From Mustelus asterias (lineage: Eukaryota), in NCBI RefSeq assembly GCF_964213995.1, contig NC_135814.1, positions 20,398,001 to 20,462,000 of the forward strand: a stretch of DNA of 64,000 nucleotides. Reading direction: 5' to 3'. Shown piece by piece: positions 1-64,000 of this stretch. How positions within the stretch are numbered: the first letter of the stretch is position 1; every line of letters begins with the position of its first letter. The notes under the pieces were generated by a model. The model worked only from the letters and a program-made list of their open reading frames with translations. It had not been told where the DNA came from and did not search any database. A program made the position numbers and the translations under genes.

Positions 1-339
1 GACAAGACTGTCTCAGCAGCTAGTCAGAGATGTATTCCATCACCGCACCTTCAGGCACTGAATGGAATGGCATTAATTCATTTCCCTCCTCAGATTTAAA
101 CAGGCTGAGATTTAACTTTTAAATTGTGGCTTTTTGACAGATATACTTAGAAATACTCACTCGTAATTCCATTTAACAGCTATGTGTTGAACATTTATTT
201 TGGGCTGCAACATATTTAAATTCCTGAGTCTGTCACGGACCAATAATTATAGGGTTGGTTTTAGGGATTGTCACTTTCAAAGTGCACTTCAAGGATATAT
301 TGTAAATTCAGCACGTCTTATAATTAATAAGACTTAATT

Positions 340-1318
340 ATTGTCGGTGAGATCGGGCTAGGCAAGAAACTGGGCACAAATCCGATTTTTCACCTCTCAG
401 CCATTCTTACCACCTCACCTTGCCAAGCGACGGCAGCACGAGGTCGTAAGATCGCGCCCACAGTCACAGTGAAAATGCAATTTTATGGCACTCAGAGCAG
501 AAAAAGTGCCAGAATGTGATTCTCACCAGCAGGGGGCAGAGTGTAACCTCAGCTTGCCGGGGAAGCCAGCTGCTGAGCTCCAGGGGCACCATTGCACAGG
601 CGCCCCAATCTCCCAGTGCACTGGGAGATCTCCTGCCAAACCCCCAGACCCCATGGACATCAGGACCCCAACCCAATCACCCCCCCCTCACCCAGCAGTG
701 CTCCCGCCTTACCCCAATGCTGATCAGCCTCCCAACAGAGTTTCCTCCCTCTCCACCCTGTGGAGCTCCCTGCTTGTCTCTCCCCGCCATGACTGCCGCT
801 TGGCACTGCTCCTGGCACAGTAATGGTTCCAGGTGGGCAGCGTCGGGGTGCCAAATGGGGCAGTGCCAGGGTTCAAAGTGGGCAGTGCCAGGGTGCCATG
901 CAGGTAGTGCCAGGATGCCAGGTAGCAATGCCAGTCTGGCACTGCCTCAGGGACATTTGTATTTTTGTTAAGCCTGGCCTTGCCCCTGACCATCCCGGAG
1001 CTTCTATGGCCTCCAATCCCCCCAGTGAGGCCATCGCATCTGCTCCGTGTTGATGGAACCATACGTGATTCTTGTCGGGGAGAACATCGGCCGGTGAGGT
1101 GGTACAGGTAAGTGAGTTGGATAATAGCTTCTGGGACTCATTAATGACATTCAAATGATGTCATTAATATTTAAATCATGGCACAAAGCCGATTTTGCCA
1201 GCAAAACTGTGCTGGTAAGTTCGGGGAAGGTGAAAAACCTAATTTTTTACCTCCAGCCCGATCGTACCACCTCGCCTCACCTGAAGTCATTTGGGATGAG
1301 GTCATAAGATCGCAGCCA
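340..1318. mobile_element. Two adjacent, degenerate Harbinger-like non-autonomous elements (MITE-like)
   Basis: Two similar right ends: GAGGTCGTAAGATCGCGCCC at ~439-458 and GAGGTCATAAGATCGCAGCC at ~1298-1317. Their reverse complement resembles the GGGCGCAATCTTAC TIR at 19511. Internal GGCAGTGCC repeats are shared with the elements at 2950 and 19511. Confidence 0.55.
526..539 (+). promoter_or_regulatory. CTCF-like core motif inside a repeat
   Basis: CCAGCAGGGGGCAG matches the vertebrate CTCF core CCASYAGRKGGCRS. Motif match only. Confidence 0.3.
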
Positions 1319-1319
1319 A

Positions 1320-1830
1320 AGTATTTATTTAACTCCTCTGCCGTTTCCTGGTTCGCCGTGATTACTGCCCCTGTCTCATTCTATCAGGGGCCTCCGTTAA
1401 CTTTGATCTCTCTCTTCCTTTTTATATATTTCGAGAAGTTGTTACTCTCTGTCTTTATATTAGTTGCTCATTGGCCCTCAGTTTATCTTCTCCCTCTTTA
1501 TTTTTCTTTGGTCCTCTTTTGTTGGTTTTTTAAAACTTTTCCAATCCTCTGGCTTGTCACTAACCTTTACCACTTGTATGTTTTTTCTTTCAGTTTAATA
1601 CTATCCTTAACTTCCTTGGTTAACCATGGTTGACTGATTCCCTTCCCAGAATCCTTCGTCCTCACTGGGATATGTCTTTGTTGTGAGTCATGAACTATTT
1701 TCATAAACGTCTGCTATTATTAATCAACCGTCTTTCTGGTAAGCTCTTTTCCCAATCCACTCCAGCCAACTCTGCCCTCGTTCCTTTGTAATTATTCTTA
1801 ATTAACTTTAGCACCGTTATTTCTGACCCA
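1320..1830 (-). mobile_element. CR1 LINE ORF2 fragment (endonuclease-RT linker), degenerate
   Basis: Minus-strand translation (NYKGTRAELAGVDWEKSL) resembles the RMRDELAKVDWESRL segment of the intact ORF2 at 31942-34947. Confidence 0.75.
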
Positions 1831-2034
1831 AGTTTCTGGATGCAGGTTGTGATAAGACTGTGATGGGGACTGAGGACAAATGGGTCTAAAAGGACCTGAA
1901 CTGAACATCTAGCTGCAATTTGATGGCACTGCTGAGAAACCCTCCCAACACTTGACCGATTATTGGGTAGAGGCACTCAGAATGATAGCTATCCAATTTA
2001 GTCTTATCCTTTTGTTTGAGTAATGTCCCTAGTA

Positions 2035-2110
2035 GGTAGGGACATGTTCGGCGCAACTTGTGGGCCAAAGGGCCTGTTTGTGCTGTAGCTTTTCTATGTT
2101 CTATGTTCTA
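2035..2110 (+). mobile_element. CR1 3' tail remnant
   Basis: GGGCCAAAGGGCCTGT stem-loop followed by (TTCTATG)n, like the CR1 tail at 31823-31850/35106-35130. Confidence 0.75.
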
Positions 2111-2114
2111 AGAT

Positions 2115-2420
2115 GGGTTGCATGGTGGCACAGTGGTTAGCACTGCTGCCTCACAGTGCCAGGGACCCGGGCTCAATTCCAGCCTTAAGTGACTGTCCAT
2201 GTGGAGTCTGCACATACTCCCCGTGCCTGCATGAGTTTCTTCCAGGTGCTTTGGTTCCCTCCCACAGTCCGAAAGACGTGCTGATTAGGTGCATTAGCCA
2301 CGCTAAATTCTCCCTCAGTGTACCCAAACAAGCGCCGGAGTGTGGCAATTAGGAGATTTTCACAGTAGCTTCATTGCAGTGTTAATGTAAACCTGCTTGT
2401 GATACTAATAAGTCAACTTT
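2115..2420 (+). mobile_element. tRNA-derived V-SINE, tail type B
   Basis: A box TGGCACAGTGGTTAG, B-box-like GGCTCAATTCC, conserved core, and 3' tail TTCATTGCAGTGTTAATGTAA..TTGTGATACTAATAA. Confidence 0.9.
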
Positions 2421-2949
2421 AACTTTTTAAAGATATACCTGGGCAAAAATACATATTGTCCAGTAAATCACATATTATGCCTCGGAGATGTAAGAATTCT
2501 GAGTTATTGAGTGAACTGAGCAGTAAATCTGAAAATGTCTTGGAAACAAATGATAGACCCTGGCAATGCTTTGGGCCAGAAGATAAGTAACTTTTTTGCA
2601 CTTTACAATGCATAAAAATACAAGAATTACAATTCATGGAAACAGCAGGACTGGTGAAGCTTTGCCTGCCAGTTAGCTAAGGGCGATTCACTGACCTGTT
2701 GCTCAGACTTCAGGATAATCCATACAGACTGGCTTGCAGCCAAGACAGAAATCTACACTGAGGCAAGAGTTGAATAAATTACAGCTGCCCTGCCTTGACC
2801 CACCAGCAAATCAATTCAATACTCAGCTCTCAAACTCATGCTGAGATACCAGGAAGCAAAAGTTATTGAAATGACCCTGTTAATAACAGATTTGCAAACA
2901 TATCTGTGTGGAGCATTGATCATCTCTGAATTTAATGAAAAGAGTTAAT

Positions 2950-3773
2950 GGGGGGATTCTCCCACCCCGCCTCATTAATTTTCTGGTGCAGTGGGGTGGG
3001 TGAATCTCGCGACCGGGCATTGCCAGGATTCATGCATGCATTCCCGCCGCGTGCGCATCTGCCAGCCCCGGATTTCTGGCGCCATCAGATCTGCGCTGGA
3101 AACGGGCAGGAAGACAACTAAGTAATTTTGATCTTTATTTACATCTAATTTTAATTAGATGTAATTAGCAGGCCCAGGACTGAATTAATCATAGAATCCT
3201 TACAGTGCAGAAAGAGGCCATTCGGCCCATCGAGTCTGCACCGACCACAATTCTACCCAGGCCCTACTCCCATATCCCTACACATTTATCCGCTAATCCC
3301 TCTAACCTACGCATCTCAGGACACTAAGGGGCAATTTTTTAGTATGGCCAACCAACCTAACCCGCACATCTTTGGACATCTCCGAGCCCACTAGCCTCTC
3401 CCACCCAGCCAGAATATTTCACTCTCGCAGAGTTTAGTTTTGACTACATCTCGCGGACTGACCCCGCTGGAGTGGAGGGGAGGCAATCGGGACCCCTCAG
3501 GGGGTCGGGCGGTGGGGGGGGGGGGGGGGGGGGGGGTGGTGCTCCCTGGGCATGGGCACCCTGGCAGTGCCAACATGCGCCCCTGGCACTGCCAAGGGGC
3601 AAAGTGCCCATGCCCAGGAGGTACCTTGGCACTGTAGTGCCAGGGAATTCACACCAGTAAGGGGGGGGGGGTGTCTAAACCCACCTGAGTGACGCGCTGA
3701 GCGGGCCACTGCACATGCATTTCCCGGCCACTCCGCTACTCAAGCAACTCAGCGGGCCAGGAAAATCATGCCC
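2950..3773. mobile_element. Harbinger-like MITE interrupted by an HE1 SINE 3' half (3188-3378, minus)
   Basis: Imperfect TIRs GGGGGGATTCTCC ... GGAAAATCATGCCC, internal GGCAGTGCC motifs and a poly-G tract. The embedded piece ATCATAGAATCCTTACAGTGCAGAAAGAGGCC is the reverse-complemented HE1 tail. Confidence 0.6.
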
Positions 3774-3789
3774 ATCTCTGCATCTTGAA

Positions 3790-4200
3790 GAACTTCACCT
3801 TAGAGTTGTTGAGCTGGAGTCCAAGGAATCAGAAAGGGAGAGAGTCATTTGACACTTTGATCCAGGAGGCTATCACACTACTTAATTTAGAAATTGCTAC
3901 AGGTCTGGTTAAGGGTCACAGGCAAGAGGGTGTGTCTGCGAGTCAGGTAGATAAGGAGGTGCAATGCAGTGCTGAAGGAGCCTTGCTTATGCCCTTATCC
4001 AATGGGAAAGAGGCTCTTCCTGCCTGTATGGATGAGGTCAAAATCTATGGGGTGAATGAGTAAACATCATGGCATCCTGGAACACCAAGTCATTCAAGAG
4101 GGGGCAGTAAGAATGAATATGATAGTGATAGGGGACATCATAGTCAGGAGAATAGATACTGTTCTCTGCAGCCATGACCAGAGTTCTGAAGGTTGTATTG
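3790..4200 (+). mobile_element. CR1 ORF1 relic (SGNH esterase N-terminal part)
   Basis: Translation IVIGDIIVRRIDTVLC resembles the VIGDSIVRGID GDS motif of CR1 ORF1 esterases. The reading frame is broken. Confidence 0.65.
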
Positions 4201-4429
4201 CATTTCATCAGAATCATTGGACTAGAAATATGCTGATCTGGAAAATTCTCCTGAACGGTGATCAGGAACTCTTCTCTCTCTCTTTTTCTTTACACTATTA
4301 ATACCCCAGCCTATATTTGGATATTTAAACTGAGAGCTCCTATGTATGCTTAGCCCTGTTTGCTTCAGTCTATGCAAAGACTTCATTTTAAGATATTTCT
4401 GCCTATGCAATTACGTTTAGATGCTCAAC

Positions 4430-4822
4430 TGTAGGGGTTAACTAACACTGCTAACTTGGCTACATTTTAAAACTCAGAAAGCATGCTGGGTTAGCTAAAG
4501 ATTGACTGCATTCCTGAAGAGTACATGATTCAGGCAAACAACAGCAGCTGCAAGGCTTGATTTTTAGACAGAGACAACCTGCGAAGGACACTTACAATAG
4601 CAAGATAAGGGTTGAGATATACTTTGGAACTGTGTGGAACATGACCCTGTTCAGTCCAGTACAGCACAGGGTCTGGCTTGCTTAGAAGCCGATCTCCAAA
4701 GTTTGCTTCATCTTTTCACTTCTGTCATGTTTCTTAAGTTCTGTTCAATAAAATAAATTTATTTTAAAACCCCGTACAAGTGCTCTCCCCTCATCTGTTC
4801 AAAGGAATTCATGGATCCAACA
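4430..4822 (+). mobile_element. Putative solo LTR
   Basis: TGTAGGGG ... GGATCCAACA termini and AATAAA at ~4747. No TSD found. Confidence 0.35.
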
Positions 4823-5036
4823 AAAGCCACCTTAATACGACACTTTAATTTTCATATCTCTGCCTTCTACTTGCAGATTCATTCCTCTGTGTATCCAGGA
4901 GATCACTGTGTCTCATCCATATTTCAATATTACTCGGACCTGAAGCTTTGTTGTTTTCTACCTGGTTGACAGCAGATCTCACTAAGTCAAACATGGTCTA
5001 GCTATTCTCAGTCTAGCTCAATTCTGATGTATATTG

Positions 5037-5172
5037 AGATGTGGAGATGCCGGCGTTGGACTGAGATGGGCACAGTAAGAATTTTGCAGTATCGGTGGTC
5101 GCCATGATGTGGAGATGCCGGCAACCTGTGTAAACCTGTTGAGCTTTAACCTGGTATTGTGAGACTTCTTAC
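5037..5172. mobile_element. Rearranged mini Penelope-like insertion (pseudo-LTR fragments)
   Basis: Flanked by an 11-bp TSD GATGTATATTG (5026-5036, 5173-5183). Contains two inverted GATGTGGAGATGCCGGC segments plus the direct TAAACCTGTT..TGAGACTTCTTAC end seen at 7376-7408. Confidence 0.85.
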
Positions 5173-5224
5173 GATGTATATTGTGGGAGCTCCTCTAGCA
5201 TGTTTATGGAATTCTGATTGAATA

Positions 5225-5338
5225 GTTCTACAATTCCATCATCTGTTGTGGTGGGATTCGGACCCGGGTCCCCAAAACATTAGTTCAGTTTCTGGATTAA
5301 TAGTCTGCTGACAATAACACTAGGCCGTTGCCTCCCCT
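5225..5338 (-). mobile_element. tRNA-derived SINE head (second family)
   Basis: The reverse complement reads GGGGAGGCAACGGCCTAGTG (A box) ... GGGTCCGAATCCCACC (B box). Confidence 0.7.
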
Positions 5339-5349
5339 AAAGGTGCGAT

Positions 5350-5720
5350 CAGAGTGCCTGAATCAAGGCTGCCCAAACAGATGCTCTACTTAGAGCTATG
5401 CCAAGGAACCATTCACACGAGGGCCAAAGGAAACACTTTAGAGATAATCTCAAAGCCTCCTTGAAGGTCTGTTCTATTGACATCAACACATGACAAGCAG
5501 AAATCCAAGCGCAACCAAAATGATGATTCATCATCAAAATGGTGTCAAGACCTTCAATCAACAAGAGTAGTCTTTGAGAGACAACAACAAGAGAGATGGA
5601 AAGATGGGGCAGTTCTTCAGACCAACAATCCACCATCACGTATCTCACCCAACAATGAATAACCTGTGCAAGAATCTGCAAGACTAAGCCAGGGCTTAAA
5701 CACATCTTATTTAAACCCAT
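5350..5720 (+). mobile_element. RTE-clade LINE 3' fragment
   Basis: Broken translation RVPESRLPKQMLYLELCQG..GQRKHFRDNLKASLKVC and a terminal TCARICKTKPGLKH Zn-finger-like motif, typical of RTE/BovB-like ORF C-termini. Confidence 0.75.
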
Positions 5721-6069
5721 CCGTCCTCAAGGAAGAATCAATTTTGACATGAGATTGAAGATATGTACAGAGTTCGACTCAATCTTTCTCACTAGTTAGT
5801 GATATGATGGAACTTTGCAATGAGTTTGAAATTGTCCAATCAAAATTTAGAGTATTGGAGCATTGAACTTAAAGAAAGCCAATTACTAAGGTATGAGGGG
5901 CAAGGCAGCTAAGGTAGATCAGATTTAAAGATATGATGGAAAATGAACAATGGCCAACATTTAAAGACATATTTCAAAATTTTCAACAAATCTACCTTCC
6001 GTTGGGAAATACAATCTCCATGGGCAAGAAGAACAATACTGAGCTCAGTAAAGAAGTCAGAGATAGTGT

Positions 6070-6205
6070 CAGGAATTCTCCAGCCGTTCACACCGGCAGG
6101 GTTCTCTGGTTCAGTTGGCAGCGTACCCCCTGCTGCATATTTCCCAGAAGCATGGGATGGCTTCAGTGGGAATTCCCATTGAGAGTGATGGGACCAGAGG
6201 TTCCC
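6070..6205. mobile_element. Short palindromic MITE (partial)
   Basis: Similar to 23917-24106 and 28407-28598. Central TGGGAATTCCCA palindrome. Confidence 0.7.
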
Positions 6206-6209
6206 ACTA

Positions 6210-6487
6210 TACTCTCTTCCACATTCTTCTGTCGGGAAAAATATACAAAAGTCTGAGGACATGTACCAACCAACTCAAGAGTAGCTTCTTCCCTGCTGCC
6301 ATCAGACTTTTGAATGGGCCTACCTCATATTAGGTTTATCTTTCTCTACACCCTCGCTTTGACTGTAACATTACATTCTGTACATTCTCCTTTCCTTCTC
6401 TATGAATGGTATGCTTTGTCTGTATAGCATGCAAGAAACAATACTTTTCACTATAGATGTGACAATAATAAATCAAACCAAATCAAA
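6210..6487 (+). mobile_element. Rex1/Babar LINE 3' end
   Basis: Translation QLKSSFFPAAIRLLNG and 3' UTR ending TGTGACAATAATAAATCAAACCAAATCAAA. Colinear with the reverse complement of 12975-13108 plus 15496-15640. Confidence 0.9.
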
Positions 6488-6544
6488 AGCCTATCCCTGT
6501 CCTTCTATTCTGTCCCGATCCACCCCCGTGTCCAACTACCCCTC

Positions 6545-6645
6545 TTCAGTTCTGTAGAAATATGGACTTGAAACGTTAACCCTGTTTTCTCTTTCCACAG
6601 ATGCTGTCAGACCTGCTGCGTTTATCCAGCATTTTCTGTTTTTCA
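6545..6645 (+). mobile_element. Degenerate copy of the second hammerhead-bearing repeat family
   Basis: GAAACGTTAAC...CCACAGATGCTGTCAGACCTGCTG...TCCAGCATTTTCTG, the same family as 9927-10060. The ribozyme core has decayed. Confidence 0.7.
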
Positions 6646-6890
6646 TTTCTACATGTGCACTGTGGCTTGTCACATCTTTGCAAAAATAAATCACACAGTG
6701 CCTCGCATGTAATGGCTCTCTTTAAACACATTCATCGGTGGTATGTAGGCAAACATGCCAGTCATTCTGAGAACAACAAAGTTCCTCAAACAGAAATTTG
6801 GCATGTTGTCAGTTAATCTGTTTTGTGGTGGTAACAATGAGATAGCAATATTGCCGGGGTAGCAGAATAACTCTCTGCTCTTCTTCGGAA

Positions 6891-7410
6891 TGATGTGGAG
6901 ATGCCGGCGTTGGACTGGGGTGAACACAGTAAGAAGTCTCACAACACCACGGGCATTCAGCCTTGGATCTTCAGGTAAGCGTTCTCCAAGGCGGCCTTCA
7001 CGACACACGACAGCGCAGAGTCGCTGAGCAGAAACTGATAGCCAAGTTCCGCACACATGAGGACGGCCTAAACCGGGATGTTGGATTTAGGTCACATTAT
7101 CAGTGACCCCCACAGCTTTCCCCATGATCTTGCAGAATCTTACTAGCTGTTCTGTCTGGAGACAATACACATCTCTTTAACCTGTGTTTAATGTTCCCTC
7201 CACCCACATTGTCTGTACCTTTAAGACCTGGCTGGCTTTAGGATTCGCATTCTAATCAGTATTCTGCAACTTGATTTTGTGTCGCTGTGCACTGTTTGAG
7301 AGCACATTTCCACTCCATCTGACGAAGGAGCAGCGCTCCGAAAGCTTATGGTATTTGCTACCAAATAAACCTGTTGGACTTTAACCTGGTGTTGTGAGAC
7401 TTCTTACTAC
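6891..7410 (+). mobile_element. 5'-truncated Penelope-like element: inverted pseudo-LTR, GIY-YIG endonuclease C-terminus and 3' pseudo-LTR
   Basis: 11-bp TSD CTTCTTCGGAA (6880-6890, 7411-7421). The 5' segment (6891-6948) overlaps in reverse complement with the 3' end. 6948-7106 encodes HGHSALDLQVSVLQGGLHDTRQRRVAEQKLIAKFRTHEDGLNRDVGFRSHYQ*. It is inserted into a minus-strand DeuSINE. Confidence 0.92.
7315..7351 (+). ncRNA. Minimal type I hammerhead ribozyme in the Penelope pseudo-LTR
   Basis: CCAU|CUGACGA|A|GGAGC-agc-GCUCC|GAAA|G-CUU^AUGG. Both core boxes are intact, stem II is 5 bp, helix I is CCAU/AUGG and stem III is the palindrome AAGCUU. Confidence 0.8.
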
Positions 7411-7579
7411 CTTCTTCGGAAAGTCATGGGATCTTTGACATCCATTTGAATAACAAAGGTTTAGACTGTTGGAAAAGGCAACCAGACATCACCATGACAT
7501 CTAGTTTAAACATTACGTTCCCCTTCACAAGTTTTGACTTCCCTTGCTCCACAACCAATTGGCTGTGTCGGCGCAGAAC

Positions 7580-7817
7580 CATGAAATGAAAGTCGTTAAA
7601 GACCCAGAGGACCAAAGGCTGCTCTCCCACTTTTTGAGGGAGGGATCTGACTGGTGGTGATTTAACCTGAGGGTCACCACACCTCAGAAGATGGGGCAAG
7701 GTTGAGACCATGGGGCCTTCATGGATAATCTCAGTTGGTACGGGAATTGAATCTGCGCTGTTAGCATCGCTCTGCATCACGAACCAGCCGTCCAACCAAC
7801 TGAGCTTCCTGACCCCC
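7580..7817 (-). mobile_element. tRNA-derived SINE (third family)
   Basis: The reverse complement begins GGGGTCAGGAAGCTCAGTTGGTTGGACGGCTGG (A box) ... GATTCAATTCCCG (B box) and ends GAGAGCAGCCTTTGGTCCTCTGGG..ACTTTCATTTCA. Confidence 0.7.
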
Positions 7818-7825
7818 TCATACAG

Positions 7826-7991
7826 TGGAGATGCCGGCGTTGGACAGGGGTAAACACAGTAAGAAGTTTAACAACACCAGGTTAAAGTCCAACAGGTTTA
7901 TTTGGTAGCAAAAGCCTTCTACTGTGTGGCTTTTGCTACCAAATAAACCTGTTGGACTTTAACCTGGTGTTGTTAAACTTCTTACTGTGTT
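7826..7991. mobile_element. Foldback mini Penelope insertion (perfect 64-bp inverted repeat)
   Basis: 12-bp TSD CCCCTCATACAG (7814-7825, 7992-8003). Arms 7853-7916 and 7928-7991 are perfectly complementary around an 11-nt loop. Confidence 0.93.
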
Positions 7992-9229
7992 CCCCTCATA
8001 CAGACCAGGAGGCATCTAAGTTGCTCTCTGCTCTTTGCACAGAGCATCTGTACCAAGACATCAGCTGAATGCCGAGCCGACTCAACTACTATGTGGAGTA
8101 GGAGGTTCTCTATGGTCAGGTGAGGTGGGGGATGGGGAGGAGAGGGTGGGGGACGCGCTGTGGCGAAACGCTGACAGAATTGAAAGCCAGCTGGAAGCCT
8201 CCAAAGCTGCCGGAAGGTTGGAATCAGCAGTTCCCACTCTGTCAGTTCCTGACAGTCACTGAGAGGGGGGAATGACTTGCAGAGTTGCGAGTCCAATCCC
8301 AGATTCTGTCCCTTTGGGTTTGTTGCGTTGCATCTGCATTGGGAGGAGTCGCATGCTCAGTCACAGCTTCACATGAACACGCTGCACTGGAACCGATTGG
8401 AAATGTTGAGCGAATGCAGGGAGGAGGCAGGTTTGCAGTGACACATTCACAGTTTGGAGGAGACTGGAACTGAGCCAGAGGGAGGGAAGGAACTTTCCGA
8501 GGGAGAATACGCGACCCTGGGGGAAGAGTCAATGAATAAACAATGCCCATTTTCTTAGGCAGCAATATCAATTTAGCTACGCTGCCTGTTTGCGAGCTGT
8601 TTATCCTGGTTATAATTACATTACATCTTCCAACTGCTATAAATTAAAATCTGTTGTCTTTTGTTTGAATTTTCATATTGAATTCAACTTTACCTTGCGC
8701 TGAAACTCATTGTACCAATTTTTAAAATATGCAGAGTAGGAGCGTGAGCTTTGTACCTGCCAAAGGCATGTCAAATACATGAGCGCAGCAGTGGAAAAAT
8801 AAATCCCTTTCTGATTGCTTACTTTGCACAGTAGAAACTTCACTACATGCCTACGAGCTATGCTGGATGTCACCAGCAACGCAGCACCATTTTCTAACAT
8901 CTGACAGCTGTGCATCTCCACAAGATCCCAAACTTTCTCCTAACAACTGACTCAGTCAGCTATAAAGATGGTGCCAGCTGCCAAGTTCCACTCAGTCCAA
9001 GCAGACACTTAACCAATTCAATATCATCTCAGATACAACGTCACTTGGATTTCAAAAGTGAATTCCTATTTCTGTAAGTGTTTGAGAAATGAACCATGCT
9101 AGCGATTCCCCAAACACACGTATATATAACGCTGAAAATGTAACCGCTTTAAATAAACTTCACTTTATGGTAGGGCAGTAAAGTCCTGGCTTTGGCATTA
9201 TGGGGACATTATTGCAGTGGACCATCATT

Positions 9230-9525
9230 AGGGCAGCACGGTGGCACTGCTGCCTCACAGCACCAGGAATCCGCGTTCAATTCCCAGCTCAGGTCTCTGT
9301 CTGTGCAGAGTCTCCATGTTCTCTCTGTGTCTGCGTGGGTTTCCTCCGGGTGCTCCAGCTTCCTCCCACAGTCCGAAGTACGTGCTGATTAGGTGCATTG
9401 GCCATGCTAAATTCTCCCTCAGTGTACCCGAATAGGTGCTGGAATGTGGCAACTAGGGGATCTTCAGTTTAACTTCATTGCAGTGTTAATGTAAGCCTAC
9501 TTGTGACATTAATAAATAAACTTTA
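9230..9525 (+). mobile_element. V-SINE, tail type B
   Basis: GGGCAGCACGGTGGC head, shared core and TGTGACATTAATAAATAAAC tail. Confidence 0.9.
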
Positions 9526-9714
9526 AAAACATTATTCCCAGGAGGAAATATATTCCCGTTTTATCAAACTGGATTATAGTTGTTACAAAGACTGAAATTG
9601 GGCAGAAATTGGCGCAATAGCTCTGTGTTGTGGTTCGTGTCTGGATAATGTCAGCATCGAGGGGAAGGCCACTTGCATTGCAGTCTCTCCCTACACCCAC
9701 TGGAATTAATGGAG

Positions 9715-9850
9715 ACACAGGAAGAAATAGAGAGAACACAGAAAGACAGCTACAGTCAAGGAGAGAGACAGGTAAACAGTGAGACAGAAGGAGAGAGACA
9801 GAAAGAGAAAGAGAGAGAGTGAGAGAGACGGCGGGAAGGTGAGATATAGG
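9715..9850 (+). repeat. GA-rich low-complexity tract
   Basis: Imperfect (GA)n/(GACA)n. Confidence 0.7.
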
Positions 9851-9926
9851 ACAACACCACAAAGGCAGGACATGAAAACTTCATATAAATCAAGGGTTTC
9901 TGCAAACACAGTTGGATTCCTTCATT

Positions 9927-10060
9927 GATGAAGAGTCATCCAGACTCGAAACGTTAGCTCTCTCCTCTCTCCACAGATGCCGTCGGACCTGCTGAGATTT
10001 TCCAGCATTTTCTGCTTTTGTTTCCCATTCCAGCATCCGCTGTCATTTGCGTTTATAAGA
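9927..10060 (+). mobile_element. Short hammerhead-bearing retroelement end (second, probably Penelope-like family), truncated inside the ribozyme core
   Basis: 14-bp TSD TGGATTCCTTCATT (9913-9926, 10061-10074). Starts (T)GATGA-A-GAGTC-atcca-GACTC-GAAA-CGTT. Confidence 0.85.
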
Positions 10061-10299
10061 TGGATTCCTTCATTACCGCTTTCCTAGGGAGAGAATATTA
10101 GTGCTTAAAAACATTAGGATTGTGCTTGAAAATATGCCAAAGCCAGGAAACAATGGCAAAGGAAGGTTACTTTGTCTGGATTTGAATTTTCCTGTCTGCC
10201 CTCTCACACATATTAGCAAACCATCTGCCCCAGTCACACCAATAAAATTAATTCAAATTTCATTGTAAATAATGACATTCACAATGCGTTAACTTCAAA

Positions 10300-10500
10300 T
10301 AAGTCCAAAGATGCGTGGGTTAGGTGGATTGGCTATAGTAAATTGCCCCTTAGTGTCCCAAGATGTGTAGGTTAGGGGGATTAGTGGGGTCAATATGGAG
10401 GGCTATGGGGTTAGGGCCTGGGTTAGATGCTCTGTTGGAGGGTCAGTGCAGACGTGATGGGCTGAATGGCTCCCTTCTGTACTGCAGGGATTCTACGATA
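10300..10500 (+). mobile_element. HE1 SINE 3' half
   Basis: AGTCCAAAGATG...GGATTGGC...GGGCTGAATGGC..CTGTACTGCAGGGATTCTA. Confidence 0.85.
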
Positions 10501-11234
10501 AGTGTGATGTTTTTAAAGTTTACCTCACAAGAGAAACTTTTTCATGCATTGGATCGAAAGCAATTCAAAAATATAAATATAAAAAAGAGAATTTAAAAGT
10601 TTTTTTTACTGTTTAAAAGTCATTTGTCTATTCAGCACATGGGGAGAATGGGTGATGCCAGTTAGTCAAAACTCCTGATTCTGTATTTCCAACCAGTTGG
10701 AAAGGTGATCTTGTGGTGATCATGGTGTTAAGGTCTCGAAGGAGTTGTAGGAGCAGAGGGTTGGTATCAGGGGCACATGGTGCTGCAGGACAGTGAGAGG
10801 CTGAGACAGGAGCCAGGCCAGGCCAAAAAAGACAACTAGCCTTGATTCTGACAACATTTAGCGGTTGGGAGAGTGGGACCACTTTACTGTATTCACTTTT
10901 GCAAGTTAATGGGGGAGGGTTGGCGGGTGGGGTGCCGGGCGAAATGCGTGCCTGGGACGGCGAACACCCTTGTGCCAGCCCGGGTTGAACTTCTAACATT
11001 GAGTTCAGGACATATTTGTTTCTGATTGCAAAAAGCTGACTTCTACCAGAAATACATCAGATGATTGGGTTAAAAAAAAAATTGTGTTTAGCTGTGCTGC
11101 TCTTGGGAACATGCAAACTCTCGCTCCTAAAGGAAGAATAAACAGTTTAGCTGATACCTGGAGGCCGCCAGTGTCCGAGGACCCAGCAGAGGCCAAGAAG
11201 TGATAGGAGAGTTGGAAGGTGAGGGGGGGAGGAG

Positions 11235-12255
11235 GGGGGTGATTTCAGATTGGAGGAAGGTTTACAATCAAGTTCCCCAGGGGTCGGTGTTGAGACCCTT
11301 GCTCTTCCTGATAAATATTATTGATCGAGACTGTGGTGTTCACGGCATGATTTCAAAATTTGCAGATGATACAAAGATTGGAAACATTGTCAACTGTAAT
11401 GAGGAAAGTCCCGAACTTCTAAAGGACAGAGATTGGACAGACAAGTGACAGATGAAGTTCAATGCAGAGAAGTGTGAGGTAATTCATTCTAACAGGAAGA
11501 ATATGAAGAGACCGTACAAAATAATGGAAAAAACTCGAATGGAGGTGCAGTGACAGAGGGACCTTGATGTATTTATACATAAGTCATTGAAGATGGACAT
11601 GTTTAGAGAGCAGTTAAATAAGCATATAATATCTTAAGCTTTATTAATTGGGGCATTGAGTACATTGAGAAGGTGAGGTTGAACTTGTATAAGATGCTAG
11701 TTAGGCCTCATTTGGGGTACTGTGTCCAGTTCTGGGCATCATATTTGAGGAAAGATGTGCAATCATTGGAGAGAGTACAGAGGAGATTCACAGGAGTCAA
11801 ACGAATGAAACAAAAAAACTAGCTATAAGGACAGATTGGAGAGGTTGGGTCTGTTTTCCTCGGAGAAAAGAAGGACGAGAGAAGATTTGATAGAGGTTTT
11901 AAGGTCCCTGAGGGGTTTGGACAGGGTAAATAGTGAGAAAGTGTTCCCTCTCAAGAGAGCATCAAGAACAAGAGGGCACCGATTTAAAATACTTGGCAAA
12001 AGGAGCAAAAGTGATATGAGAATTTTTTTTTCACCCAGAGAGTGGTTGGAGTCTGGAACAAACTCCCTGAGAGGGTGCGGGAGGCAGATTCGATCGAGGT
12101 AGTCAAAAGGAAATTGGATTATTATCTGAAAAGTAAGAATGTACAAGGTTACAGGGATAAAGCAGAGCAGTGGTACTACGTAGAATGCGCTTTCAGAGAG
12201 TCAGTGCAGAGCCGATGGGCCAAATGGCCCCCCAATGATTCTGTGATTCTGCAAA
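11235..12255 (+). mobile_element. CR1 LINE RT/3' fragment, degenerate
   Basis: VPQGSVL and SKFADDTK motifs, a C-terminal RLGLFS..RRTREDLIEV, multiple stops and frameshifts, and a GGGCCAAATGGCCC..(TGATTCTG) tail. Confidence 0.9.
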
Positions 12256-12338
12256 AAATAAATGACAGAAATAAACTACATATTAAATTTAGTGTTTGGC
12301 CCAATTCCATTAGAAATTAGTTTTAAATTTCTCCTGTG

Positions 12339-12352
12339 CCAATAGGTGGCAC
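12339..12352 (+). promoter_or_regulatory. CTCF-like core motif in apparently unique sequence
   Basis: CCAATAGGTGGCAC matches CCASYAGRKGGCRS at 13 of 14 positions. Confidence 0.35.
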
Positions 12353-13108
12353 CAGACTAGGCCTTTACAAAGTTAAGGGTGTAACTTAGAGAGATGTACA
12401 ATTGCTGATATCTCATTGTGCAATAGTATTGCTCTGCAATGTTCAATCAGTGCCTGCATTGCTCAGAATGCTTTCTGACACTTATCACTGACATTTTTCT
12501 CAGTATTTGTAAACATGAATGTCTAAAATAAAGATTCAAGCATTGTTTTAAAAATCAAAGATGTTTCCCAACAATATGGATAATTGTATCTGGCAAGCTT
12601 TTGTTTACTTTTTCAATGCCTCCCTTACTTGAAGGCCGCAATGCATCTCCAAAGTCTGTCTTGGGCTTGGCAGTTCTTTCCAAAGTGGTGACAGTGTGAG
12701 CTGAATTTGGATTGAGTGGCCTGACCATAAGTAACAAATCCAATTTTCCAGCAGGCATCAGTAGCATTCAGGCTGATATACTGATGGAATAATTCTCATT
12801 AAAACCCAACACTCTCTACTCAGTATTTCTTCTTCAAATAGTTTTGAAAATTCAAACCGATGAATTGCAAAAGTTAGATTGAGATAAAATTTTTATTGAG
12901 TGTTTTTTGATAAAGAAAAATGAGGCTTCACATAGGCGTATGAAAGCATGCATTATAATGACAGTACCAATTACAATTGATTTGATTTATTATTGTCACA
13001 TGTATTAGTATAAGGTGAAAAGTATTGTTTCTTGCGCGCTATCCAGACAAAGAATACCGTACATAGAGAAGGAAAGGCGAGAGTGCAGAAGGCAGTGTTA
13101 CAGTCATA

Positions 13109-15495
13109 AGAACATAAGAACAAAGGAACAGAAGAACTAGGAGCAGAGTGGGCCATCTGGCCCCTCGAGCCTGCTCCGCCATTCAATAAAATCATGGTTG
13201 ATCTTTTCATGGACTCAGCTCCACTTACCCACCTGCTCACCATAACTCTTAATTCCTTCACTGTTCAAAAATTTATCTATCCTTCCCTTAAAAACATTCA
13301 ATAAGGTAGCCTCAACTGCTTCACTGGGCAAGGAATTCCATAGATTCACAACCCTTTGTGTGAAGAAGTTCCTTCTCAACTCAGTCCTATATCTGCTTCC
13401 CCTTATTTTGAGGTCATGCCCCCTAGTTCTAGTTTCATTTGCCAGTGGAAACAATTTCCCTGCTTCTATCTTATCTATTCCTTTCATAATCTTATATGTT
13501 TCAATAAGATCTCCCCTCATTCTTCTGAATTCCAGTGAGTATAGCCCCAGTCTACTCAGTCTCTCCTTATAAGCCAACCCTCTCAACTCCAGAATCAACC
13601 TAGTGAATCTCCTCTTTACCCCTTCCAGTGCCAGTAAATCCTTTCTCAAGTAAGGAGACTAAAACTGTACACAGTATTCCACATGTGGCCTCACCAGCAC
13701 CTTATACAGCTGCAACATAACCTTGCTGTTTTTAAACTCCATCCCTCTAGCAATGAAGGACAAAATTCCATTTGCCTTCTTAATGACCTTCTGTACCTGC
13801 AAACTAACTCCTTGGGCCTGATTTTACCATTTTCATTCTAAGTGCCGAATCTGGGCATAATGCAGATCCGACTTAGAAATCTGCTTTCAGGCGCCCCCAT
13901 ACGCACTCAGCCATCTCCAGTCCCATTTGCGCTGTGGGTGGGGCTTAGCACGGCCAAAATGATTGGAGCTCTGAACTGTGCATGCGCAGTTTGAAAAAAA
14001 TTTGAAAAAGCGCGCCTGTGTTAGGTCTCGCCCGAGCCGCAGAAAGCGGAGAAAGCGTCCCAGGAGCGACAAGCGGGAGTGATCACTGTCCCCCTTATCC
14101 ACCCCCTCACTACCCATACACATCACTGTCCCCCTTATCCACCCCCCCACTACCCAGACCAATCGCCACCTCTGCCCCCCTCCCCTCCCCACCGATTGCA
14201 CGCAGAGTGGCAGCGGATCCCCCGCCCCCCCCACCAGAGATCCATCTGCCCCCCCCACCAGAGATCCGTCTGCCCCCCCCCCCCCCCACCACCAGAGATC
14301 CATCCGCCCCCCCTACCAGGGAGCGATCGGGCCTCCCCCCCCCAAGATACATCTTACCCACCTCCCTCCTCCCCCCCCCCCCCAAGACAATGATCTGGCC
14401 TCACTCCCCCCCCCCCCCCCCCCAACCCCAGAGAATGGTCTGGCCTCACCCATCCCCACCCCCACCATACAACGATCTGGCCTCACTTCCCCCCCCCCCC
14501 CCACAAATGAACTGGCTTCACTCACCGCCCCCCCGCCCCCCCAAGAGAATGGTCTGGCCTCACTCCCTCTCCCCTCCAGAGGAACATCTGACCTGCCTCC
14601 TCCTCCCTCACCACCAGACAACGAACAGCCCTCCCCCCCCACCACCAGACAATGGTCGGCCCTCTCACCACCCCCCCCCCTCCACACCCCCAGAGATATA
14701 TCTGACCCACCTCCCTCCTCCCGCCCACCACTGATCTGAGTCAGAGAGCCGTTGGAAACACTGAACGCGCCCTTCAGAAGCTGGAGCGTCCGTTTCAGAC
14801 TTTTATCTAGCAGGTCCATTACGGCAAATGCATTTAAATCGCCGTTGCGCTTGTTTTGGGCGCGAATCGAATCGCCGCCATTCCCGGATTTCGGTAAAGT
14901 GGCAATCTGCGCGGATGTGGGTGCGGATCGCGATAATGGCCTCTCACCTGACTTTACCATGTTTTTGCCCCCAAAAACGGGCGCAAGGCAATGGTAAAAT
15001 AGGGCCCCTTGTGATTCTTGCACAAGGACACCCAGGTCCCTCTGCACAGCAGCATGCTGCAATTTTTTACCATTTAAATAATAGTCCATTTTGCTGTTAT
15101 TCCTACCAAAATGGATGACCTCACATTTACCAACATTGTACTTCATCTGCCAGACCCTCGCCCACTCACTTAGACTAGCTATATCCCTTTGCAGACTTTC
15201 AACATCCTCTGCACACTTTGCTCTGCCACCCATCTTAGTGTCATCTGCGAATTTTGACACGCTACACTTGGTCCCCAACTCCAAATCATCTATGTAAATC
15301 ATAAACAATTGCGGTCCCAATCCTGATCCCTGAGGCACACCACTAGCCACTGATCGCCAACCAGAAAACACCCATTTACCCCCACTCTTTGTTTTCTGTC
15401 AGTTAACCAATCCTCTATCTATGCTTATACATTACCCGTAACACCGTGCACCTTTATCTTATGTAGCAGTCTTTGGTGTGGCACCTTGCCAAATA
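13109..15495 (-). mobile_element. CR1 LINE RT/3' end, split by a Harbinger-like MITE
   Basis: ORFs 14313-15371 (GVPQGS, KFADDTK) and 13215-13649, a (TTCTTATG)-type tail, and flanking TCATA duplication (13104-13108, 15496-15500). Confidence 0.93.
13814..15007 (+). mobile_element. PIF/Harbinger-like MITE with internal C-rich minisatellite
   Basis: TIRs GGGCCTGATTTTACCATT / AATGGTAAAATAGGGCCC (16/18) and a 3-bp TSD CTT. It cleanly interrupts the CR1 RT. Confidence 0.9.
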
Positions 15496-17092
15496 TCATA
15501 GCTAAGGATTAGAGAAAGATCAACTTAATACGAAGTAGGTCCATTCAAAAGTCTGATGGCAGCAGGGAAGAAGCTGTTCTTGAGTCAGTTGGTACATGTC
15601 CTCAGACTTTTGTATCTTTTTCCCGACGGAAGAAGGTTGAAGAGAGCATGTACAGGGTGTATGGGATCCTTGATTTTGCTGGATGTTTTTCCAAGATAGC
15701 GGGAAGTGTAGACAAAGTTAATGGATGGGAGGCTGATTTGCATGATGGGCTGGGCTTCGTTCACAACCCTTTATAATTTTTTGTGGTCTTGGACAGAGCA
15801 GGAGCCATATCAAGCTGTGATACAACCAGAAAGAATACTTTCTCTGGTGCATCTTGGTGAGAGTCGTAGCGGACATGCCAAATTTCCTTAGCCTCCTGGA
15901 AAAATAGAGGCATTGGTGGGCTTTCTTAACTATAGCTTTGGCATGGAGGGACCAGGACAGGTTGTTGGTGATCTGGACATCTAGAAACACTGAAGCTCTC
16001 AACCATTTCCACTTCATCCCCATTGATGTAGACTGGGCATGTCCTCCATGATGCTTCCTGGAGTCGATGACCATCTCCTTCGTTTTGTTGGCATTAAGAG
16101 ATTATTGTCATCGCACCAATTCACCAGATTCTCTATCACTTTCCTGTACTCCGTCTCATCATTGTTTGAGATCCGATCCACTGAAGTGGTGTCATCAGCA
16201 AACTTGAAAATCGAGTTGGAGGGGAATTTGGCTACATAGTCATAGGTGTATAAGGAGTATAGTAAGGGGCTGAGGACACAGCCTTGTGGGACACCGGTGT
16301 TGAGGATATTCATGGAGGAGATGTTGTTGTCTATCCTTACTGATTGTGGTCTGTGGGTTAGGAAGTCTATGATCCAGTCACAGAGGGAGGAGCTGAGCCC
16401 CAGGCCACAGAGTTTGGAGATGAGTTTCACAGGAATAATGAGGTTGAAGGCTGAGCTGTAGCCAATAGGTAGGAGTCTGACATAGATGTCTTTGTTGTCT
16501 AGGTGTTCCAGGGTTGAATATAGGGCCAGGGAGATGGCGTCTGCTGTGGAACTGTTGTGGCGGTAGGCAAATTGTAATGGACCCAGGCAACCTGGGAGGC
16601 TGGAATTGATTCGTACCATGACTAACCTTTCAAAGCACTTCATAATGATGGATGTCAGAGCCACTGGACAATAGTCATTAAGGCATGCTGCCTGGCTTTT
16701 CTTTGGTACCAGAGTGATGGTCATCTTCTTGAAGGAGATAGGGACCTCAGATTGGGTTTGTAGATTTCATCTTGGACTCATAACTTCGCAAAGTACATTA
16801 AGCTAAAAAGCGAGAAGGGAAACAGTTAATGAGGGACAGGGGTAGAGAGAAGACGAGATAGTTTAACTTTTATTATTCATTTTAATCACATTTCGAAGCC
16901 AATTAATTATCCCTCTTGCTGGCAATTACAAAAAGAATTGTTGATCCCTGACACTTTTAGAATAGAAATTCAACGTGCTCACACATAAGAGACAGGGCTG
17001 AAAGAGAAGGAAAGAGACAGAGAGAGAAATAGAGAAAAGTAGAAAGACATCAGGCAATTTTCACTTTTATTGACAGGTGGAAAATGAGCAAC

Positions 17093-17447
17093 CATAGAAA
17101 TCATAGAAATCATAGAAACCCTACAGTACAGAAAGAGGCCATTCGGCCCATCGAGTCTGCACCGACCACAATCACATCCAGGCCCTACCCCCATATCCCT
17201 ACATATTTATCCACTAATCCCTCTAACTTACGCATCTCAGGAAACTAAGGGCAATTTTAGCATGGCCAATCAACCTAACCCGCACATCTTTGGACTGTGG
17301 GAGGAAACCAGAGCACCCAGAGAAAACCAACGCAGACACGAGGAGAATGTGCAAACTCCACACAGACAGTGACCGAAGCCGAGAATCGAACCCAGGTCCC
17401 TGGAGCTGTGAAGCAGCAGTGCTAACCACTGTGCTACCGTGCCACCC
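17093..17447 (-). mobile_element. Full-length HE1 SINE (tail type A, CR1-derived)
   Basis: tRNA head, core, and tail GGGCCGAATGGCCTCTTTCTGTACTGTAGGG(TTTCTATGA)n on the minus strand. Confidence 0.93.
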
Positions 17448-17543
17448 AATCTATAATGATCAGAGACAAGGAAGAGAACAATCATATCCTCCAGTGTACT
17501 GTGTGTAACATCATCTTAACATCTTCAAAGAAGAACAAAGGAA

Positions 17544-18489
17544 ACGATCTGGAAGAAGGTGTAACTGGGGTGATCAGTAAGTTTGCGGACGACACAAAAA
17601 TGGCTGGACTTGCAGATAGTGAGGAACATTGTCAGAGGCTACAGAAGGATATAGATAGGCTGGAAATTTGGGCAAAGAAATGGCAGATGGAGTTCAATCC
17701 AGATAAATATGAAGTGATGCATTTTGGTAGAACTAACATAGGGGGGAGCTATACGATCAATGGCAGAACCATAAAGGGTGTAGATACGCAGAGGGACGTG
17801 GGTGTGCAAGTCCACAGATCCTTGAAGGTGACGTCACAGGTGGAGAAGGTGGTGAAGAAGGCATATGGCATGCTTGCCTTTATAGGACGGGGCATAGAGT
17901 ATAAAAGTTGGGGTCTGATGTTGCAGTTGTATAGAACGTTGGTTCGGCCGCATTTGGAATACTGCGCCCAGTTCTGCTCGCCACACTACCAGAAGGACGT
18001 GGAGGCTTTAGAGAGAGTGCAGAGGAGGTTTACCAGGATGTTGCCTGGTATGGAAGGGCTTAGTTATGAGGAGAGATTGGGTAAACTGGGGTTGTTCTCA
18101 CTGGAAAGACGGAGGATGAGGGGTGACCTAATAGAGGTGTATAAAATTATGAAAGGCATAGATAGGGTGAACGGTGGGAAGCTTTTTCCCAGGTCGGTGG
18201 TGACGTTCACGAGGGGTCATAGGTTCAAGGTGAAGGGGGGGAGGTTTAACACGGATATCAGAAGGACGTATTTTACACAGAGGGTGGTGGGGGCCTGGAA
18301 TGCGCTGCCGGGCAAGGTGGTGGAGGCGGACACACTGGGAACGTTTAAGACTTATCTAGATAGCCACATGAACGGAGTGGGAATGGAGGGATACAAAAGA
18401 ATGGTCTAGTTTGGACCAGGGAGCGGCGCGGGCTTGGAGGGCCGAAGGGCCTGTTCCTGTGCTGTATTATTCTTTGTTCTTTGTTCTTT
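17544..18489 (+). mobile_element. Young 5'-truncated CR1 (RT C-half in open frame)
   Basis: ORF 17456-18409 from NDLEEGVTGVISKFADDTK to the stop, a (TTCTTTG)n tail and a GGAA duplication (17540-17543, 18490-18493). Inserted antisense into the tail of an older minus-strand CR1 (17527-18650). Confidence 0.93.
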
Positions 18490-18984
18490 GGAATTATAGC
18501 ACAGGAACAGACCCTTTGGCCCTCTAAGCCTACACCGACAATGCTGCCCATCTGAACTAAAACCCCCTGCCCTTATGGAGACCATATCCTTCCATTCCCA
18601 TTTTATTCATATGTTTGTCAAGATGCCCCTTAAAAGTCACGATCATATCGCATCTTTATGAGCCAACCTTTCACAACAGCACCACATATCATAATGCTTA
18701 TAAAATTATAGAATCATAGAAACTTACATCTTGAAAGGTGGCCACTCAGCCCCTCGTGGCTATCCTCTAAAGAGTCCTTGTGATTACTCCCATGTCCTGT
18801 TTTCTGTCCGCTTGAGTTTACCAATCTCATTTGAGTGTTTAGTGCATATATGTTCAGCAGCAAGAAAGGGAAACACAACGTGCTATTCCAGCCCTTGAAG
18901 ATCTCACTTGCTTCTCAGAAACCAGAGTTGATAAAGTACTGCCAACAGAATCAAAAGTAACCCTGAAACTTTGCTCCCATTCAT

Positions 18985-19485
18985 GCCAATGGAACCTTAC
19001 GGTAACCGGATCTTATGGCCCCACCCACGATGCACCCCTCACCACCGGGAAATCTGTTGGCAATGGTGGGACCATAAGATCCCATTGCCAGCCAGTGCAT
19101 GCCACTTCTCACCACCGTGAAACATTGCGGAGTGGGAGAAAAATTCTGCTTAACTTGTCTTCCTGATCTGGAATGTGCTGCCTGAGAGGCTGGTGGAAAC
19201 AGAGGGAATAATAATTTTCCAAAGCAAATTGCGTCCTTTAGCTCCTCATCATCAAGTACCTGGACCACTGTTTCTTGAATTATTTTTAAGGAAATCTGCT
19301 TACATCACCATTCCAGAAGCAGGCGCCGGGAATCTCTGGCCTCTCAGTGGTGGGAGATGGTGAACCATTTGCCAGGATGGGATCTTCTGGTCCCACTGCT
19401 GTCAATGGGATTTCCCATTGATCCTACCCCACAGATCTGGGAAACCTGCTCTGGGGGTGGGCCGTTAAGAACCGGAAGATCGCAT
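18985..19485. mobile_element. Two degenerate short palindromic MITEs
   Basis: GGATCTTATGG..CCATAAGATCC foldback at 19008-19081 and GTCAATGGGATTTCCCATTGAT at ~19401-19422. Confidence 0.6.
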
Positions 19486-19510
19486 CCAAGGTTCCAGATC
19501 TGGACACAAT

Positions 19511-20466
19511 GGGCGCAATCTTACCAAATTGTTTCCAATGGGAAAACCGGCGTGTTTCTCTCCAGAGAATCCAGTCAGTTTTTGCTCCCAATTTTACCCC
19601 GCTGTCATACAGGACGGCTAGGCCTCATCACGCTGGCAAAACCCGGCTGCTCAGAGATCGGGGCATCATCTTTAAAGGGTGCTCCGATCAGAACCTGAAT
19701 AGAACTCCCCTCCCAGCCCACCACGGGGGTTTCTGGGGCCCCTCTACTCATCCCCAACTCGAGGTGGCGCTTCTCTACACCCCCCAATCATCGGCCCCTT
19801 CTTCTCCCCTCCTCCCAAGAATCAGCCCCTTCTTCCCCACCTCATCCTCACCCAATCATCGGCACTGACCAACCTGGCAGTGCCAACCTGTGCCGAGGAG
19901 CAGTGCCAGGAGGCAATGCCAGTCCACTGCCTGGGCATGTCCCACTCTCCCAGGGGCTATACTTACCTTTAACAGGGTCGGGGCTAATGGGGTAGGGGGC
20001 CCTCTGCCACTCTGCAGTGATCGATGGGGGGAGGGATGAAGAGGGGACCCACTGCCACTCTGCAGCGATCGGTGGATGGGAGAGCAGCGGGGCTGCGATC
20101 GGTGTGGGAGGGAGGAGGTCCGCGATTGGTCTGGGCAGCAGGGGGGGGGGTCAATGGGGGCTATACCTCAGACTGGGGCCCCCACGATTGTGGGAAGGGT
20201 GGGGGGCTGCTTCTGTGCTTCTGGCTGCCTGCAGTAGCAGGGGCCTGACAGCTCTCTCTTTGTCTGTCAGACCCCTGCTACTGCTGATGCACATGTGCAC
20301 TACCTCCCTCTACAGGCTGTCAGGCATGTTAAGCCCAACAGACTCGCTCAGAAATTTGCAGGCAGAGTACGTATGGTGGGGGGCCTAAAATCACGCCCAA
20401 AAGACGGATCTGAAACTCTCCTAGTTTCAAGTCCGCCTTAGACAAAAAAATGGTGAAGTTGCCCCC
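19511..20466 (-). mobile_element. Harbinger-like MITE, diverged relative of 13814/35684
   Basis: TIRs GGGCGCAATCTTACCA / TGGTGAAGTTGCCCCC. 20290-20466 aligns to the reverse complement of 13814-13990. Contains GGCAGTGCC motifs. Confidence 0.75.
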
Positions 20467-22027
20467 CCCCCGCCTCGCCCCACCCCCATGTCACATCTCA
20501 TCACATTTTCACAACATTTCTGCTCTGTCTGCAAAGTGCTGAAAAACTGAGGGACATCACAATTAGAATCTGAAATTCAGTCACTTCAGCTGAGAAATAA
20601 TTGTGTCAGCTGCAAAGTCTACAGCGCAGAGCGATACCACGGCTGCAAAGTATTGGAGAGAAAATTATGGTAAATCAAGGCTTGGGTTTTAAAAGCCAGC
20701 AGGTTGCAAAGAGCGTGACTCAGAGTACAAATAATAGTTTAGGAAAAAACAAGGTAGAGCGAAAGCGTCCTAATTCAACCTCGTGAAGAAGCAAACAAAG
20801 GAAGCTTGAGAGAGTGTGATGAAAGTAACAATCTCAAGACTGACTTCTCCCCCTGCGGAATAAAAATTAAAAAACGACAATCCAGCATGGTTATTTGACA
20901 GATCAAGAATGTATTTGCTCCTTCAGGATATTATTTATTTATCTTTGCACCATGCTATAAGGGAGTAACTGCCTATTAAATCGCTGAAGGTTTTTAACAA
21001 AGGCACGTCGCTCTTTCAACTTCACTTCATTCAGCTGTGATCCAAAGCCCATTTCAGTGTTTCCTTTACGTACATATTTACAGCAAATGGATGCTCACGG
21101 GGATTAGTGCCCTGATTTCTCAATCCTGCTCTGATTTAGAAGTAACAAGGCGTACCAATTACCCATTAACTCCGAGCTACTTTGTGTGACTGCATGTCCA
21201 TGCCCTTGACCTCAATTTATATGGTCTTGTATGAAGTCTTTTTGTAGTTCAAAATTCATCTTCCCCCAAATAGATTACTATTTCAAAGCTTCGGCCACGG
21301 GTAGGGCAATCGATTGCTCTACGGATTCTATTTTTTTTTCATTTACCACAATTCACAGTCACTGAAGCACTCCAACAATTTAATCCCTATTTCAGCTCCA
21401 GCCTGTCCCTATATATTGCTTTTAACTGAATTGGTAGACTCTACCACTGAATGAAATTAGTTCCACTAAAAGCTTCATATGTTACTTCCAGTTGCCCACT
21501 GATTGGTGAATTATAGCCATGTCCTGACCCTTACTTTCCACCATCTATGGGAATTAAATTAAACTTGGTATAAATGTGTGTGTTATGTGTACATTTGCTG
21601 TGTTTGTGGTTTTAAATCCTGCATGTGTAGTTATCCATGGAATATCATGCGTTGCTAATATTTTTATCAGCGTTCCTACAAGCTTCAGATCAAATCATTT
21701 GTTTAGCGACTCTCCACCGCATCATGATTATTTGTCCCTTCATCGAGTTCCTCTTAAGTAATTCACAATGCTTGAGAATTTACATCTCTGAAATGTGCAG
21801 CGGCGGTGTAACATGTTAAAGATGAGAGCTTGCATGAGTTGAGTTGCAAATCTCTCCTTGGGAAGTTACTTAATTTGTCTCTTCCAGCACTCGACTCATT
21901 TTCCATCCTGTTTTTTGTCCCAGAGCTAAGCAGAAAATGTCACTCAAAATCCTTCCCAGCCTGAGTCTGTATTTCCTGTCCTGGGCCGTTTAAACAGCCC
22001 GAGAGGACATATCTGAGTTTTTTCTTA

Positions 22028-22795
22028 TTATTTTACAGGATGTGGGCTTCTCTGGTTAGGCCAGCATTTATTGCCCATCCCTACTTGCCCTTGAGGAGGT
22101 GATGGTGAGCTGCCTTCTTGAACCGCTATGTACACCCACAGTGTTAGGGAGGGAGTTCCAGGATTTTGACCCAGTGACGGTGAAGGACATTTTGGGTGGT
22201 CTGTGACATGGAAGGGAACTTGCAGGTACTGATGTTCCCATGCATCTGCTGCCCTTGTCCTTCTAGATAGTAGAGGCCAAACATTTGGAAACTGCTGTTG
22301 AAAGAGCCTTGCTGCGCACCTTGTAGATAGTGCACACTGCTGCCACTGTGCATCTGTGGTGGAGGGAGTGGATGTTGAAGATGGTGGATGAGGTGCCAAT
22401 TAAGCAGGCTACTTTGTCCTGGACAGTGTTGAGCTTCTTACGTGTTGTTGGAGCTGCACTCATCCAAGAAGTAGAGAGTATTCCATTACATTCCTGACAT
22501 GTACTTTGTAGATGGTGGATAGTCTTTGGGGATTCAGGAGATAAGTTATTCGTCACATGACCTGCTCTTCTAGCCATAGTATTTGTATGGCTAGTCCAGT
22601 TCAGTTTCTGGTCAATGGTAACCTCCCTCAGGATGTTAATAGTAGGGATCCAGTGATGGTAATGTCATTAAGTGTCTAGCGGCAATGGTTAGATTCTATC
22701 TTGTTGGAGATGGTCATTGCCTGGCACTTGTGTGGCTCAAATGTTACATGCCGCTTATCAGCCCAAGCCTGAATGTTGTCCAGGTCTTGCTGCAC
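22028..22795 (-). mobile_element. L2/Crack-like (CR1 superfamily) LINE 3' fragment
   Basis: Translations QQDLDNIQAWADK..VTFEPHKCQAMTISNK and WMSAAPTT.KKLNTVQDK.ACLIG..IHSLHHRCTVAAVCTIYK. The same family occurs at 28000-28305 (-), 49735-50095 plus 50445-50610 (+) and 58840-58930 (+). Confidence 0.75.
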
Positions 22796-23916
22796 AAGGG
22801 GTCGCATGGCAGTGAGGGGAGGCAAGTCCTGAGGGGGAGTAGAGGTTCTGATGGAGAAACTGGTGGCAAAGGGGGTGAGGGAGCATCCACTGGGGATGAT
22901 CTTAAGGTGGGGTTGGGGGGTGCCCAATGTGGGAAGTAAGTCATTGAGGCATTGACCTCTCCTCAGGAGGCCGATCAGAGTTACCTCCAGCTCTTGAACG
23001 CCCCCCGCTAGCCTTAAAGTTGAGGCCAGGCAGGAAACAGCCCTTAGGTTAATTGCCAACATCAGGACCTCCAATGGGGAAAATGACAGGGCTCTTCCCT
23101 AGGCCTCACCTATCCGAATGTAAAATTATGGACAGGTCGGAAGCAGGCTGGGGGGGCATGGTGGGATGGCCATCATGTTCAAACCGGCGGAGAGTAAAAC
23201 TGAATCCCTTTTTCTGTTGTTTACAGAGTTGACCCTTCAAATTATTTAAAATTTTTTGGATTGCTTATATCGTAAAGTTTATTTTAATTGTTCCGATAAT
23301 CAAGCGATCGTCTTTGGTGTGCAGTATCTGACAATCTGATAAGTGAATATAGATATCAGCGTTCAGCCATTGTATGTCACGGATATAGAGTAGAAGTAAT
23401 CAATTCATTGTTTGGTGAATGCTCAATGGGTCAAGATGATTAATGAAGTGCCATGAAACAATACTTGCTCCACCATTCAATAAGATCATGACTGACCTAT
23501 ACCAATTCCAATTTGCCCCCTATCCCAATAGGCCTTGATTCCTTAGTACACTGAATATTTCATAATGTTGTTGCATTTACAACCAAAAATATTTAGGTTA
23601 AATGCAAGTAGGCTTAGTGCAGGTAAATACCATAATAGTGATTTAACCTATGCACAATTATCATTGAGATAATATTATGTGTTGGCGCTGCAACTCACCT
23701 TAATTTCCTTCCTATTTCTGCATTTCTTTCACAAAATACACCGAACGTTGGCAGAGCCCAGTAGAATATGTCACAAGAAAATCCTATGAATCCTATGAAG
23801 CAATGGAACAATATTGATAAACAAAAAAAAATAACCGGTAAAAGCTCACAAAGCAAATGCTTAAAACCGAACTGCTTATGGTCTCAGTACCAAGGGCATT
23901 TGCTTTTAAAAAATGT

Positions 23917-24106
23917 TGACCAGAATTCTCTGGCCATTCACACCGGCGGGATTCTCCAGTTCTGTCGGCAGTGCATACCCATCCATAGGTTTCTCACCGG
24001 CGTGGGGTGACGTCATGGGAATTCCCATTGACAACGGCTGCCAGCAAACAACGTGCCACCGCCCACCAGTGAGAAACACACGGTTCGGAGCTGGAGAATC
24101 GCACCC
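23917..24106. mobile_element. Short palindromic MITE
   Basis: Ends GACCAGAATTCTC ... GGAGAATCGCACCC with a central GTCATGGGAATTCCCATTGAC. Confidence 0.75.
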
Positions 24107-25344
24107 ATCATTTTTCATTTAGATTTGATTTAACAGATAGTTCAATAATCCGACATAGTGGAGCATCCCGAGTCTAGAATCATTGTCAGGCAATTGAGCT
24201 GGTTGGACATGTTTCTCGAGGTTTAACCTAATGACCTTGTGCCACCAACCTACCCCATAACCACCCAGTTACATGACCTTCATTCACATCTAATATACTT
24301 AGAGCGAATAAACAAGACCCAATTTGTTTTTATGCCCTGATCATGTTTCTCCTGGGAAGCTTGCAGTGTTGTGAACATGTAAAAACAGACACTGAGCGAG
24401 CCAAAGAAGAAAACAATGGAGCAAAATCTGGGTCAAACATTTGGGGTGGCTGAAGTCTCACCACCAATGGGAGACAAAACCATGGAAATGCAGGTGGTAT
24501 TTTGTCAGTGGACGCCAATTAACATGCAACCAACTGCCAGCCTCAATTGAGGACGGAGGCTCCCTCCCAAACCAGAGGCCATTGCTGAGACTGAAGCTTC
24601 AGGATGTGAGGAGCCTCAATGCCAAGTGTCCTGAAGGAGCAGGCTGGATTTGTGAGAAGCCAGGTCTAGCAGTGAGGCCACAGCAATCAACGGGAGTTGT
24701 TTCTGATGCACTAGCAACACCAGTGTCGTGGGCAATCATCCATTGGGCCATGGTATGGGGTGCCCACCGAGGATGGCATCCCCCATCCCTTGTGGGCATC
24801 CCCCACATTGGCAGGCCGATCTGTTGGCAACATGTTGGCAGGCTGTCCCGATGCAGGCAAAATGCCCACGGGGACAAGAGGTGGCCCTTCATTAGGCTAT
24901 CATGTGGCACAATTGGCCGCCCGGTGGGTATTGTACTCATGACGCCTTCCCACACCCTGATACTAGCCCACCCTCCTCCGAGCCGGATCCAAAAGGCCAA
25001 GTTAAATTGAGCCCAGCCATACAGGTCGACAAAAGTTCAACATCTGTTTCTCTTCACAGATGTTGCCAGCTAGACCTGCCGATTATTTATAATATTTTCT
25101 GTATTTGAAGTTATGAACATTCTGGCTCAGCCTGATTATAGTAATCATTAGAAATAATATATTTCTGGTACTTACAGAATTCATTCCTCAAAATGGCACA
25201 AGTAATGAAGACCAAGCCATGAAACAGATTTGTATTTATTTCTCATGTTTATCACAGAATCTCTAATTAGTATCCTGCCCGAGACAGTTCCAGACTGACT
25301 GGATAAAACTGTTCAAGATATTGCTTCAATGTCTTTTGAAGATA

Positions 25345-25655
25345 TCACAGTGTTTAGCACTGCTGCCTCACATCGCCAGAGACCCAGGTTCGATTCCCGG
25401 CTTGGGTCACTGTCTGTGCGGAGTCTGCACGATCTCCCCATGTCTGCATGCGTTTCCTCCGGGTGCTCCGGTTTTCTCCCACAGTCCAAAGATGTGCGGG
25501 TTTGGCAGATTGGCCATGCTAATTTGCTCCTTAGTGTCAGGGGGACTAGCTAGGGTAAATACATGGGGTTATGGGGATAGGGCCTGGGTGGGATTGTGGT
25601 CGGTGCAGACTCGATGGGCTGAATGGTCTCCTTCTGCACTGTCGGGATTCTATGA
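25345..25655 (+). mobile_element. HE1 SINE
   Basis: Head, core and CR1-type tail. Confidence 0.9.
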
Positions 25656-25712
25656 AAATTGTATCTCTCACAACTACTTTGGATGGTCAGTAAATTAGAA
25701 TATTTAAAACGT

Positions 25713-25851
25713 GGGCCAGAATTCTCCCGTCTCGCCCATCGTGAGAATCGCAGTGGGTGGGATGGAAAATTCGGCAGACCGTTCAAAGGTCCGTTGAGCC
25801 TCAGGTGGGAATTTCCGGTTTTGGGACATGGGCAGCCAGTGAATTCCACCC
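25713..25851. mobile_element. Short MITE
   Basis: GGGCCAGAATTCTC ... GTGAATTCCACCC termini. Confidence 0.6.
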
Positions 25852-26100
25852 ATTATTGTAAAACTCCCGCTGCTGATAACAGCTTCACAAAATATTTGTA
25901 TTTCAATCGAATGGTTCAACTCATTGGCCTGTTACAAACACTTGGAATGATGATTGGATCACAGAATCATAGAATGGTAACAGCACGGAAGGAGGCCCAT
26001 CGGCCCATTGTGTCTGTACATGCTTGCTGCAAGAACAACTCGCCTAGTCTCATTCCCTTACCCTTTCACGGCAGCAGTGTGATTAGCTAGATAATTATTA

Positions 26101-26418
26101 GGGTGGCACAGTGGTTAGCACTGCTGCCTCACAGCGCCAGGGACCCGGGTTCAATTCCTGGCTTGGGTCACTGTCTGTGTGGAGTTTGCACGTTCTCCCC
26201 GTGTCTGCGTGGGTTTCCTCCGGGTGCTCCGGTTTCCTCCCTCAGTCCAAAGATGTGCAGGTCAGGTGGATTGGCCATGTTAAATTGCCCCATACTGTCA
26301 GGGGGGCTAGCTACGGTAAATGCACAGGGTTATGGGGATAGGGCCTGGGTGGGATTGTGGTCGATGCAGACCCGATGGGTCAAATGGCCTCCTTCTGCAC
26401 TGTAGGGATTCTATGATT
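26101..26418 (+). mobile_element. HE1 SINE
   Basis: Head, core and ...GGGATTCTATGATTC tail. Confidence 0.92.
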
Positions 26419-26439
26419 CCATTCAGCTATGTTATTTGA

Positions 26440-27195
26440 ATCAGCCTCCACTACTCAGGTAGCACAGTCCAGATCCTAACCACGCTTTTGTAAAAAGGAT
26501 TTTCCGCATCTTCCTGTTGCTTCTTTCAGCTATCACCTTAAATTGGTGTCCTCTGGTTCTCGATCCTTCTGCCAATGGGAACAGTTTCTCCCTATCTACT
26601 CTGTCCAGGCCCCTCATGATTTTGAACACCTCTATCACATCTCCTCTGAATCTCCTCTTCTCTAAGGAGTCCAAGGATGTCAGCCCAGGTTTCTCCAATC
26701 TGTCTTTCAACTGAAGTTTCCCATCCCTGGAACCATTCTTGTGAGTCTTTTCTGCACCCTCTCCAATGTCTTCACATTACGGGGATAGGGCTTGGGTTGA
26801 TTGCTCTGGCGGAGAGCCAGTGCAGACTCAATGGGCCAAATGGCCTCCTTCTGCACAGTAGGAATTCAATACTCTATGCCACTATTTTTAAAGCTCAGGA
26901 TCCCATAACTTTCATTAACTACTTTCCAAACCTGCCCTGCCACCTTCAATGATTTGTGCACATGTAGCCCCAGGTTCCTGTGCTCCTGCGACACTTCTAG
27001 AATTGTACCATTTAATTTATTTGGCCTTTGCTCATTCTTCATACCAAAATGGATCACTTCACACTTCTCTGCATTCAATCCCATCTGCCACTTATCTGTC
27101 CACTCCAACTACCTGTCTGTGTCCTCCTGGAGTTTATCACAATCCTCCTCACAAAGTGACAACAATTCCAAGTTTTTCTGTCACCTGTGAAGTTG
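26440..27195 (-). mobile_element. CR1 RT/3' fragment with an inserted SINE tail (26778-26865)
   Basis: EWTDKWQMGLNAEKCEVIHFG and RRFRGDVIEVFKIMRGLDRV translations. Confidence 0.88.
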
Positions 27196-28406
27196 GAAAT
27201 GAGATAGGTGTCAATCTATGCACTGTGATATCACATATTTACAGGATCAAGAAAGATTGGTGACAATGAGTCAACATTGACCACAGCAATAAGGTGAACA
27301 CCTGGCTAACGGAACCATCCATGTATCAGATTAATATTCATTGCAGCTCAAGGAAACAGTTAGTAGGAAATGATTTTTAACTGTTTGTTCTGTGAACAAA
27401 AGAAGTAATCCAATGAAGGATCTTTAATAGACAAAAATGTACAATATTTGACAGACTTTATAATCTGTGCCCTCCCCCATTGTGTGTTTGGTGGTGGGGA
27501 GGGGTTACTTAAGCAGGCGGGAAGGTATGGGTACGGACCCCACCCACCACCTTCCGCCACCACAGTGACTGCCTTCCCATCCCACTGCCAACTGTGGGCC
27601 ACATCCCACTGCCTGGTATTAATCCAGCAGTGGTTGGGGGGCTCACCATGTGGGGAGCAAGCATGTGCAGGGGTTACTTGCAGGTTCCTAGAGAGAGTCC
27701 CTTGTTTAGGGCACTCAATGCCTGAGGGAAGGGCCTAACATCAGGATGGGAGGAGCCCGCTGAGATTGCCTTGCCCCCTTGCTGACACCTCTCCTCTCCC
27801 ACAACACAAACACCTCAATCCTCCACCCACAATTACTCATCTTTTATTTATTCTTTCACAGGATGTCCAGTTAAATGCTTAGGTGGCACTTAATCCAGTG
27901 GCTTTCCTTAAAGCAGACAATAGGGGGCTCCTGCCAACTCTGCAGCCAGAATTGAGACCCCCATTGCCACCATTTAATCTAGCCCAATGCTTTTTTTATT
28001 CATTCGTGGGACATGGGCGTCGCTGGCTGGCCAGCATTTATTGCCCAACCCTTGAGAAGGTGGTGGTGAGCCGCCTTCTTGAATCGCTGCAGTCCATGTT
28101 CTTTGGGTTGACCCACAATGCCGTTGGGGAGGAAATTCCAGGATTTTGACCCAGCGATTGCAAAGGAACGGCGATATATTTCCAAGTCAGGATGGTGAGT
28201 GTCTTGGAACTTGCAGGTGGTGGTATTCCCATTTATCTACTGCCCTTGTCCTTCTAGATGGAAGTGGTCGTGGGTTTGGAAGGTGCTATCTAAGGATCTT
28301 TGGTGTAGATCAATGAGCTTTTATCAGAACTGGGTAAAAAGATAGAAATCTAATAGGTTTTGAGAAAATGAAAGGGGGAAGGGGGAGCGAAAGAACTAAA
28401 GAGAAG

Positions 28407-28598
28407 GACCAAGATCCTCCGGCCTTCCAGCCACGTGTTTCCCGCCAGCGGGGGGAGGCGTGTTGTTTGTTAATGGCAGGGATTCTCTGGTCGCACCGCA
28501 GTCAATGGGAATTCCCATTGACATCACCCCATGCTGGCAGGAAACCCACTGTGGGACCGGTGAATCTCGCTGGTGTGAACAGCCAGAGAATTCCGGCC
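28407..28598. mobile_element. Short palindromic MITE with probable AAG TSD
   Basis: AAG|GACCAAGATCCTCC ... GAGAATTCCGGCC|AAG, with a perfect 22-bp palindrome GTCAATGGGAATTCCCATTGAC at 28501-28522. Confidence 0.75.
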
Positions 28599-29645
28599 AA
28601 GGTCTGTAACATGATGGAGGACAGGTGAAATTAAATGACAAAACGTCTCATATTACAAATGCCAATGGAAGTTCCATGCAGCCATTTGCGTCTATTCTTT
28701 ATCTGTCCCATTGCTACTTCCTTTGGTTGGAAAGTGGGTAACTGTGCCTTGCCCAATCTGATCGCCAGCAGAATGGCCGGGATTCTGGATCATGGTGGAG
28801 GACCAGCACACTGGCCAACACACCAGGAAATTCTGAGTCTCCACTTTGAGCTAAAATCTTGTCCCTAATCGCCGAGGCAGGAAAACACTGACACTTAAAC
28901 ACTGACACTGTACTGTCCTGCAGAATAACACCATTGCTATGGCAATCTAGGCTTGGAGAAGCATTCAGTCACAAGACAATGATGTTATTTCCAACGTAAT
29001 TGCTCTGAACTCATTGTAATTTCAGAGCCACCATAGTAGTGAATACGGAATATTATTGTGTCATTCAAAGGATAATGTCGCACAGATAAATTCTGCTAAT
29101 TGCTTCCACCATGGCCTGAAATTGACTATTAGTCACAATTTGGTGCTCTCATTCAAAGGGAGAAAGAACTATTGCAAGATCCAATGCCACAATCTAGTCA
29201 CTTGCGGAATAAAAAAATGAAAAGTGTTGGTACATTAAAAGCCTTTCCTGGTGTCAGCGCAATCTCCAGACTATCTGTGCTCCTTATAATTACTAATTAC
29301 AACCAAAACAAATTGGATGTGTGGGTTAACACAGTTTTCAGAATAAATGATAGTACACATGATGAACACTGTAGATCTCTTTGTAACTGCAAACGTTCAA
29401 ATGCAGTAGGTGCAAATGAAGTCTTTGGACTCTCTCACAATATAGCACTTCGACTGCATATTCCATTTTTAGTTTATTCAAAATTCAAGTCTTTTAAAAC
29501 CATGATTTGGTGCAATTCTGATATGTCGCATTTAACAGCCGATTTAGGTGGTAGAGGTCTAGTCTATTATTTGCTCTATTTAATATGTCTTCTGTTTCAT
29601 CCACCACTGTAAACTATAATTAATGTCATACTCATGTTTCAAACA

Positions 29646-29932
29646 TGGGCAGCACGGTGGCATGGTGGTTAGCACTGCTGTCTCACAGCGCCAGGGTCAC
29701 AGGTTCGATTCCCGGCTTGGGTCTCTGTTTGTGTGAAGTCTGCACCTTCACCCCGTGTCTGCGTGGGTTTCCTCCGGCTGCTCTGTTTTCCTCCCAAGGT
29801 CCGAAACACATGCTGGTTAGTGTGCATTGGCCATGCTAAATTCTCCCTCACGTACCTGAATAGGTGCCAGAATGTGACAACTAGGGGATTTTCACAATAA
29901 CTTCATTGCAATGTAAGCACTAATAAATAATT
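29646..29932 (+). mobile_element. V-SINE, tail type B
   Basis: Head, core and ACTAGGGGATTTTCACA..TAATAAATAA tail. Confidence 0.9.
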
Positions 29933-31084
29933 TTTTAAAAAAGGAATAACAAGCAGTACTTAATACTTTAGTGAAGCAATAATTTGTATGTTTGTACAAC
30001 ATTGGAAACCAATTACAGATGTCAAACAATAATTGCTGTGGTCCCGGTCATCGGAGCTCCAACATGCTGAGCCATATAACTGCAGATTATGTCCCTTATT
30101 TCCTCACATGCAATTTGTGCCACTGGGGCTTGAGCTGGCCGGGCATCTGAAACTTCTCTACCGTAGGCACTCCAGACCACTCTCGGAAAAGAGATGGTTT
30201 ATTTGAAGTTTCAAAAAACATTGGAATTGTGAGACAAATGAAGAATGAGGTCCACGTAGTTCATCTTCCGCCATCGTGCTAGACACTTGGCACAATTATA
30301 ATGGAGTGATCAACTAAACAATCTCCATCAAGGTTTTGCAACAGGCCCAAGGAATGCTCCAGAGGCAGAAAGCCTTGAGAAATGTTGCAAACTCACCTGC
30401 TTCCTCAATAATGCAATGAATACGATGTGCCATGTCTTAAATTATTCATGCACTGTATCCCACAATATTATTTTTCAAAAGAAATGTTAATAAATTGTAT
30501 TTGAATGAATGAATATTATTTGCTCCCGCCACCTTCAGAGCCTGTTCCATGTGATGGACTCACTTGCTCATTGAAATCATCCATGTATTCCTTTTGAATT
30601 TATCTGCTTTCAGTACAGGCCATGTCCTTTTGTTCTGATGTTTCTGGACTGGGTAAAACAGCTTATCATGGTCTATGTTATATAGTCCCCATAAATCCTA
30701 AAAATAGCCATCATATCATCTCTCCCAACTTTCTCTTTTCTGGTGAGAATTTCTCAATATACATAATCACCTCTCATAATCTAATCACTCCAACCCCTCA
30801 ATCATTCTGGTTGATCTCGAATTTTCAATAGCAGAAATGTCCACTTTGTACCGGATGACCTGGAACTATACTATACAATGTGTTACAATCAAGTGAGCAG
30901 GGGTGGCATGGCTCCTCTCTCTTTTCCCATTCCTTGTATATCTGCAACAGGTATTTTTTTGAGGACAGGCTTGCTAATTCAGTGAATGTTTAACTGTTTA
31001 CAGGCTGTGACTACAAAATAAATATCCAGTCAAGTTTCCTTGTCAGTGTTTAACAAGAAAAGAGAATAGCATTTATTGTACTTA

Positions 31085-31851
31085 ATAAATGTGAGGTGAT
31101 TCATTTTGGTAGGACAAATTTAAATGTGGATTACAGGGTCAAAGGTAGGGTTCTGAAGACTGTGGAGGAACAGAGAGATCTTGGGGTCCATATCCACAGA
31201 TCTCTAAAGGTTGCCACTCAAGTGGATAGAGCTGTGAAGAAGGCCTATAGTGTGTTAGCTTTTATTAACAGGGGGTTGGAGTTTAAGAGCCGTGGGGTTA
31301 TGCTGCAACTGTACAGGACCTTGGTGAGACCACATTTGGAATATTGTGTGCAGTTCTGGTCACCTCACTATAAGAAGGATGTGGAAGCGCTGGAAAGAGT
31401 GCAGAGGAGATTTACCAGGCTGCTGCCTGGTTTGGAGGGTAGGTCATATGAGGAAAGGTTGAGGGAGCTAGGGCTGTTTTCTCTGGAGCGGAGGAGGCTG
31501 AGGGGAGACTTAATAGAGGTGTATAAAATGATGAAGGGGATAGATAGAGTGAACGTTCAAAGACTATTTCCTCGGGTGGATGGAGCTATTACAAGGGGGC
31601 ATAACTATAGGGTTCGTGGTGGGAGATACAGGACGGATATCAGAGGTAGGTTCTTTACGCAGAGAGTGGTTGGGGTGTGGAATGGACTGCCTGCAGTGAT
31701 AGTGGAGTCAGACACTTTAGAAACATTTAAGCGGTTATTGGATAGGCACATGGAGCACACCAGGATGATAGGGAGTGGGATAGCTTGATCTTGGTTTCAG
31801 ATAAAGCTCGGCACAACATCGTGGGCCGAAGGGCCTGTTCTGTGCTGTACT
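31085..31851 (+). mobile_element. Young 5'-truncated CR1; its (TTCTATG)n tail resumes at 35106-35130
   Basis: Uninterrupted ORF 31096-31788 (KCEVIHFG..RPHLEYCVQFWSP..RGDLIEVYK). The tail is split by the antisense CR1, with a TGTACT duplication (31846-31851, 35106-35111). Confidence 0.93.
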
Positions 31852-31941
31852 AAGAACATAAGAAATAGGAGCAGGAGTAGGCCATCTAGCCCCTCGAGCC
31901 TGCCCCGCCATTCAATAAGATCATGGCTGATCTGACGTGGA

Positions 31942-34900
31942 TCAGTACCACTTACCCGCCTGATCCCCATAACCCTTAATTCCCTTACCGATCAGGAATC
32001 CATCCATCCGCGCTTTAAACATATTCAGCGAGGTAGCCTCCACCACCTCAGTGGGCAGAGAATTCCAGAGATTCACCACCCTCTGGGAGAAGAAGTTCCT
32101 CCTCAACTCTGTCTTAAACCGACCCCCCTTTATTTTGAGGCTGTGTCCTCTAGTTTTAACTTCCTTACTAAGTGGAAAGAATCTCTCCGCCTCCACCCTA
32201 TCCAGCCCCCGCATTATCTTATAAGTCTCCATAAGATCCCCCCTCATCCTTCTAAACTCCAACGAGTACAAACCCAATCTCCTCAGCCTCTCCTCATAAT
32301 CCAAACCCCTCATCTCAGGTATCAACCTGGTGAACCTTCTCTGCACTCCCTCCAATGCCAATATATCCTTCCTCATATAAGGGGACCAATACTGCACACA
32401 GTATTCCAGCTGCGGCCTCACCAATGCCCTGTACAGGTGCATCAAGACATCCCTGCTTTTATATTCTATCCCCTTCGCAATATAGGCCAACATCCCATTT
32501 GCCTTCTTGATCACCTGTTGTACCTGCAGACTGGGCTTTTGCGTCTCATGCACAAGGACCCCCAGGTCCCTTTGCACGGTAGCATGTTTTAATTTGTTTC
32601 CATTGAGATAGTAATCCCATTTGTTATTATTTCCTCCAAAGTGTATAACCTCGCATTTCTCAACGTTATACTCCATTTGCCATATCCTCGCCCACTCACT
32701 CAGCCTGTCCAAATCTCTCTGCAGATCTTCTCCGTCCTCCACACGATTCACTTTTCCACTTATCTTTGTGTCGTCTGCAAACTTCGTTACCCTACACTCC
32801 GTCCCCTCCTCCAGATCATCTATATAAATGGTAAATAGTTGCGGCCCGAGTACCGATCCCTGCGGCACGCCACTAGTTACCTTCCTCCAACCGGAAAAAC
32901 ACCCATTTATTCCGACTCTTTGCTTCCTGTCGGATAGCCAGTCCCCAATCCACTTTAACACACTACCCCCAACTCCGTGTGCCCTAATCTTCTTCAGTAG
33001 CCTTTTATGGGGCACCTTATCAAACGCCTTTTGGAAATCCAAAAACACCGCATCCACCGGTTCTCCTCCATCAACCGCCCTAGTCACATCTTCATAAAAA
33101 TCCAACATGTTCGTCAAGCACGACTTTCCCCTCATGAATCCATGCTGCGTCTGATTGATCGTACCATTTCTATCCAGATGCCCTGCTATCTCCTCTTTAA
33201 TAATGGATTCCAGCATTTTCCCTACTACAGACGTTAAGCTGACCGGCCTATAGTTACCCGCCTTTTGTCTCCTTCCTTTTTTAAACAGCGGCGTAACATT
33301 AGCCGTTTTCCAATCAACCGGCACTACCCCAGAATGCAACGAGTTTTGATAAATAATCACTAACGCATCCACTATTACCTCTGACATTTCTTTCAATACC
33401 CTGGGATGCATTCCATCCGGACCCGGGGACTTATCCACCTTCAGTCCCATTAGTCTACCCAGCACTGCCTCTCTGGTAACATTAATTGTATTAAGTATTT
33501 CTCCTGCTGCCAACCCTCTATCGTTAATATTTGGCAAACTATTTGTGTCCTCCACCGTGAAGACCGACACAAAAAACTTATTTAAAGACTCAGCCATATC
33601 CTCATTTCCCACTATTAACTCCCCCCTCTCGTCCTCCAAGGGTCCAACATTCACTCTAGCCACTCTATTCCTTTTTATATATTTATAAAAACTTTTACTA
33701 TCATTTTTTATATTAATTGCTAGCCTAGCTTCATAGTCTATCCTTCCTTTCTTTATCGCTTTCTTAGTCTCTCTTTGTTGTTTCTTAAATTTTTCCCAAT
33801 CACTTGTTTCTCCACTATTTTTGGCCACTCTGTACGCAGCTGTTTTTATTTTAATACTCTCCTTTATTTCCTTCGTTATCCACGGCTGGTTCTCCCTTTT
33901 CTTACAATCCTTGTTTTTTGCTGGAATATATTTTTGCTGAGAACTGAAAAGGATCTCCTTAAAAATCCTCCACTGTTCCTCAGCTATCCTACCTGCCAGC
34001 CTGCTCTCCCAGTCTACCTTAGCCAATTCATCCCTCATCCTATCATATTTCCCTCTGTTCAAACAGAGGACACTGGTTTGGGACCAAACTTTCTCCTCTT
34101 CCATCTGAATCAGAAATTCGACCATATTGTGGTCACTAGACCCAAGAGGGTCCTTCACAATAAGATCCTTAATTCTACCTACCTCGTTACACAATACCAG
34201 ATCCAAAATAGCTCGTTCCCTCGTCGGTTCCGTAACATGCTGTTCAAGGAAACTATCCCGACAGCATTCTAAGAACTCTTCCTCCATTCCACCCTTACCG
34301 ACTTGAGTCTGCCAGTCAATGTGCATGTTGAAGTCCCCCATGATTATTGCCGTTCCGTTTTTACACGCATCCCTTATCTGCTTGTTTATAGCCCTCCCTA
34401 CCTCAACATTATTATTTGGGGGCCTATATACCACACCTACTAGTGTCTTTCTCCCTCTACTATTCCTCATCTCTACCCATAATGATTCCACGTTTTGTTC
34501 CTCAGAGCCTATGTCATCCCTCAGTACTACCCTGATATTATCTCTTATTAATAGCGCGACCCCACCACCTTTTCCTTCCTGTCTATTCTTCCTAAACGCC
34601 TGATACCCCTGGATATTCATCTCCCAGTCCTGGTCACCTTTCAGCCACGTTTCTGTAATGGCCACTAGATCGTACCCACTCGTGCTGATTTGCACCATCA
34701 ACTCATTTACCTTGTTCCGAATGCTTCGTGCATTCAGGCAAAGTGTCCTTATTCCAGCTTTTATCTGGACCCGCTTTGATGAGTCGCGAACACCCTCTCC
34801 CTCTACTCCCTTATCTAAATTACCGCCTTCATTCACTTGCACCCTCTCCTCTACCATTAATTTTGTAATTCCCCTTACCCCTGCATCCTCCACCCCATCA

Positions 34901-34947
34901 ATTAGTTCCTTGATCCTAGTCAACTCTTCTAGCTCCCCTCCCCCCAA
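31942..34947 (-). CDS. CR1 ORF2: APE endonuclease plus reverse transcriptase (1001 codons, no stops)
   Basis: APE motifs LNARS, ITETW, YRPP, MGDFN, LDL and SDH; RT motifs YRPVSLTS, QHGF, FLDFQKAFDKVPH, GVPQGSVLGP and KFADD. The listed start is TTG; the first ATG is codon 31. Confidence 0.95.
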   Translation of the reverse strand: MGGGELEELTRIKELIDGVEDAGVRGITKLMVEERVQVNEGGNLDKGVEGEGVRDSSKRVQIKAGIRTLCLNARSIRNKVNELMVQISTSGYDLVAITETWLKGDQDWEMNIQGYQAFRKNRQEGKGGGVALLIRDNIRVVLRDDIGSEEQNVESLWVEMRNSRGRKTLVGVVYRPPNNNVEVGRAINKQIRDACKNGTAIIMGDFNMHIDWQTQVGKGGMEEEFLECCRDSFLEQHVTEPTRERAILDLVLCNEVGRIKDLIVKDPLGSSDHNMVEFLIQMEEEKVWSQTSVLCLNRGKYDRMRDELAKVDWESRLAGRIAEEQWRIFKEILFSSQQKYIPAKNKDCKKRENQPWITKEIKESIKIKTAAYRVAKNSGETSDWEKFKKQQRETKKAIKKGRIDYEARLAINIKNDSKSFYKYIKRNRVARVNVGPLEDERGELIVGNEDMAESLNKFFVSVFTVEDTNSLPNINDRGLAAGEILNTINVTREAVLGRLMGLKVDKSPGPDGMHPRVLKEMSEVIVDALVIIYQNSLHSGVVPVDWKTANVTPLFKKGRRQKAGNYRPVSLTSVVGKMLESIIKEEIAGHLDRNGTINQTQHGFMRGKSCLTNMLDFYEDVTRAVDGGEPVDAVFLDFQKAFDKVPHKRLLKKIRAHGVGGSVLKWIGDWLSDRKQRVGINGCFSGWRKVTSGVPQGSVLGPQLFTIYIDDLEEGTECRVTKFADDTKISGKVNRVEDGEDLQRDLDRLSEWARIWQMEYNVEKCEVIHFGGNNNKWDYYLNGNKLKHATVQRDLGVLVHETQKPSLQVQQVIKKANGMLAYIAKGIEYKSRDVLMHLYRALVRPQLEYCVQYWSPYMRKDILALEGVQRRFTRLIPEMRGLDYEERLRRLGLYSLEFRRMRGDLMETYKIMRGLDRVEAERFFPLSKEVKTRGHSLKIKGGRFKTELRRNFFSQRVVNLWNSLPTEVVEATSLNMFKARMDGFLIGKGIKGYGDQAGKWY

Positions 34948-34952
34948 CCTAT

Positions 34953-35096
34953 CTAGTTTAAATTCTCCCCAGTAACCTTAGCCAACCTACCGGCCAGGAT
35001 ATTGGTCCCTGTGTGATTCAAGTTCCACCCGTTTTTTGTATACAGATCACCCCTGCCCCTAAAGAGGTCCCAATGGTCCAGGAACCTGAATCCCTG
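34953..35096 (-). CDS. CR1 ORF1 C-terminal fragment (SGNH esterase-like domain end)
   Basis: Manual translation QGFRFLDHWDLFRGRGDLYTKNGWNLNHTGTNILAGRLAKVTGENLN*, matching the typical CR1 ORF1 end (GFRFLDHW..LY..DGLHLN..GT.IL..LN*). Confidence 0.88.
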   Translation of the reverse strand, partial: QGFRFLDHWDLFRGRGDLYTKNGWNLNHTGTNILAGRLAKVTGENLN

Positions 35097-35190
35097 CTGT
35101 TTTATTGTACTGTTCTATGTTCTATGTTCTTAATCCGGTCAAATAGAAAATGATAACCCCCCCGACCTTTATGCACACAAACACTCAATG

Positions 35191-35192
<2 letters not shown>

Positions 35193-35226
<34 letters not shown>
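35193..35226 (+). repeat. (CA)n microsatellite, about 17 units
   Basis: Direct reading. Confidence 0.97.
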
Positions 35227-35227
<1 letters not shown>

Positions 35228-35683
35228 GGCACACATGTCTTCTGGCTTGATGTCTGGGGTGGTTTCAGGTGGACATCAGTGGCCCTCTGGATCCAGCATT
35301 GAGACAAATTAAAATGTTTACAGATGATTTATAATTGATCTTGTGGAGTCTTCAGCAGTTGCTGGATTAATTTTTAAATCACTGCCACCAGGGGGATGGT
35401 CAATCAGAAGACGTAGCTCAAGCTTACAAATGGGATGGATGGGAAGAGATAGAGGAGTCCACTCAGGGCTCCTGCTTCTTTAGCTTCCATACTGTGGCCT
35501 GGAGAAAATAATTTCTTCAACACAAAAAAGGATTAGCTGGCTTGTCTCTCTCTTCAACTAACCAATTACCCAAACATGGTCATAGCTAGTGGATTCCAGG
35601 ACCATAGTTTGCAAGATTATGTTATGGCTGGGCGAATTCATTTCTCAGCCAGGGTTTATTGTGGTGATTACATTGAATACATA

Positions 35684-37222
35684 GGGCCTGATCTTACCAT
35701 TTTCATTCTAAGTGCTGAATCTGGGTACAATTCAGATCTGACTTGGAAACCTGCTTTCAGGCGCCCGCATATGCACTCACCCTAAAAAAAAAAATCACGG
35801 GACTGAATCGCACTGTGGGCAGGGCATAACGCGCCCAAAATGATCGGAGCTCTGAACTGCGCATGCGCAGTTAGAAAAAAATTTGGAAAAGCGTGCCCGT
35901 GTCAGATCGCTCCCGAGCCGCAGAAAGCGGAAGAAGCGGCCCGGGAGCGATGGCCCCCACACACATCACTGTCCCCCTTATCCACCCACCCACCCCGCTA
36001 ACCAGACTGATCGCGACCCCCTGTCCCCTTCCCCCCTGCACCGATCACCCGCAGAGTGGCAGCAGACCCCCGTTCCCCCCACCAGAGATACATCTGCTCC
36101 CCCCCCCCAGCAGTGAGCGATCGGGCCTCCCACCCTCCCCCCACCAGTGATACATCTTACCCGCCTCCCTCCTCCCCACCCTTCTCCCCCCCGGCCCCCC
36201 CCCACCCACCCCCCCCCCCCCCCCCCCCCCCACCCCAGAGAGCGATCTGGCCTCATTCTCCCTCCCCGAGAGAATGAACTGGCCTCGCCTCCTCCCCCCC
36301 AGGGAATGATCTGCCCTCACTCCCCTCTCCCCCACCAGGAAATGATCTAGCCTCACTCCCCCCCCCCCCCCCCCCTGCCAAGAGAATGATCTGGCCTCAT
36401 TCCCCCCCCCCCTTCCCCAGAGAATGATCTGGCCTCACTCCCCCCACCCTCCCCCCCCCCAGAGAATGATCTGGCCTCATTCCCCCCCCGCCCCACCCAC
36501 CCCCCAGAGAATAATCTGGCCTCATCCCCCCCCCGCCCCACCCACCCCCCAGAGAATGATCTGGCCTCATCCCCCCCACCCAGAGAATGATCTGGCCTCA
36601 CTCCCCCCCCCCCCCCACCCCCAGAGAATGATCTGGCCTCATTCCCCCCACCCCACCCACCCCCTAGAGAATGATCTGGCCTCACTCCCCCTCCTCCCCC
36701 CCCCCCCCAGAGAACCATCTGGCCTCACTCCCCACCCCCCCCCACACCGCCCCCCCTCCGCTCCCCGCCCCCCACCCCAGAGAATGATCTGGCCTCATTC
36801 CGCACCCCCTCCCCCCCGAGAATGATCTGACCCGCCTCCCTCCCTCCTCCCCCCCCACCGATCTGAGTCAGAGAGCCGTTGGAAGCACTGAACTCACCTC
36901 TTCAGCAGCTGGAGCGCCCGATTCAGACTTTTATTCAGCTGGTCCATTTCGGCGCGATTCCGGATCGCCGAATGCAGTGGTAAAGGGGGAAATGCTGATA
37001 AAGTTGGGCGGGGAGTTCAGTCATTCCATTTAAATGCATGCAAATGCATTTAAATCAACGTTGCACCCGTTTCGGACGTGATCGGATCACGGCCATTCCC
37101 GGGTCTCGGTAAAGTGGCCATCTGCGCGGACGCAGGCGCGGATCGCGTTAATGGCCTCGCACCCAACTTTACCACATTTTCACACCCGAAAATGGGTGTG
37201 TCGCAATAGTAAAATAGGGCCC
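35684..37222 (+). mobile_element. PIF/Harbinger-like MITE (same family as 13814-15007)
   Basis: TIRs GGGCCTGATCTTACCATT / AATAGTAAAATAGGGCCC and a 3-bp TSD ATA (35681-35683, 37223-37225). Confidence 0.9.
36237..36840 (+). repeat. Minisatellite: about 15 units of AGAGAATGATCTGGCCTCA(C/T) plus a variable poly-C tract
   Basis: Counted by eye. Constant ~20-nt unit with C-rich linkers of about 10-50 nt. Confidence 0.92.
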
Positions 37223-38099
37223 ATAGTCCGCACCCAAGTGAATTCACCAGTGATTGCCTAGATGTTCTATGAATGGGTTAGGAGATGATCATATTCACAC
37301 TCGTTCAAGGAAATTGTCCCTGCTGGGGTTATCTACACAGATTAATTCTATCATACTGGCTTTGGAATTTGCAAGGTAAAATTATACAACCGTTTGGCCT
37401 TCTTAGAAACTGCTGTTTTAGTATTTTAAAATGTAATCTGTGGTTTTCAACTGGTAACTCCATAAAGTCAATTTTGATTTAAAGTGTGACTTTATAACAT
37501 AAGTAACATTGCACCAATAATTTATTAAGTGGCAAGACTACTTCACTATTTGGGCTCAACATTGACCATTTAATACTTACCAAAATCACAGATTGCTTTA
37601 CTTCTGTACCATTGCCCCTAGATATTTTATATTTTGTATGCATATTATTTTCCTTCCATGTAGTTGTCCTCTCCTAGCTTTTATATCACACGGCTGAGGA
37701 CAAAACAATGCAAAAATATTTCCATACGGATTTGATGGGAAAATGAGCCCAAGGATTGAGGTGTGGGTTGAGCAATGGAGGGAATTTTGACCTAAATAAT
37801 TCACATCAGTTTGGATCTGGTGGGGCGGTTAAGGTATGAGAAATCTGTTTTCCAACCTAAATTGGCTTTGAACCTGCTCCAGCACCAATGCACCCCACCC
37901 CACCCCTCCCCACCCCACCCCACCCCACCCCACCCCTCCTCTCCCCCAGCCCCTAATCTGCCAATCTCCTGATTTAACTGAAGTCTATTGATGATGTTGC
38001 AAACAAGCTGTGGAGCTAAAATGAATCGGGTATGTAAAGACATCGCGGTACAAATCAAAAGGACGTTCCTTAGGCCTAAATGGTACAGCAAACAGTGCA

Positions 38100-39300
38100 C
38101 CATTAGAGTCAATATTGGGAAAACAGGATGGATAATAAATTAATATGATTAACAAGTGGAGGGTATGTCAAGTTATGAATAATAAATTAATATGAGTAAC
38201 AAGTTGAGGATATGCCAAGTTATACCAAGGATTTTGAAAACCTGCAAGAGAGAATTGATCAGCTTCAGGGAGGGCAAATAGGTGGTTGACACAGTTCAAC
38301 TTGGCAGAATGTAGATCACCACATTCTGGAACCGCAAATAGGGTAACATTTTAAATCAAGTCATGTGCGCATGCAGCATCAATGTGCGCATATATTGGTC
38401 AATACAAGTAACAACACAAGTACATAAGGTTGTTTAAAAAGATCAAATTAATCAAAAATTAAATTTATTTGTATCCGGAAGTATGGAGTGCATAATCAAG
38501 GAGATATTGTCAAGCTTGTAGAAGATATTATTTAAATCACAGTTAGATTATTGTGCGTTAATTAGGGCACCATATTATTGGAAGGATATAAAGTAATCCA
38601 AAAGGTGCAGTGTAGATTACTAGGATAGCATCACAAATGAGGGAGCTGAGTTCTCTTTGTTCTTATGAAGAAACACTTGACAACATAGACATTTTTCAAT
38701 CGAGCCAGGGGCTAAACTAGTAAAAGGTAAATTTAGGATTAATACCATGAAAGTTGTTCTTCACACAAAGAATACTAACTGCACAGAAAGACCTTCCTGT
38801 TAAAGTACTGCAGGTGACAACCCTGGATCCATTGAAGAACTAATTGGATAATGTAATTGTGAGTCTTTAGCATCTCCCTTGATTAATGAATTAAAATAGG
38901 CCAGTGCCCCGTCTCACCCACAATTATCTTGCAATCTTGTGATGGAGATCTTCAAGTTTATTGAGGCCTGTGATTGAGTAAATGGTAATGAGATCGGTTC
39001 CACTAACTGGCGAGGTGGCAATCAGAAAAAGACTCGAAAGGGAGGCGAGGCAAAATAATCTTCATATGGTGGGTGGTAGAATGTCAAATTCTCCGTCACA
39101 AGCCACAGGTGAAGTAGATTCTCTGAATGGTTTTGAAAAGAGAATCAAAAGGCAAATATTCAAAAATGCATCACATTAAAGGTCTGAGGGAATGATGCTG
39201 AGAATTGGTTTAGACTAGGTAATTTACACAGAGAAAAAATCAGCGCAGGCTTAAGGTGTTAAATGACTGAGGGTTACCTGCTTCTGTGACCTCCCCCTGA
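38100..39300 (+). mobile_element. Old CR1 RT/3' fragments
   Basis: Decayed GAGATATTGTCAAGCTTGTAGAAG..TTAGATTATTGTGCG and TTCTTCACACAAAG segments. No open frame. Confidence 0.6.
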
Positions 39301-39379
39301 GTGGGTCAAAAGTTGCACTAGCAAAAGGTTGGAAGCAAATTTGGATCCTAATTGCACAGACAGGAAGGATATATAGAGC

Positions 39380-39690
39380 GACACGATGGCACAGTGGTTA
39401 GCACTGCTGCCTCACAGCACCAGGGACCCGTGTTCAATTCTGGCTTCCACACTGTCTGTGTGGAGTGTGCACATTCTCCCCGTGTCTGCGTGGGTTTCCT
39501 CCGGGTGCTCCAGTTTCCTCCCACAGTTCCAAAGATGTTAGGTTGATTGGCCATGCAAAGTTGACCCTAGTGTCAGGGGATTAACAGGGTAAATATGTGG
39601 GGTTACAGGAATAGGGCCGAGGTGGGATTGTGGTCGGTGCAGACGCGATAGGCTGAATGGCCTCCTTCTGCACTGTAGGGACTCTCTCGA
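39380..39690 (+). mobile_element. HE1 SINE
   Basis: Head, core and CR1-type tail. Confidence 0.9.
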
Positions 39691-40459
39691 TGAAAGCAAA
39701 AAGGAAAAGGAAAGTTAATAAAATAACAGAAAAATGTTAAAGCTGATAGGATTACATCAGTTGTCTTTTAAAGCAGTTATTTAAAACTAATTTATAATGA
39801 TGTGACTTAACCTCACGTATTTCCCTCATAACATCGGATTTAAAGAGATGAGCACTTTTTAAGTGACAAGAAGAATCTTACTCGAGACTTATATGTTTTT
39901 CTTACTTTCTCACATCTCTCTCAACATCAAAGATTTCTAATAAAGTGCAATTAAAGCTGTTATCAATGTGCAAAAGATCACTTTGCCTGCTTCTTAATTA
40001 ACTTATTTCATTATGTTATTAAATTGCCAATTGCCCTGGAGAGTAGCACATAGCTATGTTCACACAAATTAAAAATTAAACTAAGTGTATATGCTTCATA
40101 TCCACAAATGATGTTTCTCAGAATGTCTGACCTCACATTCTGTCTTGATTTCTCATCCATTATCTATATTAAATCTAGAATATCAGTTGCAGGAATCATA
40201 TTAGAAATACTGGAACAAATTAAAAATAGAGACTAGTCGTGTCTTGTTGTTTCCAAATCACATTTCAAAGCATGTGGAAAAGTGAGGAAATGCCATTATC
40301 AAAGACCCAAGTATCTTTCTCACCCGCAATTATCTTGCAATCTTGTGATGGAGATCGTCAAAATTATTGAGGGCTATTATTGAGTAAATGGTAATGAGAT
40401 TGGTTCCACTAATTGGCAAAGTGGCACATCCCATTGGTGGGTCCCAAGTAAGTACCCAT

Positions 40460-40760
40460 GGGGCAGCATGGTGGCACAGTGGTTAGCACTGCTGCCTCAC
40501 AGCGCCAGGGATCTGGGTTCAATTCCCGGCTTCGGTCACCGGCTGTGCGGAGTCTGCATGTTCTCCCCGTGTCTGCGTGGGTTTCCTCCAGGTTCTCCGG
40601 TTTCCTCCCGAAAGACATGCTGGTTAGGTGCATAGGCCATGCTAAATTCTCCCTCAATGTACCCGAACACGCGCCAGAGTGTAGCGACTAGGGGATTTTC
40701 ACAGTAACTTCATTGCAGTGTTAATGTAAGCCTACTTGTGACACTAATAAATAAACTTAA
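40460..40760 (+). mobile_element. V-SINE, tail type B
   Basis: Tail GTAAGCCTACTTGTGACACTAATAAATAAACTT. Confidence 0.92.
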
Positions 40761-40964
40761 ATTTTATCTTAAATTCATGAGGACCTGATGCCAATTTTCC
40801 ATTAAGAATATAGTTAATTCATGTTGTAAGATCCTGTACCAAGCTGTTTATCTTACTTTCTCCTATCCTGGCAACTCCATTTTGTGGCAAGAGGATTGGA
40901 TTTGAAACATTTCCTGTTTTAGTTTGCATATACAGTTATTTTAATTTTTTTTACTCCCAAACCC

Positions 40965-41320
40965 GAACCATAAAACCATGAATCGCTACCATGCAGAAAG
41001 AGGCCATTTGGTCCATCGAGTTTGCACTGACTTCCCAAAAGATTATCCCACCCAGGCTCCCCTCCTGCCTTATCCCCGCAACCCTGCACATTTAACATGG
41101 CTAATCCACCTAACCTACACATCTTTGGACACTAAGAGGCAAGTTAGCATGGCCAATCCACCTAACCTGCACACCTTTTGACCGTGGGAGAAAACCGGAG
41201 CTCCTGGAAGAAACCCACGCAGACACAGGGAGAATGTGCAAACTCCACACAATCATCCAAGGCCGGGATCAAAACTGAGTCCATGGTTCTATGACACAAA
41301 AGTGCTAACTACCGTGCCGC
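40965..41320 (-). mobile_element. HE1 SINE
   Basis: Reverse-complemented head, core and tail. Confidence 0.88.
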
Positions 41321-41939
41321 TAATCAGAATATTAAAAAGAACAAGAATTGTTGTCCTTTCCCCTAATAAGATAACAAAGTTAAGGGACTGTCCCTAGTGC
41401 GGTGGAGGCTGAGACAGTGAGTAAGTTTAAGGAGGAGTTAGACAGATATTTAATTGGTAATGGATTGAAGGGTCATGGGGAAAAGGCAGGAAAATGGGTA
41501 TGAGGAGCATATCAGCCATGATCGAATGGTGGAGTGGACTCGATGGGCCGATTGGATAAATTCGGCTCCTGTATCTTATGAACTTATGTAATACCAGTAA
41601 TATTTTGTTTCCTGTGGCTGTACTATTGGATGAGGAACAAAATATTATGTTTGATAATACAGGGTTGGACTTTCAATAATTAAATCTATTGTCTGTCCAC
41701 AGTTATTTGCACTATCCTCACAAAGAATTGATACTTAAGAACACGGCGAAAAATAACCATTCCATTCGGACTATTCAGCCCACATATTCTGCAGACCACA
41801 AAATATTCCCCTAACATGGTGATACACCTTGCTTTGGTGCTAGTCATGACTTCGATGATTTATATGGATAGCACGCAAAACAATACTTTTCACTGTATCT
41901 TGGTACATGTGACAATAAATCTAAATCTAAATCTAGCTC

Positions 41940-43005
41940 TCTCTTTGAAGCCAGGAAGTCATGGGTTCAAGATCTGCTCCAGAGAATTGAACATCACGAT
42001 CCAGGCTGACGCAGTACTCCAGAGATGCTGCACCAACAGAGGTGCCATTCTTCAAATGCAATGTTAAATCAAGATCCAGTCTGCCCTCTCAGGAAAACCC
42101 TTAGGGACATTAACATCCAGAGGGATCTGGGTGTGCAGGTCCACAATTCCCAAAACGTGGCCACACAGGTGGTCAAGGTGATTAGGAAAGCATATGGCAT
42201 GCTTGCCTTCATTAGCCAGGGCATTGAGTACAAGAGTTGGGAAATCATGTTGCAGCTATATAAAACCTTGGAATATTGCATGCAGTTCTTGTCACCACAC
42301 TACCAGAAGGACGTGAGTGCAAAGAAGGTTCACCAGGGTGTTACCTGGTCTCAAGGGTGTTGGCTATGAAGAGAGGTTGAATAAACTAGGATTGTTTTCA
42401 CTTGAGAGATGGAGGCTGAGGGGAGACCTGATAGAGGTCTGCAAAATTATGAGAGGCATAGATAGGGTGGATAGTCAGAGGCTTTTTCCAAGGGTGGAAA
42501 TGTCAATTACAAGGGGTCACTGGTTGAAGGTGAGTTCAAGGGAGATGTGCAGGGGAAGTTTTTCACCCTTTGAGTGGTGGGTGCCTGGAGGAGGTGATGG
42601 CAGCAGGCACATTAGCAACATTTAAGAGGCATCTGGATGGGTACATGAGAGGGAGGGAATAGAGTGATACGGACTAAGTAAGGGCAGAAGATTTTTTTTA
42701 GTTTAGTTAGGGCTTCATGATAGGCACAGGCTTGGAGAGCCGAAGGGCTGTTCCTGTGCTGTACTTTTCTTTGTCCTTTGTTCTTTGAGGCCGCAAAAGA
42801 TCCCATGGCATCGCTTTGAAGAAGACCAGGGGAGTCCTCCCCAGTGTCTTGACCAATATTCATCCCACAATCATCTTGCTGTGCAGATTGGTTGCCATAT
42901 TGCCTGCATTACAACGGTGACCGCTCCTCAAAAACAAAACAAATACCTACTGGGCTTTAAAGCACGTTGGGATCCTGAGATCATGAAAGACATGTATATA
43001 TTACT
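41940..43005 (+). mobile_element. DeuSINE (SacSINE1-like), split by a CR1 3' fragment at ~42093-42786
   Basis: Deu-domain GGTGCCATTCTTCAAATG..GTTAAA..GTCTGCCCTCTCAGG | AAAAGATCCCATGGCA..GAAGAAGACCAGGGGAG..GACCAATATT. The CR1 insert has RT C-terminal ORFs and a (TTTG)-type tail. Confidence 0.8.
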
Positions 43006-43082
43006 TCTGCAGATCACATTAGTGATTTTCCACTAATGTGTCAAATCATTCATGATGGGAGTACAGATGTAGCAATAGAAGT

Positions 43083-43425
43083 GGGCGGCACAGTAGCACA
43101 GTGGTTAGCACTGCTGCTTCACAGCTCCAGGAACCTGGGTTCGAATCCCGGCTTGGGTCACTGTCTGTGTGGAGTTTGCACATTCTCCCTGTGTCTGCGT
43201 GGGTTTCCTCCGGGTGCTCCGGTTTCCTCCCACAGTCCAAAGATGTGCGGGCTAGGTTGATTGGCCATTCTAAATTGCCCCTTATTGTCCCGGGATGCAT
43301 AGGTTAGAGGGGTTAGTGGGTAAATAGGTAGGGATATGTGGATAGGGCCTGGGGTGGGATTGTGGTTGGTGCAGACTTGATGGGCTGAATGGCCTCTTTC
43401 TGCACTGTAGGATTCTATTCTATGA
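43083..43425 (+). mobile_element. HE1 SINE, full length
   Basis: Head, core and CR1-type tail. Confidence 0.93.
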
Positions 43426-43655
43426 GAAGGACCAGAATTCCTTCAAACTGGAAGCATGAAATGCTGAATTAATTTCTTAATCACCTCAGGATAAATTTTG
43501 CAACATCTCCCCTCTACCCTATCCTGTCTCCCCAGTACCTGGTAATAGATTTGGTACAGCAAGTCTATCAACACCTGCTTAAACTTGCTAGTTGCTTTCT
43601 GCAGTTCAGATTTCCACTGAAACCCAATGCGCCATTCAAAATTCTCTTTGCAAAA

Positions 43656-44493
43656 TGTTAGGGAATAGGGAGAGTTTAAATAATTTTTGTTTGTATTGTG
43701 TGTTTTAAAAATAAGTTTTAAGTTTAAGCTTAATTTGTGTTTGTGTTTTTGTGTGTTAAAACTGCAGTTAACTTCATGTTAAACAAAGGTACCTGCGTAT
43801 CTATAGTTTATTTTCACTTTAAACTTTGACTGAATCGTAATTAAGGTATTATGACATAAAAAAAGGTTTTTAAAACTAAGCTGTTGTTTAGCAACAAGAG
43901 GCTCACCCTGGGACAGCAAATCTTTTGAGTTAGTTGTAGGCTAGATCCAGAAAAGCTGGGCACAAGGAAGGGAACTGCAGAAAGCATACCTCCCAAAAGA
44001 ACAGAAGCTGCCAGTACAGATAGGACAATAAGTAATGGGCAGAAAACAAATCCTGGAAGCTAAAGAACAGTCAGAAACCCAAAGTTCCAGTGAGACCAAT
44101 TGACGCAATATAGCAAGCATCTGGGGGATTTGATGAGAAATCCACAGAGGTTGTTTTGGGTAGCATCTGGCATTTGGTTTCAGAGGGTGGTGTATCTGAC
44201 CACATTTCATCTGTTGGATTACATGGACTGTATACCTACTGAGAACATTAGAGTACAAGATCTATTTTGTAACTTGTATAATCTTGATAAATTTGTATAT
44301 AGCTATAAAAGTAAAGCCTGGGTGAAAAAGTATGATATTGTGGTAACTCTTTTCTTATTTAATAAAGGTTTCATTCTTTTGTTGAAAGTTAACCAGCAGT
44401 CCTGTGAACAAAATATAAAAGTTAAGATCTATTGATCTGGGATCCACTCCGAGATCTGAATGTCTGGCAGAAACATCAGCTGGGATCAGAACA
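43656..44493 (+). mobile_element. Putative solo LTR (Gypsy/ERV-type)
   Basis: TGTTAGGGAA ... AATAAA (44361) ... GGGATCAGAACA termini. The start resembles that at 48029. No clean TSD. Confidence 0.55.
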
Positions 44494-44994
44494 AATGTTA
44501 TCCCTATCGCTTCCAAACACATTTTTACTCAAGATTCCTGTCCATCATTTGGTGCTCCATGCACTCACTCCACGGGGAAAAAATATTATTCTAGCCTTTT
44601 GAATTCAGATTTCCCCAGGCTGTTGTCATTTAGTAAAATTATTCTGACACTTTGTTTGATAGCCTTTGAAGGGGCTCCATCAGCTTTTTAAATTATGTAC
44701 TTTTGTTGTATCTTCTTACTGGTCATACATATTTCTCTTATAATTTATTGCAGCCATTAAGATGGGCGAGATTTATATTATGATATGCGGTCTCAGGACA
44801 GAATCAATCTTTAAAGATGTCTTCATCAAATATTAAATATGCTTCCCAAATGTGTACATCATATTGTAACGGTTCCATTTGGTAATATCTACACCAAAAA
44901 ATCACATGTGGTCCCATGATTGATTGCATAATATTTCATTGTCTCAGAAGATTAATATTTAATACACTAAATTAAAGGAGTAATCTATTATACT

Positions 44995-45262
44995 CCTGCC
45001 TCACAGCTCCAGGGACCTGGGTTCAATTCCAGCCTGGGTGACTGTGTGGAGTTTGCATGTTCTCTCCGTGTCTGCGTGGGTTTCCTCCAGGTGCTCCGGC
45101 TTCCTCCCACAGTCCCAAAGACGTGCTGGTTCGGTGGATTGGCCATCTAAATTCTCCCTTAGCGTCCCAAAATGTGTAGATTAGGTGAATTAGCTGATCT
45201 GTGAGATTACAGGGATAGAGCGGGGGAGAGGGCCTGGGTAACGTACTCAGAGAGTCGGGTGA
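44995..45262 (+). mobile_element. HE1-type SINE, truncated at both ends
   Basis: Core TGTGTGGAGTTTGCATGTTCTC..GGATTGGCCAT. Confidence 0.85.
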
Positions 45263-46349
45263 GAGTGCCTGTCAAGTGGGTGGGGGCAAGGATGAATGAG
45301 AACCTTGAGACTGCGAGTGAGCCAAACAAACACTCTCCCTTCCCTCCTTCTTTCTCTCCCCCTCTCCCGCCCTCACCTTCACCTTCCATCCATCTCCTTC
45401 TGCCCATCCCGCTCTCCCTGCCAATCTGCAGACGTCCCCAGGTACGGATTGCATGGCAATTTCTCAGGAAGTTCAAAGTTCCTTTGAGCAATTTCCCTGC
45501 ACTGAATTATCCAAAAATATGATTCGAATCGTAAACATCGGATGGTTCAAACTGCCATACAGTAATAGTTACCCAGAGAATGTTAGAAAACTTAAACTAC
45601 TTCTGCTTCTGGGTAATCATAGCACTGATCCAACCACCCCCCCCCCCCCCCCCCCCACCCCACACCCGCCATCCCACATACATACACACACAAACACACA
45701 GGACTCCCCCCCACCTCCACCGGCCCCCCACACCCATGTGCCACAAACCAACACCCCTCCACAGAATTCCATGCATACCCCCACTACTGTCCAACTACCC
45801 TCCTGACCCCATACTAGACACCCCCACATACCCCAGCCCTCACAGGAATCTCACACCTCACCCTCCCCCTACAACATCCCCCCCACCACCCCCAACTAAC
45901 ATGCCCGGCTGCCTGGCCCCAACGCAACACCACCACCGCCCCCCCCCCCCCACTCCTGATCAGACCCTACTCTTGGCACGACCTGACCTCCATGCGCACC
46001 CCACCAGCCTAGGGTCCAATCTGACTGACCAAAACCACCCTCCCAGGTTTGACTTGACCCCACCACCCCCAAAATCCTACCCAATTATCTTGTCCATCTT
46101 CTCCCTGACTTGTCAAAGTGGCTGGAACATTAAACTGACCTGCTTCACGACAGCTAGTGCCATAAAGAAGGGGTGTGGCCTACTGAACTTCGACTGAGCT
46201 GCCCTCAATTGTAGGCCGCAAGAACCTACTGCACCTCACGCACCTCGTCTGAGTCACAAAGTCAGACAAGATAGGAGTGGCAGGGGTTCAAGGTAAGTAA
46301 TTATGAGTGGACAGAGCAATGTGAGCCAATTGCCAATTCCTCCAATGGA

Positions 46350-46545
46350 AGGGACAATTTAGCGTGGCCAATCAACATAAGCTGCACAAATTTGGAGTAT
46401 GGGAGGAAACTGGAGCACCCAGAGGAAACCCATAGAGACACGGGGAAAACATATAAACTCCACACTGTCACCTGAGGCCGGAATTGAACCCTCATCGCTG
46501 GCACTACGAGGCAGCAGTGCTAACCACTGTGCCACCATGCTGCCC
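46350..46545 (-). mobile_element. V-SINE head and core
   Basis: Reverse complement of GGGCAGCATGGTGGCACAGTGGTTAGCACTGCTGCC. Confidence 0.88.
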
Positions 46546-47574
46546 ATATTTCTTTCCTCATTTCCTCTGTACTTTGTAAAACATTGCCAGTTGCATTCAC
46601 ACAAATTATCAAACAGTTCACCCTCCCTCCAAACCTTATCCCAACTTCTAAAATATTCAATTTTATTTCTACACAACCTCTTCCAGATGATGTCCTTTAT
46701 TGGAGGTCTGTACTGCGTAGCACCAGTTTCATGCATACATTGCAGCTTTCTCAATATTTTCTTATATTTTTCTTTTATGAACAGCGCAATGTTTTAGGAC
46801 TCTGTAATTATCCTATTCTTTTCAAAATGAGTGAATATCATAACCTACTTTGAGGCTCCCTTCAACATGTTGTCCAGTTTCTCCATAACGTGACATACAT
46901 TAGCTCGGAGGAGATGCAAAGCACAAACCTTTATCTCTAATGCACGTCTCGCTATTTACAGATCGTAATCTTAAATTCCTCCGAGAATTACTGCCTTGTG
47001 CACCCACGTGTCTTGCTTTCAATTTGTTGCCTCATTTTCATTATCGTTTAATATGCGAGGAATGTCACAATCGCTCTGTGTAAATTAAAAGCAGATAAAG
47101 CTCTATTCTTAACCACTGCAATTCTCCCTTTAATAAACAGGAATATTTGACTCATAACCTGGTATATAAATGAACCTTAATATCCAGTGGAGCTTGGTTG
47201 AAGTTAATGGTTTGGTATTGATGTTGTTTGTAAGATTAGCACCTCAAGGGAGTTCAGGCTTTGGGCTGAGATCGGAAACTCCAATCAGCAGATCTATAAA
47301 TCCAATGTTCGAATTGGCCTCCAGACAGTACTAAGTTTATCTGTCTCTAACAGATGTTGCTGCATTCACCGGAATGCACAATGGAGGTCCCTGAAGTTTG
47401 AATTGATCTGAACAGAGCAAGTTAGAAAAATCCCAAAAGATTAAAATTAGCCGAGAATTAAACAGATAGGAGAAACCCTGTTTGCCTCTGTAATTGAGAA
47501 CCTGCAAACAAAATTGTGGGACTGCACCTTTGAAGCTTCAATGGCAGCAAAGTAAATTGATGCAACACAGCCTT

Positions 47575-47900
47575 AGATGCTGAGAGGTTGTTTCGCCTTG
47601 TGGGAGAGTCTAGGACCAGAGGTCATGGACCAGAGTAAGACAGAGATAAGGAGCAATTTCTTCCCTCAGAGGGTAGTGAATCTATGGAATTCTTTACCAC
47701 AGAGGGCTGTAGAGGCTGGGTCATTAAGTATGTTCAAGGCTGCGATGGATAGATTTTTAATCAGTAAAGGAATTAAAGGTCATGGAGATAAAGCGGGATA
47801 CTGGAGCTGAGGATTATCACATCAGATCAGTCATGATCTCATTGAATGGCAGAGCAGACTCAATGGGCCAAACGACCTACTTCTACTCCTACGTCGTGTG
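47575..47900 (+). mobile_element. CR1 3' end
   Basis: KTEIRSNFFPQRVVNLWNSLP..KGIKG and 3' UTR. Confidence 0.88.
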
Positions 47901-48028
47901 ATCAAAGGGTGGGGCAGAACTGAATTTGGAATCAATTCGAGCTCTATAAAGATTTTTACGTTGCATTCAGGAGGGAATGGTCCTGGGAGTCCTCAACGTT
48001 TCCTTCTGACCCCATGAAGTCACACCTT

Positions 48029-49731
48029 TGCTAGGGAAAGAAATAGGTTAGGTTTTAGCATTTAAATTTCAAAAGAGAGTAAGAAAATTTTACAGCTTAG
48101 AAACACTTCATAAGTAAACAAGGGAAGGTTATTAAATTTTACTTGACCTGAAAGGCAAGGCAATAGGAAGACATGAAAGTTTTTTTTGGAAAAGCTGAGT
48201 CCAAAGAGGTCCTGAGAGCAGTGGAATCAAAGATGAAAGGGGGAAAGAATATTTAAGAAGAAGTGTTGAGTTGAGTTGAGTTGAGTTGAGTTGAGTTGGC
48301 TGTGAGGTGAAGATATTGTGCTGAGAGAAGGTGTGAAATCTGAAGTAGTCATCAAGAAACCAGAATTTTTTTTTATTTCATAAAGCAGTCTTAGAATCAA
48401 AGAATCCCTACAGCGTAGAAGTTTAAAGTTTGAAATTTATTTATTAGTCACAAGTAGGACTTACATTAACACTGCAATGACGTTATTGTGAAATTCTCCT
48501 AGTCGCCACAGTCCAGCACCTGTTCGGGTCAATGCACCTAACCAGCACATCTTTCAGACTGTGGGAGGAAACAGAGCACCAGAGGAAACCCACACAGACA
48601 CGGGGAGAACGTGCAAACAGATAGTGACCCAAGCCGGAAATCGAACCCAGATCCCTCATGCTGTAAAGCAGCAGTGCTAACCACTGTGCTACCCTGCCAA
48701 AGGAGGTCATTCAGCCCATTGAGTCAGCATTGACTCTCCAACAGAGCATCTTACCCAGGACCTATCCCTGTAACCCCATGCATTTAGTTTATATTAGTTT
48801 ATTTATTAGTGTCACATGTAGGCTTACATTAACACAGCAATGAAGTTACTGTGAAAATTCCCTTAGTCACCACACTCTGGCGCCTGTTTGGGTACACTGA
48901 GGGACACTTGAGCATGGCCAATGCACCTAATCAGCACGTCTTTCGGACTGTGGGAGGAAACCAGAGCACCCAAAGGAAAGACGCGCGGACACGGGGAGAA
49001 CATGCAAATTCTGCACAATGACACAAGCCGGGCATCAAACCCAAGTCCCTGTGAGGCAGCAATGCTAACCATCATGCCACCTGCTAACCTCCACATCTTT
49101 GGACATTAAAGGGCAATTTAACATGATCAATCAACCTAACCTGCATATCTTTGATCTGTGGGAGGAAACCGGAGCACTCAAAGGAAACCCACGCAGACAC
49201 AGGGAGAACATGCAATCTCCAATCTGACAGTCACCCAAGGTTGGAATCGAAGCCGGGTCCCTGGCGCTGTGGGGCAGCAGTGCTAATCACTGTGCCACCG
49301 TACCACCCTCTTGTTTCTGAATTTTCTTGCATTTCCACAACAGAGTGGAAGTGAGTGAGAAGTTGTGTGGTATAACTTTACTAAAGTGACATCAATTTTT
49401 TGCCTTGGATAATATTCCTGGATTTTTAGAGTTAAAAATCTCCAAGGGTGTGTTGTCAAGAAGGTGTTTATTTGTGTGTTCTGAATGAGTGGGTTCTTTC
49501 TGTCAGACTGTTTTAACAGTGTAACTTTAATCTTGCGTGTTTAAGTTTTTCTCTTATTAATAAATCTTTTAAGTTTTAAAATTGCAAAAATGTTACTGGA
49601 GTTCTATGCTCCTGGGATCAGTAGGTTTTTTCTCCTAGTTTTCAAAATATGGAAAAAGGTTATGATCAGTCAGACAAATTTCCTTCTGGATTTGGCTTGC
49701 TGTGCAAACAGCACCTGCTGTGGTCATAACA
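48029..49731 (+). mobile_element. Putative solo LTR containing (GTTGA)n (48265-48297) and a nested triple SINE (48393-49307)
   Basis: TGCTAGGGAAAG ... AATAAA (49559) ... GGTCATAACA termini. Confidence 0.55.
48393..49307 (-). mobile_element. HE1 SINE split by two type-B SINEs (48421-48697 and 48787-49080), all on the minus strand
   Basis: HE1 tail pieces at 48393-48420 and 48698-48786 and the head/core at 49081-49307 rejoin colinearly when the two type-B copies are removed. Confidence 0.85.
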
Positions 49732-50096
49732 TAGTACAGCCACAATCCCGTCATCACCCAGAGAAAGTGGTAAGTTGCTCCAATACCTCCTGCCTCCAAA
49801 AAGCAAGACAAATGCAGTCCAGCCATATGCCATATCAATGTACTCTCAATCATCCGAAAAATAGTGGAAGGAGACTTTGACAGTGGCATCCAGCATAATC
49901 TATTCACCTATAACATTATCACTGATGCTGATGTTTTGTTCTGCAGGACCAGACCTCATTACGGCCTTGGTTCAAGCACAGACAGTCAAGTTGAGTTCCA
50001 GATGGGACGTGAGAGTAACTTGTCATCAGCATTTGCCCGAGAGTGACAGCAAGAATCCCGAGTGAATTGAAGTCAATGGGAATCAGGAAGAACACT

Positions 50097-50442
50097 CATA
50101 GAATCATAGAATCATAGAAACCCTACAGTGCAGAAACAGGCCATTCGGCCCATCAAGTCTGCACCGACCACAATCCCACCCAGGCCCTACTCCCATATCC
50201 CTACACATTTACCCGCTAATCCTACGCATCTCAGGACACTAAGGGGCAATTTTACCATGGCCAATCAACCTAACCTGCACATCTTTGGACTGTGGGAGGA
50301 AACCGGAGAACCCGGAGGAAACCCACGCAGACACGAGAAGAATGTGCAAACTCCACACAGACAGTGACCCAAGCCGGGAATCGAACCCAGGTCCCTGGAG
50401 CTATGAAGCAGCAGTGCTAAGCACTGTGCTACCGTGCCGCCC
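50097..50442 (-). mobile_element. HE1 SINE inserted in an L2/Crack-like LINE relic
   Basis: (CATAGAAT)n tail on the plus strand and head ending at 50442. Confidence 0.92.
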
Positions 50443-51150
50443 TAACTCTCCACTAGTTGATTCATACCTAGCACTGCTGTTGCAGTAATGGTGCAGTCAG
50501 AGCCCACATGCAATAGGACATCATTCAGGCCTAAGCTGAGTATGATTCACATCTCACAAGTGCCAAGAAGTAACCTACTCGCCACCTCCTCTTGAAATTC
50601 AACACCATCCATTTTGCATCTTACAATATCCCCATTTTATCAATTTAGAGAAAAGTAACAGTAGGTCAGGTTTATGTTAAATGGAACAGAGCGGAATGTG
50701 CTACTGAACTTATTCAGCTCACTGACTCATCTCCATCTGGAACATTGTGTGCAGTTCTGGTCACCATATTACAGGAAGAAAATGATTATACTGGGAAAGA
50801 TGCAGCAAACAGCTAACCATCTGAATCCTCTTTCCGGCTATAAGGACAGAGAGAGTTTGTTCACACCAGCTATAGTAGAGGGAAGAATAGTTCTTATTGA
50901 GATATTCAAGGACATTAACACATTGAACAAGGAAACTTTACTGTGGCGCAGAGAATGACCCTGGGAAGGCAAAAGCTCAGAATGGAGCAGCTAACTGGAC
51001 AGATTAGAATTAATTATTTCGCGCTGAGTGGGGTGAACATTCAGATCGTACTGCTCAGATAAACGTCTGAATGCTTCAGTAAATGGGCGGCACAGCGGCA
51101 CAGTGGATAACACTGCTGCCTCACGGCACCAGGGACCCAGGTTTGATTCA

Positions 51151-52878
51151 TATGCCCCAGAATACTGAGAGAGGCAAGGGAGGAAATTGCTGGGGCCTTG
51201 AGAGAAATCTTTGTATCCTTGCTGGCTACAGAGGATTGGAGAATGGCCAATGTTGTTCCTTTGTTTAAGAAGGGTAGCAAGAGTAATCCAGGTATTTACA
51301 GGCCAGTAAGCCTTACATCAGTGGTAGGGAAATTATTGGAGAGGATTCTTCGAGACAGGATTTATTCCCACTTGGAAATAAGTGGACGTATTAGTGGGAG
51401 GCAACATGGTTTTGTGAAGGGGAGGTCGTGTCTCATGAACTCGATCGAGTTTTTTGAGGAAGTGATGAAGATGATTGATGAGGGTAGGGCAGTAGATGTT
51501 GTCTACATGGACTTCAGTAAGGCCTTTGACAAGATCCCTCATGGCAGACTGGTGCAGAAGGTGAAGTCGAATGGGATCAGAGGTGAGCTAGCAAGGTGGA
51601 TACAAAACTGGCTCGGTCAAAGAAGACAGAGGGTAGCAGTGGAAGGGTGTGTTTCTGAATGGAGGGCTGTGACAAGTGGTGTTCCTCAGGGATCAGTGCT
51701 GGGACCTTTGCTGTTTGTAATATATATAAATGATTTGGAGGAAAATGTAACTGGATTGATTAGTAAGTTTGCGGATGACACAAAGGTTGGTGGATTTGTG
51801 GATAGTGATGAGGACCATCAGAGGATTCAGCAGGATATAGATCAGTTGGAGACTTGGGCAGAGAGATGGCAGATGGAGTTTAATCCGGACAAATGTGAGG
51901 TAATGCATTTTGGAAGGTCCCATACAGATAGGAAATATACAGTAAATGGCAGAACCCTTAAGAGTATTGATAGGCAAAGGGATCTGGGTGTACAGGTACA
52001 CAGGTCACTGAAAGTGGCAATGCAGGTGGAGAAGGTAGTCAAGAAGGCATACGGCATGCTTGCCTTCATCAACCGGGGCATTGAGTTTAAAAATTGGCAA
52101 GTCATGTTGTAGCTTTATAGAACCTTAGTTAGGCCGCACTTGGAATATAGTGTTCAATTCTGGTCGCCACACTACAAGTAGGATGTGGAGGCTTTGGAGA
52201 GGGTACAGAAAAGATTTACCAGGATGTTGCCTGGTATGGAGGGCATTAGCTATGAGGAAAGTTTGGAGAAACTTGGTTTGTTCTCACTGGAGCGACGGAG
52301 GTTGAGGGGAGACCTGATAGAAGTCGACAAGATTATGAGAGGCATGGACAGAGTGGATAGTCAGAAGCTTTTTCCCAGGATGGAAGAGTCAATTACTGGG
52401 GGGCACAGGTTTAAGGTGCGAGGGGCAAGGTTTAAAGGAGATGTATGAGGCAGATTTTTTACACAGAGAGCAGTGGGTGCCTGGAACTCGTTGCTGGGGG
52501 AGTTAGTGGAAGCGGATACGGTAGTGACTTTTAAGGGGCGTCTTGACAAGTACAGTGGAACCCCGATTTTACGCGCCCCGATTTAGCGCGAAATCGGATA
52601 TGGCGCGATGAATCATTGGATTTTTTTTCCTCTTTCCGGTTTAGTGATTTAGCACGACCCCGATTTAGCGCGACCCCGATAAAATTCGTGATAACATTTT
52701 ATGGACCCCAACCATCACGTTACAACGGGGCTGCACTGTACATGAATAGGATGGGAATAGAGGGATATGGTCCCCGGAAGGGTAGGGGGTTTTTAGTTAA
52801 GTCGGGCACATGGTCGGAGGGTTGGAGGGCCGAAGGGCCTGTTCCTGTGCTGTAATTTTCTTTGTTCTTTGTTCTTTG
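51151..52878 (+). mobile_element. CR1 RT fragment with premature stops, inserted into an HE1 SINE (51085-51150 plus 52879-53160)
   Basis: ORF 51198-52112 (YRPVSLTS, QHGF, DFSKAFD, PQGSVLGP, FADD), ORF 52185-52448 and a (TTCTTTG)n tail. Confidence 0.93.
52553..52738. mobile_element. Tc1/mariner (pogo/Tigger-type) MITE
   Basis: TA|CAGTGGAACCCCG ... CGGGGCTGCACTG|TA. It interrupts the CR1 sequence GACAAGTA/CATGAATAGG and has internal CCCCGATTTAGCGCG repeats. Confidence 0.92.
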
Positions 52879-53726
52879 TCTGTGTGGAGTTTACACATTC
52901 TCCCCGTGTCTGCTGGGTTTCCTCCGGATGCTCCAGTTTCCGCCCACAGTCTGAAGATGTGTGGATTAGGTGGATTGGCCATGCTAAATTGCTCCTTTGT
53001 GTCCAAAGATGTGTCGGTTAAGAGATGAGTCATGGTAAATGTGTGGGATCACAGGAATAGGGTGGAGGGAAAAGCCTGGGTGGGATTCTCATTTGGAGAG
53101 TCGGGGCAGACTTGATGGGCCAGGTGGCCTCTTTCTGCACTGTTGGGATTCCATGGTTCAATGTAAAAGAGGAGCTGCAAAGATGTTTAGTGGATAAAAC
53201 ATCAATTGAGAGACAGATGGTGAACTGGATATTCTCTTTTCAAATTCATTGCCTGGACAGATGGACGGAGATTTCTTTAGCCTACAACATGTTTAATGAA
53301 GTACTAAGTGACTGTCAGCTTCTTTATTAGATTTAAAGTGTTAAAATTCACCAACTTTAAATATTTGACTCAAATATTTCCTGCACTCCTTTATCATATT
53401 TGCTTTGCGACCTTGGTTGTAAATATTTATATGGGATTGAAAACCTCCCTGTGTCTCTTCTCTGTATTCAGAAACATGCAGAACTGCAGTGAATGTCTAT
53501 TTTTTTTTTAAAAGCTTAGATCGGAAACAAAAAAAGCTTCAAAAAAGCAGCCAAGTAGAAACGCTAAAGAAGCTTTCAACATCTTCAACTGCGACTCTTC
53601 TTAGAGTGATATTAAATTAAACTCTAGCATTGGACAGATACAAAAGCAAAGTACAGCGATGCCAAGAGGTCACAAGGCCTCAAGTATTAGATCTTGTTCT
53701 CTTTCCACAGATGCTGCCTCACTTGG

Positions 53727-54338
53727 AATCATAGAATCCCTACAGTGCAAAAGGAGGCCATTCAGCCCGTCAAGTCTGCACTGACCACAAACCCACCCAG
53801 GCCCTATTCCCCGAACGCAGTGGTTCCCAAACTTTTTTCACTGGGCCGCACTTTCGGAATAAAAATTTGCTTGCGCCACACCGAATTTTTTATTGATAAG
53901 AAAAACAAAAAAAAACAACTCCTAGCAGTGCTTGATTCATAACATAGAACACAACTACTTTATAATATGATCATGGGACATGCAGAAAGTATAAAACAAT
54001 GCTTGTTTAAACCATGTTTAAATGTTTCTTTGATTGTCCTTGAATCTTCCTGCCACACTTGCCATCCTCTCTCGCCACACCAGTGTGGCGCGCCGCACCC
54101 TTTGGGAACCACTGCCCTAACACCACACATTTACCCTGCTCATTCCCCTGACACTAGGGTCAATTTAGTATGGCCATTCAACCTAACCCGCAAATCTTTG
54201 GAGCGTGGGAGGAAACCGGAGCACCCAGACACAGGGAGAATGTGCAAACTCTACACAGACAGTGACCCGAGGCCGGAATTGAACCTGGGTCTCTGGTGCT
54301 GTGAGGCAGCAGTGCTAACCACTGTGCCACCGTGCCGC
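53727..54338 (-). mobile_element. HE1 SINE interrupted by a hAT MITE
   Basis: Tail at 53727-53817 and remainder at 54115-54338. Confidence 0.88.
53818..54114. mobile_element. hAT (Charlie-type) MITE
   Basis: Perfect 14-bp TIR CAGTGGTTCCCAAA / TTTGGGAACCACTG with 8-bp flanks CCCGAACG / CCCTAACA (6/8 identical). Confidence 0.9.
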
Positions 54339-54515
54339 CTGGTCATTTACTTCATTGTTGTTTGTAGGAGTTTGCTGCATGAAAAATAACTGCTGTCTTG
54401 CTGATGTAATAGTCACGGTAGTTTATTGTATGTAAGATGCCCTACAAATATCAAGTTCTTTTAAACTTTTTTGTCAATAATTCAATTTTCAACTCCGTTT
54501 CAATTTTCCAACATT

Positions 54516-55580
54516 TGTGATACTTCCATTGTTATCTCACCCTGGGGCTTTCTTAAAGCCAGATAAAACTAGGTTTAGAAGACATGCACTTAAGCATGGA
54601 TGTAATCCAAGGTATCTAACTGATAACCCATGTGTTTTGAGAAGCATTTTGTTACTTTTGAGACCAAAGGTCAGGGTTGTGTCCTGAAAGAGGGGTAATT
54701 GGTTTACTGATTACGACATAATTAGGTTCCAAGAAATACCCACTTGATGTGGAGTTGCCATGGGATAAGCCGTTAAGAGGCAAAGGGTAAATAGAAAGCT
54801 AATTGAATGAGGTGAGGTCAACCAGTGTTTACTATGTGGCAGTTCAAAAAATACTGAGAATTTGGGTTAAAGAAAATAAGTAGGGTTCCCCCTGAATGGG
54901 ATATTTTTGTCTTTGGCAGTCATTGAACAGATCCTGGTGTTGAAAAAGGTCTGTGAGAAAAGAGCAGGGACTGTGTTACTCTGTGTGGCATGTAGTTAGA
55001 AAGCAGAGAGCTGGAGAGGGGAAGGACAAAGCATTGTGGATTGGACAAGACTCATTGTAACTGAATCAGTGTTGGCAGAGTGCACCAGACCATTTAAAGA
55101 CATTGGAGGAAGGAGTCTCTTGGCATTTTGTGCCTTTCGGACTGTTGTGACCTGAGTGAGGGAGGCTTTGTAAAAATGTGCCTTAATGGTGTTAACCATG
55201 TCAGGGGACTTTGGATAGAATATAGCTGCTGGTGAATGCAACTCCAGAACCAAAACAATTGGGAGGGAAATGAGAAATCCAATAAAATAGAGGCTGAGTT
55301 TGAGATTGCGTGTCGCCCCATATTTGTGCAGCAAGTATGCAAATTCTTGTAACAACAAATGGCATAACTTTGTTGTATCAATTATTTAATGTGAAATTTA
55401 CCTTTTTATTTAAAATATCCTTCACCGGTGAATTAATGTTTGAAATATGTTGATTTTAGTTGGTTTGTTACAGTAAAGTTTTTAAAAAGTGAAACCTTGC
55501 CCAGTATTTTTTTTGTCTTTTGGCTTTGTGGGGATTCCTTTCCTTTTAAAAGGTTATTGGTCTCTATGGCAATCGTAACA
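54516..55580 (+). mobile_element. Putative solo LTR (left boundary uncertain)
   Basis: Ends GGCAATCGTAACA like the other putative LTRs, with an AGTAAA polyA-like signal at ~55472. Confidence 0.45.
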
Positions 55581-56966
55581 TAACCCTTCTTCCGCAGCCA
55601 TGGCAACGACCATTCATCTCCTCCCCCTTCTCCAACACTGAAAAAGCCAGGTGAAAATATATCTGAGAGGGAAAAGCATCTTTTAGCTTTCGTCTTCTGA
55701 AACGGAAAGTTCTAAAGGGAAGGGACTAAATTATAAATAATGATCAATTAATATGAAAGGAACTTTTCTCAAGGATGTGGCTCATGGTATGTGTCATATC
55801 GAAAGCTATAAAGCACAAATCAGTGGTTAACTGTCAATGGGGAAGTGGAGCATGACATGTGAATGGGAGAAAATTAGGTTTGCACAGCCAGACTCCAGCA
55901 AGACAGTGAGATTTACCATCTTGTCACATTTCTGTCTGCTGGCCGATAAGAGTGCTCTTGTCAGCATCCATCATTTCAAAGGCCTCATCTCCGTCGCTTC
56001 CGGCTCTTTTGTCTGACAATCAATCTCAGCTACAGCCCAACTCACTGCCACAAGTGCATGGGTAAAGCGTGGGGCTCACGTTCCAGCTCTGGGCACATCA
56101 CACTATGTCTCGCTCAGCCACAGACAGGCGGGGTGTGTGGGGGGGGGGGGGGGGGGCGGGGTGCGGGGGGGAGCTGCTTTCACAGCAGGGTGTCAGTCTG
56201 TGACACTGTTAATCAGCTTCAGTGGGAGGTCCCTCTTCATCGTGGACAAAACACACAATTTTAAACAGAGTGCGACTACTGTGTCTGCCAACAATCTTGT
56301 CATGAGAAAGATGCATGAATCAAAAATTGGTAAGGCACAGTAGAACCAGAACAAGAAGCCCCATGCATCATTCCACTGCTGTATTTTGTTCTATGTTTAG
56401 TAACTATTTTTTGAAAGCTATAAGAAGGAAAAAGATTAGAGTTGGAATTTAATAGAGTCACAATCAGTATAGAAGCTGCTGCATCAGGCCTAGGCTGCAA
56501 GGCTATCATTGAATCTAGGCTTTAGATGTGAGATTAATGAACTACAAGGAGGGAGGATGTATCTTAACTGTAGTTTAGATGTAGTCTCAGTTTGGAGCCA
56601 CGACTAGTCTGAAGCAGGAGTGAAGAGGGATGAGGTCGCTAAATTAAATCCACCGGACCATTTCAAATATTTGTTATTTCTATAGCGCCAGTTGCATTAT
56701 GTGGTACTAGGACCGGGTACGGCATGGCGGCACAGTGGTTAGCACTGCTGCCTCACAGCGCCAGGGACTCAGGTTCAATTCTGGCCTCGGGTGACTGTCT
56801 GCGTGGAGTTTGCACATTTTCCCCGTGTCTGTGTGGGTTTCCTCCGGGTGCTCTGGTTTCCTTCCACAATCCAAAGATGTACAGGTTAGGTGGATTGGTC
56901 ATGCTAAATTGCCCCTTGGTGTCCAAAGCTGTTAGGGGAAATAAACCATGGTAAATGTGTGGGAAT

Positions 56967-57103
56967 GATGTGTCTTTATATGCCCTGTTTGTGAACAGAA
57001 TTCCCACTCACCTGAAGAAGGGGCTTAAGGCTCCGAAAGCTTGTGTGGCTTTTGCTACCAAATAAACCTGTTGGACTTTAACCTGGTGTTGTTAAACTTC
57101 TTA
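56967..57103 (+). mobile_element. Mini Penelope pseudo-LTR insertion
   Basis: 14-bp TSD AAATGTGTGGGAAT (56953-56966, 57104-57117). Ends ACCAAATAAACCTGTTGGACTTTAACCTGGTGTTGTTAAACTTCTTA. Confidence 0.92.
57003..57048 (+). ncRNA. Minimal hammerhead ribozyme (second Penelope copy)
   Basis: CAC|CUGAAGA|A|GGGGC-uuaag-GCUCC|GAAA|G-CUU^GUG. Helix I CAC/GUG covaries with CAU/AUG in the 7315 copy. Confidence 0.8.
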
Positions 57104-58177
57104 AAATGTGTGGGAATACAGGGATAGAGCAGGGAGAGGGGCCTGGGTAAGATACTCTGTCAGAGAGTCGGTGCAGATTCGATGGGCCGAATGGCCTCTT
57201 TTGCACTGTAGGAATTCTAATATATAGCCCCCTGGCTCTGAATTACATGGTGTTATTGGTGATGATGTGGCACAGAAATCACTAAACGAAAAGTCACTGA
57301 ACTCTCCTCTGTTATCTCCAATGTTGGTAATGTTTACTGCTTGCATTACGAAAGCAATAGCATTAAATGGTAGCTCATGCATTAGGATTTCTTTGGGAAG
57401 TGTCTCACATGCTTGAAAATTAAATTGCATATATCTTTTTAAAATATATATGAATGGCTGGAAATATATACAAGGTACCAAACACTTAAATGCTGGGAAG
57501 TAATTGTGAAGATTTATAGAAATGTAACAGCCTGTTACCAGGAAGCTCAACAGCTTCATTTCCGATAGCACATTGAAAGATGCGTTCTCTTGAAATGTCT
57601 TCACAATTATAATACAGCCAGGCACTTTAAACATGTTAATTGCTGCATTAAAATAATGTGCAAAGGAACCTTTTATGAAAACGCTGAATAGTGTGCTAAC
57701 AGAGGACCTGAATACCCCCACACACGGTATGGCAGTAGTTCAGAGAGGTATATGACAAGTGATGCAGTCACAAGAACACAAAAAAATCCCGTTAAGTGCT
57801 GCCATCTCTGGTTATATTTTAGATCACAATAGGGTTTTGATATAAAGGAGATGTTTTCACTAAAACTCTATACGTGCAGCAAATTGCCATGAAAAGCAGA
57901 TGATCAAAATGGGCTGGGAGTGGCAAGGTTCGCAATTTTAAAAAATACAAGTACCAAAGGATGAAAATTAAACACTACGCTGACCTGTTATTCCTTCATT
58001 TTGTATTAGATATTAATATTTAGCTATTGGTACCACCACTTCTTAAAATAGTGAGTCAATATTGCTCCTTCTAATTGTTAGCTTGGCAGCAGTTTCGGGG
58101 AATTCCATGTTCCCTAGAACCAGGCATTTCAGGTCATACACTTTGAGATTGAACCAGTCCCTTTGTGTTACTGTTCG

Positions 58178-58816
58178 GCATGCTTGGCTTCATTGGTCAG
58201 GACATTGAACACAAGAGTTGGGTCGTTTTGTTGAAGTTGTACAAGACATTAGTAAGGCCACACTTGGAATACTGTGTACAGTTCTAGTCACCTTATTATA
58301 GAAAGGATGTTATTAAACTAGAAAGAGAGCAAATAAGATTTACTAGGATGCTACCAGGACTTGATGGTTTGAGTTATAAGGAGAGGCGAGATAGATTGGG
58401 ACTTTTTTCACTGGAGCGTAGGAGGCTTAGGGACAATCTTATAGAGGTCTATAAAATAATGAGGGGTATAAATAAGGTAGATCGTCAACATTTTTTCCCA
58501 AAGGTAGGGGAGCCTAAAAATAGACGGCATAGGTTTAACATGAGAGGGGAGAGATACAAAAGAGTCCAGAGGGGCATTTTTTTCACTCAGAGGGTGATGA
58601 GTGTCTGGAATGAGCTGTCAGAGGCAGGAGTGGAGGCGGGTACAATTTTGTCTTTTAAAATGCATTTAGACAGTTACATGGGTAAGATGGGTATAGAGGG
58701 ATATGAGCCAAATGCAGACAATTAGGACTAGCTTAGTGGCAAAAACTGAACAGCATGGACAAGTTGGGCCGAAGGGCCTGTTTCCATGCCGTAAACCTCT
58801 GTGACTCTATGACTCT
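58178..58816 (+). mobile_element. CR1 3' fragment with (TGACTCTA)n tail
   Basis: ORF 58348-58725 (RLGLFSLERRRLRDNLIEVYKIMRG). Confidence 0.9.
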
Positions 58817-58974
58817 AAGTAATGCCTCAGAGTCAGCATCTTCACCACATGCACCACCCACCTTCTCAAGGGTGGGTGATAAATGCCCAGCCTTACCAGC
58901 CTTGCCACATCCCAAGGATGAATTTTTGAAAATGTATCAGCATTTGCTTTATTATTGCAATATCAACATTGTAG

Positions 58975-59530
58975 ATACATGGATCGAGAATTGGCAAACT
59001 AATAGGAGATGGAAAGTTGAAATAAAAGGAGCATTTTCAGGATGGCAGTCTGTAACTAGTGGAGTGCCACAAGGATCAACGCTTGGGCCACAATTATTTA
59101 CAACATATATTAATCACCCAGATGATGGAAGCGACTGAACTATTGCCAGGTTTGCAGATGGCACGAAAATAGATGGGAAGACAAGTGGTGAGGGTGACAC
59201 AAAGCGTCTACAAAGGGATTTAGGCAGATTAAGTGAGTGGGCAAAAACTTGGCAAATGGAATATAATATAGGAAAATGTGACGTTATGCACTTTGGTGGG
59301 AAGAATAAAGGAGCTGAGTACCATTTAAATGGAGAAAGGCTGCAGAAAGCTACAGCACAGAGAGATTTGGGGGTCCTCACGCATAAATCACAGAGCTTGC
59401 ATGCAAGTTCACCTGGGAATAGGGAACGTAAATGGTATAGGGCATCATCTCAGAGTAAGGGGTCGCCCATTTAAGACAGAAATGAGGAGGAATTCCTTCT
59501 CTCAGGGGATAGTAAATCGACAGAATTCTT
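58975..59530 (+). mobile_element. CR1 RT fragment with internal deletion
   Basis: WQSVTSGVPQGSTLGPQLF and WQMEYNIGKCDVMHFG, then a jump to the C-terminal FKTEMRRN. Confidence 0.85.
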
Positions 59531-60427
59531 TCTGCAGAAATAACTGGAGGGGAAGTTTACAGAGCTCATTATAAATTTACCTGTGTTTTCTTTTGCCTTC
59601 CCAGCCCATTGTGTGACCAGGGGGCATTTTGGCCAATGGTGCATTCTATACCAACTCTCAATGTGTGAGCTATTAATGGACTGGGTGGTCCTTTCTGTCC
59701 ATTATGTATACTTGACCTCATGACAAATTGAATTATATAGAACTTACAGCAAATTCCCATTTCTAGTTTCTTACTACTCTCTCTCATCTAAACCTAAGGG
59801 CAAAACCTTCCATTCCTTTCTCCCTTGTGCACTCAACTAGCTTCCTTTCAAATGTGTCAAAGTTAGTCATTGCAGCCCTGTGGTAGAACATTCTAACTCT
59901 AAACATTTTCTGGGTAAAGGCTTTTAACCTGAGTTTCCTATTGCATTTCTTACTGACCATTTTATATTTATGACACCGAGGGAGAAATTTAATGTACTCC
60001 CATGAGATAAGTTTGCTAATGGAAGACATTTATTCAGGTGGAAGAGTGGCAGGTGGGGTCCTTGCCTTCTTCAAAGCTCTACCCCGATTAAATCTGTGCT
60101 GGGAAGACCCGTGGATGGCCTTTTTGCTCTGGTGCTAATTGATGATGAATGCTTACTTAAAGGCCTAACTCAGGTGTGGGCAGCGGCTTGTCAGGTGTAG
60201 AGGATGAAAAGGAAGAGTGGGGGAATGGTGGTGCTCTTGCCAAGCCTCTAGAGACCTTCATTGTCCCTAGTCTTGGGCTCTCCACACAAGAAGAAACTAC
60301 TTATCAAATTTTTCATAATTTTAAAGTCCTCTATAGGTCATCACATCCACATCCCAAATCCACTTCAGCTTCTCTTTTCTATTGAAATGTGTCTGCTCCT
60401 GTTCAATCCTTGATGGGTTTCTCACAG

Positions 60428-61254
60428 TGTGATGGTACTGTGCCTTTAATAAATCATGTTCTCTGCAGTTTGTAAGCAGCTTTGTTTGTTTTCATTGTTG
60501 CCGACCTGTCTGCTTAAATGGTTTAAATGGGGTTTTGTTTATTTTTAATCCGGGCCTAATGCGATGTCCTGGAGTTTACAACCCTTTTTGAAGTGTTGTG
60601 GAAAGATTGATTGACAGGTCAGGTGGGACAGTTTTTTTTAAAGTTTTACTTTCAGTTTGGTTCAGTTTCAGAGCTGGCCTGGGTTTCAGGCTGAAAGTGA
60701 GTTTTGTCTCTCTCACTCCCTGGTACTTTGAGAATGTGTTGCACTCCAGAAGGAAAAGCAGCATGCCTGTGCCTCTCTCTCTCCTGGTCTTGGGAATTCT
60801 GCTGGCTGCTGTTTAATTAGAAGGTGTTTGGACTTCAAGCTGGATACAGTGTTCTATCTCTCCCTGGTGTTTGGGAAGCTGGGTGTGTGTCAAGAAAGCT
60901 GCAGATTCCAACAACAAAATCACGTGAGCATCCTTGTTTCCTGTGTTAAACCTGAGGCAGGTGTATGTTTATAAGGTGGTTTGTTGTTTTGGAAAAGCAC
61001 ATTTAGTTGTTAAGGTTTATACAATATCATGGTTCTTTTTTTCCTTGTTTGTAATTGGTAAAAATTATTGTTAATTTACTTTCTATGCATTAACTGTATT
61101 CTTAAATTGCTTGATAAAAGCTCCCTAGCGGGTCATTTCAATCATACCTGAAGTGAAACATTGTATGCTTACCCTAGCCAAATTCAAAGTGCAAAATTTA
61201 TGGTCTAGATTGACTTCATAACATACCTTGGAGTTTCTGACCTGGATTATAACA
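60428..61254 (+). mobile_element. Putative solo LTR
   Basis: TGTGATGG ... GGATTATAACA termini. No TSD confirmed. Confidence 0.5.
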
Positions 61255-61919
61255 GGATTACATCCTTTTTTGCCTCCGATTCACTCCAGACATGGAGGAC
61301 AATGTTAACCTTTATTACTGTGATAGTGAATCAGCAAATTTCTATTGAGGTCCAACAGTTGCAACTCCCGAGCACAAATGTAGCCCTTTGCCGCTGGCCT
61401 GCCAGCTTCAGTTTTATTCATCTCGCAAAGTAGCTACTAGTTTCCTTTAGCCTAATTATGATTCTAGTATCAACAATGCGTCTATAGACCCATGTCCATC
61501 TGTCTGCTTGTCAATTTTATTAATGATGCTCCATGTTTGGAGACTCATGGTTCATTGGAAATAAGTTCAGAATTTGCCATTAATGAAGCATGTCTCCAAT
61601 ACCTCAGCACTTTATGCCAATCAACAACAGTATTCTCATATAACTGCACTAAAGCTTTCAGCAGCTTTCAGACTGTTGTGAACATGTTAACCCATTTGGT
61701 ACTACAGCCCACTACCCGATTACATGAGCATGACGCTTACTGCCATTTGGGTTCAAGACCACTGTAGAATTTTAAAATAGTGACAGAAACATTCAGGGCA
61801 TGTCTTATTAAGTTTTCAAATTGTAATAATTTGTCAAAGATAAAGCTCATATGAAAGAATTTAATGTACAAAGATGGACTGCAGTGAACAAATACGCATT
61901 TCCTATTGACAGAACAAAT

Positions 61920-62270
61920 AGATCATAGAATCATAGAATCACTACAGTGTAGAAGGAGGCCATTTGGCTCATCGAATCTGCACCGACTCTCCTCCAGAGC
62001 ATCTTCCTCAGCCCTCATCCACCCCCATTACCTTAACCCCACACATTTACCTAACCTAAACACTTAGGACACTAAGGGGCAATTTAGCATCGCCAATCCA
62101 TCTAACCTGCCCTTCTTTGGATTGTGGGAGGAAACCGGAGCACCCAGAGGAAACTCAGGGAGACACAGAGAGAACATGCAAACACCACACAATCACCTGA
62201 GGCTGGAATTGAACCCAGGTGCCTGGTACTGTGAGGTAGCAGTGCCAACGACTATGCCACCCCGCCGCCC
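61920..62270 (-). mobile_element. HE1 SINE
   Basis: (CATAGAAT)n tail, core and head. Confidence 0.88.
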
Positions 62271-62910
62271 CTTCTTAGATTACAGAGATTGAGAGGGGTA
62301 AGGGCATTTTCTTCCTTATTCTTCGCTTCCACTCACTTTCTCTTGTCTAATCTGCGAGTTTTGGTGAAGCATTATTTCCAAAATCGAGAACATCATGTAA
62401 ACAAATGTGGATGAAGGACTGAGAGAGAAAGCAGATGAGTGTTGACAAAGATGGTCATAAGTGCGCACTGGGAGCTTGCTGTGACTCGGCACGGGAACTT
62501 ATACAGGAGGATAAGCAGGTCAGAGATAACAGATCTGATTACAAGTGATGGCAAACAGAATGTGACCGTAAGATTAACATCAGCGAAAACAAGCGGAGCA
62601 GGAAGCAGGAAGACCCAAATGAATCTAACCCCTAAACGAGGTCATCCATAAATGGAGAGTGAGAAGAAGCTGGAGTGATTTTAATTACACCGGACAGTGC
62701 CAAGCTCAACCAGTGAATCAGCATAATGCCTCGAAGTGAGAGGAGAAATGTTGATCAGCATTGTTCTGCTGACAAAAATGAGGGGAAATACTACAAAGTA
62801 GTTGAACAGGCAAGTTAAAATAAATCACTGGATAATGTCTTACAAGGTAACAGTACTTCGAAGTTTGCATAAGTTTGTTCAGTGTACTTTATATCATCTC
62901 TAAAATAAAA

Positions 62911-63230
62911 ATCATAGATTCCTACAGTGCAGAAGAAGGCCATTCGGCCCATCAAGTTTGTACCGACCACAATCCTACCCAGGTGCTATCCCCATAACCC
63001 CATGCGCTTACCCTAGCTAATCCTCCTGACACTAAGGGGCAATTTAGCATGGCCAATCCACCTAACCCGCACATCTTTGGACTGTGGGAGGAAACCGGAG
63101 CACCCGGAGGAAATCCACGCAGACACAGAGAGAACGTGCAAACTCCACACAGACAGTGACCCAAGCCGGGAATCGAACCCGGGTCCCTGGCATTGTGAAG
63201 CAGCAATGCTAACCACTGTAGTCCCCATCA
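62911..63230 (-). mobile_element. HE1 SINE
   Basis: Tail, core and head on the minus strand. Confidence 0.9.
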
Positions 63231-63782
63231 TATGTTTGAGACATTGCCTTACATAATATTTTATCTGATTAGCTAGCTTAAAATGAGCACGATATCAAGG
63301 AGTGATTCTGGGTGAGGCAGTGCTCCAGATGCTGATGTTTCTGTTTGCTGCAATATTGGCCCTGATATTAACAAAAGAGTGTGGCTAAACCCAGTAATGG
63401 GTTAAGAATCCGGGCAGTAAGGCTGGTGACAGGGAGGCCCCATCAACCTCTTGGCAGCTCCTCATTTAAATGAATCTACAAAGAGTCTCCCACTCTCCTC
63501 CCCCGCACGTCCCCCAAACCCACAACTCCCCAACAACTGACCAATAGGGTGAGGGCAGAACTTTGCAACCGGAGGCTGAAGCTGAGGATCCCTGGGAATG
63601 CTCTCTGGCAGTTAGTGCGAAAGGGAAGTCTAGCTCCAGTTGGTGGAGGGGGAACAAACTCTGATGTGTGATTGGGCTGACAGTGAGGATAACCCAGTGC
63701 TGGAGGCCTGAAACTTTAAGCCTGGGGGAATCACTCCTGGCTACGAGAAAACCCAGCCACAAGGAAGCCTGAAATAAGCTTC

Positions 63783-64000
63783 CATAAGACTATAAGACAT
63801 AGGAGCAGAATTAGGCCACTCGGCCCATCGAGTCTGCTCCGCTATTCAATCATGGCTGATACTTTTCTCATCCCCATTCTCCTGCCTTTTTCCCATAACC
63901 CCTGATCCCCTTATTGATTAAGAACCTATCTATTTCTGTCTTAAAGACACTCAATGACCTGATCTTCTGCGGCAAAGAGTTCCACAGATTCACCACTCTC
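63783..64000 (-). mobile_element. CR1 3' end running off the window
   Basis: CATAAGACTATAAGACATAGGAGCAGAATTAGGCC tail and RVVNLWNSLP coding on the minus strand. Confidence 0.9.

Follow-up and report, generated by a model that had tools for sequence, protein, structure and literature searches.

A candidate programmed −1 ribosomal frameshift site at the ORF1–ORF2 junction of esterase-type CR1 retrotransposons

The junction between the two open reading frames of esterase-type CR1 elements carries a slippery heptamer, U_UUA_AAC, directly before the ORF1 stop codon, and ORF2 is open in the −1 frame. Judged from the conservation of codons and frame across families, programmed −1 ribosomal frameshifting at this heptamer probably fuses ORF1 to ORF2 in these elements, a reading to which we assign a probability of about 80%. 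The mode of translation of LINE ORF2 has been called an open and important question (PMC3894237), and elements of the CR1 group are described as dominating the retrotransposon content of most vertebrate species (PMC13343379). The copy that gave rise to the analysis lies in a 64,000-nucleotide stretch of Mustelus asterias DNA, referred to here as the window.

This copy (31852..35097, minus strand) is a very young, 5′-truncated CR1 LINE. Compared with a copy that has full ORFs, it differs at 7 positions over 3110 nt, up to position 35097, where the match stops, and its 3′ end lies at 31852. Its young family comprises 860 candidate copies, and the 40 copies that were scored are ~100% identical. 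The remnant of ORF1 (34953..35097, minus) consists of the last 47 codons and the stop, and was 100% identical by tblastn to residues 263–309 of the 309-aa ORF1 of full-length sister copies, which contains an SGNH esterase domain (Lipase_GDSL_2, E = 4.5e-10) and has its named homologs in rays and sharks. ORF2 (31942..34977, minus) spans 1011 codons from stop to stop at −1 relative to ORF1, ends with the TGA at 31944–31942, and includes an APE-type endonuclease domain (34129..34740, minus; Pfam Exo_endo_phos), with its first motif at 34740, and a reverse transcriptase domain (32629..33276, minus; Pfam RVT_1, E = 2.9e-33). The 3′ UTR (31852..31941, minus) contains a predicted hairpin and a short terminal repeat. 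A 6-nt target-site duplication flanks the insertion (left copy, 31846..31851; right copy, 35106..35111), with 8 nt separating the right copy from the element. The CR1 hallmarks, namely a 3′ hairpin, short terminal repeats, the lack of poly(A) and 5′ truncation, were all observed, and on the basis of its anatomy and homologs the window element is assigned to the ordinary esterase-type CR1s.

Lacking an ORF1 start, the window copy is a relic that is incapable of ORF1–ORF2 frameshifting; it cannot make the fusion itself because the 5′ truncation has removed most of ORF1. The preliminary description, made from the letters of the window, had proposed a frameshift joining ORF1 to ORF2 in a young CR1; the youth of the element is confirmed, with the correction that this copy retains only 47 codons of ORF1.

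The element inserted into another CR1, of a different family and on the plus strand (31081–31851 and 35106–35132), within its 3′ tail; the insertion point lies directly before the terminal repeats of the recipient, and 8 extra bases are present at the 5′ junction. In the youngest family, the esterase motif D-G-L-H reads N-G-W-N (window 35016–35001, minus; also locus L004), and G-D-S is kept. The presumed catalytic Asp and His are gone from the esterase of this family, yet the family is highly amplified.

On the minus strand, ORF1 in the window ends with GAG AAT TTA AAC TAG (…G-E-N-L-N-stop). The heptamer U_UUA_AAC (34956..34962) is in the ORF1 phase, and the TAG stop (34953..34955) follows directly 3′. 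The −1 frame is closed by a TAA five codons 5′ of the heptamer (34978..34980, minus) and is open from there through the Pfam endonuclease and RVT_1 domains to the TGA. The first in-frame ATG of ORF2 (34855..34857, minus), which other families do not have at this place, is codon 41 counted from the opening of the frame and codon 31 counted from the TTG at 34947. These positions agree with the preliminary description, which had placed the heptamer in exact X_XXY_YYZ phase before the ORF1 stop, ORF2 in the −1 frame overlapping the end of ORF1, and the first ATG at codon 31 of the listed ORF. Since the −1 frame is shut five codons upstream in this family and two codons upstream in the bird-type copies described below, dual coding of F-K-L without a shift cannot account for the codon spelling. 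The window copy alone proves little because the bare TTTAAAC is common, with 26 occurrences in the window. A second TTTAAACTAG at 7501–7510 (minus), which has neither the G motif nor a CR1 context, is a chance match. The junctions of all 30 fetched copies of the young family were identical letter for letter, which is uninformative about selection; therefore, the test was done on diverged families.

As an anchor within ORF1, a back-translated esterase motif that excludes the heptamer was used, which gave 13,090 matches versus 167 for the control. Seventy loci were examined, comprising the first 30 listed and 40 picked from the other 70 listed, with rarer codon spellings favoured, and TTTAAAC was observed within 130 nt in 58 of them. 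The 49 loci with an ORF1 stop exactly at codon 27 were kept, and the other 21 were dropped for indels, early stops or truncations. The wobble base before the Leu codon was T in 49/49 copies, although G, D, R, A, S and other residues, at least seven in all, are encoded there; Leu was spelled TTA in 46/47, and Asn was spelled AAC in 46/47. The proportions of TTA at three other Leu positions of ORF1 were 20/48, 1/49 and 0/47. The identity of the stop varied among these related copies (TAG in 26, TAA in 15 and TGA in 8).

Clustering of the 49 copies at 85% yielded 19 lineages with a mean identity of 62%, for which the counts, not independent because the lineages are related, were 19/19 for T, 17/17 for TTA and 16/17 for AAC, and the expectation for T-TTA-AAC from ORF2 codon usage is about 1.3% per lineage. 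Relatedness contributes to this conservation, since the wobble base of codon 18 is also T in 18/19 lineages. Genome-wide, T-TTA-AAC was present in 9,316 of the 9,686 esterase-anchored copies ending in Leu-Asn-stop, figures that count copies rather than independent events and that rest on a stop pattern also admitting TGG. The free synonymous variation in the Leu-Asn codons that the preliminary description had named as an argument against frameshifting was not observed in the 49 copies.

The same junction was approached from the ORF2 side with an endonuclease pattern, which gave 15,895 matches versus 8 for the control. In 23 of 30 loci examined, the heptamer and the stop were located upstream of the endonuclease, 20 of them in the exact −1 frame; of the other seven loci, six seem to break off within the linker and one carries a single substitution. 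With a pattern designed for older families, 28 further loci were obtained, 12 of which lack an ORF1 tail. Among the 16 loci with a tail, nine had the exact heptamer (six in frame) and seven had no exact match in the interval tested; three of these seven read TTTAAAT, which is still X_XXY_YYZ, one is decayed, and in three the junction lies outside that interval. The matches of a further pattern scan were mostly due to chance, 26 of 30 having no ORF1 tail.

Heptamer and endonuclease were separated by a whole number of codons in 45 of the 54 distinct junctions, so that the variable ORF2 frame that had been put forward as counter-evidence did not appear. When grouped into 16 clusters, 12 had an in-frame modal length and 11 of these were stop-free, all 11 in frame; the four out-of-frame clusters hold one or two copies each, and the other exceptions are minority lengths. 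The heptamer precedes the endonuclease motif by 222 nt in the window copy, where the stop-free variable linker between the G motif described below and the endonuclease occupies 34741..34935 (minus), and by 111–366 nt in other families, the linker lengths being 111–264 nt in the junction clusters and 198, 255 and 366 nt in the older families. Past the first ten codons, the linkers of different families show little sequence likeness.

Two further features of the spacers were noted. In one young family (L043, L044 and L055), the G run behind the stop varies in length between copies, and as a result ORF2 loses its frame in two of the four distinct junctions. Also, families sharing one post-stop spacer differ in their 3′ tails, and a single tail type is combined with more than one spacer (L168, L223, L224, L233 and L273), which suggests that 3′ ends may have been exchanged between CR1 families.

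Scanning of metagenome contigs with the endonuclease pattern detected at least 26 loci. Among the 26 listed, the heptamer, the stop and the −1 frame are present in six bird-type copies; another two are decayed, 14 end short of the junction through truncation, and four are non-vertebrate-like elements with neither the heptamer nor a recognisable esterase ORF1. We take the six to be bird-type CR1 because their ORF1 ends resemble those of a named swallow protein (P0069). The motif that the preliminary description had tentatively placed at the ORF1 ends of other vertebrate CR1s is present in these copies. Named ORF1 proteins from snake, lizard, turtle, swallow and eel likewise have L-N at the end.

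Prokaryotic genome bins gave nine matches, two of which (L159 and L164) are esterase CR1s and presumably represent eukaryotic contamination. In these two related, invertebrate-like elements, ORF1 ends with T-TTT-TTA-GTG-stop, in which U_UUU_UUA is in phase in place of U_UUA_AAC, and ORF2 is open at −1; the ORF2 of L159 has no Met until codon 126. As a separate observation, CR1 sequences of eukaryotic type occur in prokaryotic genome bins as well as in one isolate assembly (L159, L164, L160 and L165), likely as contamination.

Of 123 ORF1-like proteins, 86 end in Asn and 37 do not. The residue before the Asn places 78 of the 86 in three classes, L-N (60), G-N (17) and K-N (1), versus an expectation of 22% for K/P/G/L, in a tally made from proteins with their codons unseen and with many of the proteins related. 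These ends fit U_UUA_AAC, G_GGA_AAC and A_AAA_AAC, respectively, as the putative underlying heptamers, all of which are among the most shifty sites (PMC5009743).

Overall, the pattern matches the prediction for a −1 frameshift because the heptamer is phased and constrained, the stop is interchangeable, the linker is free in sequence and locked in frame, and no start is conserved; the replacement of the site by another slippery heptamer in distant relatives matches it as well. In the proposed mechanism, most ribosomes would terminate at the ORF1 stop and release ORF1p, and a minority would slip back by one base, with tRNA-Leu moving from UUA to UUU and tRNA-Asn from AAC to AAA. In the slipped frame the stop would be decoded within a Leu codon, and the ribosomes would then traverse the variable linker; the predicted product is ORF1p joined via Leu-Asn to the −1 frame, 1313 residues long in the window family. 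The adjacent stop may add a pause. In a weak search among longer proteins, no natural in-frame ORF1–ORF2 fusion protein was found, and scans of viral contigs gave nothing relevant.

The best rival to frameshifting is termination followed by AUG-independent reinitiation at −1 near the ORF1 stop, which would yield a separate ORF2p and make the conserved letters a reinitiation signal. L1 is bicistronic with an ORF2 dependent on ORF1 translation, and AUG-independent reinitiation near its ORF1 stop has been described. SART1 is presented as similarly organised, and reinitiation is its reported route (PMC3894237, PMC10275272, PMC3708506 for the organisation; PMC10275272 and PMC3894237 for the route). 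Reinitiation accounts for the open in-frame linker and for the missing ATG, and the stop directly 3′ of the heptamer in intact vertebrate-type junctions is in keeping with it. However, it explains the open linker and not the logic of the heptamer: it predicts neither a phased X_XXY_YYZ, nor the replacement of this site by U_UUU_UUA one codon earlier, nor the L-N, G-N and K-N ends. In the TAG and TAA families, moreover, the −1 codon that covers the stop reads CTA, a poor start. CR1 also differs from SART1 and L1 in having no UAAUG stop-start, no conserved AUG and no inter-ORF spacer, its frames overlapping at the slippery site; an AUG of the SART1 type that overlaps or adjoins the ORF1 stop is absent at the CR1 junctions. 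We therefore regard reinitiation as unlikely.

A non-translational role of the conserved letters, such as RNA packaging, protein binding or a DNA element, with the frame fixed for some other reason, is very unlikely. In its favour, conservation of the G motif is at the nucleotide level, no partner of the motif was found, and the wobble positions just 5′ of the heptamer are also G-rich; but the motif stays locked to the codon phase and to the ORF1 stop despite differing 3′ tails and linkers, and distant relatives have a different slippery heptamer at the same place.

Initiation of ORF2 at a downstream ATG (34857 in the window copy), reached by reinitiation or internal entry and leaving the heptamer as an inherited relic, has hardly any likelihood. 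In the window family an in-frame ATG does precede the endonuclease motif, by 39 codons, and some ATG occurs in the linker of several other clusters, but its position is scattered where it is present (codons 3, 4, 17, 20, 23, 35 and 41), and 6 of the 11 open clusters include members without any ATG before the endonuclease motif. It is missing in 4/4 bird-type copies of one cluster and in 5/5 copies of the sister family that shares the spacer of the window copy, which lends no support to the dependence of ORF2 on the ATG near 34857 that the preliminary description had considered. In one intact ORF2 of 974 codons (L174), the first Met is codon 68, inside the endonuclease and 17 codons past the endonuclease motif at codon 51, which holds a conserved Asn that is catalytic in L1. 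Equally improbable is a joining of the frames in the RNA, whether through splicing or through slippage of transcription on T/A or G runs: an AG is present at the junction in the TAG families and the G-run length varies in genomic copies of one family, but 23/49 copies have TAA or TGA and hence no AG, the T and A runs are just three long, and the contigs of four public runs contain no indel or GT..AG joint at the junction, a weak point given that these are contigs only and their RNA status is guessed.

Returning to frameshifting, heptamers without a stimulator usually shift poorly. Behind the heptamer, the stop and seven variable bases are followed by GGGGG-NN-GGG at +18 to +27, a candidate stimulator that starts 10 nt behind the heptamer (34936..34945, minus, in the window) and occupies the same position in the bird-type copies. 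Its two Gly codons were GGG in 29/29 cases versus 88/252 elsewhere, and the +18 wobble base was G in 15/15, as counted in 15 chosen family representatives (17 tried, two not located). The pattern of heptamer plus G motif gave 18,273 matches versus 7 for the control. In public contigs from three runs, the likeness between related families ends directly behind the G motif (loose ends at 1660). Some old families (L059, L109 and L118) have a weaker form of the motif. In addition, the wobble positions at codons 22–23, just before the heptamer, are mostly G (15/19 and 17/19 lineages) with differing amino acids, possibly because the 5′ context matters or because a quadruplex with a long loop encloses the site.

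Several structured stimulators were considered and rejected. The G-rich stretch has a G4Hunter-type score of 1.76, which is reached by only 0.1% of ORF2 windows, so that the G-rich stretch noted in the preliminary description is real and unusual; however, of 26 representative junctions, only 3, which belong to a single family, have four G3 tracts and 15 have four G2 tracts, which speaks against a general four-tract quadruplex as the stimulator. Local hairpins folded no better than shuffled sequences (mean z = 0.05 over 26 junctions, for pseudoknot-free structures) and had no shared fold. Frameshifting that depends on a long-distance 3′ element is known as the BYDV type. Pairing of the junction with its own 3′ tail was attractive in single families, but cognate pairs were no better than non-cognate pairs in permutation tests (p = 0.17–0.94) with six query windows on 20 junction/tail pairs; these pairs exclude copies whose ORF2 is not collinear or whose tail was not located, and the mean z of −1.0 is relative to shuffled tails only. 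For a C-rich partner ~430 nt into ORF1, the best 8-bp window was 67% Watson-Crick over 21 lineages, with no covariation shown, and this pairing was rejected, leaving a weak lead, because conserved Leu-Pro codons explain the match.

A linear motif remains as the candidate, and the unstructured G motif has, in our analysis, roughly an even chance of acting as the 3′ stimulator, most likely via a bound protein. A bound protein is the preferred guess because the linear G motif parallels an element of the PRRSV nsp1beta/PCBP frameshift, where CCCANCUCC lies 11 nt 3′ of the shift site (PMC5009743) and the CR1 motif begins at the 11th nt. In contrast, the CR1 motif is G-rich and that of PRRSV and the arteriviruses C-rich, the heptamers differ, and the CR1 binding protein is hypothetical. 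More tentatively, and with less than even odds, CR1 polymerase could be produced within a Gag-Pol-like fusion of esterase, endonuclease and RT, through a frameshift site that predates the shark–bird split, and the shift could be driven by a protein, either a host G-tract binder or ORF1p, on the linear G motif rather than by RNA structure.

Other known systems share part of this arrangement. The IBV coronavirus site U_UUA_AAC and the retroviral gag-pol sites (PMC5009743) belong to the same class of phased heptamers and fuse a structural gene to a polymerase at −1, whereas CR1 has no stem-loop signal behind the site and its stop follows immediately. Among non-LTR elements, Dictyostelium TRE5-A and TRE3-A are said to require −1 frameshifting to express ORF2 (PMC5911963); they resemble CR1 as APE-type LINEs with a −1 ORF2 and differ in being amoebal, in having another ORF1 and in targeting tRNA genes. 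The canonical vertebrate CR1, as described in PMC13343379 and PMC3905857, shares the esterase ORF1, the APE and RT domains of ORF2, 5′ truncation and short terminal repeats with the elements analysed here, and the slip site and the G motif are an addition to this described anatomy. The terms frameshift, slippery, overlap, start codon and translation do not occur in the main text of PMC13343379, and the consulted parts of PMC5009743, PMC11835228, PMC13343379, PMC2734521, PMC3905857, PMC3894237 and PMC3708506 contain no statement on CR1 frameshifting. The searchable literature yielded no description of it, and a mention in the primary CR1 papers of 1997–2005 is possible.

If the frameshift reading is correct, ORF2p is annotated wrongly, the product being a fusion of ~1300 residues that carries the esterase, and the slip site would set the ORF1:ORF2 ratio and explain the ORF2s without an AUG. 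CR1 would then provide a widespread natural frameshift with an unstructured G motif as its candidate stimulator; no natural frameshift stimulated by a G-quadruplex was known as of 2016, according to PMC5009743. If the shift is also protein-driven, cellular genomes would have a counterpart to the protein-stimulated frameshifting of viruses, and the shift would offer a point at which transposition is controlled. For CR1 retrotransposition assays, this implies that the ORF2 construct should not begin at the first ATG.

Elsewhere in the window, about twenty more LINE ORF2 fragments were observed on both strands between 1318 and 63999, at 27–75% identity and none with an ORF1. A C-rich tandem array is present in two copies (36233–36856 and 14218–14578), with a unit of ~40 nt around a constant core, and belongs to a repeated element with no relation to the slip site.
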